From an uncultured Acidobacteriaceae bacterium (GTDB lineage: Bacteria; Acidobacteriota; Terriglobia; Terriglobales; Acidobacteriaceae), in NCBI GenBank assembly GCA_964246765.1, contig CAXTRW010000002.1, forward strand, positions 1-58,101: a stretch of DNA of 58,101 nt, read 5' to 3'. Position numbers and translations under genes: made by a program. The notes beneath the pieces were generated by a model. The model was not told the origin of the DNA. It searched no databases and saw only the letters and a list, made by a program, of their open reading frames with translations. Below are positions 1-58,101 of the stretch, piece by piece; within the stretch, counting starts at the first letter, position 1, and every line of letters starts with the position of its first letter.

Positions 1-515
1 TTCGATTCGAAGCGCGACGCATACTGCCGTTCCCGCTCCTTGGCTGCGAGCTGCTGGGCCTGCTGCTCCTCGGGCGAGAGCTGGGGCTGTGCGCTGTTTT
101 GGGTGTTCGGGGGAACGCTGCCGCCCGCGTAAGCAGCCGGAGGCGCCTGGCCGTTCGCCCCGAGCCCTGCCGCTGCTGCCTGCTGCGCGGGCGTTCCGTA
201 ATTGGCTGCCGCCACCGCGAGTGTCGCTTCCTGCTGCTGTTGCTTCTCCTGTGCGAGCTGCGCCTGCAGGGCCGCTACGTTGTTTGCCGTATTGTCCTGG
301 ACCTGCGGAGTCGGGTTCGTGTCTTTTGTCGTGTCGGTCGCTCCCGGCTTTTTCCCCGCGCTGAAGAACATGGCGAGAACGAGAACAAGGACGGCCCCGA
401 AGTAAATGTATGACTTCAAGTGCTTCTGGAGCACTCCCCTGGGTATTCGGCTCCGGTTGATGAGCTTCGGCTCGGCGGGCGGCTCCGTCATGCCGTTCGG
501 TGTCGTCGGAATCAT
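1..515 (-). CDS. virB10: VirB10/TrbI-like type IV secretion protein, N-terminal part (runs off window start)
   Basis: Manual translation from ATG at 515: MIPTTPNGMTEPP...SYIYFGAVLVLVLAMFFS (TM helix), then a Q/A/P-rich linker, open to base 1; follows virB9. Not in the ORF track because it has no stop in the window. Confidence 0.75.
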   Translation of the reverse strand, partial: MIPTTPNGMTEPPAEPKLINRSRIPRGVLQKHLKSYIYFGAVLVLVLAMFFSAGKKPGATDTTKDTNPTPQVQDNTANNVAALQAQLAQEKQQQQEATLAVAAANYGTPAQQAAAAGLGANGQAPPAAYAGGSVPPNTQNSAQPQLSPEEQQAQQLAAKERERQYASRFES

Positions 516-521
516 GGCCGG

Positions 522-1316
522 TTACCCTTTCCTCGCGAATTCCATACGCTTCTTGCCCAGTTCGACGTAGCCGTTCTGGAGCACCTGGGGGATGATGTAG
601 GTCCCCTCGCGCAACTCGTAGTTGATGAGGTTGGGTTTGCCGTCCTTCATGTCATACACGCTGAACTTCTCAGGGGCGTTCGTCTTGATATAGGTGAACT
701 TGTCGTCGTGGTAAATCGATTGAATGTCGAAGGGAGCCTCGTTCGCCCGGTAGGTGTAGTCGAACTTGAGCGAGAGCGGATACGCTGCTTTGTACTCGTC
801 CACGGCCTGCCCAACATGGCTCTGGACGGCGGCGAGTTGCTGCTCAATATCCTGCACCTGGGCGGCGGGAACGTACTTGGAAGGTCCGTTCGACTGGACG
901 ATGGAGCTGCGGTCGGCGGGCTCGATCATCACCTTCAGGTCGGGCGCGGTAGGGGTACCGGACACGTCCTGCAAAGTGAAGCTGTAGATGTTGCCCTTGT
1001 CGGTGATGAGGTTGAGATTGGAACTGATTCCCTGCTTGGCCGGATGGACAAAGCAGAAGTTGCCGACCACGTCCACAATCCAGAAATCCTTGTCGCCGGT
1101 CGCGGCTTCCATGATCTTCTCGGTCGGCGGCACCACGATAAGGGTCGTGTACTTGAGCTTCGCGTGAATCGGCACAATGTCCTGAGAGTGGTACTGGACG
1201 GTGCGGGCCGATTCGCCAGCGGCTGGCTGCGGAGCTGCTGACTCCGAAGCCCTCGGGGTAGCGGCTGAGGCCGATGCAGAGAGGGCGAGAAAAACAACTG
1301 CGGCACGGAAGTACAT
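522..1316 (-). CDS. virB9: TrbG/VirB9 family conjugative transfer protein
   Basis: Signal peptide, SNLNLITDKGNIYSFTL and IYHDDKFTYI motifs, C-terminal LINYELREGTYIIPQV; downstream of virB4. Confidence 0.85.
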   Translation of the reverse strand: MYFRAAVVFLALSASASAATPRASESAAPQPAAGESARTVQYHSQDIVPIHAKLKYTTLIVVPPTEKIMEAATGDKDFWIVDVVGNFCFVHPAKQGISSNLNLITDKGNIYSFTLQDVSGTPTAPDLKVMIEPADRSSIVQSNGPSKYVPAAQVQDIEQQLAAVQSHVGQAVDEYKAAYPLSLKFDYTYRANEAPFDIQSIYHDDKFTYIKTNAPEKFSVYDMKDGKPNLINYELREGTYIIPQVLQNGYVELGKKRMEFARKG

Positions 1317-1325
1317 GCGAAGCTC

Positions 1326-3860
1326 CTAGCGGGCAACAAGGGTTAGGGTTTTCGGCTCGATGCGGACGGAGGCGACAGACTTTGCGGAAGCGAGCGCCCT
1401 GGCCGCGCTGCGTGGCTGAAACGGGTGGTTCTCGGCAAGGCGGCGGATGCCTTCGGCGATGCCGTAACGGGCGAAGGAGTCGCGCTTCTTGAGGTTGTCG
1501 CGGGCGTTGTTGGTCGCAATCCAGTACGAAACGGAATCGACGTTGAGGCGGACTTTTTTGCTGGTCTGCGCCTTACGAATCAGCATCTCGCCGGGCGGTA
1601 CGAGGTCCGCGATGATGTTCAGCTCCGTATCGTTCAGGTGGAAAGCCTCGGCGTAAACCTCGCGATTCATCTCCGGGTTGGCAAGGAAAATCTTGGTCGG
1701 GCAGCTCTCGGCCACGATCGCCAGCATTCCCGAGTCTTCCAGCTCCTTGATGGACTGCGTGGCGAGAATCATGGCCGCATTGTGCTTGCGCCACGTCTTC
1801 TGCGCGGAGATGACGTAATCGCGTATGACCTCGTTCCGAATAAACAGCCAAGCCTCATCGAGCAGGAAAGTCTTGAACGTCGCCAACTTCGCCGGGTTCG
1901 CAATCTCGTTTGCTGCCCGGTGGAGGACGTAGAACAGCAGTGGCTCCAGAACGCCCGGCGCGTCGCCCCAGCCCGCGAAGTTGAAGGTTTGGAACCGGGA
2001 GAACGTAAGCGTGTCTTCGCGATTATCGAAAAGAAAACCGTACTGCCCTGCGCGGGTCCATTTGTGCAGCCGCTCGGAGAGCTCGCCGATGATGTCGGCC
2101 AGCGTGGAAACGGTGCGCTGTTCCACCGGCACGGTGTACATGCGCTCGATGGCATCCCAGAGCTTCCGTTCTTCCTTGAAATCGAGCTTGAATCGCCGGT
2201 CGCTACCCTCGATCAATACGCGGAAGAATGAGGCGAGAAATTGCAGGTTTTCTCTGGTCGGTTCGATCGAGAACGGGTTGATGGTGAAGTCCCGCGACTC
2301 CTGACCGGCGTTCAGGTACGTGCCGCCGAAGATCTCCGTGAGCGACTGGAAGCTGCCTCCAATGTCGAAGATGAAGGTGAGCGGCTGGTACTTCTGGGCG
2401 TTCATCTCCAGAAAGTTGAGAAAAAAGCTCTTGCCGCTGCCGGTCATGCCCAGAATCAAGGTGTGGGCCACTTCCCCGTTATGGAGGTTCAGGTAGTAGG
2501 GCGTGGCGTTATCGGTCTCCAGAACCGCAAGGTATTCGCTCCCAAGATGCGAGTTCACGGGCTCGCCGGTGAGGATCGTAAAGAGAAACGAAAGGTCCGC
2601 GTAGTTGGAATTGAGCAAGTAGAGGCGACGCAGATTGTGGGAATAGTTGCCGGGAACGGTGGCAAACAAGGCGTTGAGCTGGTTGTAGGTCTCGATGAAA
2701 AGAGCCCCGTCCGCATTGGTAAATATGCTGGCGAACTCGCCTGTTTCGCGGGTCACGGTCTCCAGTTCCCTGCCGTAAAGCACCACGGTGAGCGAAAACT
2801 GGCCCATTGTCTGCCCGTCGCCCAGCGCCCGCAGGCAGTCCCCAAGGCTCTCGATGTCGGCCTGCTTCGATTCGTCGACCAGCCGGTCGCGCTCGGGTGA
2901 CTTCTCGGCGCTGGCGGATTGAATGAGTCCCGTCTTCGACATATTGAAGTGGCGGCGCTTCGTGTTGACTTCCTTGCGGGCCCTGGCCGTCGAAAGCGGG
3001 GTCCACTCCGTCACGATATGAAAGTTCGCTTGCGCTTTAAGAAGCTGGTTGAGTACGAGGGGCCGCGTTTCGGCAATAGCCTCCTTCATCGTGAGCAGCC
3101 GCACATAGTGTTCGCCCACGCGGAGATGGTCGCGCTCGGCCTCGACGTTGCTGTTTACGACCTGGAAGTCAAGAAACTGCGTCGCGTGGGGCTTTCCGGC
3201 AATGCGCCAGTCGTCGAAATTGAGCAGGCGGCGAAAGAATGTAAACTGGCCCTGGTTGTTCTCGACCTCGATCTGCATAAAGTCCGCCAGGTGGCGGATG
3301 AAGTTGCCTACGCGCTGCCGCAGGGATGCGAGGTCAGCGTCGATCTGCTTACGGAGCAGAACCTTGGTTTTGCTGCTCGAAAATTGCGCTTTCAGTTCGC
3401 GTATCGCGCCCTCCGGGTCTCGCGGGAAGCGTTTCAGCGCCGCCATGACGCCGGTCTTCGACCTGGAACCTTCCAGAACAACGACATAGAAAATTTCTAC
3501 CCGGTAAAGCCGGTCGCGTTTGCCCTCGAAGTAGGCGCGGCGCTGCTCGATGGCGGCATCGATCACCGCGTCGCCGTAGCTCGCAAACGGGATTTCCGGC
3601 CGGTTCGTTTTCAGCAGGTATTGGTAGACGTGAAAGCCTTCACCGAACGCTTTGAAAGCCGCTTCCAGCCGTCGAACTGCGTGTTGCTGCTCGTCCGTAT
3701 CGAGGCTTTCGTAATCGACACCTGGAACGCTGAGCACCACTCCAAGATCGCCGGTCTTGGTGAGGAACACGTCCTCGTCAAGGAAGCCGTAGAGGTTCAC
3801 GTTGGCACTCAACGCGCCCGATTCCTGCCACGGCTTAATGAGCTTCTGAAGGTTGAGCAT
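1326..3860 (-). CDS. virB4: VirB4/TrbE family T4SS ATPase
   Basis: 844 aa; Walker A GMTGSGKS, Walker B LLDEAW, RKHNAAMILATQS motif. Confidence 0.93.
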   Translation of the reverse strand: MLNLQKLIKPWQESGALSANVNLYGFLDEDVFLTKTGDLGVVLSVPGVDYESLDTDEQQHAVRRLEAAFKAFGEGFHVYQYLLKTNRPEIPFASYGDAVIDAAIEQRRAYFEGKRDRLYRVEIFYVVVLEGSRSKTGVMAALKRFPRDPEGAIRELKAQFSSSKTKVLLRKQIDADLASLRQRVGNFIRHLADFMQIEVENNQGQFTFFRRLLNFDDWRIAGKPHATQFLDFQVVNSNVEAERDHLRVGEHYVRLLTMKEAIAETRPLVLNQLLKAQANFHIVTEWTPLSTARARKEVNTKRRHFNMSKTGLIQSASAEKSPERDRLVDESKQADIESLGDCLRALGDGQTMGQFSLTVVLYGRELETVTRETGEFASIFTNADGALFIETYNQLNALFATVPGNYSHNLRRLYLLNSNYADLSFLFTILTGEPVNSHLGSEYLAVLETDNATPYYLNLHNGEVAHTLILGMTGSGKSFFLNFLEMNAQKYQPLTFIFDIGGSFQSLTEIFGGTYLNAGQESRDFTINPFSIEPTRENLQFLASFFRVLIEGSDRRFKLDFKEERKLWDAIERMYTVPVEQRTVSTLADIIGELSERLHKWTRAGQYGFLFDNREDTLTFSRFQTFNFAGWGDAPGVLEPLLFYVLHRAANEIANPAKLATFKTFLLDEAWLFIRNEVIRDYVISAQKTWRKHNAAMILATQSIKELEDSGMLAIVAESCPTKIFLANPEMNREVYAEAFHLNDTELNIIADLVPPGEMLIRKAQTSKKVRLNVDSVSYWIATNNARDNLKKRDSFARYGIAEGIRRLAENHPFQPRSAARALASAKSVASVRIEPKTLTLVAR

Positions 3861-4156
3861 CAGCGAATCTCCACGTTGGGCAGTTCTTGCTTGCTCGCGT
3901 CGTAGCGAGCTTTGAATTTCTCGCTCCTGCCCAGAATGGCGAGAAACGCGGGGTCAGTATTGGTCACCCAATAGCCGAAAAGCGCGCCGCCGATAAAGAC
4001 TACAATGCCGGCGAGCAGCGAGTTGAAAAGGTTGAAGGTGCCTATTCCGGCCACCGCCACGAAAAAGAAGATCGTGCGCTCGATGCCCATGTACGTGAGA
4101 GGCTTATGCAAACTCTTGAACACTCGATTGCGCCGAACTGGAAGCGTGTTTGCCAT
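3860..4156 (-). CDS. virB3: VirB3/TrbD family T4SS membrane protein
   Basis: 98 aa, VFKSLHKPLTYMGIER, two TM segments; stop overlaps the virB4 start. Confidence 0.85.
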   Translation of the reverse strand: MANTLPVRRNRVFKSLHKPLTYMGIERTIFFFVAVAGIGTFNLFNSLLAGIVVFIGGALFGYWVTNTDPAFLAILGRSEKFKARYDASKQELPNVEIR

Positions 4157-4207
4157 AAGCCCCTGTGTTTGCCTCTGGTTATTGTCTGAATGCTTGAGCT
4201 CGACTGG

Positions 4208-4537
4208 TTACGCACCCCAGAGCCAGCTAAGGACATTGCCCGCCAGCACCGCGATTCCGGTTCCAGCTGCTACCCCGGCAAGGCCCTTTTTCGCTCCCGG
4301 TTCACCGTGCGCGTAAGCGTAGCCGCCAATCACAATGGCAATCAGCGATGCTGCCTTTGCAATGGTGCCGGTGAAGAGCGTTTGCATCTGCGAAATGCCG
4401 CTGTCGAACGGCGATGCGTGTGCCGATAAAGGAAAGAGGCAAACACACAGGAGTAAAGCTCCCGCGCGCGATAGAAGCAGTCTTACGCGCTCAGATTGCT
4501 TACCAGTGAGGGTGATTCGACTGCAAAACATTAGCAC
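4208..4537 (-). CDS. virB2: TrbC/VirB2 family conjugative pilin
   Basis: Long signal ending AHA-SPF, two hydrophobic helices; first gene of the virB2-3-4 block. Confidence 0.85.
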   Translation of the reverse strand: MLMFCSRITLTGKQSERVRLLLSRAGALLLCVCLFPLSAHASPFDSGISQMQTLFTGTIAKAASLIAIVIGGYAYAHGEPGAKKGLAGVAAGTGIAVLAGNVLSWLWGA

Positions 4538-4658
4538 CTCCAGCGACCGTCTTCAGTCGCGATGTGCTTGAGACTAGGATCGCGTTTCGTTGAAGTCCAA
4601 TACTTCTTGGCTATGCACGCATAGCTCTCGCCTATGCACCCCCTTACAAGCTCAGTTC

Positions 4659-5644
4659 TCAGCCGAAAATGGGAAGTTGGTTTGGCAGATCCACATTGAC
4701 GACTCCGTTCGGCTTCTTTCTGTTCTTCATTTCAGCTTCGTCCGCGCACAGCTTCGCCAAACGATAGGTAAGTAGCGGCAGCACAGGTCGTTGTTGTGCG
4801 GGATGACAGATTAGAGCCGTTTTCACCTGGAGTGAAACACCTGCGATACTGCGTCGCGTAAGATCTGGATCGAGCGGGGCACTCTCTCGAACCAGACCTA
4901 GCCCAGCGCCGATTTTCACCAAAAACTGCGTGTCGGCGGGAGCCGAAACAAATTCTGTGGGAGAAAGGCGAATCTTTGCCTTGGCAAACTTCCGAATCAA
5001 TTCGTCATAAAACAACGGGTGATAGCTCCGGGCGAACAGCACACGGAGCCGGTCTCCGACGAGATTTTTAGGGATGGCTTGTTCGCGAGCAAGCGGGTCG
5101 TCCCGACGCAGACAAACCAAAAGGCGCTCGACACACACGCGATGCACGAAGAGGTTCGACTCGCCGACCGGCATGCTCACGAGGGCAGCATCCAGATGAC
5201 CTTCCGCAATCATTTTCACAAGAGGTGCGGAACACTCGCTGGACGGATTAATGCGACCGTTTGACACGAGTTCTCGATAGCCAATCAGGGCTTCTTGCAC
5301 CAGGTGATGATCAACGAATGGCGAATAGCCAAAGCGAAGAGGAAGGTCTACCCCTGCGTGTAATGAGGATGTGGCCTGAACGGCGCGTTCTCTCATCTGG
5401 AGCAGCCGCTTTGCCTCCTCCAAGAAGGCACGACCGGCGAAGGCACGACCGGCAGGCGTGAGCTCTGCCCCAGCTCTCCCTCTCAGGAACAGCGTCGCGC
5501 GTATGCGCCCTCTTCAAGTTTTTTGATTTGAGCGCTCAACGATGGCTGCGCGACATGAAGCCGTTGCGCGGCTCGACCGAAATTGCACTCTTCGGCGACT
5601 GCAACGAAATAACGGAGATGGCGAAACTCTGGCCCGTCATACAT
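4659..5644 (-). pseudogene. LysR family regulator, frameshifted
   Basis: ATG 5644 gives a LysR HTH ([40 protein letters not shown]), then TGA at 5485-5483. The continuation ([22 protein letters not shown]...) and the substrate-binding domain are in another frame; the span is 3n+2. There is also a 15-bp tandem duplication at 5424-5453. Confidence 0.85.
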
Positions 5645-5790
5645 ATAGCACCTACTCTTGTTGCATTTCAGCCGTAATCTTCGGCGAGCCGTAGGCGACG
5701 GACTTCAATGGGAGGTTTGCCATTGGTGGTTACCCATCCCGTTTTAGGTTCGACGAATTATGAACTGCAGGACTGGCAGTTTCGGAGGGT

Positions 5791-6021
5791 GTGGAAGTGA
5801 ATAAAAAACCAGTTCAGTCGGTGCAAGCAGTGCAGAGCAGGTTCGTAGATATTGAACCGCTCTATGACACCCGTGAAGTGGCGTTACAGTGCAAAGTGTC
5901 TGAGAAGAGTCTTCACCGCTGGGCTCGATCCGGGAAGATTCCAGCCGTGAAGTTCGGAAAGCTCTGGAGATTTCGCAAATCTGCAATCGATGCCTGGCTC
6001 GATTCCAAACTGGCGAGCTAG
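5791..6021 (+). CDS. Excisionase-like helix-turn-helix protein (HTH_17)
   Basis: LYDTREVA...LHRWARSGKIPAVKFGKLWRFRKSAIDAWL; GGAGG upstream; directly before the integrase. Confidence 0.88.
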   Translation: MEVNKKPVQSVQAVQSRFVDIEPLYDTREVALQCKVSEKSLHRWARSGKIPAVKFGKLWRFRKSAIDAWLDSKLAS

Positions 6022-6086
6022 AGATTTCAACTGGCGGCCAAAGGCCCCGATGCCTTATTCTTAGGTCGGGTCACCCGTTCCGCCGA

Positions 6087-7259
6087 ATGGAGAAGTCTAT
6101 GAAGCGGATGCGGTATCAGCAAGGCACACTCAGGTTGGAAGAACGTGCGAATGGCAATCGCGTGTGGGAGTACCGCTGGTACGAAACACAGATCGACGGT
6201 ACTCGCCGTCGGCGCAGCGCTATGGTGGGAACGATCCAGGAGTTTCCATCCGAGTCAGCTGCACAAAGAGCCGTTGCCGCGCTTCGAGCAAACGTCAACG
6301 CCGAGAGTCCTCGTACACAGATCGACGCGATTAGCTTCAGCACGCTTGCAAGCCACTATCGCGAAAAAGAACTGTGCGAGGGAGCAGGCAAAACCGTCGC
6401 CACCATCAAAACGAATGAAGGCTATCTGGAGCGGTGGATTCTGCCGCGCTGGTCTTCGTATCGCTTGAAGGACGTCAAGGCTGTGATTGTGGAGGAATGG
6501 CTCCGGTCATTGCCCTTGGCGAATGGCAGCAGGGCAAAGATACGCAACCTCATGCATTCGATTTTCAATCACGGGCTACGCTGGGAATGGCACGACAAGA
6601 ACCCGATTACGCAGGTGCGTCAAAGCGCCAAGCGGCAAAGAGTTCCGGTCGTGCTGAACATCGAGCAGATCAAATCAATGCTCGAACATCTCAAGGAGCC
6701 TGCAAAAACCGCGGTGCTCGTTGACATTCTCACAGGGCTTCGCGTGAGCGAACTGCCGGCGCTGAAATGGTCGGACGTGGACTTTGAGAATCTCTCTCTT
6801 CACGTCACCCGTTCCATCTCCCTACAGCATGTCGGCCCGTGTAAAACGGAGGCATCACAGAAGCCGGTTCCGCTCGATCCAGAACTGGCTGAAGTGTTGC
6901 TGATGTGGCGCAGGCACTCGGCATACCCGATGGATGATGATTGGCTATTCGCCAGCCCTGCGAGCCAAGGCAAGCGTCCCTATTGGTCCTCCTCGCTTTT
7001 TCGCGTGTATCTCCGGCCCGCTCTCAAAGCCGCGAAGGTGACAGGCAAAGTAGGATGGCACACGTTCCGCCATTCCTACGCGACCATCCTGAAGTCGCAC
7101 GGGGAGGACGTGAAGACAGTACAGGAGTTGCTGCGGCATGCCAACAGCAGCGTCACACTCAACCTCTACGCGCAGGCGGTTACCGAAACAAAACGCAGCG
7201 CGCAGAGCAAGATTGCGAGGCTCGTATTTTCCTCGGGGAAAGTGCCGCTCTCGGAATGA
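6087..7259 (+). CDS. Tyrosine recombinase/site-specific integrase
   Basis: GLRVSE, HTFRHS, LLRHAN, LNLYAQ catalytic motifs; ends 67 bp from the tRNA 3' end. Confidence 0.95.
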   Translation: MEKSMKRMRYQQGTLRLEERANGNRVWEYRWYETQIDGTRRRRSAMVGTIQEFPSESAAQRAVAALRANVNAESPRTQIDAISFSTLASHYREKELCEGAGKTVATIKTNEGYLERWILPRWSSYRLKDVKAVIVEEWLRSLPLANGSRAKIRNLMHSIFNHGLRWEWHDKNPITQVRQSAKRQRVPVVLNIEQIKSMLEHLKEPAKTAVLVDILTGLRVSELPALKWSDVDFENLSLHVTRSISLQHVGPCKTEASQKPVPLDPELAEVLLMWRRHSAYPMDDDWLFASPASQGKRPYWSSSLFRVYLRPALKAAKVTGKVGWHTFRHSYATILKSHGEDVKTVQELLRHANSSVTLNLYAQAVTETKRSAQSKIARLVFSSGKVPLSE

Positions 7260-7326
7260 AACTGCTTATCGGACCTTTTTGGACCGCCGGCAATTTCAGA
7301 GAATCGCGCTAAGTCTTTTATTTTGT

Positions 7327-7402
7327 TGGCGTCCCCGACGGGATTCGAACCCGTGTTACCGCCGTGAAAGGGCGGTGTCCTAGGCCACTGGACGACGGGG
7401 AC
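7327..7402 (-). tRNA. tRNA-Glu (TTC)
   Basis: GTCCCCGTCGTCCAGTGGCCTAGGACACCGCCC-TTTCAC-GGCGGTAACACGGGTTCGAATCCCGTCGGGGACGCCA; 76 nt cloverleaf with encoded CCA. Confidence 0.98.
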
Positions 7403-7443
7403 ACGCACACGCGAAACGCGCCCTGGCAGGCGCGATACTCCTT

Positions 7444-7472
7444 ACACTAGCAAGCCGAAACACGCGTGTCAA
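7444..7472 (-). promoter_or_regulatory. sigma70 promoter of tRNA-Glu
   Basis: TTGACA-17 nt-TAGTGT on the minus strand about 40 nt upstream of the tRNA. Confidence 0.7.
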
Positions 7473-7636
7473 AGCGGCCCACTTCACTCCATGGAACGCG
7501 GCGCGGTGCACGCCGGAGGGCGACGCGCAGGCAGGCGGTCCGCATCCTAGTTACTAGTGGAGCAACACCCGAGCTATTCCAGCCGGTTGCAGCGCGTCCA
7601 CCGGGAATCAGTAACTACGTCGAGGAGATTCGTCCC

Positions 7637-7882
7637 ATGATCGACCACTGCGCCAACCCTCAGTGCAACGAGCCACTCCACTACCTGCGCGACGGGCGCA
7701 TCTTCGTTTTCGAGGTGCCGGGCTCGCGTCCCGGCGCGGACGGCAAGCGCGTCCGGCGCACCGAGCACTACTGGCTGTGCGAGCGGTGCGCTTCCACCAT
7801 GGTTCTGGAGCACAACCCGGACCGAGGGGTTTCCCTGCGGATGCTTGCCGGGTCTGCTCCGCCAAGCGCGTTGGCGTCCTGA
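7637..7882 (+). CDS. Small putative zinc-binding protein (81 aa)
   Basis: GAGGAG RBS then ATG 7637; CANPQC...HYWLCERC motif. Confidence 0.8.
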   Translation: MIDHCANPQCNEPLHYLRDGRIFVFEVPGSRPGADGKRVRRTEHYWLCERCASTMVLEHNPDRGVSLRMLAGSAPPSALAS

Positions 7883-8003
7883 ACACGTTGACAGCCGCGG
7901 ATAAGCAAAGTTGCATGAGGAGTAACCTTCGCCACCGATCGCCCGTCGCGCGCATCTATGCTGCAGAGCGCGGCGACCTGGTCGTCGCGGAGGGCAGGGA
8001 CTA

Positions 8004-8324
8004 ATGCCGATCGCGAGTGCAACCATTACCAAAGCCGACCTCGTCGAGGAGGTCCTTTCGCTCGGCGACCTGACCCGCAGAGACTGCGAGATTTTGGTCG
8101 ATACGGTTTTCGACGCCGTCATTGGCGCTATTAAAAAGGGCGAGAAAATCGAAGTCCGGGGCTTCGGATCGTTTCGCATCCGCGAGCGCAAACCGCGAGT
8201 CGGACGCAATCCTAAAACCGGGGCTAAAGTCGATATCCCCGCGAAGCGCATCCCTTACTTCAAGCCGAGCAAAGAACTGCGCGACCGGCTCAATCCCACC
8301 GCATCCGACCGAACCGCGGCTTAG
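8004..8324 (+). CDS. HU/IHF family DNA-binding protein (IHF beta-like)
   Basis: TKADLVEEV, IEVRGFGSF, GRNPKTG, FKPSKELRDR. Confidence 0.95.
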   Translation: MPIASATITKADLVEEVLSLGDLTRRDCEILVDTVFDAVIGAIKKGEKIEVRGFGSFRIRERKPRVGRNPKTGAKVDIPAKRIPYFKPSKELRDRLNPTASDRTAA

Positions 8325-9340
8325 GAAGTACCGATCACAGCGAGCATGCGCCCGGTGAAACCGCCCTCGGCGCGGTGGGAGAAGAACAGGTCGGCTCGGC
8401 AGCTTGTACACTTGCCCGATACTACGATCGCCTCGGCCCGCAGGCCGGATGCAAGCAGTTGCCGTCGATTCGCTTCCGCAAGATCCAGGTGTAGGCTCGG
8501 GCCCAGATCGCTGTGGCCGGGTGCGCGCCGGGTCATGAACAGCATCGGATACTTCTTCCGCACCGGGTCGGAGTCGTACACCTCGGAAAACAGCTCGTCG
8601 GCATAGTGGAACTGCGAGCGGAACTCGTGCTCGACCTCCTCGCCCACCCCGTAGCAGCACGCGCCGATCGCAGGCCCAATCGCCGCCGAGAGGTCCTCCG
8701 GTAGAGAGCCAAATTCCAGGCGCATGCGCCCGATTCCGTGTTCCACGATGCGCCGCAGAGTCCCGCGCCAGCCCGCGTGGAACGCAGCCACAGCGCCCCG
8801 CTTGGGATCGGCCACCAGGACCGGCACGCAATCTGCGGTCTGGATACCGAGCGCCAGGCCAGGCTCGTCGGTCATCATTCCATCGCCGGTGAGCGCTGCT
8901 TCTTCCCCGGATTGCGTGCGCCCTACCCGATGCACCAGCGAGGAGTGAACTTGGCGCAGAGTGACCAGCGGGCGCGTCTCGCCGAAAACGCTCCGCAGCA
9001 GACGGGCGCGGTTTTGGAGCACGTTTTCCCGCGTATCCGACGCTGCGAAACCCAGGTTCAACTCGCCCGGCCCGTACGCCGTGCTGACCCCGCCGGTGCG
9101 CCCTGCGAACCCGTGCGACAGGCCGGCAAGCCCCGGCGATCGCCACAGGAAAAGGGCTCCCGCATCCCGAGGCTCGCGGCTCTGCGGCGGCCGCATCTCC
9201 TGCCTCGGATGCCGCGCCTGGGGCACATAGCCGGCACCTAGGAGCTGCCGCCGACCATGCGCCATCCCTGCCGAGGCCAGAAGCTCATCCAGGGCTTCCA
9301 TGGCCCCATCGGTGTTGATCGGAAGAGTCACTTCCACCAT
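8321..9340 (-). CDS. pgeF: PgeF/YfiH family protein (laccase-like domain)
   Basis: QVHS, TADCVP, HAGWRG, AIGPAIGACCY, FFSHR motifs; start uncertain (ATG 9340 chosen). Confidence 0.9.
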   Translation of the reverse strand: MVEVTLPINTDGAMEALDELLASAGMAHGRRQLLGAGYVPQARHPRQEMRPPQSREPRDAGALFLWRSPGLAGLSHGFAGRTGGVSTAYGPGELNLGFAASDTRENVLQNRARLLRSVFGETRPLVTLRQVHSSLVHRVGRTQSGEEAALTGDGMMTDEPGLALGIQTADCVPVLVADPKRGAVAAFHAGWRGTLRRIVEHGIGRMRLEFGSLPEDLSAAIGPAIGACCYGVGEEVEHEFRSQFHYADELFSEVYDSDPVRKKYPMLFMTRRAPGHSDLGPSLHLDLAEANRRQLLASGLRAEAIVVSGKCTSCRADLFFSHRAEGGFTGRMLAVIGTS

Positions 9341-9521
9341 TGTAGACAGCGCCGACCCGATAGTATGCGGCGGGATGCGTTGACACGGGACGGATTGGAT
9401 ACTAACGTACCTCCAACAGACGGCTCGCCCGCAGAGCCGCCCCGGCCTGGTGCTTTTTCGCACAAGGGATGCTTCTTTTTCCCGACTTTTTTGTCGGCGC
9501 GTCCCCACTTCTGGAGGCTCT

Positions 9522-12500
9522 TTGAACCATCGCATGCGGGCGCTCGCCCTCCCTGTTGTTTTCGTCGCTGCCGGCTCAGCCGCGGCAGTCGCTCAGTCCA
9601 CAGCCACACTCTCCGGCAACGTTTCCGACCCGTCCGGCGCGGTCGTGCCGCAGGCGCAGGTCACGGTCCACGGCCTGTCGACCGGCATCGACCGCAAGGT
9701 CACGTCGGATTCAGCGGGAAACTACAGCGTGCCCTCACTCCAGCCCGGGAACTACACCGTGCTGGTCAGCGCGCCCGGATTCGCGGACTACAAGCTCGCG
9801 AGCGTCACCCTCGAGGTCGACCAGAGCGTGACCGCGAACATCAAGCTCGGGCTCGCCTCCGCCGGGGAAAAGGTTGAGGTCCAGGGCGCAGCGCCGGTGA
9901 TCGACGCGCAAACCATCACCGTGGGCCAGGTGATCGGGCAGAAAACCGTGCAGGAAATTCCGCTCAACGGGCGCCACTTTCTTGACTTGACCAACCTGAC
10001 TCCAGGCACCGTGGTGCCGCCGGTTACCGGCTCGCTCACCTCGGCCAGCCGCGGCCTGGGCGCTAACTCCTTCGACACCGCCGGCCAAAGGGAAGATACC
10101 GTCAACTTCATGATCAACGGCATCAACCTGAACGATCTGAGCCAGAACCAGATCACGTTCCAACCATCGATCAACACCACGTCCGAGTTTAAGATTTCCA
10201 ACTCAACTTATTCGGCGGAGTACGGACGCTCTTCGGGCGCGATTGTCAATGTTGCCACCCGCTCCGGCGCCAACGAGTTTCACGGAGAGGCGTTCGACTA
10301 TCTCCGCAATAACTACTTCGACGCGCGCAATTACTTCAACCGCAAACCCGCGCGGCAAAATAAGTTCATTCGCAACGACTTCGGAGGCGCGTTTTCCGGG
10401 CCTATCTGGCGCGATCATACTTTCTTCTTCCTCAGCTACGAAGGCCTGCGCCAGCAGCAGGAGATCCTGTTCAACCAGCCGGTGCTGAACCCCGCGCAGC
10501 GGTTGGCGCTTTCCACAAGCCCGGCCGGACCCGGATACGCGCAACTGGCGAATCTGATCCCTGCCGGCAACAACGCGACCGGGACCGTCTACCAGGGTTC
10601 CGCGCCGGGACCGGTCAAGACCGACCAGTTCTCGGGCGACCTGTTCCACACCTTCAGCGCGGCTGACAATCTCCACGCCTACTACGCCTGGCAGCAGGAC
10701 GCGCGCACCGAGCCCAACTTACAGGGCAATACCATCTCAGGTTTCGGCGACCACCGCACCGCGCACCGGCAGATTGGCACCCTCAACGAGGTCCATATCT
10801 TCGGACCTGACATAGTCAACGAGGCGCGGCTCGGCTTCAATCGCATCACCATCGGGTTCAACCCGAACACCCCGGAAAATCCGCTCAACTTCGGCATCGA
10901 GAACGGCGTAAATTACAACAACGCGCTGCCCCAAATCACGGTACAGGACATAGGCCTGAACTTCGGCGGCCCGGCAGGGTTCCCACAGGGCCGCTATGAC
11001 ACCACCGGCGTCTTTTCCGACACGCTCTCGATCAACCGCGGCAAGAACACCGTCAAGGCCGGCGGCGACTTTATCCGGTTTGTCGGCGATTCGTTCTCGC
11101 AAACGCCCGGAACCCTTTCCTTCAGCACGACTGCGAACTTCATTGCCGGCATCGCGAGCGCTTTCAGCGTGACCCCGACGCAGGTGACCAGCCGTATCTT
11201 TGAAAACGCAGCTGGCGGGTTTGTCTCCGACAACTATAAGTTCACTGCGCGCTTTCAGGCGGAGCTCGGCTTCCGCTTTGAGTGGAATGGGACTCCTACC
11301 GACGGTGGCGGACGGTTGGTCAACTTCGACCAGGGCACGGCCGCGCTGGTTCGTACAAGCGCACCCTACAATCAGAACTACAACTACGAGCCCCGTGTGG
11401 GATTTATCTGGGACCTGCTCGGCAACACGGAAACCGTGCTGCGGGGCGGCTACGGCATCCTGGCCGATGAGCCGTCCATCGGGGTGGCCACCGGGCTTGC
11501 GGGCAACCCACCCAATGCTGCCCCGGTAACCCAGACCGGCGCGCTGCCGGTGGGCAATTTATATCGAAGCGCCGCAGCGGCTTCGCTTTCGCCCTCGGCG
11601 ACCAACCCGCTCTTTTCCAACGCCTACGCCGAAAGCTATAACTTAAATTTACAGCAGCAGCTCGGCGCGGGCGCGGTAATGGAGATCGGCTATATCGGCT
11701 CTGAAAACAAGCTCCTGCGATTCGTCCGAAACATCAACCCCCGCCTCCACCCCGCGGGCGCGCCCGCGGCGGGCGTTCGCCCGTACCGGACGGTGAATCC
11801 GGCGAGCGGCATCCGCCCCGGCGCCGGACTCGGCAATATCGCCTATACCGACTCCGACGGGTTTTCTAACTATAACGCGCTGTGGTTTACGGTTCGCAAA
11901 GCGCTCGCGCATGGCATCGAGCTGAATTCAAGTTATACGTGGTCTAAGTCGCAGGATATCAACTCGCTCGGCTCACAGGGCGGCTATGTGCTGCAGGATA
12001 ACTACAACCCGCGCGGCAACTATGGCTTGTCGGACTTTGACGCGCGCAATCACTTTGTATTTTCCGGCATTTGGAACCTGCCATTCCACGGCAATCGCTT
12101 TGCCGAGGGCTGGCTGCTCGCGAACATCACCCAGTTGCAAAGCGGCAATCCCCTCAACGTTGTGACCAACAATTCAACCTACAACGGCACGGCTGGGACG
12201 ATCCGCCCTATGCTGGTCGGTCGGTACTCGACCGGTCGCCGCACCACGCTTGCGAATGGCAATGTTCCTTTCATCCAAGGGTCAGCCTGCGCCACCCCGG
12301 CAGCCGGCTGCACGTTCTATGTGCAGCCCGCGGGCTTCGCCTCTCTGCGGCGCAACGCGCTGACCGGTCCCGGTTTCGCGGACACGGACCTGTCGCTTGA
12401 GAAAACCACGAAGCTGGCGGAGCAAACCGCGCTTGTTCTGCGCCTCGACGCGTTCGACCTGCTCAACCATACCAACTTCGGCAACCCCAACCTAACCGCC

Positions 12501-12608
12501 ACGGGCGCGGCGACCAGCACGTTCGGGCAGATCTCGTCGACACGCACCGCGGTCGGCGACGCGGGCTCGTCACGGCAACTGCAGTTCGCGATGAGGTTTG
12601 AGTTTTAA
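9522..12608 (+). CDS. TonB-dependent receptor, Oar-like, with carboxypeptidase regulatory-like N-domain
   Basis: GNVSDPSGAVVP, IPLNGRHFLDL, SAEYGRSSGA, C-terminal RQLQFAMRFEF; start TTG 9522 (GGAGG upstream) or ATG 9534. Confidence 0.93.
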   Translation: MNHRMRALALPVVFVAAGSAAAVAQSTATLSGNVSDPSGAVVPQAQVTVHGLSTGIDRKVTSDSAGNYSVPSLQPGNYTVLVSAPGFADYKLASVTLEVDQSVTANIKLGLASAGEKVEVQGAAPVIDAQTITVGQVIGQKTVQEIPLNGRHFLDLTNLTPGTVVPPVTGSLTSASRGLGANSFDTAGQREDTVNFMINGINLNDLSQNQITFQPSINTTSEFKISNSTYSAEYGRSSGAIVNVATRSGANEFHGEAFDYLRNNYFDARNYFNRKPARQNKFIRNDFGGAFSGPIWRDHTFFFLSYEGLRQQQEILFNQPVLNPAQRLALSTSPAGPGYAQLANLIPAGNNATGTVYQGSAPGPVKTDQFSGDLFHTFSAADNLHAYYAWQQDARTEPNLQGNTISGFGDHRTAHRQIGTLNEVHIFGPDIVNEARLGFNRITIGFNPNTPENPLNFGIENGVNYNNALPQITVQDIGLNFGGPAGFPQGRYDTTGVFSDTLSINRGKNTVKAGGDFIRFVGDSFSQTPGTLSFSTTANFIAGIASAFSVTPTQVTSRIFENAAGGFVSDNYKFTARFQAELGFRFEWNGTPTDGGGRLVNFDQGTAALVRTSAPYNQNYNYEPRVGFIWDLLGNTETVLRGGYGILADEPSIGVATGLAGNPPNAAPVTQTGALPVGNLYRSAAAASLSPSATNPLFSNAYAESYNLNLQQQLGAGAVMEIGYIGSENKLLRFVRNINPRLHPAGAPAAGVRPYRTVNPASGIRPGAGLGNIAYTDSDGFSNYNALWFTVRKALAHGIELNSSYTWSKSQDINSLGSQGGYVLQDNYNPRGNYGLSDFDARNHFVFSGIWNLPFHGNRFAEGWLLANITQLQSGNPLNVVTNNSTYNGTAGTIRPMLVGRYSTGRRTTLANGNVPFIQGSACATPAAGCTFYVQPAGFASLRRNALTGPGFADTDLSLEKTTKLAEQTALVLRLDAFDLLNHTNFGNPNLTATGAATSTFGQISSTRTAVGDAGSSRQLQFAMRFEF

Positions 12609-12720
12609 GGCAGTTCTCGTATGAGTTTTGAGGGAGAGATTTGTGAGATTGTGCTTTTCCCGCAGGAAAGGCCACTTCCAGCGATGCTGGCCGCTCTCCG
12701 TGTGTACGAGAACTGCCCTA
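12606..12720 (-). mobile_element. MITE-like repeat, copy 1 (inverted relative to copies 2 and 3)
   Basis: Ends TAAGGCAGTTCTCGTA...TACGAGAACTGCCCTA; reverse complement aligns end to end with 31743-31858 and 48064-48179. Confidence 0.85.
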
Positions 12721-12969
12721 GCGGTAAACTTCGCGCCGGTGGCCGACGGCAATAACCACGATCCTGCCGACGCCTCTGCGAAAGCGCAGCCTGTAACTGC
12801 CTACGCGAAGCCGGTATTGGGGAGGATGGAAGGCCTGTAATCGGCTTACATCCCCCTCGCCCGTCAGCCGGTAATCGGCTAGCGCTCGCAGAATGCGCAT
12901 CGCGGTGAGCTGGTCGATCGCGCGAAGCTCTGCCTTTGCTTCTTCCGACCAGACAATCATCTCTCCCAT
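12718..12969 (-). CDS. RelE/ParE family toxin
   Basis: IVWSEEAKAEL, GDVSRL, YRLRVGSYRL, VGHRREVYR. Confidence 0.92.
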   Translation of the reverse strand: MGEMIVWSEEAKAELRAIDQLTAMRILRALADYRLTGEGDVSRLQAFHPPQYRLRVGSYRLRFRRGVGRIVVIAVGHRREVYR

Positions 12970-13280
12970 CAGCTGCTGACTTCCTGGCCGTTTTCGAGAG
13001 GGACACGTCCCATTCGATCGAAATCTTCCTCGGTTAGGCCGTACTCGGCCAGTACCTCTCGGTTCGAGATCGGTTCATGTGTCTCCAACCAGAGAATTGA
13101 CTCGGCGGCCGCGCGCTCCTCTTCCTCGCTGGTCGGTTCATCGTCCGTCGGCGCATTGGCAAGGCTGCGCTCAAACGGGTCGAGCATTACTTCAAGCAAG
13201 GGAACTAGCGCTGCGATCTGTTCCGGCTTCATTACATCGATGATTGCGTGTGCGTGCTGCCTGGGTTCCGTGTTCTGCAT
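12969..13280 (-). CDS. Cognate antitoxin of the RelE-like toxin
   Basis: Acidic 103 aa protein (APTDDEPTSEEE...ISNREVLAEYGL); TGATG overlap with the toxin start. Confidence 0.8.
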   Translation of the reverse strand: MQNTEPRQHAHAIIDVMKPEQIAALVPLLEVMLDPFERSLANAPTDDEPTSEEEERAAAESILWLETHEPISNREVLAEYGLTEEDFDRMGRVPLENGQEVSS

Positions 13281-13301
13281 AATAGTTCCTCCCGTATAAG
13301 A

Positions 13302-14321
13302 TTAGACCTCCTCCAGCTTACGAGCACGCTCGCGGGCGATCTCATCCAGCTGCCTGCGCCAGTCGAGCGTGTCGAGAAAACCGCGTTTCTCGCGCCAGTT
13401 TTCTTCGACAATGATGTGCAGCTGCAGGAACACGCGCGTGCCCAGCAGCTGCTCGATTTCCTTGCGGGCGGAGGCGCCGATCGCTTTCAGCTTTGTGCCG
13501 CCTTTGCCGATCAGGATCGCCTTTTGCCCTTCGCGCTCGCAGTAAATGGCGGCGGCGATGCGGGTTAGCGGCAGCTTGTCCGACGGCTCCGGTTTGCGCG
13601 CGGGCGCGGGCGGTTCTTCCCACTGTTCAATCACCACCGCGCTGGCATACGGAATCTCTTCGCCGGTCTCCATCAGGATGCGCTCGCGGATCAGCTCGGC
13701 GGCCAAAAACCGCTCCGGCTGGTCAGTGAACTGGTCCTTGGGAAAGTGCCGCTCCCCCTGGGGCAGATACTCGACCAGCTTTTCGACCAATAACTCAAGC
13801 CCATCCCGTTTGCGCGCGGACAGCAAGAGCACTTCCTTGAACGGGTGCAGCGCAGTCAACTCAGAGATCATCGGCAGCAGTTTTTCGCGCGGCACTAAGT
13901 CGATTTTGTTGATCAGCAGAAACACCGGGCAATCCAGCTTGCGAATCAGCTCGAAAACAAAGGCGTCCTCGCTCGCGTCTTTCGCCGAGCGGGCTTCTGC
14001 CGCGGGCAGTTCCAAACGGCGCGAGGCATCCACCATCACCATGACCACGTCCCGGCTTTCCAGCGCATCGTAGACCACCTGCATCATCTGTTTGTCGAGC
14101 AGGGTGCTGGGCTTGTGTACGCCGGGCGTGTCCACAAACACGATCTGCGCGGCGGAGTGCTTACCTTTGCGCGCGGGGACGTCGACTATGCCGTGAATGC
14201 GGGTGCGCGTGGTTTGCGGCTTGCTCGTGACAATCGCGACCTTCTCGCCCGTAAGCGCGTTTACAAGCGTCGACTTACCCGCATTGGGGCGGCCCAGGAT
14301 GGAGACAAATCCACTTTTCAC
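13302..14321 (-). CDS. era: GTPase Era
   Basis: GRPNAGKSTL, KPQTTR, DTPG, NKID, KH domain with ILIGKGG. Confidence 0.98.
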   Translation of the reverse strand: MKSGFVSILGRPNAGKSTLVNALTGEKVAIVTSKPQTTRTRIHGIVDVPARKGKHSAAQIVFVDTPGVHKPSTLLDKQMMQVVYDALESRDVVMVMVDASRRLELPAAEARSAKDASEDAFVFELIRKLDCPVFLLINKIDLVPREKLLPMISELTALHPFKEVLLLSARKRDGLELLVEKLVEYLPQGERHFPKDQFTDQPERFLAAELIRERILMETGEEIPYASAVVIEQWEEPPAPARKPEPSDKLPLTRIAAAIYCEREGQKAILIGKGGTKLKAIGASARKEIEQLLGTRVFLQLHIIVEENWREKRGFLDTLDWRRQLDEIARERARKLEEV

Positions 14322-14335
14322 TTATGACTTTCCTT

Positions 14336-15610
14336 TCAAGCAGCGGCGCCGGCGCGCGACACGCGCATCCGTTCGATGCGGCGGTCGGTGGAGGCGAGGA
14401 TTTCGAACCGCAGCCCGTTGTCCTCGACCACCTCGCCAGGCATGGGAATGCGGCCCGCGGTTTCGCTCACCAGACCCGCGACCGTGGTCGCTTCGTAGTC
14501 CTCGGGTGCTTCCCATTGACCGCCCAGCAGGTCCTCGAGCTCGGCCACTTCCAGGTCGCCCGGCACGCTCCAGACCCCGGTTCCCTCCGCGCGCACAGCT
14601 TCCCGGTCCTCGCCTTCATGCTCATCGGCGATGGTACCGACAATCTCCTCGACCAGATCCTCGATCGTCACCAGGCCGGCGACCCCGCCGTACTCGTCGA
14701 TCACGATGTTCATGTGCTGCTTTTCCCGTTGCATTTCGCGCAACGCGTCGCTGGCGCGCTTGGTTTCAGGCGTAAACGTCGCGGTCCGCGCGATGGAGCC
14801 TACCGTGCGGGTCTGCGCTTCCACGTCGGTGATCTGCAAAGTGTCGTGCGCGTGCACGATGCCGGTGATCGCGTCGAGTGAGCCGGAAAAGACCGGAACC
14901 CGCGAGAATGGGTGGCTGTGGAGCATGCTCAGCAGTTGCTCGATCGTGATCTCCTCAGGGACCGCGAAGACGCGCGGGCGCGGGGTCATGACTTCGCGCA
15001 CCACCTTGTCGCCGAACTCCACAGCGGAGCGGATCAGCTGGTGGTCTCCTTCCTCCAGAATGCCCTCCTCCTGGCCCGCTTCGATCAGCGCGTTCACCGC
15101 GGCGGCCCCGTTCGCGTCCTCTTCCTCCTGCGTGGCGGGCTCGCTCGCAAAGGCAATGATCGAGAGCAGAAACGTGATTACCAGGGTGACCGGCAGAAAC
15201 GCCGAGAACAGCAACCGCAGCGGCCAAACGAACGCAAGCAGCCATGTGCCGCGGGTGCGCGTAAAAAACAGGTACGGCAGTAGCCGGTTGAAGATCACGA
15301 TGGCAAGCACCACCGCGCATCCCGCCTCGGCGACCTCAGCGCCGGTGGGCGCCCCTTGGCGAAACAGCAGAACTGCGACCAGCAGCGCAAAGCCGGCAAG
15401 CGCAAGTTGGGAGAGCACGGCAGAAGACAGCGCGATGCGGTCGCGGCTGAAGCCGAGGCGCGGCTCGATACGCTCTTCCCAAACGTCGATGTTTTCCTGA
15501 AAATCGCGCGAAAGAAACTTGCCCATCTCGGAGTAGAGCCGGTCGATATAGGAGGCAAGCGTAAGCACTGCGAGCAGCAGCAGGCAAACCGTAGGGGCGA
15601 GCCAGTTCAT
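14336..15610 (-). CDS. HlyC/CorC (CNNM-CBS) family transporter
   Basis: N-terminal TM helices, VREVMTPR, FSRVPV, IDEYGGVAGLVTIEDLVEEIVG. Confidence 0.93.
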   Translation of the reverse strand: MNWLAPTVCLLLLAVLTLASYIDRLYSEMGKFLSRDFQENIDVWEERIEPRLGFSRDRIALSSAVLSQLALAGFALLVAVLLFRQGAPTGAEVAEAGCAVVLAIVIFNRLLPYLFFTRTRGTWLLAFVWPLRLLFSAFLPVTLVITFLLSIIAFASEPATQEEEDANGAAAVNALIEAGQEEGILEEGDHQLIRSAVEFGDKVVREVMTPRPRVFAVPEEITIEQLLSMLHSHPFSRVPVFSGSLDAITGIVHAHDTLQITDVEAQTRTVGSIARTATFTPETKRASDALREMQREKQHMNIVIDEYGGVAGLVTIEDLVEEIVGTIADEHEGEDREAVRAEGTGVWSVPGDLEVAELEDLLGGQWEAPEDYEATTVAGLVSETAGRIPMPGEVVEDNGLRFEILASTDRRIERMRVSRAGAAA

Positions 15611-16083
15611 CGCGGCGCGGCCTTTGCCGATGGTCTGCTCGCGGCGCGGTCAATCAGGCCGGGCGGCAGCGCGAAGCGCTCGCGCAGCAGGCGCTCGCGC
15701 CGGGCCATCGCGCCACCATCCTGCTCGTGGTCCCACCCGGCCAGGTGCAGCAGCCCGTGCAGCAGCAGGATTTCTACCTCTTCGAGCAGAGAGTGCCCGA
15801 ACTCCCCAGCTTGCCGGCCGGCGATTTCAACGGAGACGGCCAGATCGCCCGCCAGCTGCGGCCCTGGCCCGCCCCCGGCCGCGGGGAAGGAAAGCACATC
15901 GGTGGGCTTGTTTTTGCGCCGGAAGCTACGGTTGAGCTGTTGCATTTCTGCGTCTGTGGTGAGCAGGACCGAAACTTCGCCCTCCAGCGGTATCGCCGCG
16001 CAAGCCTCGCGCAAAAAGCGCCCCAGCTCCCGCTTGGGAAGCGCGCCGCGCGTTATACGGACCTCGGGTGCGATCGCAATCAT
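15607..16083 (-). CDS. ybeY: rRNA maturation RNase YbeY
   Basis: PTDVLSFP and HGLLHLAGWDH. Confidence 0.96.
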   Translation of the reverse strand: MIAIAPEVRITRGALPKRELGRFLREACAAIPLEGEVSVLLTTDAEMQQLNRSFRRKNKPTDVLSFPAAGGGPGPQLAGDLAVSVEIAGRQAGEFGHSLLEEVEILLLHGLLHLAGWDHEQDGGAMARRERLLRERFALPPGLIDRAASRPSAKAAPR

Positions 16084-16177
16084 GATGCCGGCCCCACTCG
16101 CGGCCCGTTTGCTTCTCCCTTACTCCCAAACACGAACAGGAGAGCGATGCTCTCCTGTCGCCACCATCATATCTCAC

Positions 16178-17197
16178 TTATTGCGGTGTACTCCGGCGCG
16201 CTTCCGCTCCGGGCTCACCGCTCATGCCGAGCGGCATCTGCTCGGCGCGGCCGAAGTGGTCGTAGGCGCGGATGATGCGCTGCACCAAGTGATGGCGCAC
16301 CACGTCGCCCTCCTCAAAGTGAATAAACCGGATACCGTCGGTGCCGGACAGGATCTGGATCGCCTCCACCAGGCCTGAGCGGCGCGGGTTCGGCAAGTCG
16401 ATCTGGGTCACGTCACCGGTGATGACGGCCTTGGAGTTGTTGCCGAGCCGGGTTAAAAACATCTTCATCTGCTCGGACGTAGTGTTTTGCGCCTCGTCCA
16501 TGATGATGAACGCGTCGTTCAGCGTACGACCGCGCATAAACGCGAGCGGCGCGACTTCGATGATGCTTTTCTCGATCATTTTGTCGACGCGCTCGGGCTC
16601 GAGCAGGTCGTACAGCGCGTCGTACAGCGGCCGCAGGTACGGGTCGATCTTCTCCTGGAGCGAGCCGGGCAGGAACCCGAGCCGTTCGCCCGCCTCCACC
16701 GCCGGCCGGACCAGGATGATGCGGCTGACCTTTTTCGCGAGCAGGGCGGCAGCGGCCATGGCGACGGCTAAATAGGTTTTGCCGGTACCGGCCGGGCCGA
16801 TGCCGAAGGTCATATCGTTCTGCTCGATCGCCTCAACATAGCAGCGCTGGTTGATAGAGCGAGGCTGCACGATGCGCTTGACGCCCCCCGCGGACCGTTT
16901 GCTGCCGGCCTCGATGAGCGACCGCAGCGTAACCGAGGGGTCAGTAACTACCAGCTTAAGCAGCGCGTTGAGCTCGCCGTTGTGGGGGTGCACTCCCCGC
17001 TGCCGCAGGTGCTCAAAGTCTGCAAAAATACCTTGGATCCGCTCGATCGCGGGCTCGAGTCCGGTGACGTGGACCGCATCGGGGTCGAGCTCGATGCGGA
17101 CCTGGAGCTCACGCTCCATCAGCTTGAGATTTTCATCGCGGGTCCCGAAAAGGGGCTCAAGGTTGGGCGTGAGGTCGAGCGCTTTGGTGGTCATCAA
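16178..17197 (-). CDS. phoH: PhoH family ATPase (YbeZ-like)
   Basis: [38 protein letters not shown]. Confidence 0.96.
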
Positions 17198-17531
17198 TGG
17201 GCGAATGGGCCTCCTGCCGTCAGCCGTGTCCCAGCGGCCGTACGGATTGGATGATGAAGTTCAGGATGTGGGAGCAGCGTGGGCCCCGAGGCCTGTGGAG
17301 CAGGCTGAAACACGGGGCCGGGGCTGCAACGAGGGTCGATGCGAGGAGAGTAGCGCCGGGATGCGCGCTCGTCAATGGGTGCCGTGTGAAATCGCGGTGA
17401 CGATGGTGTTACAGGGGAAAAGTGGCGGTTTGCGCGGCCGCATCTCTGTGGAAAACGCAGCCAACATCTGCGCCGCGCCTCCACTCTTACTCCACAAGGG
17501 CGGTCGCTAACCGCCGCAAAGAGGTTCCCCT

Positions 17532-18047
17532 ATGGGTTTTCTGACACCGAACGATGTTCAGGATTTTCGCTCGCTTTATACGCTGCAACTCCGTTACCTG
17601 CTTTCGGCGGAGAACCAGATCGTGGACGGGCTTAACAGCATGATCAAGGCCGCGCAGGACGACCAGCTCAAGCAGGCCTTTAAGTCTCACCAACAGGAAA
17701 CGCAGCAGCAGGCGCAGCGCCTGGAGCAGATGATCGGCGACCTGGACGGCAAAGTCGACGACAAAAAGTGCGCGGTGACGGCGGCGCTGATCGCGGCCGG
17801 CGCGAATCTGATCAGCGAATCGAAGGAAGGCCCGGTGCGGGATGCGGGGCTGATTGCGGCGGGGCAGAAGATCGAGCACTTCGAGATAGCCTCATACGGT
17901 TCGGCACGCGATTGGGCCAACATTCTTAGCCTGCCGCGGCATGCCGAGATGCTCCAGAAGACGCTGAACGAGGAAAAGCACGCAAACGAACTGCTGAACC
18001 AGATCTCTCAGCGGATGAACCCGCAGGCAGCCAGCGCGGCGGCATAG
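17532..18047 (+). CDS. YciE/YciF ferritin-like protein (DUF892)
   Basis: AENQI, HQQET, QKIEHFEIASYGS, TLNEEK. Confidence 0.92.
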   Translation: MGFLTPNDVQDFRSLYTLQLRYLLSAENQIVDGLNSMIKAAQDDQLKQAFKSHQQETQQQAQRLEQMIGDLDGKVDDKKCAVTAALIAAGANLISESKEGPVRDAGLIAAGQKIEHFEIASYGSARDWANILSLPRHAEMLQKTLNEEKHANELLNQISQRMNPQAASAAA

Positions 18048-18066
18048 TCGATTACCGTGGCAGAGG

Positions 18067-18094
18067 AGGGTGGCCTAAGCGGTCACCCTTTCTT
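18067..18094 (+). terminator. Probable intrinsic terminator after the ferritin-like gene
   Basis: AGGGTGGCC-TAAGC-GGTCACCCT followed by TTCTT. Confidence 0.6.
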
Positions 18095-18142
18095 ACGCGG
18101 GCGATTCGCCTGTCTCCGGGCAAATGCTTCAGTGTGAAACGC

Positions 18143-18171
18143 TTGACCGCAGCCCGGCGCTCGCCTACACT
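18143..18171 (+). promoter_or_regulatory. sigma70 promoter of rpsT
   Basis: TTGACC-17 nt-TACACT. Confidence 0.75.
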
Positions 18172-18224
18172 CTAGGTTTGCGGGCCCGGTGCGCCGGGCT
18201 TCGCTGATAAGGACATCGAAAAGA

Positions 18225-18503
18225 ATGGCAAATCATGTATCCGCGCTGAAGCGCGTTCGGCAGACCAAGCGTAAAACCGCGGTAAACCGCGCGAACAAAA
18301 GCCGTATTCGCGGTAGCCTGCGCTTGTTGCGCGAGGCGCTTCAGAAGCGCGACGCCGCGGCTGCCGCAGAGCAGTATCGCGCGACGGTTTCCGCGCTTGA
18401 TAAGAGCGTACAGAAGGGTATCCTGCACAAGAACACAGCCTCGCGGTACAAGAGCCGCCTGAATGCGCGGGTGAAGGCCTTGGCCGCTCCGGCTGCTGCT
18501 TAA
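18225..18503 (+). CDS. rpsT: 30S ribosomal protein S20
   Basis: [13 protein letters not shown]...[16 protein letters not shown]. Confidence 0.98.
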
Positions 18504-18518
18504 GCCTTTCCAGCCGTG

Positions 18519-18546
18519 AAAAGCCGGGGTCGAGTGCCCCGGCTTT
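18519..18546. terminator. Bidirectional terminator between rpsT and mrp
   Basis: AAAAGCCGGGG-TCGAGTG-CCCCGGCTTT between convergent genes. Confidence 0.75.
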
Positions 18547-18557
18547 GCCATGCCCGG

Positions 18558-19388
18558 CTACTGGATTTCAAACACATCTTCGCCCCGGCCTTCCAGTTGT
18601 GCGGCGCGTTCGGCAACCGCGCGGGCGAGTGAGAAAAACTCGCCCGCAAACGGCGCGTCCGGACCTCCGGCGGCCACGGGCGCGCCACGGTCGCCGCCCT
18701 CTCGGATTGCCGGCGCCAACTCGATCGAGCCCAGAAACGGCACTTTGAACTGCTCGGCTGTCCGTTTCGCACCCCCTTTCGAGAAAATGTCGATCTCGTG
18801 GTGACAGTGCGGGCAGGTGAAGTGGCTCATGTTCTCAATGACGCCCAACACCTCCACATTGACCTGGCCGAACATCTCAATGGCCTTTCGGGCGTCCTGG
18901 AGCGCGACGTCGGAGGGAGTGGACACCACCACCGCGCCGGTGAGCGGGACGGTTTGCACCAACGAGATAACGACGTCGCCAGTCCCTGGAGGCAGGTCCA
19001 CCAGCAGGAAGTCCAAGGGGCCCCACTCGACCTGCTGCAGAAACTGGCGGATGATTTGGGGCAGCATGGGGCCGCGCATCACCATTGGCTTGTCGCCCGG
19101 CGAGATGAGCCCGACCGAGATGAGCTTGACGCCGTGGGCCAGGTTGGGCTGGATTTGGTTGTTGGTCCCAACCCGAGGCTGGGCTGTACTGCCGAACATG
19201 AGCGGCACGTTGGGACCGTAAATATCGGCGTCGATTAAACCGACGCGCTGGTCCAACGCAGCGAGCGCGATGGCGAGATTGGCGGCAACCGTGGTTTTCC
19301 CCACGCCCCCCTTGCCCGAACCGATCGCGACGATGTGGCGGATACCGGGCAGCGCGACCGGGCCTTGCGGGGTGTTTCCATGTGCCAT
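18558..19388 (-). CDS. mrp: Mrp/NBP35 (ApbC) Fe-S carrier ATPase
   Basis: SGKGGVGKTT, DADIYGP, DLPPGTGD, ENMS..CPHC. Confidence 0.96.
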   Translation of the reverse strand: MAHGNTPQGPVALPGIRHIVAIGSGKGGVGKTTVAANLAIALAALDQRVGLIDADIYGPNVPLMFGSTAQPRVGTNNQIQPNLAHGVKLISVGLISPGDKPMVMRGPMLPQIIRQFLQQVEWGPLDFLLVDLPPGTGDVVISLVQTVPLTGAVVVSTPSDVALQDARKAIEMFGQVNVEVLGVIENMSHFTCPHCHHEIDIFSKGGAKRTAEQFKVPFLGSIELAPAIREGGDRGAPVAAGGPDAPFAGEFFSLARAVAERAAQLEGRGEDVFEIQ

Positions 19389-19417
19389 TTTGGGTGGTCC
19401 TTTCTGGGAAAACAGGT

Positions 19418-19945
19418 TCAGGGCAGCGGCGAAACCTTGCCGGCCGCGCGTCTGCGGGACAGCTCGGCTTGGCGCAGTTCGCGTCGGCGACCGGCGTCCT
19501 CGAACCGGCGAAGATCCTCCGCGTCGTCCACAGACAGCTGCGGAATGGGCTTGGGAACGCCGGCCTCGGTGACTGCTACAAAGGTTAGATACGCGGAAGC
19601 GACGTGACGGCGCGAGCCTTCCAGGGCATTTTCAGCCCACACCTTTACGCCGACCTCCATGGAGGTGCGGTACGCGCGGTTGACGTGCGACTTTAGGATC
19701 AGCAGCTCACCGACGTGGACCGGGGCGATGAAGTCGATGTGGTCCATCGACGCGGTCACCACGTGCGACCGGGCATGGCGGAAGGCGGCCATGGCGGCGA
19801 CTAGGTCGATGAAGTGCATCAGGCGTCCGCCCAGCAGGTTGCCCAGGATGTTGGCGTCGTTCGGGAGCACCAGTTCGGTCATCTCCGAGCGCGACGCCTG
19901 CGCCGGACGCGAGGCAGCGTAAAAAGTGGGCGGCGAGGCGGCCAT
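19418..19945 (-). CDS. Acyl-CoA thioesterase (hotdog fold)
   Basis: VLPNDANILGNLLGG, TSMEVGVKV, SAYLTFVAV. Confidence 0.93.
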   Translation of the reverse strand: MAASPPTFYAASRPAQASRSEMTELVLPNDANILGNLLGGRLMHFIDLVAAMAAFRHARSHVVTASMDHIDFIAPVHVGELLILKSHVNRAYRTSMEVGVKVWAENALEGSRRHVASAYLTFVAVTEAGVPKPIPQLSVDDAEDLRRFEDAGRRRELRQAELSRRRAAGKVSPLP

Positions 19946-20111
19946 GGGCGGGTCCTTTCGTGTCACGAACTTGCGAGCCGCGCGCCGACAAGGCCCGCGC
20001 ATAGAATGGAAAGAACTAGTTTCAGCGCTCGCAAGTGTTTCCGCAACTGAGGGTTTCCTGCTTCCCCGCAGTTTGAATCTAGAACAGTGGACTGAAGGGA
20101 AGGGTTTGCAG

Positions 20112-20429
20112 GTGGACAAAGCTGCAATGTTGAGCGGGATTCTGGAGGCGAACCCGAAAGACGCGTTTGCGCGCTACGGGCTTGCGATGGAGTATGCCGG
20201 GCGCGATGATTTCGAGCAGGCTTTGCGAGAGTTCGCGCGGCTGCTCGAAGACAATCCCGGCTACACGCCCGGGTACTTTATGGCGGCCCAAACCCTGGCT
20301 CGGGCAGGACGGGTATCCGAAGCGAAGCAGCATTTGCAGCTCGGCATTGAGAGCGCGCAGCATGAAGGCAACAGCCATGCTCAACGCGAGATGCAGGCCA
20401 TGCTCGACGAGTTGGAGCTGGACAGCTGA
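20112..20429 (+). CDS. Tetratricopeptide repeat protein
   Basis: NPKDAFARYGLAMEY...NPGYTPGYFMAAQ; GTG start at 20112 chosen. Confidence 0.85.
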   Translation: MDKAAMLSGILEANPKDAFARYGLAMEYAGRDDFEQALREFARLLEDNPGYTPGYFMAAQTLARAGRVSEAKQHLQLGIESAQHEGNSHAQREMQAMLDELELDS

Positions 20430-20508
20430 CCCCGGCACTCCCCATGGCCCTATTCGGCCCCGGGCGACGGCAGCGAGGGCGGGTGCGTACGGAAAGGCAT
20501 GATTTGCG

Positions 20509-21111
20509 ATGAAGATCGCGTTGTTTCCCCTCGATGTGGTGCTGTTCCCCGGCGTGCCGTTGCCGCTGCACATTTTTGAGGAGCGCTATAAGGAGATGAT
20601 GCTCGAGTGCCTGGGCGGCAATCTCGAGTTTGGCGTGGTGCGGGCGCAGCGCGAAGGCCTCGCGATCGTGGGCTGCACGGCGGTCATCTCGCGCGTGCTG
20701 CGCCGCTACCCGGACGGACAAATGGACCTGCTATGCGAGGGCAAGCGCCGGTTCGAAATCGAACAGCTGGAGAATTCCCGATCGTTTTTGCAGGCTGAGG
20801 TGGAATTCTTCGAAGACGAGCCGCTGGACTCGACCCGGCAGGAGCGCGGGGCGTGTGTGGCGCTGCACCTCGAGGTCTTAACCCTGGCCGGGGTCGGGCG
20901 CGAGAGCTACGCGCTTTCGCTCGACCGCTCGCTTTCCTTCCAACTGGCGTGGGAGCTGCCCGCCGATCTCAGCTTCAAGCAGGCCCTGCTGGTGAGCCGG
21001 TCGGATCGGGAGCGCACCGCGATGCTGCTCCGCTTTTACGAGGAGATCCTGCCCAAGCTGCGGATGGGCTCAGGTTCGCAAAGCCGCAATGGGCACGGGC
21101 CGATTATGTAG
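20509..21111 (+). CDS. LON peptidase substrate-binding domain protein
   Basis: LFPLDVVLFPGVPLPLHIFEERY. Confidence 0.93.
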   Translation: MKIALFPLDVVLFPGVPLPLHIFEERYKEMMLECLGGNLEFGVVRAQREGLAIVGCTAVISRVLRRYPDGQMDLLCEGKRRFEIEQLENSRSFLQAEVEFFEDEPLDSTRQERGACVALHLEVLTLAGVGRESYALSLDRSLSFQLAWELPADLSFKQALLVSRSDRERTAMLLRFYEEILPKLRMGSGSQSRNGHGPIM

Positions 21112-21223
21112 CCCGAGGGCCCCCCTCAGTTATCCTTAAGGAACCCCCTCCTGCGGTCGTTACCCTCGCGGTTGATCATGGAGAGTTCTCAGCCTTGACG
21201 CTTCCCTTCCCCTTCTAGGAGCT

Positions 21224-22804
21224 TTGATCCCGATGTCCTCAAAAACACAAGCTGTTGCGACGCAGGCCGCGGGGCGCGAAGCCCTTCCGAAAACGCTTGG
21301 GGAGCTGCGCGGCCACCCTTTGTACGGCGAAGCGCGACTGCGCGACCGCTCCGTGAAAGACGAGCTACGCGAAAACCTGCTGGCGCGTTTGCGGGAAACG
21401 CGCGCGTCGCGGGAACCGCTGTTTCCCGGCATTGTGGGCTATGAGGATACAGTCGTTCCGCAGATCGTGAACGCCGTGCTGAGCCGCCACAACTTCATCC
21501 TGCTGGGGCTGCGCGGTCAGGCCAAGAGCCGCATCCTGCGCGCGCTCACGCACCTTCTGGACGAGTGGGCGCCGTACATCGCGGGCTCGGAGATCCGCGA
21601 CAACCCATGGAAGCCGCTGGCCAAGCACTCGCGCGATCTCCTCGCCGCGCACGGCGATCACACACCGATCGCCTGGATGAGCCGTGACGAGCGTTACGTG
21701 GAAAAGCTCGCGACCCCGGACGTGACTGTGGCCGACCTGGTCGGCGACCTCGACCCGATCAAGGCAGCCCGTGGAGGCCAGGACCTGTCCAACGAGCTGA
21801 CCATGCACTACGGGCTGCTTCCGCGCGCTAATCGCGGAATTTTCGCGATCAACGAGATTCCCGATTTGGCGGGAAAAATCCAGGTCGCGCTGTTCAACAT
21901 CATGCAGGAAGGCGATGTGCAGATTAAGGGCTACCCGGTTCGCCTGCAGCTGGACGTCGCGATCGTGTTCAGCGCCAACCCGGAGGACTACACGGCCCGC
22001 GGCAAGATCGTGACGCCGCTCAAGGACCGGATCGGCTCGGAAATCCGCACCCACTACCCGGAAACCTTGGCCGAGGGCATTGCGATCACCGAGCAGGAAG
22101 CCTGGGCCGTGCGCGGCGCGGGCGAGATCGAGATTCCGCGCTACCTGCGCGAAATCGTGGAGCAGGTCGCGTTTACCGCCCGCGGCGACAAGCGCGTGGA
22201 TAAGCGCTCCGGCGTGTCGCAGCGGCTGCCGATTTCGACCATGGAGCTGGTGATCTCAAACGCCGAGCGCCGGGCGCTGCTGCATGGCGAAGAACTGGTG
22301 CTGCCGCGCATCAGCGACCTGTACACGGCCATGCCGGGCATCACCGGCAAGATTGAGCTCGAGTACGAAGGCGAGATGCGAGGCGCCGACGTCGTGGTGC
22401 GCGAGCTCATCCGAACCGCGCTGGGCTCGGTATATGACGGCTACTTCGCCGAGACGAACACGCAGCAGATCGAGCAGTGGTTCAACCTGGGCGGCTCGCT
22501 CAAGATCGACGACACGGAGCCGTCCGCCGCGATCGCCTCGGAGCTCAAGCAGATCCAGGGCTTGTTCGAGAAGCTGCAGCCCTTGGGGGTGAAGGCCACC
22601 GACGCGCCCGAGCGCGTGGTGGGGGCGGCGGAGTTTCTGCTGGAAGGCATGGTGGCGCACCGCCGCCTGAGCCGCAACGAGGAGCGGGGCTTTGCCGCGG
22701 GCGACCGCAATCGGCGCAACGAGCGCGAACGCGGCGCGGGCGCGGATGAACAGGCGTACGAGGCGTGGCAGACGCGGCGCTCGAAGCGGGGCGGATTGAA
22801 CTAA
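21224..22804 (+). CDS. Mg-chelatase/MoxR-like AAA+ ATPase
   Basis: GLRGQAKS, LLPRANRGIFAINE, SANPEDYT, PLKDR. Confidence 0.9.
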   Translation: MIPMSSKTQAVATQAAGREALPKTLGELRGHPLYGEARLRDRSVKDELRENLLARLRETRASREPLFPGIVGYEDTVVPQIVNAVLSRHNFILLGLRGQAKSRILRALTHLLDEWAPYIAGSEIRDNPWKPLAKHSRDLLAAHGDHTPIAWMSRDERYVEKLATPDVTVADLVGDLDPIKAARGGQDLSNELTMHYGLLPRANRGIFAINEIPDLAGKIQVALFNIMQEGDVQIKGYPVRLQLDVAIVFSANPEDYTARGKIVTPLKDRIGSEIRTHYPETLAEGIAITEQEAWAVRGAGEIEIPRYLREIVEQVAFTARGDKRVDKRSGVSQRLPISTMELVISNAERRALLHGEELVLPRISDLYTAMPGITGKIELEYEGEMRGADVVVRELIRTALGSVYDGYFAETNTQQIEQWFNLGGSLKIDDTEPSAAIASELKQIQGLFEKLQPLGVKATDAPERVVGAAEFLLEGMVAHRRLSRNEERGFAAGDRNRRNERERGAGADEQAYEAWQTRRSKRGGLN

Positions 22805-22864
22805 AACGCTCTTGGACCAACAAGAGGGCCCCGCCCACGCAGGGCCTCTCCTGTCTGCTGAGGC

Positions 22865-24199
22865 TTACACGAAGCCCAGGGTTGGGGCGGAGAAGTTCGA
22901 GAGCCCCGGAAAAATGCCGTTGAGCGACGAGCCCGGCACGCCGAACCAAGCGGCCAGCGTGGCCATGTACTGGGAAAGAGCGGTGGTCGGCACAAACCGG
23001 CCCGTGCCGTCCAGGTCGTCCGGCCCGTTGATCTGCAGATTCGGGAAACTGCCGACGATGCGGCCGCCCTTGACCGCGCCGCCCAGGACCAAGTGATGCC
23101 CTCCCCATGCATGGTCGGTTCCGCCGGCGCTGTTCATCGCCAGGGAGCGCGAAAAATCGGATGCCGTGAACAGGGTTACGTTGTTGTACAGCCCGATCTC
23201 CTGCATCACCTGCATAAACGTGCCGAAGAACTGGTCCATCATTGGGAACAGCTGCGCCTGTGCGGAGCTCTGGCCTGTGTGGGTGTCGTAACCCTGCGCG
23301 TCGATCAGGAAAATCTGACGGCGGGCGCCGATGGCGTTGTGCAGCTGCATCATGGTGGCAACCGTGTACAGCTGGGCGGAGAGAGGGTTGTTCTGAGGGA
23401 AGTTGGTCGTAAACCCCTTCGCGCCCCCCAGGATGCCGTTGTAAAACGCGTTGTACTGGTAAGCCTGCTTATAAATCTGCTCATCGGCCTGGATCAGGCT
23501 GACATTGTTATCGAAGTTGAGCAGCTGTTGCGCCGCGGCCGCGCGAGGGTAGCAGGCCATATTTTCCGAACACCAGAAGCCTTGCTGCCGCGCGCCGTCG
23601 TTGGCCTGAAACGGCACTGCCGATTTGCCCCGTCCGAAGTTGGAAGCGTAGCCGACCAGCGTCACCATGGGCAGGTTCGAGGAGTTGTAGGAGCTGAGGG
23701 CGTCCGCGGTAAGCCCGGCCCAACTTTGCGTGAGGGTAGGGCTGTAGCCTCCCGACTCCCATGTTTCCTGCTGGGAGTCGTGCGCGAACAGGAGGTTGGG
23801 CAGTTGCGCGGCGGACGCCTTATACTGGGCCGCCGTGGTGGGCTGGACCAGAGGCCCCACGTTGGCGACCATGGCCGCATTGCCGGACGTAAAGGCGTGC
23901 TGGAGGTTGATAAAAGCCGGATGGAGGCCGAAGTTCGTGTTCGGCAGGGGAAGCAGCTGTCCTTGCCCGACGCCGCCCGATCCCCGAGCTTGGTTGTAGG
24001 CGTTGTACTGCGACCCGCTGATGGGTACCAGCATGTTATTGCTGTCGTTGCCGCCCCGCATAAACAGGCAAACGATGGCCTTGTAGTCGTTGCCGCCGGC
24101 GGACTGAGCCAGCGCCGACATAGAGCGGAGCGGGGACAGGCCTGACATTTGAGCCAGGGCCGCCCAGGACGCGGATTTCAAGAAAGTTCTGCGCTGCAT
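22865..24199 (-). CDS. DUF1501 family Tat-exported protein
   Basis: MQRRTFLK Tat signal, GGNDSNN, GYDTH, SDFSR, GTDHAWGG. Confidence 0.92.
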   Translation of the reverse strand: MQRRTFLKSASWAALAQMSGLSPLRSMSALAQSAGGNDYKAIVCLFMRGGNDSNNMLVPISGSQYNAYNQARGSGGVGQGQLLPLPNTNFGLHPAFINLQHAFTSGNAAMVANVGPLVQPTTAAQYKASAAQLPNLLFAHDSQQETWESGGYSPTLTQSWAGLTADALSSYNSSNLPMVTLVGYASNFGRGKSAVPFQANDGARQQGFWCSENMACYPRAAAAQQLLNFDNNVSLIQADEQIYKQAYQYNAFYNGILGGAKGFTTNFPQNNPLSAQLYTVATMMQLHNAIGARRQIFLIDAQGYDTHTGQSSAQAQLFPMMDQFFGTFMQVMQEIGLYNNVTLFTASDFSRSLAMNSAGGTDHAWGGHHLVLGGAVKGGRIVGSFPNLQINGPDDLDGTGRFVPTTALSQYMATLAAWFGVPGSSLNGIFPGLSNFSAPTLGFV

Positions 24200-24217
24200 G
24201 AGATTCTCCGTAAGTTC

Positions 24218-25912
24218 CTAGTTAGTAACCCTGTACTGCGGCGAGGTAACGATGAGGTAAATGACGCAGCGCACCATGGTGCCGGTGTCTAAGTGCTGCA
24301 CCGAATTCACGATGGCCTGCTGCATGTCCTGGGTCATGGTGCCGTGCAGGAGCAGCGCGTCCATTAGATTGACAAAGCCTGCCGCCCCGGAACCGGCCGC
24401 CATTTGATACCACGTGCTTTTGGGGCCGAGGTCGAGTGAAAACTCGTTTGCCCGGGAGGCGGAAAGGCTGAAGTTATTGTTCAGAGCGTCTTGCAGGTGC
24501 AGAGTGGCCCAAGAAATCGTAACCGTGTTTTCATTTTGGAACTCCGGCGCATACAGGCCGTTCGGGAGCTGAAAATTAGGCGAGTAATAGCTGAACACGC
24601 TTGGCTCGGCGCGCGGAACTTCGTCCAGATTGGCGAGCAAAGTGCCGAACACGCCATCATAGAAGCCGACGTTCGGGACGGAGGCCCCCGATGTGGCCGA
24701 AAGAGACCGCATCACCGAAGCCCACCAAAGTATCGGGTCGCGGAGCTTGCCGCCGTTCGGGTCGGATGCGGTGGGCGAGTCGGCCGCGCGGGCTTCCGGA
24801 TCGAGCAGAATGGCGCGCAGCACGGACTTCATATCCCCGCGCACGCCCGAGCCGTTATCGACAAACACCTGAGCGACCCGGCTGATGTAGCCGGGAGATG
24901 GATTGCTCCGTACCAGGGACTGGATGAGGCGGCGAGACACAAAGGGCGGCAGCGAAGGATCGTTGAATATGTTCTGGAGGGCGCCGTCGAGGTCCTGTTG
25001 CGCCGTTTGCCCGGCCGGGAGTACCGTGCCGCGCAACAGAGTTTTAGCGACGGTGCTGTGCTGCCCGGCCATGGGAACCATGGGGCAGTTCTGGCCCGGC
25101 GGCATCGGGTACCAATAGTAGTTCGCGCGCGAGGGCGTCGAGCAGTCCGGGTTGGCGAAGGTCCAGCCTGTGTAGGCTAGGGCGAAGTTCTGCACCTGGG
25201 CCTGGGTGTATGTGGGTACCGGGTTGCCGCTGCCGTCGAGTTTTGGGCTGCCGTCTTGGTTGAGCGCCGTGGGTCCGATGGAGAACAGCTGCATCAGTTC
25301 GCGGGCCCAGTTTTCGTCCGCGTGCTCCCCCGGCGCCGGAGCGAAACTGTCCGCCATGTTCAGATAAGTACCCATCGCGGGCGACAGCGCCACATCGTGC
25401 ATGAGGTTGTACCAATTGCCGAAAGCGTCGTTGGACAGGATATTCAAAAAGTTGGGCATGTACCGTGGATCGACCGACTCGACCGAGACCACAAACAACT
25501 TACTCAGCTCGAAAGCTACCCGCTGGCGCAGCTGGTCCTGGCCGAACAGAATGTCGTTCCACCAGTAATACTCGGTGGAGCACTCAAAAGAGCCGCAGTC
25601 TCCCAAGGAAACCGGGTTAGGGTTGGCCAGCGGTATTTGGTAAGCCGGCTGGGCGAGCTGCCGGTCAATATATGCACTGACGCCGATATTTTCTACATTG
25701 AAGACATCGTTGTAGGTGGGGCCGAAGCCGGTCTGGTTGAGAATGCGGCCCGCGGCCTGTAGGGAGGTGGATGTGTTCGAGTTCCAGCCGGTGTTTACCA
25801 CCGGACTGCTTTGTGCAAGCGCTGCAATACAGGGCAACGCAAGCGCGCCTATGCTGGCGGCGCGCGCCGCGGTGCGACCCGATCGTTTCAGTGAATACCT
25901 GCGGTAAACCAT
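24218..25912 (-). CDS. DUF1800 family protein
   Basis: DQLRQRVAFELS, SPAMGTYL, DENWARELMQLFSIG; AAGGAG RBS before ATG 25912. Confidence 0.92.
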   Translation of the reverse strand: MVYRRYSLKRSGRTAARAASIGALALPCIAALAQSSPVVNTGWNSNTSTSLQAAGRILNQTGFGPTYNDVFNVENIGVSAYIDRQLAQPAYQIPLANPNPVSLGDCGSFECSTEYYWWNDILFGQDQLRQRVAFELSKLFVVSVESVDPRYMPNFLNILSNDAFGNWYNLMHDVALSPAMGTYLNMADSFAPAPGEHADENWARELMQLFSIGPTALNQDGSPKLDGSGNPVPTYTQAQVQNFALAYTGWTFANPDCSTPSRANYYWYPMPPGQNCPMVPMAGQHSTVAKTLLRGTVLPAGQTAQQDLDGALQNIFNDPSLPPFVSRRLIQSLVRSNPSPGYISRVAQVFVDNGSGVRGDMKSVLRAILLDPEARAADSPTASDPNGGKLRDPILWWASVMRSLSATSGASVPNVGFYDGVFGTLLANLDEVPRAEPSVFSYYSPNFQLPNGLYAPEFQNENTVTISWATLHLQDALNNNFSLSASRANEFSLDLGPKSTWYQMAAGSGAAGFVNLMDALLLHGTMTQDMQQAIVNSVQHLDTGTMVRCVIYLIVTSPQYRVTN

Positions 25913-26217
25913 TGCTCTGCTCCTTCGCTGTGAGTACAGTACCGGAAGATTTCCGGGTAGCAAAAGTTAATTTCTTAGCATTACTTTTTGACTGGATGTT
26001 GACCCTGCTTCGAAGATATTACCCATAGTTCCTGAACATATGACATTCCCCATCCTGGGGATATTGAGGGAAGGTAACGGTACCGTTTGGTTAGGGAGCT
26101 ATCTGCGCGTGACTCGGCCCGCGGGTAGGCTCCCACGTCCGGGGCTAGAGAGAAGCGCGTTGACCGCGGCAAACCGCAGCGGTTGCGCCCGGGAGTGCAA
26201 AAGCGGAAAATAATTCC

Positions 26218-27444
26218 ATGAAGCGTGTGCGTTACACCAAATACAACGGCGACCTGGCGGCCGAGCTGGACATGGAAGATCTGCTCGAAGCCCTGAGCGA
26301 TTACCTGCTCGACTCGGGATTTCAAAACCCGATGAGCCAATTCCAGGACCTGGACCAGACCATGGAGGATCTGAAAGAAGCGCTGCGCAGGGCGATGGAG
26401 TCGGGCGAGTTATTTGATGAAGCCACACAGGAGAAGGTAGAAAAGTTACAGGCAGAAGGTAAGTTTGACCAGTTCCTCGACCAGCTCATGGATAGGATGG
26501 AGCAGGAAAACTACATCCGGAGCAAGGGCGAACCAACCGCCGACCCAGGCCAGGGGCAGAGCGGCGGCGGGGAAACCGAGGCCCGCTTCGAGGTCACGGA
26601 TAAGAGCCTGGACTTTCTCGGGTTCAAGACGCTGAGCCACCTGCTCGGCTCGCTCGGCAAGGCCAGCGCCGGGCGCCACGACACGCCGCACTACTCGACC
26701 GGGATCGAGAACAGCGGCGGGTCCAAGCAGTACGAGTTCGGCGACACGCTGAACCTGGACACGACCGCCACTCTGGGCTCGGCCATCGCGCGGCAGGGCG
26801 CGCACATGCCGCTCGAGCTTGAATACTCCGACCTCCACGTTCACCAGTCCGAGTACCAAAGCTCCTGTGCCACAGTGGTCATGCTGGACTGCTCCCACTC
26901 CATGATCCTCTACGGCGAGGACCGCTTTACCCCGGCCAAGCGCGTCGCCATGGCGATGTCACACCTGATCCGGACGCAGTATCCGGCCGATTCGCTGTCG
27001 CTGGTTCTGTTTCACGACTCCGCCGAAGAACTGCCGATTTCGCAGCTGCCCCGGGTCAAGGTCGGGCCGCACTATACCAACACCCGCGAAGGCCTGCGGG
27101 TGTCGCGGCGCATCCTAGAGCGGCAACGCAAGGACATGAAGCAGATCGTCATGATCACCGACGGTAAGCCCTCGGCTCTCACCCTGCCCGACGGCCGCAT
27201 CTACAAGAACGCTTTCGGACTGGACCCGCTGGTAGTCAGCGAAACCCTCGAAGAGGTCAACCGCTGCAAGCGCTCCAACGTGATGATCAATACATTTATG
27301 CTGGCGAGCGACTACGGTCTGATGCAGTTCGTGCAGAAGGTAACTGCGATGTGCCGGGGCAAGGCCTACTTCACCACGCCGGACACCCTGGGCGAATACC
27401 TGCTGATGGACTACATGCAGCGCAAGATGAAGACCGTGCACTAA
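26218..27444 (+). CDS. VWA domain protein (likely partner of the AAA+ ATPase)
   Basis: MIDAS motif DCSHSM, HYTNT, ITDGKPS. Confidence 0.92.
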
Positions 27445-27491
27445 AAGCGGGTTTGCCTACTTCCCCGGTTCCGGGGCATCTATTGGGCTGT

Positions 27492-28607
27492 ATGGGGGAA
27501 ACTCAGGAGATCCTGGCTCTGTGGCGGCGGGCCCGGGCGCGGGGCGAGCGTGTATGCCTGGCCACGGTGGCGCGGGTGGAGGGCTCATCGTATCGCAAGC
27601 CGGGCGCGCGCATGCTTGTAACCGAAAGCGGCGAGCGAGCAGGCACCATCAGCGGCGGCTGCCTGGAGGCTGAGGTAAGCCGCAAGTGCTGGTGGCTGTC
27701 CGGGCGCGGGCCGGTGGTAGAGCGGTACCAAAGCTCGTTCGACGAGGACGACGCGGGAGAGGGGGGACCCTCCTGGGGCCTAGGCTGCGGCGGCACGGTT
27801 TGGGTGTTGCTGGAGCAGGAGCCCGCGGACGTTCTTGCGGCGTTGGAGCGCTCAGTGGAGCGCGGGGAAGCTTCCGTGATCCTCTCCCGGCTTGAAGCCC
27901 CGGCCGGCAGCGAGGTTCCCGCGAGAGCAACGCTGGAAGCTCTGCCGGACCGGCTTGGGACCGCGGCGGCCAAGGCGTTGCGCGAGCGCCGAAGCTCGCA
28001 CCTGTCCGGCTGGTTTGTAGAGTACCTCGCGCCACCGCCGCGGCTCACGATCTTCGGCGCGGGCGACGACGCCGTTCCGATCGCGCTGTTCGCCGAAGCC
28101 CTGGGCTGGCGGATCGCGGTGGCCGACGGCCGCTCGCACCTGCTCCGTCCGGGGCGGTTTCCTGCCTCGGCCAAACTCCGATTGCTCGCCTATAGTGACC
28201 CGGCCTCTCCCTTGACCTGCGGCCCCGCTGCGCCGACGCACAGTCTCCCCAGCGTAGAAACCGGCACAGCCCCGGGCGAGCTCGCCGTGGTGCTCACTCA
28301 CTCCTACGACCAGGACCGCGCGCTCGCGGCTGCGCTCTTGCCGCGTGAGCTGCTCTACCTTGGCATCTTGGGGCCACGCCACAGGACCGCGCGGCTGGTC
28401 GAGGAGATCGCCCCGCAGCTGGGCTGGACGGTGAACGCGTGCTTCGCCCGGCTGCACGCGCCGGTGGGCCTGGACCTGGGGGCGCGCGACCCGGCCACCA
28501 TCGCGCTCGCGATCGTGGCCGAGATGCAGGCTGCCCTGGCCGGCCGAACTGTAACCGCCGCTCGCACCGCAGAGGAGCCGGAACCGCTCGCCGCCGCCCA
28601 TGGCTGA
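27492..28607 (+). CDS. XdhC/CoxI family Moco chaperone
   Basis: GSSYRKPGARM, GTISGGCLE, GLGCGG, FGAGDDA, LHAPVGLDLG. Confidence 0.93.
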   Translation: MGETQEILALWRRARARGERVCLATVARVEGSSYRKPGARMLVTESGERAGTISGGCLEAEVSRKCWWLSGRGPVVERYQSSFDEDDAGEGGPSWGLGCGGTVWVLLEQEPADVLAALERSVERGEASVILSRLEAPAGSEVPARATLEALPDRLGTAAAKALRERRSSHLSGWFVEYLAPPPRLTIFGAGDDAVPIALFAEALGWRIAVADGRSHLLRPGRFPASAKLRLLAYSDPASPLTCGPAAPTHSLPSVETGTAPGELAVVLTHSYDQDRALAAALLPRELLYLGILGPRHRTARLVEEIAPQLGWTVNACFARLHAPVGLDLGARDPATIALAIVAEMQAALAGRTVTAARTAEEPEPLAAAHG

Positions 28608-29172
28608 GGAAACGGCCGCCATCATGCTGGCCGCCGGGGCCTCTACCCGCCTGGGCCGGCCCAAACAGCTGGTCGAATATCAGGGCGAGACGCTGCTGCG
28701 CCGGGCCGCCCGGCTCGCCCTGGCAGCCGGCGCCGACCCGGTGATCGCGGTGGTGGGGGCTGAAGCGCAAGCCTGTCGCGACGCCCTGCTCGACCTGGCG
28801 GTAGCCGTGGTCCCCAACCCGCAGTACGCGGAGGGCATGGGCAGCTCACTGCGATTCGGCATGGCGGCGTTGGCCGACTTTGCGCCCACCGCCGGAAGGG
28901 TACTCCTGCTGGTGTGCGATCAGCCGCTGCTGCGCCCCGAGCACCTCCGCGCTTTGCTTGCCGCGCCCGGCAGCATTGCCGCGGCCCAGTACGGCAACCG
29001 CCTGGGCGTCCCCGCGGTTTTCAGCCGGGAACACTTCCCCGCCCTTGCCGCCGCGGCCGGCGACCGGGGCGCGCGTGAGCTTCTTCGCTCCCTGATCGTC
29101 ACTCCGGTGCCCATGCCCGAAGCAGCCGTCGATATCGATCGCCCTGAGGACCTCGGCGCGCTCGGCACCTAG
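28600..29172 (+). CDS. Molybdenum cofactor cytidylyltransferase (MocA-like)
   Basis: LAAGASTRLGRPKQL, GMGSSL, CDQP, DIDRPED. Confidence 0.9.
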   Translation: MAEETAAIMLAAGASTRLGRPKQLVEYQGETLLRRAARLALAAGADPVIAVVGAEAQACRDALLDLAVAVVPNPQYAEGMGSSLRFGMAALADFAPTAGRVLLLVCDQPLLRPEHLRALLAAPGSIAAAQYGNRLGVPAVFSREHFPALAAAAGDRGARELLRSLIVTPVPMPEAAVDIDRPEDLGALGT

Positions 29173-29175
29173 CTC

Positions 29176-30504
29176 TTATTGCGGCTTGCCGACGTTTTTC
29201 GGCGCGCTCGGGCGGGCTGCGGGCGCCTGGTGCACCGGCCTTTGATCTGTCACGCTGGGCAGTCTGCCGGGCTCGGGGCGCACCCCGTCCTCGGCCCAGC
29301 GGGCGAGCTCGTCGAAAGCCTCGCCCACCTGGTCCGGCGTAAGATTGCAGTGGCCGTCGCGGTCCACATACTGCTGCACGAAGCGCTCGCCCACGCCCAG
29401 CCGGCGGGTCAGCTCGTCATAGTAGCCGGCAGTGGAGGCCGGCACCAGCGGGTCGTACAACGTGTGTAGCGCCAGCAGCGGCCGCTTTAGCTGGCCCGTG
29501 GGCGAGCCGAACTCGGCCACATACGCGAGTGCCTTCGGGTCCGCGGCATAGCGTCGGACGCGCGTGTTCAGGGCGCTGTCGTCGGTGGTGCCGGTGTAGA
29601 TCAGGTTGCGGTTGTCAAACGGGTTGCCGCCGGACTTGTCGCGCAAATCCTGGATCACAAACGTGTTGAACACCAGCACATCCGCCAGGCCTCGGTTGGT
29701 GTGGATGTCGGCGAGCGAGCGCAGCAGCGCCGCCTCGTTCGGGTGCGCGTCGAGCGCCCGGAGCACCAACGCCGCCGTTTGAGGGTCGTTCATCCGGAAC
29801 CCCGTCGGGATGTGCTCCACATCCGGCAGCACGCCGGGGAAAAACGCGTCAAACGCCACCCGATTGGCAAAGGCGCGCTGCATGATCAGGTCCGCGGGGG
29901 TGAGCACTCCGCACAGGGAGAGCCCCGCAGCATAGTCGCGCGGATGCCGCTCCAGGGTAAGCACCGTGAGCAGGCCGCCCATGCTCTGGCCGACCACGAA
30001 GACCTCCTCCGGCCGGCCGTAGTGGCGCGCGAAGTACTGGCGCAGGTCTTCCGCGTCCCCGGTCGCGGTCGCGATGGCCCAGCCGCCGGTCTTGTATCCC
30101 GGCTGCGCGACTGCGTAGCCCCTCTGCAGCAGCTGGGCCAGCAGGCGCGATGGAGGGTTGGGCGCGTGGGTCGCGGGGTTAATGCGAAACAGCTGCGGCG
30201 CCGACTGGTAGCCGTGGTAATACACCACCAGCTTGCGGTTCCAGCTCTCGGGCGTGGCGTTGGGCACGTCAATCCGAAAGGACGAGCCGCGCAGCTCTCC
30301 TTCCTCCGTGTGCAACGGCACCGTCGGGGCCGAGCGGGCGGGCTCGCTTTCGGGCGGCTGTGAAAGCGCAGTCTGCACAGGCGCCGGCACGGGCGGACCG
30401 GCCGACGTGACCCCCAAGGGCGCGCCTGTGTTTTGGGTCCAGCCGGGCGCGGCCGCGAGCAGGCCGAGGGAAACCAAAATGCACGGGGTGAGCGGAAACC
30501 TCAT
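29176..30504 (-). CDS. Secreted alpha/beta hydrolase
   Basis: Signal peptide, HGY, GQSMGG nucleophile elbow, DPLVP, GHC. Confidence 0.88.
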   Translation of the reverse strand: MRFPLTPCILVSLGLLAAAPGWTQNTGAPLGVTSAGPPVPAPVQTALSQPPESEPARSAPTVPLHTEEGELRGSSFRIDVPNATPESWNRKLVVYYHGYQSAPQLFRINPATHAPNPPSRLLAQLLQRGYAVAQPGYKTGGWAIATATGDAEDLRQYFARHYGRPEEVFVVGQSMGGLLTVLTLERHPRDYAAGLSLCGVLTPADLIMQRAFANRVAFDAFFPGVLPDVEHIPTGFRMNDPQTAALVLRALDAHPNEAALLRSLADIHTNRGLADVLVFNTFVIQDLRDKSGGNPFDNRNLIYTGTTDDSALNTRVRRYAADPKALAYVAEFGSPTGQLKRPLLALHTLYDPLVPASTAGYYDELTRRLGVGERFVQQYVDRDGHCNLTPDQVGEAFDELARWAEDGVRPEPGRLPSVTDQRPVHQAPAARPSAPKNVGKPQ

Positions 30505-30647
30505 TGCTGGGAATGGTACTGGGCCATTTCGGTTCCGCCAAGACGGGTCTATGCCCAAATTGGGAAAGCGATGGCCAACGGCTTGAAAAAAGGCGTTCCT
30601 CGCGCTCGTTTTCACTGGTAGGCTTCGTGCTGTTGGAAGGAGGCCGC

Positions 30648-31103
30648 ATGAAGCGAGTGTTCGCGGTAGGGATCGTGTTGGGGTTGCTGGGCGCGGGCGC
30701 TTGGGGCCAGAGCGGCAGGCGTTTCCCCGCCGAAGCGCTGCACGCCAAAACCGTCGCCGTCGTGAATGACACGCACAGCGACGGCGTCGAAAAAGGCGCG
30801 GCGAGCGCGCTGGCAGCCTGGGGACAATTCAAGCTTACCGAGAACGCCGAAGACGCCGACCTGACCCTGCGCTTTGACAAAAGCACAGATCACGACGGAC
30901 AAAGCTCAGAGAAGACGGGCGACGACGGCAAGCCCAGCTACAGCTACGGGATGAGCTTTGGGTCGTCGATCCATATGAAGGCTTACACAAAGGACGGTTT
31001 CTCGCCCTTTTACACGACTAAAACGGGGGATTCCAAGCGCAAAGCCGGGGTTTCCTGTGTGAATGACTTCCGGGAGGCGTATCGGGCGGCGCAGGCGCAA
31101 TAG
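30648..31103 (+). CDS. Secreted hypothetical protein
   Basis: GGAGG RBS, signal peptide MKRVFAVGIVLGLLGAGAWG. Confidence 0.8.
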   Translation: MKRVFAVGIVLGLLGAGAWGQSGRRFPAEALHAKTVAVVNDTHSDGVEKGAASALAAWGQFKLTENAEDADLTLRFDKSTDHDGQSSEKTGDDGKPSYSYGMSFGSSIHMKAYTKDGFSPFYTTKTGDSKRKAGVSCVNDFREAYRAAQAQ

Positions 31104-31136
31104 AGCCGACAGTCAGACTGGATCGGATGTCATCAC

Positions 31137-31146
31137 ATGATATCAT
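31137..31146. promoter_or_regulatory. Putative antitoxin operator overlapping the -10 box of vapBC
   Basis: Perfect palindrome ATGATATCAT containing TATCAT, 6 nt before the antitoxin ATG. Confidence 0.55.
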
Positions 31147-31152
31147 CTCCCC

Positions 31153-31368
31153 ATGCGTATCCTTGTCGACTTACCTCAAACTCAGATTCACGAATTGAAC
31201 GCTCTCGCCGGCGAGCAAGGCGCCTCGCGCACGGAGCTGGTACGCCGCGCGGTGGCCGCGTTTGTGGCTGAAAAACGCGCGCCCGTTTCCGAGTACTTCG
31301 GATTGTGGGCGAACAACTGCAAAGAAGACCCGGTTGAGTACCAGCGGCGGATGCGCGCTGAGTGGTAG
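31153..31368 (+). CDS. Ribbon-helix-helix (CopG) antitoxin, VapB-like
   Basis: MRILVDLP...SRTELVRRAV...FGLW...YQRRMRAEW. Confidence 0.9.
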   Translation: MRILVDLPQTQIHELNALAGEQGASRTELVRRAVAAFVAEKRAPVSEYFGLWANNCKEDPVEYQRRMRAEW

Positions 31369-31745
31369 CCAAAGCTGCGCTTTTTGACACAAATATCCTG
31401 ATTTCGGCGTTGCAGCGCGGACAGGGCAGGGCCGCTACAGCACTGCTCGAGCCGCGCCCAGCCGCAGCCGCCATCAGCGTGATCACCTGGATGGAGGTGA
31501 TGGTTGGCGCTCCGGCCGCGCGAGAAGAGGAAAGCCGGCGCTTTTTGGGCCGCTTTAAACTTGTCGGGATGGAACACGAGGTTATCGAGCGGGCTGTGCA
31601 GATACGGCGGTCCATGCGCCTCAAGCTCCCCGACGCGATCATTTATGCGGCGGCACTCGCAACAGGGCGCACTCTGGTGACCGCAGACCGAGGCGACTTT
31701 GCTGCCGACGCCCCTGGGATAGAACTTCTCGATTTGTCCCACTAG
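31362..31745 (+). CDS. vapC: PIN domain toxin, VapC family
   Basis: FDTNILI, ITWMEV, LPDAII, LVTAD acidic residues. Confidence 0.92.
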   Translation: MVAKAALFDTNILISALQRGQGRAATALLEPRPAAAAISVITWMEVMVGAPAAREEESRRFLGRFKLVGMEHEVIERAVQIRRSMRLKLPDAIIYAAALATGRTLVTADRGDFAADAPGIELLDLSH

Positions 31746-31858
31746 GGCAGTTCTCGTACACACGTAGAGCGGCCGGCATTGCTGGCTGGGGCTTTTCCGG
31801 CGGGAAAAGCCCCATTGCCACCAAACTCTCCCTCTACACCAATACGAGGACTGCCTTA
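31743..31858 (+). mobile_element. MITE-like repeat, copy 2
   Basis: TAGGGCAGTTCTCGTA...TACGAGGACTGCCTTA; internal hairpin GGGGCTTTTCC-GGCG-GGAAAAGCCCC. Confidence 0.85.
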
Positions 31859-31910
31859 AGGGCAGACCGGCCGGGCTTCGGCTCGCCTCCATTCCAGATA
31901 GCATCGAGAG

Positions 31911-33161
31911 ATGCCTGTTTCTGATTTCCCCTTTCCTGCGCTCGCCGTGAGCGCGACCGTTTCCCGCCGCGCGGCGGACCGCCTCCGCTCCGGCCATGTT
32001 TGGGTGTATCGCTCCGACCTGCTCGCGATTGAGCCTGAAAGCGCTGCCGCGGGGCTCATGGCAGTGCACGATCAGGCCGGGCGGCTGTTGGGCACGGCGT
32101 TGTGGAGCCCGACTTCCGAAATCGCGCTGCGCCTGGTTTCCTGCGAGGCGTTCGCTCCCGACGCGTGGATCCCGCTCCTGAGGGAGCGCCTACAGCGGGC
32201 ATTGGCGCGGCGGGAAGGGCTGCTGGACGAAGGTACCGACAGCTGCCGCCTGGTGTTCTCCGAGGCTGACGAGCTGCCGGGGCTTGTGGTCGACAAGTAC
32301 GCAGGCCTCGCTATCTTTCAGCTGCTCGCCGCCGGGCTGGATACGCCGGAGGTGCGCGCGGCCGTGGTGGAGGAGCTCTCCACCGGCCTTGCGGGGATTG
32401 AAACGGTGCTGGAGCGGCCCGACCCGCGCATCCGCGAGCTGGAGGCGCTGTCTGCTCCCGCACTGGGACCGCTGTGGAGCAGTTCCGCGTCGCTCGAAAG
32501 CGCCCGTACCGCGACCGAGTTCCGGCTGAACGGGCTGCGCTTCCTGTACGACGCGAATGCAGGCCAGAAAACGGGCGCTTTCCTCGACCAGCGCCTGAAC
32601 TACCGGCTCGCCGCCGAGCACGGGCACGGGGACGCGCTGGACGTGTGCACCTACCAGGGCGGCTTCGCGCTGCACCTGGCGACTACCTGCCGGGCGGTCA
32701 CGGGGCTCGACACCTCCGAGGCCGCGCTCACGGTCGCCGAGCAAAATCTGGCCCTGAACCGCGAAGCGCTGGGCGGGATCGAGGTGGACTGGGTGCGCGG
32801 GGACGCCTTCGCCGTGCTGCGCGACTGGTCCGATGCCGGTGCCGAGTACAACACGATCGTGCTGGACCCCCCTGCGTTCGCCAAAACCAAGCGCGCCGCC
32901 GAAAGCGCCTTGCGCGGCTACAAGGAACTGAATCTGCGCGCGCTCAAGATGCTGCGCCCAGGCGGGACGCTGGTGACCTGCTCGTGCTCCCATCACGTGC
33001 CGTTGGACGAGTTTCAGGCCGTGGTGGCCGCGGCTGCCGGCGACGCGGGGCGGCGGGTTCGCCTGCTGGAGCGAACCGGGGCTTCGCCGGACCACCCGGT
33101 GATCCTGACGATTCCGGAGACAGAGTACCTGAAGTGTCTGGTGCTGGAGGTGGAGAGCTAG
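31911..33161 (+). CDS. RlmI-like SAM-dependent rRNA methyltransferase
   Basis: PUA-like GHVWVYRS, GQKTGAFLDQR, LDPPAF, TCSCS, PETEYLK. Confidence 0.92.
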   Translation: MPVSDFPFPALAVSATVSRRAADRLRSGHVWVYRSDLLAIEPESAAAGLMAVHDQAGRLLGTALWSPTSEIALRLVSCEAFAPDAWIPLLRERLQRALARREGLLDEGTDSCRLVFSEADELPGLVVDKYAGLAIFQLLAAGLDTPEVRAAVVEELSTGLAGIETVLERPDPRIRELEALSAPALGPLWSSSASLESARTATEFRLNGLRFLYDANAGQKTGAFLDQRLNYRLAAEHGHGDALDVCTYQGGFALHLATTCRAVTGLDTSEAALTVAEQNLALNREALGGIEVDWVRGDAFAVLRDWSDAGAEYNTIVLDPPAFAKTKRAAESALRGYKELNLRALKMLRPGGTLVTCSCSHHVPLDEFQAVVAAAAGDAGRRVRLLERTGASPDHPVILTIPETEYLKCLVLEVES

Positions 33162-33166
33162 TTTAA

Positions 33167-33187
33167 CTTGACACTAACAGACTCACA
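33167..33187 (+). promoter_or_regulatory. HAIR-like operator / -35 box upstream of clpB
   Basis: CTTGACA-CTAACAG-ACTCACA versus HspR HAIR consensus CTTGAGT-N7-ACTCAAG (5/7 in each arm); includes TTGACA. Confidence 0.5.
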
Positions 33188-33268
33188 TTTTGTGCATCCA
33201 ATACCGAGCACACACGTCTAAGACATAGGGTGGTTACCCGCATTCTTAACAAGGAAGCTGTATCAGGT

Positions 33269-35893
<2,625 letters not shown>

Positions 35894-35914
35894 GCAGGCT
35901 CCCTGCGATCAGAA

Positions 35915-35943
35915 GCGGGAAGGCCGACCACAGGCCTTCCCGC
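35915..35943. terminator. Hairpin between clpB and the convergent insert
   Basis: GCGGGAAGGCC-GACCACA-GGCCTTCCCGC; no strong U-tract. Confidence 0.6.
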
Positions 35944-35964
35944 GGGCCTCTGCATCAGCGCTGT

Positions 35965-36582
35965 TCACTGCGCCTTCGGCGCGGGTGCAAGCAGTTTCAT
36001 TCGTTTGTAAGTTTGAAACATCGACGGGTCGGGTTCCTGCCCGGTCTTGATGTTTGTCCACTCCCGGCTCACGTGCGCTTTCATCTCGGCCGTCGGCGGA
36101 AGGTCTGTTTCTTCTCGAATCTCCGGCATCTGCAAGCCGGTCGGATGCCAAATGCGGCCGATCACGTTTCCCTTGCTGTCCTTCATTGGAAGGATTTGGC
36201 AAGGGTAGCCGTCGATCGTGGCTTCCGCAAGTACGAGGGAAGCGGGAACGGTCATCTCCTTAGGAGATGGAGGCGGACTAAGTGTGCGCCCTTGGACGGC
36301 TGTTCCGCTATCGTAATTCAAAAAGTAGAAAGCCTTGCCGGACATACTCATGAGACGGCCCGCGTGCTTCTGTGTGCCTCCCTGAATTGTGTCGGTGTAG
36401 GTGAGCAGTGTCGAGCCGTCCGAGCTTCGGTAGAACTTACCGGTAAGCTCATGGCGCTCTTTGGTCCCATTGCTGTACACGATACTCTGAGTTTCCTTGT
36501 AGTCCGAGGTGATCGGGAGCCATTGCGCGTACGCACTTCCAGATAGAGCGAGCGCAGCGAACAAAAGAATTGTCTGTCGCAT
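35965..36582 (-). CDS. Secreted beta-rich protein (DUF4412/LolA-MucB-like, tentative)
   Basis: AAAGGAG RBS, signal peptide ending AYA-Q, GKFYRSSDG, TIDGYPC, TNIKTGQEPDPSMF. Confidence 0.75.
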   Translation of the reverse strand: MRQTILLFAALALSGSAYAQWLPITSDYKETQSIVYSNGTKERHELTGKFYRSSDGSTLLTYTDTIQGGTQKHAGRLMSMSGKAFYFLNYDSGTAVQGRTLSPPPSPKEMTVPASLVLAEATIDGYPCQILPMKDSKGNVIGRIWHPTGLQMPEIREETDLPPTAEMKAHVSREWTNIKTGQEPDPSMFQTYKRMKLLAPAPKAQ

Positions 36583-36595
36583 GATTCGTTCTCCT

Positions 36596-36859
36596 TTATG
36601 CACACAGGCAGCAGCCTGTATCTATGGTGTAGCTGCCTCCGCACCCGAGACAGAGACAGGTGGCGTACGCTTCGCCGCAGCCGCCGCAGGACGCCTGGCC
36701 CAGACAGTATTGGTTCGTGATGAAGCAGTCATTCCCGCAACTGCCGAAGGCGGGACATTCCTGAGAAACCGCGGCCGGTAGATACATTGCCACGCCAAGT
36801 GCAAAAGCAGTTGCGAGGAGCGCTGTGGGTCGGTTCCGTACTTCCTTTCGAATGAGCAT
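36596..36859 (-). CDS. Secreted cysteine-rich peptide (87 aa, 12 Cys)
   Basis: AAGGAG RBS, basic then hydrophobic signal, mature QECPAFGSCGNDCFITNQYCLGQASCGGCGEAYATCLCLGCGGSYTIDTGCCLCA. Confidence 0.75.
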   Translation of the reverse strand: MLIRKEVRNRPTALLATAFALGVAMYLPAAVSQECPAFGSCGNDCFITNQYCLGQASCGGCGEAYATCLCLGCGGSYTIDTGCCLCA

Positions 36860-36910
36860 AGGGATGCTCCTTATGGATGAGATAGTCACAATTTTTTGTG
36901 ACGCGAAGAA

Positions 36911-36938
36911 AATATACCCGTAGGGGAAAAAAAATCAA
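36911..36938 (-). promoter_or_regulatory. Putative sigma70 promoter with a T8 tract running into the spacer
   Basis: TTGATT-16 nt-TATATT on the minus strand; A8 run at 36927-36934 on the plus strand. Confidence 0.55.
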
Positions 36939-37008
36939 GACCCTGTCGAAATCGGTGTAGCGTTCGACTTCTCTAGAGTTTTAAGCCCGCAAACTTTGAC
37001 CCCAGCGC

Positions 37009-37917
37009 TCAGAACGAAAACACCGGCCCCGGCTGCACACCCCAGCTGCACACCCCAGCTGCCGCCCTGCGATGCACGAGCGCGACACGCGGTATGCCCT
37101 GCAGGTCGGGCACAAACAGGGGCGCACTCCAGCGCGGGTCTTGAGCAAAAAGCGTCTCCAGCGCCGCTTGCTGGCCCGCGCCTAGCTCCGCGGCGAACAG
37201 GCCGCCGGGGCGGAGGTGTGCGATCGCTTGCGGCAGGAATGCGCGATACACAGCCAAACCATCCGGCCCGGCAAAAAGCGCGCCGTGCGGCTCCCACTCC
37301 GCTACTTGCGGTTCCAGCCTTTCGGTGCTCGCGACGTAGGGCGGGTTTGAAACGATCGCGTCGTAGCGCTCGCTGCTGACGGCTGCGAGCAGGTCCGACT
37401 CGAGGCAGCGCACACGGCTGATGAGGCCGAGCGCCCGCGCGTTTTCCTCGGCGATCGCGAGCGCATCGGGGGAAATATCGAGCGCGTCCACCCGCGCTAG
37501 AGGCCGCTCGTGCGCGAGCGCTAATGCAATAGCGCCCGAGCCCGTGCCGACATCCGCAATGTGCAGCGGCCGATCTCGCGACAAACGCGCAAGCACCGCT
37601 TCGACCAGGTGCTCGGTCTCGGGCCGCGGGATCAGCACTGCGGGCGTAACGCGGAAACGCAGGCCGTAGAACTCCTGTTCGCCGACGATGTACTGGATGG
37701 GCTCGTGCTGGAGACGTCGGGCAAGAAAGGCTTGATAGCGCTCCATCTGCGATTCCGTGAGCGGAACATCGGGATTGGCGAGGAGCCAGGCTCGATCGCG
37801 CGCGAGAACGTGGCGCAGGAGCAGTTCCGCGTTGTGACCTGGGTAACTGGAGATAGGGGCGAGAAGGTTGCGCGCGTCCTGCAATACGGTTCTGATGGGG
37901 AACGAACTACTGTTCAC
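37009..37917 (-). CDS. prmC: Release factor glutamine methyltransferase
   Basis: EPIQYI, VLIPRPETE, DVGTGSG, VSNPPY. Confidence 0.96.
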   Translation of the reverse strand: MNSSSFPIRTVLQDARNLLAPISSYPGHNAELLLRHVLARDRAWLLANPDVPLTESQMERYQAFLARRLQHEPIQYIVGEQEFYGLRFRVTPAVLIPRPETEHLVEAVLARLSRDRPLHIADVGTGSGAIALALAHERPLARVDALDISPDALAIAEENARALGLISRVRCLESDLLAAVSSERYDAIVSNPPYVASTERLEPQVAEWEPHGALFAGPDGLAVYRAFLPQAIAHLRPGGLFAAELGAGQQAALETLFAQDPRWSAPLFVPDLQGIPRVALVHRRAAAGVCSWGVQPGPVFSF

Positions 37918-37929
37918 GAGAACTTACCG

Positions 37930-38463
37930 ATGCACCCAGAGCAGCAAACACTGCTGGGAAGATTAAAAAACGAACTGACCGACTATGCTTGCCTAAACTT
38001 GCATGGTGCAATGCCGCGTGGAGCGGGGACGGCCTTGCTCACCAAGTTTATCTGCAGGTGGGCGCGGCGGGAAAAACTCTCTTGCGTGCGCGAGGTTCAC
38101 CTGGGCGCTTTTCGCCAAGTCGACGCGGACAATGACCGCCGCCGAGGTCTCGTCGATTTCCTGCTTAGCAATACGTTCGCAATTGAACTGGACAGTTCCA
38201 ACAAGCGATGGTCGCTTGCCAAGCTCGAACATGCAGCGACTGCGGGTTATGTCGCCGTTTGGATCCGCTGGCATACTCCGAACCGCATAGCAGTGCCGCC
38301 CTTCGTACACCTGATCAGCTTGCCAGTCAGAGCCGCCGGGAGAAGAACCCGCTACGAACGATACTTGCCGCCCGGGCCTGCGACGAATCCGCTGCCTGCG
38401 TCGGAGCTACTGCCCACGGCTCGCGTAACTCGCTCATCCAGAATGCGATTAACAAGTTCTTGA
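37930..38463 (+). CDS. Putative PD-(D/E)XK-like nuclease
   Basis: REV...RRGLVDFLLSNTFAIELDSSNKRWSLAKL...WIRW pattern; antisense to the surrounding operon. Confidence 0.55.
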   Translation: MHPEQQTLLGRLKNELTDYACLNLHGAMPRGAGTALLTKFICRWARREKLSCVREVHLGAFRQVDADNDRRRGLVDFLLSNTFAIELDSSNKRWSLAKLEHAATAGYVAVWIRWHTPNRIAVPPFVHLISLPVRAAGRRTRYERYLPPGPATNPLPASELLPTARVTRSSRMRLTSS

Positions 38464-38705
38464 AGCACGGGCTGCCTCTTCTGGACGTCTTCCGCGGAAA
38501 AAGGTCCGAATGAGTTCTCCCAGACATGCATGACCGCTGTTGAGACTCGTTCGCTGGTCAGCTGGTCGTCGCCGAGCTGTTCCAATGCGAACTGAATTTC
38601 GCGAGCCTCGTCTGAGTACTCGTCCTCGGGAGCGCCCACCGCGAGCAGGCCTTCCATGTCTTCGGCTCGTAAGATCGCGTCCACTGCCGCTACCGAAACC
38701 GTCAT
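38352..38705 (-). CDS. Putative immunity/antitoxin protein (DUF1871/YugE-like, tentative)
   Basis: Acidic; EDMEGLLAVGAPEDEYSDEA...VWENSFG; GGAGG RBS and ATGA overlap with the upstream gene stop. Confidence 0.7.
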   Translation of the reverse strand: MTVSVAAVDAILRAEDMEGLLAVGAPEDEYSDEAREIQFALEQLGDDQLTSERVSTAVMHVWENSFGPFSAEDVQKRQPVLQELVNRILDERVTRAVGSSSDAGSGFVAGPGGKYRS

Positions 38706-38947
38706 TTCTGCCTCCACCATGCGGTAATCAGCTTACCCGCGTTTCTGCCGGCTGTCTCCAACACCGCCGTCAAGCCGTTTGTACCTGTGTATACGCTTTG
38801 CGGCGTCCCGTACTTGCCTATTTGGAACTCGACCTGGCCAGTCTTTCTTGCGCTGTCGATTGCCTGCTGCACATCCTGGGGCGAGTAGCTGCGGCTTGCA
38901 CTGCGGACGTCGCCATGCCTCGTATTGCCAGTATATTCCCCGGCCAC
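38702..38947 (-). CDS. Putative small RNase toxin (DUF4258/colicin E5-like, tentative)
   Basis: TRHGDVRSASR...VQQAI...G...VY...GLTAVL...GKLITAW; GGAGG inside the prfA 3' end, 9 nt before the GTG. Confidence 0.65.
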   Translation of the reverse strand: MAGEYTGNTRHGDVRSASRSYSPQDVQQAIDSARKTGQVEFQIGKYGTPQSVYTGTNGLTAVLETAGRNAGKLITAWWRQK

Positions 38948-38948
38948 C

Positions 38949-40022
<1,074 letters not shown>

Positions 40023-40179
40023 GGGTGGTCCTCAAGAGGGTGCGACGGCATTGGGTTTGCGGGAGGGGTGCAAGGGCGCAGGGCGGCGGGGGCCGCTAGA
40101 GGAGGACGCCGGTGTGGAGGGCGAGGCGCATGCTCGGTTAGTTTACCAAACAAGCCGCGGCCTGCATCTATCCTCAGCG

Positions 40180-42036
40180 ATGACCGAAGTAAGCACAATG
40201 GAGGGCGCGCTGAGCCGCTGGGCCGCGACCTGCGAAGCCCTGGGCGCGACCACCAAGAAGCTCGAAAAGCGTGCGATCCTTGCCGCGTATCTGCAGTCGC
40301 TGGCCGTGGAGGACGCCGCCCGCGCGGCGCAGTACATCGCGGGCGAGCCGTTCGCCGAGGCCGACGGGCGCAATCTAAGCGTGGGTGGCGCGCTTTTATC
40401 CCGAGCGCTCGCCGCGCGCAGCGGTGCCGCACCGGAAGCGCTGACGCTCGCCTTCCGCCGCCACGGCGACATCGGCGCGGCGGCTGAGGAGCTCATCGCC
40501 TCGCCGCGGGCTGGGCCGCCGACCACGCTCGCGGAGCTCCAAGCCGCGCTGGAGGAAACCGCCGCCGCGCGCGGGCCTGCCGCCAAGCTGCGCGTGCTGA
40601 ATCCGCTGCTGGCCCGGTGCTCCGGGCTCGAGGCAAAGTACATCTTCAAGCTCATCTCGGGCGACATGCGCATCGGCGTGAAGCAAAGCCTGGTGGAGGA
40701 CGCGATCGCCGCTGCGTACGGGCGTGAAATTGCGGCTGTGCGCCACGCCGGGATGCTGATCGGCTCGCTGGGCGAGGTGGTCGAGCGCGCCGCCGCGGGT
40801 ACGCTTGGCGAGGCCCGGATGCGCTTGTTTCACCCGCTCGGCTTTATGCTCGCCAGCCCGGTGGACAGCGTGGAAGAGGCGGTCGCCCGCTTTGCCGAGG
40901 GGGTGAAAGCCGAGCACGCCGGAGTGGAACCGGCAAGCGAGCCGGCCGGTGCCGAACCGATCGAGCAAGTGCCCGCGGAGCAGCTGCTGCGCGAAGCCCA
41001 GCTAGAAGACAAGTACGACGGCATACGGGCCCAGCTGCACGCGGGCTCGCCCGAGGAGCCGGGCCGCGTGGGTCTGTTTTCGCGCAACCGTGAAGACTTG
41101 CGCGCCGCTTTTCCCGAGCTGGTCGAGGCGTTTGCCGCGCTCCCGGAGCCGGCGATTCTTGACGGGGAAATCCTGGCCTGGGCGCCCGCCGACGCCCGCG
41201 CGCTTCCCTTCTCCTCGCTGCAAACGCGGCTCCGGCGCAAGCAGGTCTCCGCCGAAATGCGCCGCGATTTGCCCGTTGTGTTCATGGCCTTTGACATCCT
41301 TTACGCGGACGGGCGCTTGCTATTGGACCAGTCTTTAACCGCGCGCCGCGAACGGCTGGCTCGCTACCTCGGCGACCACGCGGCGCAAACCGACGGCCGC
41401 CACACCCTCACTGCCGGCCAGTCAGTCCTGTTCAACCCCGCACAGTCCGAAAACCCTGCTTTCCCACGCCTGCTGCTCGCGCCCGCGACGCGCCTCAACA
41501 GCGCCGCGCAGCTGGACGCGGCCTACACCGAAGCCCGCGCGCGCGGCAATGAAGGCGTGATGCTGAAGGCAAGCGCCAGCCTGTACCAGCCCGGTCGCCG
41601 CGGCCTGGCCTGGCTTAAGCTCAAGCGCGAGCTCGCGACGCTGGACGTCGTGGTCACGGGCGCGGAGTTCGGCTCTGGGCGCCGGGCGCGGTTCCTCAGC
41701 GACTACACATTCGCGGTGCGCGGACCGCAGGGTGAGCTGCTCAACGTCGGCAAGGCCTACTCCGGGGTCACCGACGCAGAGCTGGCCGCGCTTTCGGGGC
41801 ACTTTCATTCGACGACCATCGAACAGTTCGATCATTATCGAACTGTCGTGCCGGACACGGTGTTTGAGGTCGCGTTCAACAACATCACCCGATCGCCACG
41901 CCACGCCAGCGGCTTCGCACTGCGCTTTCCGCGCATTGTGCGCATCCGCACTGACAAACCGGTGGAGGAGATCGACACCGTCACCCGCGTGGAAGAGCTT
42001 TACAATGAGCAGCCGGACAGGCCGGTAGAGCCCTGA
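40180..42036 (+). CDS. ATP-dependent DNA ligase
   Basis: EDKYDGIR, ILDGEI, AFDIL, EGVMLK, WLKLK, LRFPRI; N-terminal DNA-binding domain. Confidence 0.95.
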   Translation: MTEVSTMEGALSRWAATCEALGATTKKLEKRAILAAYLQSLAVEDAARAAQYIAGEPFAEADGRNLSVGGALLSRALAARSGAAPEALTLAFRRHGDIGAAAEELIASPRAGPPTTLAELQAALEETAAARGPAAKLRVLNPLLARCSGLEAKYIFKLISGDMRIGVKQSLVEDAIAAAYGREIAAVRHAGMLIGSLGEVVERAAAGTLGEARMRLFHPLGFMLASPVDSVEEAVARFAEGVKAEHAGVEPASEPAGAEPIEQVPAEQLLREAQLEDKYDGIRAQLHAGSPEEPGRVGLFSRNREDLRAAFPELVEAFAALPEPAILDGEILAWAPADARALPFSSLQTRLRRKQVSAEMRRDLPVVFMAFDILYADGRLLLDQSLTARRERLARYLGDHAAQTDGRHTLTAGQSVLFNPAQSENPAFPRLLLAPATRLNSAAQLDAAYTEARARGNEGVMLKASASLYQPGRRGLAWLKLKRELATLDVVVTGAEFGSGRRARFLSDYTFAVRGPQGELLNVGKAYSGVTDAELAALSGHFHSTTIEQFDHYRTVVPDTVFEVAFNNITRSPRHASGFALRFPRIVRIRTDKPVEEIDTVTRVEELYNEQPDRPVEP

Positions 42037-42064
42037 GCTTTCGGCTGTCCGAATCGAGCAACAC

Positions 42065-42095
42065 GGGTGCCCCATGTCTCGCTTCTGAGACACGG
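42065..42095. repeat. REP-like palindrome between convergent genes
   Basis: GGGTGCCCCATGTCTC-GCTTCT-GAGACACGG: GGTG tetranucleotide followed by a hairpin; single copy in this window. Confidence 0.5.
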
Positions 42096-42114
42096 TTTTG
42101 CGCGGGAAGCCGCG

Positions 42115-43071
42115 TCAGTGCGCGTGACCGTGATGGTGATGGTGGGCGTGCACGTCCAACTCATCCACGGCCATCACGCAGCCGTGCTCGGTTTCGCATA
42201 CGTTGTTTTCAAACTGCACGGTGGTGTGCACGATGCGGAACCGCTCCCGCAGCAGCGTTTTGACCCGCTCCAGAATTGCATTGCTTTCCGACGGTGGAAT
42301 GTCCGCGATGCGGATGTGGGTCGCGAGCGCATGGGTTTGCGAGCCCAGCGACCAAACGTGGAGGTCGTGCACGTCCTCCACTCCTTCGATCCCGGTAAGC
42401 ACCATACGGATTTCAGGAAGCGCCATGCCTTGCGGTGTGCCTTCGAGCAGGATGTTGAGGGTTTCGCGCACGATGGAGATCGAGGACCACAGGATCAGCG
42501 CGGCGATGGCGAGCGAGAGCGCCGGGTCGATCCAGTCGAGCCCGGTGGCCCGGATCGCAAAGCCGCCCACGATCACGGCGGCGGTTGAAAGCGTGTCGCC
42601 CAACATGTGGACGAACACCGACCGCAGATTGACGTCTTTCGAGCTGGTGCGCCACAGCAGGGTTGCAATCAGGCCGTTCATGACCACGCCGGCCGCCGCG
42701 ACCGCCATCATGGTTTTGGCGGCGACCGCCTCCGGATGCCGCAGCCGCCCGACAGCCTCGATGGCGATCCAGGTGGAAACCGCGACCAGCGCGAGCGCGT
42801 TAAAAAATGCCGCCAGCACCCCGGCGCGCTGGTAGCCGAAGGTCTTGCCCTCGTTCGCCGGACGCCCCCCAAGCCACACCGCCACAAAGGAAAGCAGCAG
42901 CGCGGCGGCATCGGAAACGTTGTGCCCGGCTTCCGACAGGAGCGCCAGCGAGTGCGCGCGCCACCCCGCCACGAAGCACACGGCGACATAGAGCAGCGTG
43001 GCTGCGAGCGAAACCTGCAGCACGGTTTGCGTTTTTCGGGTGTTGCCTGTTGGGTGGGCGTGGGTGTGCAT
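42115..43071 (-). CDS. Cation diffusion facilitator (CzcD/ZitB-like)
   Basis: SLALLSEAGHNVSD, TFGYQR, HMLGD, VHDLHVW, His-rich termini. Confidence 0.95.
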   Translation of the reverse strand: MHTHAHPTGNTRKTQTVLQVSLAATLLYVAVCFVAGWRAHSLALLSEAGHNVSDAAALLLSFVAVWLGGRPANEGKTFGYQRAGVLAAFFNALALVAVSTWIAIEAVGRLRHPEAVAAKTMMAVAAAGVVMNGLIATLLWRTSSKDVNLRSVFVHMLGDTLSTAAVIVGGFAIRATGLDWIDPALSLAIAALILWSSISIVRETLNILLEGTPQGMALPEIRMVLTGIEGVEDVHDLHVWSLGSQTHALATHIRIADIPPSESNAILERVKTLLRERFRIVHTTVQFENNVCETEHGCVMAVDELDVHAHHHHHGHAH

Positions 43072-43196
43072 GCACTTCTAAGTGTAGGAGATGCGCGCCG
43101 CCGCTTCTGTAATCTTTTGTCCCATGGGGTTGGGCAGGCCTTCTTGCAACTGAAAAACAGTTGCACTCGGAAGAATCAACCTCTAGACTGGAGGTC

Positions 43197-43448
43197 ATGG
43201 CCAAGGCCGAAAAGCTGCTGAAGCGTATTGCATCGGAGCCGAAGGATTTGCATTGGGAAGAGCTTGTGACCCTGATGCGAAGTCTCGGGTTCGACTTGCA
43301 TCGAGGCAGCGGGTCCAGCCGAAAGTTTGTTCAAAAAGAAACACGCGTCACGCTGAGTCTCCACGAACCACATCCGAGCGGAATCCTGAAGCAATACCAA
43401 ATCCGCATGGTTGTGGAGCTGCTTAGAAATGAGGGCTGTCTTCCATGA
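43197..43448 (+). CDS. hicA: HicA family toxin
   Basis: LMRSLGF...GSGSSRKF...LHEPHP...LKQYQI. Confidence 0.9.
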   Translation: MAKAEKLLKRIASEPKDLHWEELVTLMRSLGFDLHRGSGSSRKFVQKETRVTLSLHEPHPSGILKQYQIRMVVELLRNEGCLP

Positions 43449-43786
43449 GCGAAACTTTGCACTACAAAGGGTACAACGGCTCCGTTGCTTACAGCGCGAC
43501 GGATCGGCTCCTGTGCGGCAAACTGCTCGGTATTCGCGACATGATTACCTTTGAAGGCGCAGACGTCGCATCACTGGAAGCCAATTTCCAGGCCGTGGTG
43601 GACGAGTATCTGGAGTTCTGCAAGGAGGCGGGCAAGAAGCCCGATCAACCATTCAGCGGGAGTTTTAATGTACGTACGGGCGTGGACCTGCACCGCCGGG
43701 CGGCGCTGTATGCTGAGCAGCACCAACTCAAACTGAACCACATCGTAAAAGAAGCGCTGGAACAGTATTTAAAGCGCGCCGGCTAG
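43445..43786 (+). CDS. hicB: HicB family antitoxin
   Basis: LHYKGYNGSV, FQAVVDEYL, FSGSFNVR (RHH); ATGA overlap with hicA. Confidence 0.92.
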   Translation: MSETLHYKGYNGSVAYSATDRLLCGKLLGIRDMITFEGADVASLEANFQAVVDEYLEFCKEAGKKPDQPFSGSFNVRTGVDLHRRAALYAEQHQLKLNHIVKEALEQYLKRAG

Positions 43787-43875
43787 AACCGGCCCGCTAA
43801 CCCAATCGGCGGCTCCGAATAGGTCTCTCGTAAGAGCCTTTGGCGCACCGGAGCGGATGGTTTACACAATCAGCA

Positions 43876-44373
43876 TTACCCCACCGGCGCGGACCACCTC
43901 CGCCGGGGGCTGGCGCGGCGCACGGGGACCGAGTTCGCGGTATCCCTCAGCCCGATCCAGTTTTCGGCGATCACGATCGAGTTCTCGGGCTGGCGGGTGT
44001 CGTAGCGCACCGAGCACGGGAAGCCGACGCGGATGTCCGCGATGTCGATCAGGTCCTTTAAATGGGTAATGTCCTGCGAGCACTCGTAGGCGACGCCGGC
44101 GATCTCGTACTTGTACAGGATCAGCTGCATGCCGTCCGGGCGTCCGGCTTCCGAGGCGTCGCGGTCGGACACGTCGAGCACGGTGCCGTCGATAATACGG
44201 CCGCCCAGCACCAGGTCCTGCCGCCGCATGCGCTCGAGCTCTTCCTCGCTGGTGCGCTTGCGCGTGGCCCTGTACCAGACGATGCCGCCCAGGCAGGCAG
44301 CCGCTGCGGCTATGGTCGTCAGGATCTGGTGATCGCGCAGGATAAGCCCGTTGATCACCTGCACACGCTCCAC
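43876..44373 (-). CDS. Single-TM membrane protein, DUF3592-like
   Basis: TM helix, [24 protein letters not shown]. Confidence 0.75.
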
Positions 44374-44489
44374 GGAGGTCGGATAGCAGCAGCATACCGC
44401 AGTTTGGGCGGTTTCGGAGGGCCATCGACGCGCAAGCGCAACGCCAAAGTCACATAGCGGTCCCGCGAGCCTGGGCTATACTCAAGAGA

Positions 44490-45089
44490 TTGCCCATGGC
44501 CAAACCCGCTCCCGCCTCCGGCCTTTCCCTTGCAGACAACCGCCGCATCCGCAGCACCACCGTGGTTTGTGTGCGCCGTGAAGGGTCTGTTGTCATGGCC
44601 GCCGACGGCCAGGTGACTTTGGGCGACGCAATCCTGAAGCACTCCGCGCGGAAGATCCGGCGGCTGTACCAGGAGAAGGTGTTGGCCGGGTTCGCCGGGT
44701 CCACCGCCGATGCATTCTCGCTGTTCAGCCGGTTTGAAGGCAAGCTGGAGCAGTACGCGGGTAATATCGGCCGCGCCGCGGTTGAGCTCGCGAAGGATTG
44801 GCGCACGGATAAGATGTTGCGCTCGCTCGAGGCCTTGCTGATCGTCACCGACCCGCACCAGAGCTTTATCATTTCGGGCACCGGCGACGTAATTGAGCCG
44901 GACGAGGGGATTGTCGCCATCGGGTCGGGCGGGTCGTATGCGCTGGCCGCCGCGCGCGCCTTGTACGACAACACAGAGCTGTCCGCGCGTGAAATCGCCG
45001 AGAAATCGCTGCGGATCGCGGGCAAAATCTGTATCTACACGAACGACACATTGATGGTCGAAGAGCTGACCGCCCCAGACAGGAAGTAA
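44490..45089 (+). CDS. hslV: ATP-dependent protease subunit HslV
   Basis: [35 protein letters not shown]. Confidence 0.97.
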
Positions 45090-45094
45090 CTCGC

Positions 45095-46645
45095 TTGGCT
45101 ATTTACCTCCCCGGAACCGCCGACGACCAGGAGCTCGCGCTCGAGGAGCTGACCCCGCGCGAGATCGTCGCCGAGCTAGACAAGTACGTGGTGGGTCAGC
45201 GCGCGGCCAAGCGCGCGGTGGCGCTCGCGCTGCGCAACCGGACCCGCCGGCAAAAGCTCGCGCCCGAAGTGGCGGACGAGATCATGCCCAAGAACATCAT
45301 CATGATCGGGCCTACGGGCGTCGGCAAGACCGAAATCGCGCGGCGGCTGGCCAAGCTGACCAACTCTCCATTTTTGAAGGTGGAAGCCTCCAAATTTACA
45401 GAGGTCGGCTATGTGGGGCGTGACGTCGAGTCGATGATCCGCGATCTGGTCGAGAACGCAATCGACATGGTCCGGGATGAAAAGCTGGAAGAGGTGGAGG
45501 ACAAGGCCGAGCTGAACGCCGAGGACCGGCTGCTCGATCTACTGCTGCCGGCGCCTGCCGCGGTCGCTGTAGTGCCACCTACCGAAAACGATGGAAGCGG
45601 CCAGGCCGGCGGACAAGCTATCAGTGCCTCCGCCGAGGCCGAGCCGACCGCGACGGCGCGCGCCCGCGAAAAAATGCGCGAACAGTTTCGCGAGGGCAAG
45701 CTGGACGAGCGCTCGGTCGAGATCGACGTGCGCGAGCGCCGGGAGCCCCAGATCGAGATCGTGACCGGCAACGCGCCGGACGAGATGTCCGAGGGCAGCC
45801 TCAAGGACATCCTGCCGCAGCTGTTCGGGCCCCGCACCAAGAAGCGCAAGATGAAGGTCGCCGAGGCGTTCGACTACCTGGTTCAGGAAGAGGAAAGCCG
45901 CCTGATCGACATGGATCAGGTGCAGCGCGTCGCGGTGGAGCGCGTGGAAAGCTCGGGCATCGTCTTTCTGGACGAAATCGACAAAATCGCCGGGCGCGAG
46001 GGCGGACACGGGCCCGATATTTCGCGCGAAGGCGTCCAGCGCGATATCCTGCCCATCGTCGAAGGCACCACCGTGAACACCCGCTACGGCATGGTCCGGA
46101 CCGACTACATCCTGTTCATCGCGGCGGGGGCGTTCCACGTCACCAAGCCGAGCGACCTGATTCCCGAACTCCAGGGCCGTTTCCCTGTCCGAGTCGAGCT
46201 TCACTCGCTTACCGTGGACGACTTTATCCGCATCCTGACCGAGCCCAAGGCGTCGCTGACCAAGCAGCAGATCGCCCTGCTCGAGACCGAAGGCCTGAAG
46301 CTCGAGTTCACCCCGGAGGCGCTGGCCGAGATGGCGAATTTCGCCTTTCGGGTCAACGAGCAGACTGAAAACATCGGCGCGCGCCGGCTCCATACCATCA
46401 TGGAGCGGGTGCTGGACGAGATCAGCTTCCTGGCCCCCGACCTGCTCAAGGCGCCGCGCAACCCTGAGGGCGTCTTTGACCTGTCCGTTGCCGCGACCGA
46501 CGGCGCGGCGACCACGCCGCTGCCGGTGGTGGACCGCGAAATTCCGACCGGGCATGAGCGCGTGGTGGTGATCGACCCGGAATACGTGCGGCAGATGGTG
46601 GCTGGGATCGTGAAGGACCAGGATTTGAGCCGCTACATCTTGTAA
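45095..46645 (+). CDS. hslU: ATP-dependent protease ATPase HslU
   Basis: [39 protein letters not shown]. Confidence 0.98.
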
Positions 46646-46698
46646 TCCTGCCTTTCTTGCTCGGGTTTACCATGGGCGCGGGTAGAAGGAAGAGGCCG

Positions 46699-48066
46699 AT
46701 GCGGCAAACGGCGTTTGGCAGCGCTGCATCCGCGTTGCAAGCGAAAGCCGGTGTGCAAGGCCACCCGGTCCAATGGAACCGCTGGAAGCGCTTCGGCTTC
46801 CGTTTCTCCTTCTGCTACTACGCGGTCTGGATTACGCTCAACGGCAACGCCACGGTGTGGAAAGCGGCGCCGGTGGTGGGCCTCAGGCTGGAAGGGTGGT
46901 TTTGGGATCCCCTCGGCGGCCTGGCCATGCTGCTGGGGAGGGTGCTGTTCGGGCTGCACGGGCCCGAGGACCACTGGATTTCCCGCGGCTCGAGCGACAC
47001 TTTGCTCGCTGGGCTTTTAACCGCTTGCTGGGTCGTGCTCGCCTTGACCGGGGCGTGTGTGTGGTCGCTGCTGGACCGCAGACGCGAGTCGTACCAAACC
47101 CTGCTGGCGTGGCTGCGATTCGCGCTCCGACTCACTTTGGGCATCTGTTTGCTGCAGTACGGCATTGCGGAAGTGTTCTCGACCGGAGCGCCTCCGCTCG
47201 ACTATGCCGCGCTCAACACCCCGGCGGGCGCGCTTCCGCCGGCGGCGCTGGTGTGGCTGCTGCTGGTCAGCAGCCGCGGCCTGCAAATTACATTCGGCAT
47301 TGCCGAGCTCGTCGTCGGCGCCACGCTGCTGCTGCGCCGCACCGCGTTGTTCGGCGCCCTCGTCGCCTTTTTCGCGCTGGGCGCGGTGCTGTCGTTTGAG
47401 GCGTTTTTCCAGATGCCGGTGCGCATTTTCACCGGCCATGTGCTGCTTGCAGCGGGCTCGATCATCCTGATCGACCTGCCCGCGGTGGTCCGGTTTTTCT
47501 GGAAGCACCAGCCGGGCGCGCCCGCGGGGGTGTGGGTGCCGCCCGAGCTGCGAACTCGTTTCCGGCGCAGCACCGGAATCGTCGAAGTTGTTTTTCTGCT
47601 GCTTGTGCTGGGCCAAGCTTTGTATGTCGGGAGCAAGCAGCTCCGCTCCGCCCACCAGGCAGCCGACGCGCGGCTGCCGCTCATCGGCGGCTGGCAGGTG
47701 CTGCCCTCGGCCGCGTCGGCGCAGCGGTGGCTTACCAAGGATGGTTCGCCGGTAGCTTCGGTCTGGTTCAATCGGCAGGTCGGCAGGCACGACTTCGACC
47801 TGACGATCCGCAGTGAGGACGGCCGGCTCTGGCAAGGCTTCGCGGTGGTCGATGCGGTGCGCGACACCATGGTGGTGCGCGGCCGGTATACCTCGCCGCG
47901 AATGTACCTCTTTACATGGTCCGGGTTGAACCGGATTGCGCTCAGCCCCAGCCCTGGAGCAAGCCCGCTTCCTAATGAAACGCTGGAACGCCTGCCCTTG
48001 CTGCGCCGGTACCGCCTGCTCGACGAAAGACCGCCATTGGTGAACGAGTTTGGGTATGCCCGCTAG
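46699..48066 (+). CDS. Multi-pass membrane protein, DoxX-like
   Basis: FRFSFCYY, GSSDTL, WSLLDRRR, LLLRRTALFGAL; multiple TM segments and a C-terminal soluble domain. Confidence 0.7.
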   Translation: MRQTAFGSAASALQAKAGVQGHPVQWNRWKRFGFRFSFCYYAVWITLNGNATVWKAAPVVGLRLEGWFWDPLGGLAMLLGRVLFGLHGPEDHWISRGSSDTLLAGLLTACWVVLALTGACVWSLLDRRRESYQTLLAWLRFALRLTLGICLLQYGIAEVFSTGAPPLDYAALNTPAGALPPAALVWLLLVSSRGLQITFGIAELVVGATLLLRRTALFGALVAFFALGAVLSFEAFFQMPVRIFTGHVLLAAGSIILIDLPAVVRFFWKHQPGAPAGVWVPPELRTRFRRSTGIVEVVFLLLVLGQALYVGSKQLRSAHQAADARLPLIGGWQVLPSAASAQRWLTKDGSPVASVWFNRQVGRHDFDLTIRSEDGRLWQGFAVVDAVRDTMVVRGRYTSPRMYLFTWSGLNRIALSPSPGASPLPNETLERLPLLRRYRLLDERPPLVNEFGYAR

Positions 48067-48179
48067 GGCAGTTCTCGTACACACGTAAAGCGGCCGGCAT
48101 CGCTGGATGTGGCTTTGCCGGCGGGAAAAGCTACACTGCTACAAAACTCTCCCTCTACACCAATACGAGAACTGCCTTA
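48064..48179 (+). mobile_element. MITE-like repeat, copy 3
   Basis: TAGGGCAGTTCTCGTA...TACGAGAACTGCCTTA. Confidence 0.85.
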
Positions 48180-48203
48180 ACGCTGCCTTGCCCAATGGTG
48201 ACG

Positions 48204-49298
48204 CTAGGCTCGATACGGTTCGGCATCCTGACGCTTCAGTTCCAGGCCTTGTCCGGGGCGGGAAAGGTCGGGCGTCATGCGCCCGTCGACCGGTTCCGCG
48301 AAGCCATCGAAAAACATGCGCTCGATGCGGGCGTGATCGTGGAAGAACTCCATGTGGACCGCCCTGGGCACGGAACAGCACACGTGCAGGTGCATGCTGG
48401 GGCCGCAGTGGGCGGAAAGCGGGACGTTGTGGGCCCAGCACAGCGCAGCGGCGTCGAGAAAGCCGCTGATGCCGCCCGAGCGGGTGCAGTCGGCCTGCAG
48501 GACCGTAACCGCCTGGGCGTCGAGCATGCGCCGGAAGTACCAGGCGGTGTAGCCGTACTCGCCCGCAGCAATGTCCATGCCGAGCGGCGCGCGCTCGCGG
48601 ACTTGATTGAGGCCGATGAGGTGGTCGGAGCTGACCGGCTCCTCGAACCAGCGGACGCCCTGCTCGGCGAAGACGTGGGCCAGCTGGATGGCCTGGGTGA
48701 CGGTGTAGGCGCCATTCGCGTCCACAAACAGGCTGCAGCTGGGGCCGATGGCCGCGCGCGCGATGCGGACGCGCACGGGGTCCTGCTCGGGGTGCGTTCC
48801 GATCTTCATTTTGACATTTTCGAAACCCTGCGCGGCCCAGCCGCCGAGCTGGTCGGTCAACTGCTGGTCGGAGTAGGTGGTAAACCCGCCGCTGCCGTAG
48901 ACCGGAATGGACGGGCGCACCTGGCCGAGCAGGCTGACGAGCGGCAGATCGACGAGGCGCGCCCGCAGATCCCACAGGGCGTTGTCGAGCGCGGAAACGG
49001 CCATCATCGCGATCCCGGTTTCGCCCAGGTTGCGGATTTGGCGCAGCATGGTTTGGAGCGTGGCGCCGTGGTCGAAGGCGTCGGTGCCCATTACCGCGGA
49101 GTCCAGCAGCTTTTTCGCCGCCGCGGCGGTCGCGGGGTCGGCGTAGGTGTAGCCCAGGGCGTGGGTAGCCCCGCTTTCGAGCTGGACCAGCACCATCGTG
49201 GTCGCGTCCCAGCGGAAGGTGCCGTCGGCTTCCGGGGCATCCGTGGGAACCGTGTAAACTTCGACCGAACCGCCGGTGATTTTCGCGTCTGGTTTCAT
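48204..49298 (-). CDS. Mandelate racemase/muconate lactonizing (enolase superfamily) enzyme
   Basis: KMKIG, VDANG, FEEPV, AGEY, SAHC, PGQGL. Confidence 0.92.
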   Translation of the reverse strand: MKPDAKITGGSVEVYTVPTDAPEADGTFRWDATTMVLVQLESGATHALGYTYADPATAAAAKKLLDSAVMGTDAFDHGATLQTMLRQIRNLGETGIAMMAVSALDNALWDLRARLVDLPLVSLLGQVRPSIPVYGSGGFTTYSDQQLTDQLGGWAAQGFENVKMKIGTHPEQDPVRVRIARAAIGPSCSLFVDANGAYTVTQAIQLAHVFAEQGVRWFEEPVSSDHLIGLNQVRERAPLGMDIAAGEYGYTAWYFRRMLDAQAVTVLQADCTRSGGISGFLDAAALCWAHNVPLSAHCGPSMHLHVCCSVPRAVHMEFFHDHARIERMFFDGFAEPVDGRMTPDLSRPGQGLELKRQDAEPYRA

Positions 49299-49304
49299 GG
49301 TTGT

Positions 49305-50468
49305 TTAGAAATTTGTGAGCACTTCAGCGCCGTGATCGGTACACGCGACGACGTCGCAGTGGCGCATGCCGCCTTCGCCGTCGAAGTAGATCGCGGGCTC
49401 GATGTTGAAGGTCATCCCGGCTTCCAGAGTGTCGGGCGATTCGGGGTGAATGCGGGGCAGTGCGTTGGCGTTTGCGGCGGAAAAGCCTACGCCGTGGCCG
49501 GTGGCGTGCTTGAACTGCGGGCCGAAGCCGGCCTGCTTCAGCACACCGCGGGCGGCCGCGTCCACATCCTTTGCGGGCACGCCTGGTTTTACTTTGTCCA
49601 AGGCCGCCTGGCGCGCTTCCGAGATCGCGTCGGCCATGTGCTTTTGCTTGTCGCTGCGCTTTCCCGGCACGTAATTGCGGGTGATGTCGGTCCAGTAGCC
49701 GTCGCCCACGGTGTTGGTGTGGATCATGACGCAGTCGCCATCCGCGATGGTGCGCGAGCGGGTGCGCGCGTAGGCCCCGGCGGCTTTGGCCGAGTTGGGG
49801 CCGGACATGCAGTAGAAGTAACCCCGCCCGCGCTCGAAGCCGTCGAGCGCGACCCGCGCATAGGCGGCTTCAATCGCCGCCGCAGCCTCGTCTTCACGTT
49901 TTCCGGCAGTCACAGCGTGCCCTGCCGCGCCGAAGCCCGCGCCCGCGAGCGCGCAGGCCCGGCGGATCAGGTCGAGCTCGACCGGCGTTTTCAGAGACCG
50001 AAGCTCGGCCAGCAGATCGTCCGCGGCGACCACGGAAATGCCTGAAGGGGCGCCCGCGAGCAGGCCGGCGGCGGAGTCGCGGAAGCGGTGCTGGCTCTGG
50101 TAGGAAACCCCTTCGCTCGCCCCCTGGAGATCGACCCCGACCCGTTTGCCGTCGAGCCGCAGGGCGGAGATGAGCTCCTGGACCGGTTTGGCGAGCGCCT
50201 CCGACGGGCTGGTAAGCCGGTGCAGTGTTTCCGGCAGATACGGCATCAGGCGGGCATCGGAGGTCGCTCGGGCGAGCTCCTGCTCGTCCTCCGGCACCAG
50301 CACCATCGCTTCGCCGCTGGCCGACACAGCGGCGATGCTGGTCGCCATTACAGGCCAAAAACCGCTCAACAGCAGGACATTGGTCGGGGAAAAGCAAACC
50401 AGCGCATCGAGCTGAGTCGTTTCAAGGGCTCGCACGATCGCCTCACGTCGTTGTTGGTCGATTGCCAC
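49305..50468 (-). CDS. M24 (Xaa-Pro peptidase/creatinase-like) family protein
   Basis: LRSLKTPVEL, GYWTDITR, HATGHGVG, NIEPAIY, GGMRHCD. Confidence 0.9.
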   Translation of the reverse strand: MAIDQQRREAIVRALETTQLDALVCFSPTNVLLLSGFWPVMATSIAAVSASGEAMVLVPEDEQELARATSDARLMPYLPETLHRLTSPSEALAKPVQELISALRLDGKRVGVDLQGASEGVSYQSQHRFRDSAAGLLAGAPSGISVVAADDLLAELRSLKTPVELDLIRRACALAGAGFGAAGHAVTAGKREDEAAAAIEAAYARVALDGFERGRGYFYCMSGPNSAKAAGAYARTRSRTIADGDCVMIHTNTVGDGYWTDITRNYVPGKRSDKQKHMADAISEARQAALDKVKPGVPAKDVDAAARGVLKQAGFGPQFKHATGHGVGFSAANANALPRIHPESPDTLEAGMTFNIEPAIYFDGEGGMRHCDVVACTDHGAEVLTNF

Positions 50469-50535
50469 GCCAGCCCCCTTGCGGCTTCCTTGTTTGTGAT
50501 GCGGTCAACACTCCCGAAACGCAGACGTATCGGTG

Positions 50536-50593
50536 TGGATTCGTCCTGGATTCGTCATGGATTCGTCCTGGATTCGTCATGGTTTCGTCCTGG
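50536..50593. repeat. Five tandem 11-bp direct repeats TGGATTCGTC(C/A)
   Basis: tggattcgtcc tggattcgtca tggattcgtcc tggattcgtca tggtttcgtcc tgg, in a divergent intergenic region. Confidence 0.95.
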
Positions 50594-50662
50594 GGAGCAC
50601 TCTGCGAAGGGCTGGGCCAACCCTGGCCCGTTTCAAACGTCCCTATATACTAGGAAACTAGA

Positions 50663-51070
50663 ATGAGCGGCGGACCAGTTCGAGCTGTGGCGCGCAGGGG
50701 CGCAAACCGATGGAGCGAGGCCGCTTTGCGCCTTGTGCGCCTCGCGGTTCTGTTTCTCGGCTTCGCGGTTGTGTTCTGGGGCTCGCACGACAAGGTTTCC
50801 TTGTATAAGCACACCGCGCATGCGAGCGTTCCAGTCGCGAAGGCCAAGCTCCTGAGCAGTCGAGATCATGCCGCGGCCGCTGTTCGCGTCGTGACCGCTG
50901 TTCCGGCCCCGGCCTCCTGGCTTACGCTCCTGCTGTTCGCGGCCTGCCTTTTGAACCTTTCAGTGCGCCGGGCGGATCGGCCGGCTTTCGCGCGCCCGCT
51001 CACCCCGTCTCCGCCGCTCTATCCCGCGCTCCGCAGACGCCCTCCTCCCGTATCCGACGTGTTCGCATAA
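50663..51070 (+). CDS. Small membrane protein / candidate leader ORF with C-terminal RPPP
   Basis: Two hydrophobic segments; ends LYPALRRRPPPVSDVFA; first ORF of the efflux operon; TATACT at 50646-50651. Confidence 0.65.
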   Translation: MSGGPVRAVARRGANRWSEAALRLVRLAVLFLGFAVVFWGSHDKVSLYKHTAHASVPVAKAKLLSSRDHAAAAVRVVTAVPAPASWLTLLLFAACLLNLSVRRADRPAFARPLTPSPPLYPALRRRPPPVSDVFA

Positions 51071-51157
51071 ACGCTTCCGGCCTTTGCTGCCGGATTGTGA
51101 GTTGCACGTTGTAAGCGCAAGCGCGCGGCCCATGCCGGCGCGGAGTAGGTCCTGTCT

Positions 51158-52444
51158 ATGCGAAAATCTGTGCGAAAACCGCGGTTCACTCCGACGGTGT
51201 TTTCCCTTGTCCCGGTGTGCCTGCTGGTGGGCGGCTGCCAGGGCCGCGCCAACAACGCCCAAGGCCCGGCCCAGCCCCTGTCCGCAGCCGTTGCGCGGGT
51301 GCAGCGCGGGTCGATTTCCCACACCCTTTCGCTCGCCGGGCAGTTCCAGCCGTACCAGGTGGTGGAGGTACACGCCAAGGTTTCCGGCTACGTGCGGCAT
51401 ATTTATGTCGACATCGGCGACCGCGTGCACGCGGGGCAAACGCTGGCCACGCTGGAGATCCCGGAGCTGAACGCGCAGTACCGGGGCACACAGTCGGAGG
51501 CGCTGCGCTCAGAGGACGCCATTACGGCGGCGCAGGGCGAGGTGGCGCGGGCTCGCTCGCTCCACGCGGCGCTCCAGGCGAACTACACCCGGCTGCAGAA
51601 GGCCGCCGAGGAGCAGCCGGGCGTGATTGCCGCGCAGGAGCTGGACAATGCGCAGTCGCAGGCTGAAGCGTCGCAGGCGCAGATCGACGCCGCGCTGGCC
51701 GCTTTGTCCGGCGCGAAGCAGGGCGCGGCTTCGGCCACCGCCGACCAAGAGCGGGTCGGCGCCCTCCAGTCTTACACCACGGTGACGGCGCCCCTTACCG
51801 GCGTGGTGATCTGGCGCTTTGCCGATACGGGCGCGCTGATCCAGGCGGGCACCAGCTCCGACACGCAAAGCTTGCCGCTGATCAAGCTTTCCGAAAGCGA
51901 TCTGTTGCGGCTGCGGGTGCCCGTGCCGGAGGACGCGGTGCGCTACATCCACGAGGGCGACCCCATGCGGATTCGGGTCGATGCGCTGGGCCGGAGCTTT
52001 GAGGGCAAGGTGGTGCGGTTTACCCGTTCGCTGGACCCCGCGACGCGCACCATGGAAACCGAAGTGGACGTGCCCAACCCCAAGCTGGCTATCACGCCGG
52101 GCATGTACGCGAATACCTATCTGCAGCTGGCGCATGTGGACAACGTGCTGACCATTCCGATCGCCGCGGTGCAGGGAACGGGCAGCACCAGCATGGTGGC
52201 CGTGCTGAACGCGAACAACGAGGTGGAGCAGCGCGAGGTGCAGCTGGGGCTGCGCGGTTCGGTCCTGGTTGAGGTGACCGGCGGCCTGCGGGAGGGCGAC
52301 CGCGTGGTGCTGGGCGACCCGACCCAGTTCCACGACGGGGAGCGCATTGTGCCGCGCCTGCAAACAGAGCCGGCCAGCGACCAGATGCACGAAGAAGGCG
52401 GCATGACCGATCCGCAGGCCTCCGCCGGCGAAGGGAGCGAGTAG
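51158..52444 (+). CDS. RND efflux periplasmic adaptor (lipoprotein)
   Basis: Lipobox-like VGGC, AKVSGYV..VDIGDRV, APLTGVV, PGMYA. Confidence 0.95.
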   Translation: MRKSVRKPRFTPTVFSLVPVCLLVGGCQGRANNAQGPAQPLSAAVARVQRGSISHTLSLAGQFQPYQVVEVHAKVSGYVRHIYVDIGDRVHAGQTLATLEIPELNAQYRGTQSEALRSEDAITAAQGEVARARSLHAALQANYTRLQKAAEEQPGVIAAQELDNAQSQAEASQAQIDAALAALSGAKQGAASATADQERVGALQSYTTVTAPLTGVVIWRFADTGALIQAGTSSDTQSLPLIKLSESDLLRLRVPVPEDAVRYIHEGDPMRIRVDALGRSFEGKVVRFTRSLDPATRTMETEVDVPNPKLAITPGMYANTYLQLAHVDNVLTIPIAAVQGTGSTSMVAVLNANNEVEQREVQLGLRGSVLVEVTGGLREGDRVVLGDPTQFHDGERIVPRLQTEPASDQMHEEGGMTDPQASAGEGSE

Positions 52445-55400
52445 ATGCCGAAGTTCGCGCTGCGCTATCCCTTTTTTATCCTGATGCTTTGCCTGATGGT
52501 GCTGGTGGTCGGCGTGGTGAACGCCGGAACCATGGCGGTGGATCTGTTCCCCGACATTGATATCCCGGTCGTGGTGGTTGCGACGTTTTATTCCGGCATG
52601 CCGCCCGCGCAGATTGAAGCCGATATCACCGATACGTTTGAGCGGTTTTTTACGCTGGGCGCGAATATCGACCATATTGAGTCGCGCTCGCTCACCGGCG
52701 TTTCGCTCATTAAGGTGTATTTCCGGCCGGGCACCGACCCTAACTCGGCCGTGAGCAATATCTCGTCGCTGGCGCTGGCTGACCTGCGCCGTCTGCCGCC
52801 GGGCACGCTGCCGCCGGTGGTGCTGGGCATGACGGCGTCGAGCCAGCCCATTTGCCTGGTCACGCTCAAGGGCAAGGGGCTGAACGAAACGCAGCTGAAA
52901 GATTTGGCGCAGTTCCAGGTGCGCAACCAGATCGCCAACGTGCCCGGCGCGTCGGTGCCGCAGCCCTTCGGCGGGCGCTACCGGCAGATTCAGGTGTTTG
53001 TGGACCCGCTCAAGCTGGAAGCCCACAACATGAGCCTGATGGACGTGGTGAACAGCGTCGATGACTCGAACCTGATCCTGCCCGCGGGCGATGTGCGCAT
53101 CGGCACGCGCGACTTCAACATCTACGCCAACGCCCAGGTGCCCACGCCGGAGCAGATCAACTCCATGCCGCTCAAGTCGGTCGGGAACGCGTCGGTGCTG
53201 GTCGGCGACATCGGCCACGCGGAGGACTCGGGCGCGATCCAGACCAACATCGTCCGCATCGACGGGCAGCGCTCGGTGTATGTGCCGGTGCTGAAGCAGG
53301 CGGGCAAGAGCAACACCATTACGATCGTCAACGGCATGCGGGCGGCGGTTGCGAAGCTGGTCGATATCCCGTCGGTGCTGAAAACCTCGGTGGTCTTCGA
53401 TCAGTCGGTGTTTGTGAAGGGCGCGATCCGGAACCTGCTGAAAGAGGCGGGCATCGGGCTGCTGCTGACCGGGATCATGATCCTGGTCTTCCTGGGCAGC
53501 GGCCGCGCGACGGTGGCCGCGCTGATCGCGATTCCGCTGGCGGTGCTGACCTGCCTGCTGGTGGTGAATGCGATGGGCGGGACGGTGAACACGATGCTGC
53601 TGGGCGGCCTGGCGCTGGTGCTTTCGCGCCTGATCGACAACTCGGTGATCGTGCTTGAAAACATCTTCCGCTTCATGGAAGAAGGCTCCGCGCCCGATGT
53701 CGCCGCTGCTGAGGGCGGAACGGAGGTCGCGCTGCCGGTGCTTGCGGCGACGGTGACAACTTCGGTGGTGTTCTTTCCGGTGTTTCTGCTCGATGGGGTG
53801 AGCAAGTACCTGTTCACCGATCTGGCGTACGGCGTGGTGTTTTCGATCTTCGCGTCGTATGCGTTTTCGATGACGCTGGTGCCGCTGTTCTGCGCGAAGT
53901 TCATCCGCGGGCATGGCGAACACCACGCAAAGCCTTCGCTGTTCCAGCGGGGCGTGGGCCTGTTCAACCGGGGGTTCGCGGCCATGCTGGAGCGGTACGA
54001 GAGGCTGGCGTACCGGACCATTCGCAGGCCGGGGCTGGCCGCGGGGGTCATGCTGAGCGCGCTGGCGGTGGTGCTGGTCGTGTTCGCGCCGTTTCTGGGC
54101 CGGGCGTACTTTCCCCGCACCGACCCGGGGCAGTTCATCGTGAACGTTAAGATGCCGAGCGGCACGCGGCTGGAGGTGAGCGACCAGTACATCGCCAAGG
54201 TGGAAGGGGTGATCCGGCAGGTGGTCGCGCCGCACGACCTGGGCATGATTGTCTCCAACATCGGCACTACGCCCGATCTTTCATCGATTTATACGCCTAA
54301 CTCGACGATGGATACGGCGTTTGTGCAGGTTTCTCTGCAGGAAGACCACGCGGTCGGGAGCTACGCGTATATCGCGAAGGTGCGCGCGGCGCTGGCCTCT
54401 GAGCTGCCGGAGCTGGGCACGTACTTCCAGGCTGGGGGCCTGGTGGACTCGGTGATCAACCAGGGGCTGCCGGCGCCGATCGACATCCAGATCGGGTCGA
54501 ACAACCAGCAGGCCGCGTTTGCGCAGGCGCAGAAGCTGGCCGCGAAGCTGCGCGGGCTCTCGACCGTTTCCGACGTGTACATCCCGCAGGACCTCAAGTA
54601 CCCGGGCCTCGCGCTCGACATCGACCGCGAGCGGGCCTCGCTGATCGGGCTCTCGCCCAAGGGCGTGGTCGACAATGTGATCACCGCCATGACCTCGGAC
54701 GGCGTGATCGCGCCGAGCTACTGGATCGACCCGAAAACCGGAAACAACTACATGCTTACCGTGCAGTACTCGAACCAAAAGCTCGGCCACATGAGCATGG
54801 AGGAGTTCCAAAACATACCCCTGCGCGGGCACGACAGCACGGGCTACACACCCCTGCGCTCAGTCGCGTTTATCCACCAGATCAACACGCCGACCGAGGT
54901 GGACCACTACCAACTGCGGCGCGTCATCGATGTCTACGTGCAGCCGCGCGCCGAGTCGCTGACCGCGGTCAACGGGCAGGTGCAAAAGCTCATCGCGGGC
55001 GTGCCTACAGCGCACGGCATGCGCACCGTGATGCACGGGGCAGTGCAAAGCATGAACGTTGCGTTCCAGCGTTTCGGGCTGGGGCTGATCCTCGCGGTGG
55101 CGCTCGTGTACCTGATCCTGATGGCGCAGTTCACCTCGTTTATCGACCCGTTCATCATTCTGATGGCGGTGCCGCCGGGGCTCGCCGGGGTGGTGGTGAT
55201 GCTCGTGATCACGGGGTCCACGCTCAACATTATGTCGCTGATGGGCGTGATCATGATGGTGGGGATCGTGGTGTCGAACTCCATCCTGATCGTCGAGTTC
55301 GCGGGCATTCTGCAGGCCGGGGGCATGACGTATGCCAACGCGGTGGTGCAGTCGTGCAAGATTCGCCTGCGGCCGATTCTGATGACCTCGCTCGCGACGC

Positions 55401-55594
55401 TGCTGGGGTTGATCCCGCTGGCGCTGGGGCTGGAGGCGGGGAGCGAGCAGTACGCGCCGCTGGCCCGCGCGGTGATCGGCGGGTTGTCGGCGTCGGTGGT
55501 GATCACGGTGTTCCTGGTGCCCGCGGTGTACATGGTCGTACACGGGCGCAAGGACCGACGCAATGCAGACCGGGAGGGCGTGGCCAATGCGTAG
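52445..55594 (+). CDS. RND efflux permease
   Basis: 1049 aa; VDLFPDID, IDNSVIVLENI, RLRPILMTS. Confidence 0.97.
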   Translation: MPKFALRYPFFILMLCLMVLVVGVVNAGTMAVDLFPDIDIPVVVVATFYSGMPPAQIEADITDTFERFFTLGANIDHIESRSLTGVSLIKVYFRPGTDPNSAVSNISSLALADLRRLPPGTLPPVVLGMTASSQPICLVTLKGKGLNETQLKDLAQFQVRNQIANVPGASVPQPFGGRYRQIQVFVDPLKLEAHNMSLMDVVNSVDDSNLILPAGDVRIGTRDFNIYANAQVPTPEQINSMPLKSVGNASVLVGDIGHAEDSGAIQTNIVRIDGQRSVYVPVLKQAGKSNTITIVNGMRAAVAKLVDIPSVLKTSVVFDQSVFVKGAIRNLLKEAGIGLLLTGIMILVFLGSGRATVAALIAIPLAVLTCLLVVNAMGGTVNTMLLGGLALVLSRLIDNSVIVLENIFRFMEEGSAPDVAAAEGGTEVALPVLAATVTTSVVFFPVFLLDGVSKYLFTDLAYGVVFSIFASYAFSMTLVPLFCAKFIRGHGEHHAKPSLFQRGVGLFNRGFAAMLERYERLAYRTIRRPGLAAGVMLSALAVVLVVFAPFLGRAYFPRTDPGQFIVNVKMPSGTRLEVSDQYIAKVEGVIRQVVAPHDLGMIVSNIGTTPDLSSIYTPNSTMDTAFVQVSLQEDHAVGSYAYIAKVRAALASELPELGTYFQAGGLVDSVINQGLPAPIDIQIGSNNQQAAFAQAQKLAAKLRGLSTVSDVYIPQDLKYPGLALDIDRERASLIGLSPKGVVDNVITAMTSDGVIAPSYWIDPKTGNNYMLTVQYSNQKLGHMSMEEFQNIPLRGHDSTGYTPLRSVAFIHQINTPTEVDHYQLRRVIDVYVQPRAESLTAVNGQVQKLIAGVPTAHGMRTVMHGAVQSMNVAFQRFGLGLILAVALVYLILMAQFTSFIDPFIILMAVPPGLAGVVVMLVITGSTLNIMSLMGVIMMVGIVVSNSILIVEFAGILQAGGMTYANAVVQSCKIRLRPILMTSLATLLGLIPLALGLEAGSEQYAPLARAVIGGLSASVVITVFLVPAVYMVVHGRKDRRNADREGVANA

Positions 55595-56975
55595 ATTGCT
55601 TGTACTTCTGGCAGCGCTTTGCTGCACGGGGGCGCGCGCGCAAACCGCCCCGCCCGCCGCGCCCCAGCCGCAGATCGTTTTGGCGCCGAGCGCGGCACAG
55701 CCCCAGCCGCCGCCGCTTCAGCTTCCCGCGCCGCCGCCTGTGCCGAACATCCCCACGCTGACCCGCGCGCAGGCCGAGGCCCAGGCCCTCGGCAACAATC
55801 CGCGCATCACGGTCAGCCGCCTGCTCGCGCTGGCGCAGGGGCAGGTGGTGCGCCAGTCCCGCTCCGGCGAGTACCCGCTGGTGAACGGCAGCATCACCGC
55901 GGAGACGGCGTATGACGGTTCGCGCCTGGCTTCCGGCTCGCTCAGCGCCTCGCGCCTGCTCGAGCACGTGGGCGGGGGCGTGCTGGTGTCGCAGCTCATC
56001 ACCGACTTCGGACGCACCCACACCCTGGTCGCCTCGTCGAAGCTGGAGGTGCAGGCGCGGCAGGCCACGGAGCAGGCTACGCGCGAGGACGTGGTGCTGG
56101 TGACGGATCAGGCGTTTTTCGCGGCGCTCGAGGCCCAGGCCGTGCTGCGGGTCGCGCGGCAGACGGTTGCGACCCGGCAGGCCACGCAGACGCAGATTCG
56201 GCAGCTCACCCGGAACAATCTGCGCTCGACGCTCGACCAGTCCTTCGCGGACGTGAATGTGTCGCAGGCGCAGCTGCTGGCGCTCGACGCCGAGAACAAC
56301 GCGGACGCAGCGATGGCCGCGCTGGATGAGGTGCTGGGCCTGGACCACGCGCAGCCGTACACGCTGGTCGACGACCCGGGCGCGCCACCGCCTCCGCCGC
56401 CCGACGTGGACGTGCTGACGCAAATGGCCCTGAAGCAACGCCCTGACTTGCAAGCGCTGGATCACACGCGCGACTCCGAGGAAAAGTACAGCCGCTTTCA
56501 GAGCGACCAGCGGCTGCCGACGCTGTCCGCCTTCGGCACCGTGGGCGGCACGCCTGTGCGCAGCGGGCGGTACTTCCCATCCAGCTGGGATGGGGCGGTG
56601 GCGGGCAACCTGAACGTGCCCATCTTCAACGGCTTCCTGTTCTCGGCGCAGGCAAAAGAGACCGAGGAGCGGGCGCAGGCCACGGACGCGCAGGCTCAGG
56701 CGCTGCGCGACACCATTGTGCGCGACGTCCACACCGCGTGGCTGGACGCGAATAACAGCTTCGCGCGGATCAACGTGACGGCGCAGCTGCTGCGGCAGGC
56801 GAACGCCTCGTTGAGCCTGGCGCAGACTCGCTACAACCTGGGCCTGAGCTCCATTGTGGAGCTGAGCCAGGCGCAGCTCGCGCAGACGCAGGCCGACATC
56901 AGCTACACCGATGCCGGCTACCGCTACCGGGAGGCGCTGGCCGCGCTCGGCTTCCAAACCGGCCAGGCGCGGTAG
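55587..56975 (+). CDS. TolC family outer membrane factor
   Basis: Signal peptide, ALGNNP, QRPDL, VPIFNG, RYNLGLSSIVEL. Confidence 0.93.
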   Translation: MRRLLVLLAALCCTGARAQTAPPAAPQPQIVLAPSAAQPQPPPLQLPAPPPVPNIPTLTRAQAEAQALGNNPRITVSRLLALAQGQVVRQSRSGEYPLVNGSITAETAYDGSRLASGSLSASRLLEHVGGGVLVSQLITDFGRTHTLVASSKLEVQARQATEQATREDVVLVTDQAFFAALEAQAVLRVARQTVATRQATQTQIRQLTRNNLRSTLDQSFADVNVSQAQLLALDAENNADAAMAALDEVLGLDHAQPYTLVDDPGAPPPPPPDVDVLTQMALKQRPDLQALDHTRDSEEKYSRFQSDQRLPTLSAFGTVGGTPVRSGRYFPSSWDGAVAGNLNVPIFNGFLFSAQAKETEERAQATDAQAQALRDTIVRDVHTAWLDANNSFARINVTAQLLRQANASLSLAQTRYNLGLSSIVELSQAQLAQTQADISYTDAGYRYREALAALGFQTGQAR

Positions 56976-57004
56976 AAAAAGAGCCGTCCCCTCGGGGACG
57001 GCTC
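56976..57004 (-). terminator. Intrinsic terminator of the convergent TonB-dependent receptor gene
   Basis: Minus strand GAGCCGTCCCC-GA-GGGGACGGCTC-TTTTT. Confidence 0.8.
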
Positions 57005-57020
57005 GATCGAACAGGGAGCG

Positions 57021-58101
57021 CTAGAAGTTGACCTTGAGCGCGAACTGGCCGAACCGGCGCTCGTCGTTGGCGCCGCCGTAGTAGCCGGAGCCGCCTTTTC
57101 TGGCCTGGATGGGCAGCGGGGCGCCGTAGCCGGTCTGGGCCACGTCGGTCAGGGTTTCCAGGGTGTACAGGTTGTGGTGGTTGAGGATGTCGAAGCCCTC
57201 GGCCCGGAACTCAAGCGCGAGGCCTTCCCGGATGGGAAAGCTTTTGCTCGCGGCCAGGTCAAAGTTCCACGCGCCCGGCCCGACAAACGAGTTGCGCCGG
57301 GTCATGCCCGCCGGATACGGGCCGAAGTCGGCGATCCCGGTTGCGGCAGCCTGGGCTGCGGTGAGCTGGCCGCTGCGGTTGGGCGAAGGCCCGTACGCGG
57401 GGTTGCCGAACGCCTGGGCCGCGGGTAGGTTGGCCAGCAGAAAGTCGTTCGGCGCGAGCTGACTGACCGCGCCGGCGTCGTGGAACTTGATCGGCCCGCC
57501 GTTTGCCGCCGGCGTGTAGCGCACGATGCCCTGCTGGTACGGAGCGTTCAGGCTGTTGGTGCTGTCGACGTAGCTGAAGGGCGTCCCCGTGCGCACCGTG
57601 TAGATGGCGCTCACGTGGTAGCCGCCCAGCGCCTCGCCCTTGAGGTTGCTCTGGCCCTTGAACCAAGGGGTGTCCCAGATGGGCGCCATGGTGAACCGGT
57701 TGCGGATGTCGTAGTCCGACGCGCCCTTGTCCAGGCCCGGGTCGAGCGGGTTGAGATAGCCGAGGTTTCCCACGCCATTGGCTGTGCTGTTGCTGGAGGA
57801 AAAGGTCGAGCTGACGTTGTCGATCGAGTGCGACCAGGTGTAGTTGGCTACCAGGCTCAGCCCGGAGCGGGCCAGGTTGGTCGCCTGGAAGCTCACGTTG
57901 AGCGCCTGGTAGTAGGAGTCGCCGTTGGAGCCGCGATTGTTGATGGAGCTGTACTGGTTGTTGGGGCGGGAGTAGTGATAGGTCTGCGTTCCATCCGCGT
58001 TGGTGGTGGGGGCAAACGAGTCGCCCAGGTAGATATTGCCCGCGCCCAGCTCGTTGTAGTTCTTGATGTCATACAGGTGGGTGCCGCGGGCCGCCGCGTA
58101 C
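57021..58101 (-). CDS. TonB-dependent receptor (Oar-like), C-terminal part
   Basis: NYTWSHSID, SDYDIRNRF, RNSFVGPG, RFGQFALKVNF; frame open to the window end. Confidence 0.92.
   Translation of the reverse strand, partial: YAAARGTHLYDIKNYNELGAGNIYLGDSFAPTTNADGTQTYHYSRPNNQYSSINNRGSNGDSYYQALNVSFQATNLARSGLSLVANYTWSHSIDNVSSTFSSSNSTANGVGNLGYLNPLDPGLDKGASDYDIRNRFTMAPIWDTPWFKGQSNLKGEALGGYHVSAIYTVRTGTPFSYVDSTNSLNAPYQQGIVRYTPAANGGPIKFHDAGAVSQLAPNDFLLANLPAAQAFGNPAYGPSPNRSGQLTAAQAAATGIADFGPYPAGMTRRNSFVGPGAWNFDLAASKSFPIREGLALEFRAEGFDILNHHNLYTLETLTDVAQTGYGAPLPIQARKGGSGYYGGANDERRFGQFALKVNF

Follow-up and report, generated by a model that had tools for sequence, protein, structure and literature searches.

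A conserved two-gene module, apparently undescribed, was found in a window of 58,101 nt (the whole stretch of DNA that was analysed) from a member of the Acidobacteriota. The cassette lies on the minus strand between clpB and prmC. Its first gene encodes a Cys-rich mini-protein that is likely exported and disulfide-rich; its second encodes a partner protein which, judging from its structural model, belongs to the LolA-fold superfamily. The module is real: the pair recurs in further copies in the same genome and at homologous loci elsewhere. The partner probably binds its cognate mini-protein.

Layout and insertion site of the cassette

The mini-protein gene (P0001, ORF 1, 36596..36859, minus strand) encodes 87 aa and is preceded, 7 nt ahead of its ATG, by the ribosome binding site AAGGAG (36867..36872, minus strand). 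A predicted signal of 32 aa (36764-36859, minus strand) is followed by a mature part of 55 aa (36599-36763, minus strand) that contains 12 Cys, with CxxC, CxC and a terminal CCxC, four Asp or Glu, and neither Lys nor Arg. The partner gene (P0002, ORF 2, 35965..36582, minus strand) encodes 205 aa with a predicted cleavable signal of 19 aa and a single Cys, Cys128. Its own AAGGAG (36591..36596, minus strand) overlaps the stop codon of P0001, 13 nt separate that stop from the ATG of P0002, and the spacing between AAGGAG and ATG is 7-8 nt for both genes. With this stop/RBS overlap, translation of the two genes is likely coupled. Both ORFs, their ribosome binding sites and their Cys contents were thus recovered as the original prediction had described them; the Sec-type signals were called by eye, from a basic n-region, a hydrophobic core and the motifs A-V-S|Q and A-Y-A|Q, the bar marking the cleavage point.

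The prediction that the pair has its own promoter and a 3' hairpin held in part. The partner gene and clpB converge, and a GC-rich hairpin with an 11-bp stem lies between their stop codons (35915..35943, minus strand), but it has no T-run and was not called as a terminator. The 72-nt stretch containing it had a z of -2.1, equalled by 4 of 200 shuffles, and the hairpin is a possible shared terminator of partner and clpB. The sigma-70-like promoter match, TTGATT-16-TATATT (36911..36938, minus strand), is weak, with 9/12 consensus positions; two promoter-type sites of this quality occur in 3 kb, versus 0.5 expected. The stretch from the promoter match to the RBS contains a perfect palindrome with 7-bp arms (36885..36902, no strand assigned), considered as a possible operator. 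The exact form TCACA-N6-TGTGA occurs only once in the genome, and a conserved operator is unsupported, as a match with up to two mismatches is found in just 4 of 31 cassettes, that of the window counted.

As predicted for a pair between clpB and prmC, GC content is lower than in the surroundings: 58.7% for P0001 and 55.7% for P0002, versus 64.4% for the genome. GC3 is 0.63 and 0.66, respectively, against a median of 0.80 and a 5th percentile of 0.63 among 1366 long ORFs of the genome. Neither protein has a family match in Pfam or NCBIfam. Word-index protein searches with P0001 and P0002 matched only the proteins themselves and a single-protein search recovered none of 60 relatives; only profiles reached the partner family.

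clpB and prmC are convergent at the cassette site, and could be placed on one contig in 24 congeners. In 10 of these the interval is 0.9-1.1 kb shorter, corresponding to an empty site, and in the other 14 it carries inserts of different sizes. The cassette is an insertion at this variable junction. Its DNA was matched in none of 36 congeners, on which the partner profile gave just two weak, partial matches. Homologous cassettes are patchy and inserted at unrelated sites, and the cassette was likely acquired horizontally.

The clpB-prmC junction as such (window 35894-37008) is an insertion hotspot, ranging in congeners from empty to about 1.5 kb longer than here. Nearby, the prfA-prmC interval (window 37993-38947) contains three small ORFs of lower GC (105, 122 and 81 aa) with no Pfam match. 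At one homologous locus (L084:1333-3477) an insertion-sequence-like ORF separates an intact Cys peptide from a truncated partner.

Pairing of the two genes and features of the mini-proteins

Two more paralogues of the partner, with 29-31% identity, are encoded in the same genome, and a signal-bearing Cys-rich ORF lies directly upstream of all three copies. A profile made from the three copies gave 229 clusters at 50% identity (E<=1e-3) and matches in 30 of 401 genomes of the class. From the fetched loci, 121 distinct partner-like ORFs were kept and split by profile score, ignoring their neighbours. The close group comprised 83 partners, 19 of which were removed (partial, below 70 bits, or with less than 400 nt upstream), leaving 64. 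A partner was counted as paired if an intact ORF with a signal and at least six Cys was located directly upstream or fused to it.

Such an ORF was present for 31 of the 64 full-length close homologues, all with at least 400 nt of upstream sequence. In one genus the partner is expanded; pairing there amounts to 9 of 31, compared with 22 of 33 for the remaining loci. In a sister subfamily, recognised by the motif RDxxGRxRxE, only 2 of 38 members were paired, both with implausible, shadow-ORF-like peptides, and 67 of 3762 background ORFs (1.8%) met the same definition. Because an upstream Cys-rich ORF is found at 3/3 copies in the genome and at 31/64 homologous loci, compared with this background, the pairing is beyond chance, although the fetched loci are kin and a non-random sample, so that the counts overstate independence. 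The check proposed with the original prediction, to look for such an ORF at partner homologues, therefore came out in its favour.

For 33 of the 64 partners no intact peptide was detected upstream, and therefore the partner can persist alone. Twenty-two of these are in one genus, nine of the 22 being thioredoxin-fused copies, none of which (0/9) has an upstream peptide. Broken peptide remnants precede about six further partners, a pattern of joint decay. At a metagenome locus (L091, protein P0034), signal, 10-Cys peptide, a linker of about 30 aa and partner are joined in one frame, with no RBS ahead of the internal ATG. This type of fusion is a single case, with two contigs on record, and could have arisen by stop loss. 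Peptide type tracks partner clade in a quick tree, where the window partner is on a long branch; such concordance is expected from linkage alone. Among 301 genomes of the class, a peptide profile found only its four training loci and two weak, stop-ridden matches. As support this recovery is circular, the profile having been trained on those loci, but the 301 genomes yielded no peptide copy lacking a partner.

Some loci depart from the simple layout. The third cassette copy of the genome (G000:C22 17367-18657) encodes a peptide with a C-terminal extension of about 55 aa beyond the common CCL end; after this copy come tRNA-Ser and an integrase-like remnant. In one genus a thioredoxin-like domain (WCxxC) is fused to the partner and the upstream peptide is lost (L009, L011/L077, L012, L014, L015, L066, L067, L068, L072); genes for ECF sigma factors, BlaI/BlaR1-M56 and further redoxins are near several of these copies. 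Upstream of one cassette (L136:6303-7747) there is another signal-bearing ORF rich in Cys (153 aa), then a secreted ORF of 334 aa, neither with a Pfam match. Elsewhere in the host genome (G000:C151, ~4320-6690, minus strand), an 84-aa ORF with a signal and 8 Cys lies directly behind a membrane-anchored thioredoxin-like CxxC ORF and a 515-aa secreted ORF; the partner profile detected no LolA-type partner there.

In total, 33 intact peptides with 6-12 Cys were collected from 28 genomes or contigs. An alignment of the 13 closest peptides has four Cys without exception (C13, C20, C51 and C52) and two more, C26 and C41, each in 12 of them. The expected conservation of Cys spacing was therefore seen as a six-Cys core among close relatives, but the framework differs between partner clades, in others of which the peptides end in GCxC and have a different Cys spacing. 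The number of Cys is even (6, 8, 10 or 12) in 29 of 32 peptides, the one contig-cut peptide being omitted; hand correction of two signal-peptide Cys exchanged one odd and one even count and left the total unaltered. Even parity favours disulfides over metal clusters, since paired gain or loss is what disulfides predict. It agrees with the predicted exported, disulfide-rich mini-protein and disfavours the metal-binding variant of that proposal.

The defensin-like variant was not supported. Defensins and other cationic antimicrobial peptides have a net cationic mature peptide; unlike these, mature P0001 is devoid of Lys and Arg, and most members of the family are neutral or acidic. Asp plus Glu equal or exceed Lys plus Arg in 30 of 32 peptides, His is rare and aromatic residues are common.

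In all of 10 close peptide pairs, none of which includes P0001, pN was lower than pS, which indicates that the peptide ORFs are coding and under purifying selection. Non-Cys identity of the peptides was lower than partner identity in 9 of the 10 pairs, and no dN/dS above 1 was found among close pairs where the ratio was computable. A look-up of sequencing runs listed none for the locus, which has no bearing on expression. A knottin would show cystine-knot connectivity; the model of P0001 (pLDDT 56, pTM 0.31), too weak for assigning a fold, suggests three beta strands, with a hairpin at the end. Foldseek with this model gave nothing at E<=1e-3, and its Atlas scores were all below 0.8.

Fold of the partner and relation to known systems

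The model of P0002 (pLDDT 93) is an 11-stranded half-barrel of the LolA/EPDR/RseB type, and the idea of a dedicated partner with a carrier-type fold was borne out to this extent. After the signal its only helix is a short C-terminal one (186-194), and there are no lid helices. Foldseek retrieved LolA at E 2e-5 among 41 matches at E<=1e-3; structural Z scores for the top nine matches were 11.9-10.3. Compared with LolA, ependymin-related proteins, VioE, MucB and RseB, Z was 9-12 at 7-11% identity. Only one of 128 partner members has a lipobox and one a late hydrophobic segment; on these features and the model, the partner is likely exported and soluble, with an open half-barrel. Strand alternation, read as a sequence pattern and not from model coordinates, revealed no clean hydrophobic face of the lipid type. 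A long proline-rich loop is located at about 101-118.

Cys128 is kept in 120 of the 128 members and Arg52 in about 92%. On the neighbouring strand Cys128 is accompanied by Cys145 in 72 and by Trp145 in 48 of the 128, which suggests core packing rather than catalysis. A covalent bond between peptide and partner through Cys128 was considered and rejected, as peptide Cys counts are even with one-Cys and two-Cys partners alike.

P0002 fell outside LolA proper and DUF4412 by sequence, and outside RseB/MucB by domain content and gene context. The LolA_like family PF17131 matched one of the 128 partner members, at E 0.005 only, and did not match P0002; no partner member matched an NCBIfam LolA model. 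DUF4412 (PF14371) and DUF2092 (PF09865) each matched one of 128 (E 4e-4 and 2e-3, respectively) and not P0002. P0002 resembles Atlas clusters, some named DUF4412, with feature scores of 0.94-0.95; DUF4412 was named in no paper of the literature searched. When the partner profile was run against PDB sequences, the best E was 0.14. Locus scans with a deep alignment, and with the A3 alignment on genome contigs, yielded no usable pattern; tighter alignments recovered five loci each.

P0002 shares an 11-stranded curved sheet with LolA/LolB and ependymin-related proteins (8v1k, 6f3z, 6jla, 8i34; Z 10.7-11.7, rmsd 3.8-4.7 A over 150-160 residues, 7-10% identity). Unlike LolA/LolB, the partner has no lid helices and is accessory and patchy, and its putative client mini-protein has no lipobox. 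MucB and RseB (PDB 6jau and 2v42) have a LolA-like half-barrel as well, with Z of 10.3 and 8.9. They are periplasmic, and the protein on which they act is encoded by the gene immediately before their own (PMC7400510 for MucB), an arrangement that we propose here also. The differences are that P0002 is a single domain lacking their C-terminal domain, at 8% identity; that its upstream gene encodes a signal-bearing Cys-rich mini-protein and not a membrane anti-sigma factor; and that no sigma gene is present at the window locus, P0002 standing behind the mini-protein gene and prmC.

A deep profile at phylum level collected mostly the sister subfamily, which was taken as a control. In Acidobacteriota its members often have two genes ahead of them, one for an ECF sigma factor and one, anti-sigma-like, for a single-pass membrane protein. 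Among 28 proteins picked by hand from about 55 upstream candidates, sigma-70 domains were matched at 11 loci and zf-HC2 anti-sigma domains at two; by these domain matches, the gene order is that of rseA-rseB and mucA-mucB. This large RDxxGRxRxE family (L036-L064, L116-L119) is unnamed in Pfam, with two members scanned, and some members have EF-hand-like insertions by eye. It is a probable single-domain analogue of RseB/MucB.

The original prediction had recognised no RiPP class at the locus, and the neighbours bear this out. We scanned 104 neighbour proteins, 101 from 22 homologous loci and three from the window; two of the 22 are thioredoxin-fused loci that lack a peptide, and the set was reached by leaving out some 30 short or doubtful ORFs and adding seven. 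The neighbours are housekeeping, metabolic or mobile-element genes, different at each site. No MNIO/DUF692, DUF2063, radical SAM, LanM/LanC, YcaO, C39 exporter or MauE was recurrent among the 104, nor was any outer-membrane exporter, processing peptidase, delivery system, or metal regulator or exporter. One unrelated radical SAM gene is on the opposite strand at L142, and MacB/FtsX permeases occur at two loci. The host genome (96% complete) has no match to MauE or DsbB; it has three VKOR and two DsbA-like genes, so a general oxidation route exists in the host.

Two published types of cassette invite comparison. Bufferins (PMC11626156) are also small Sec-exported bacterial peptides with conserved Cys; their Cys become thiooxazoles, and they need MNIO (DUF692) and DUF2063, neither of which was found among the 104 neighbours of the present cassettes. 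In mauE-mauD-mauA and related MauE-dependent folding, a disulfide-rich exported small protein likewise has dedicated helpers (10.64898/2026.03.05.709764); here no MauE was found in the genome or among the 104 neighbours, and the helper has a predicted LolA fold. No published account of this pair was found, in a search of literature largely outside subscription.

Proposed role of the pair

We propose that the cassette is self-contained, with both products likely exported by Sec. The Cys of the mini-protein would form internal disulfides, six in P0001, made by the general DsbA/VKOR route of the host, which we propose because the cassette brings no oxidase of its own. Docking on the concave sheet of the partner would be through the aromatic beta-hairpin at the C-terminus, with its final CCxC or GCxC; held there, the mini-protein would be shielded from mis-pairing and proteases. 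The mini-protein would be the variable, functional part.

That the partner binds its mini-protein specifically as a dedicated periplasmic holding chaperone or carrier is a reading to which we give a little less than an even chance. It is suggested by the pairing, the stop-RBS overlap, the in-frame fusion, the joint decay, the fold class and the Cys parity. Against a mini-protein carrier weigh the lipid cargo of most LolA-fold proteins, the half of the partners that occur without an intact peptide, and the single occurrence of the fusion. A precedent is offered by MucB, which protects MucA from proteolysis while one MucA helix enters the half-barrel cavity (PMC7400510). The precedent is partial, because that helix is described there as a plug with a minor role in recognition, which is mainly by another MucA helix; in addition, MucB has a C-terminal domain, absent here.

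Several features would suit an effector-immunity pair, in which the mini-protein antagonises other bacteria and the partner binds it and protects the producer: the order effector then partner, the peptides varying more than the partners outside their Cys, the patchy occurrence at unrelated sites with three copies in one genome, and the many partners left alone or with broken peptides, like orphan immunity genes. We nevertheless consider it unlikely, since most of the peptides are neutral or acidic, P0001 itself being free of Lys and Arg, the 104 neighbours share no recurrent outer-membrane exporter, processing peptidase or delivery system, no ratio of dN/dS exceeds 1 where computable, and an in-frame fusion is odd for a released toxin.

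A permanent heterodimer is doubtful too. The mini-protein would then be a swappable, disulfide-stapled lid or specificity subunit completing the open LolA-fold pocket, and the pairs would be variable ligand carriers or sensors. Yet an intact peptide is lacking for about half of the partners, the proline-rich loop could itself cover the sheet, like loop L7 of EPDR1, and there is no known ligand. In favour of a heterodimer are a partner model devoid of lid helices and of an RseB-type C-terminal domain, the linker fusion at L091, coupled translation, which would fit a 1:1 stoichiometry, and the termini of EPDR1, tied to the same fold by disulfides (PMC6363788).

It is very unlikely that the mini-protein is an exported metal chelator of metallothionein or bufferin type with the partner as carrier. 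The density of 12 Cys per 55 aa, the CxxC and CxC motifs, the acidic character, and the ability of Sec-exported Cys peptides such as bufferins to buffer copper (PMC11626156) would fit, but Cys parity, the few His, the aromatic beta-strands and the lack of recurrent MNIO/DUF692, DUF2063, metal regulator or metal exporter genes do not. A RiPP-like pair with the partner as catalyst on the peptide, either a VioE-like scaffold or a single-Cys thiol catalyst, is most improbable: the fold is common to VioE (Z 10.6), Cys128 and Arg52 are well kept and nine copies are fused to a thioredoxin-like WCxxC domain, but the Cys128-residue 145 pair looks like core packing and no thioredoxin-fused copy has a peptide upstream.

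The chaperone or carrier reading can be extended, more tentatively still. An RseB/MucB-type half-barrel, freed from anti-sigma control, may have become a dedicated clamp for conotoxin-sized, disulfide-stapled mini-proteins, each matched to its partner. Such pairs would pass between genomes as units of two genes, with roles as variable effectors outside the cell or exchangeable specificity lids, and the cassette would be the minimal form of a widespread undescribed class. The combination of a mini-protein with a soluble LolA-fold partner, and no third gene, is built on a known fold, and its function is what we infer. The cassette is directly testable in E. coli, because it is shorter than 1 kb and no other linked gene is needed.

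Most known secreted proteins that are small and dense in disulfides come from animals, plants and fungi. Bacterial ones are missed by RiPP mining, having no modifying enzyme to give them away; the partner profile does mark such mini-proteins, and with it 28 genomes or contigs yielded 33 intact peptides of 6-12 Cys. Should the partner prove to be a dedicated folding clamp, the range of the LolA fold, with lipids and anti-sigma tails, would come to include folded disulfide mini-proteins, and the clamp might aid the production of multi-disulfide peptides.
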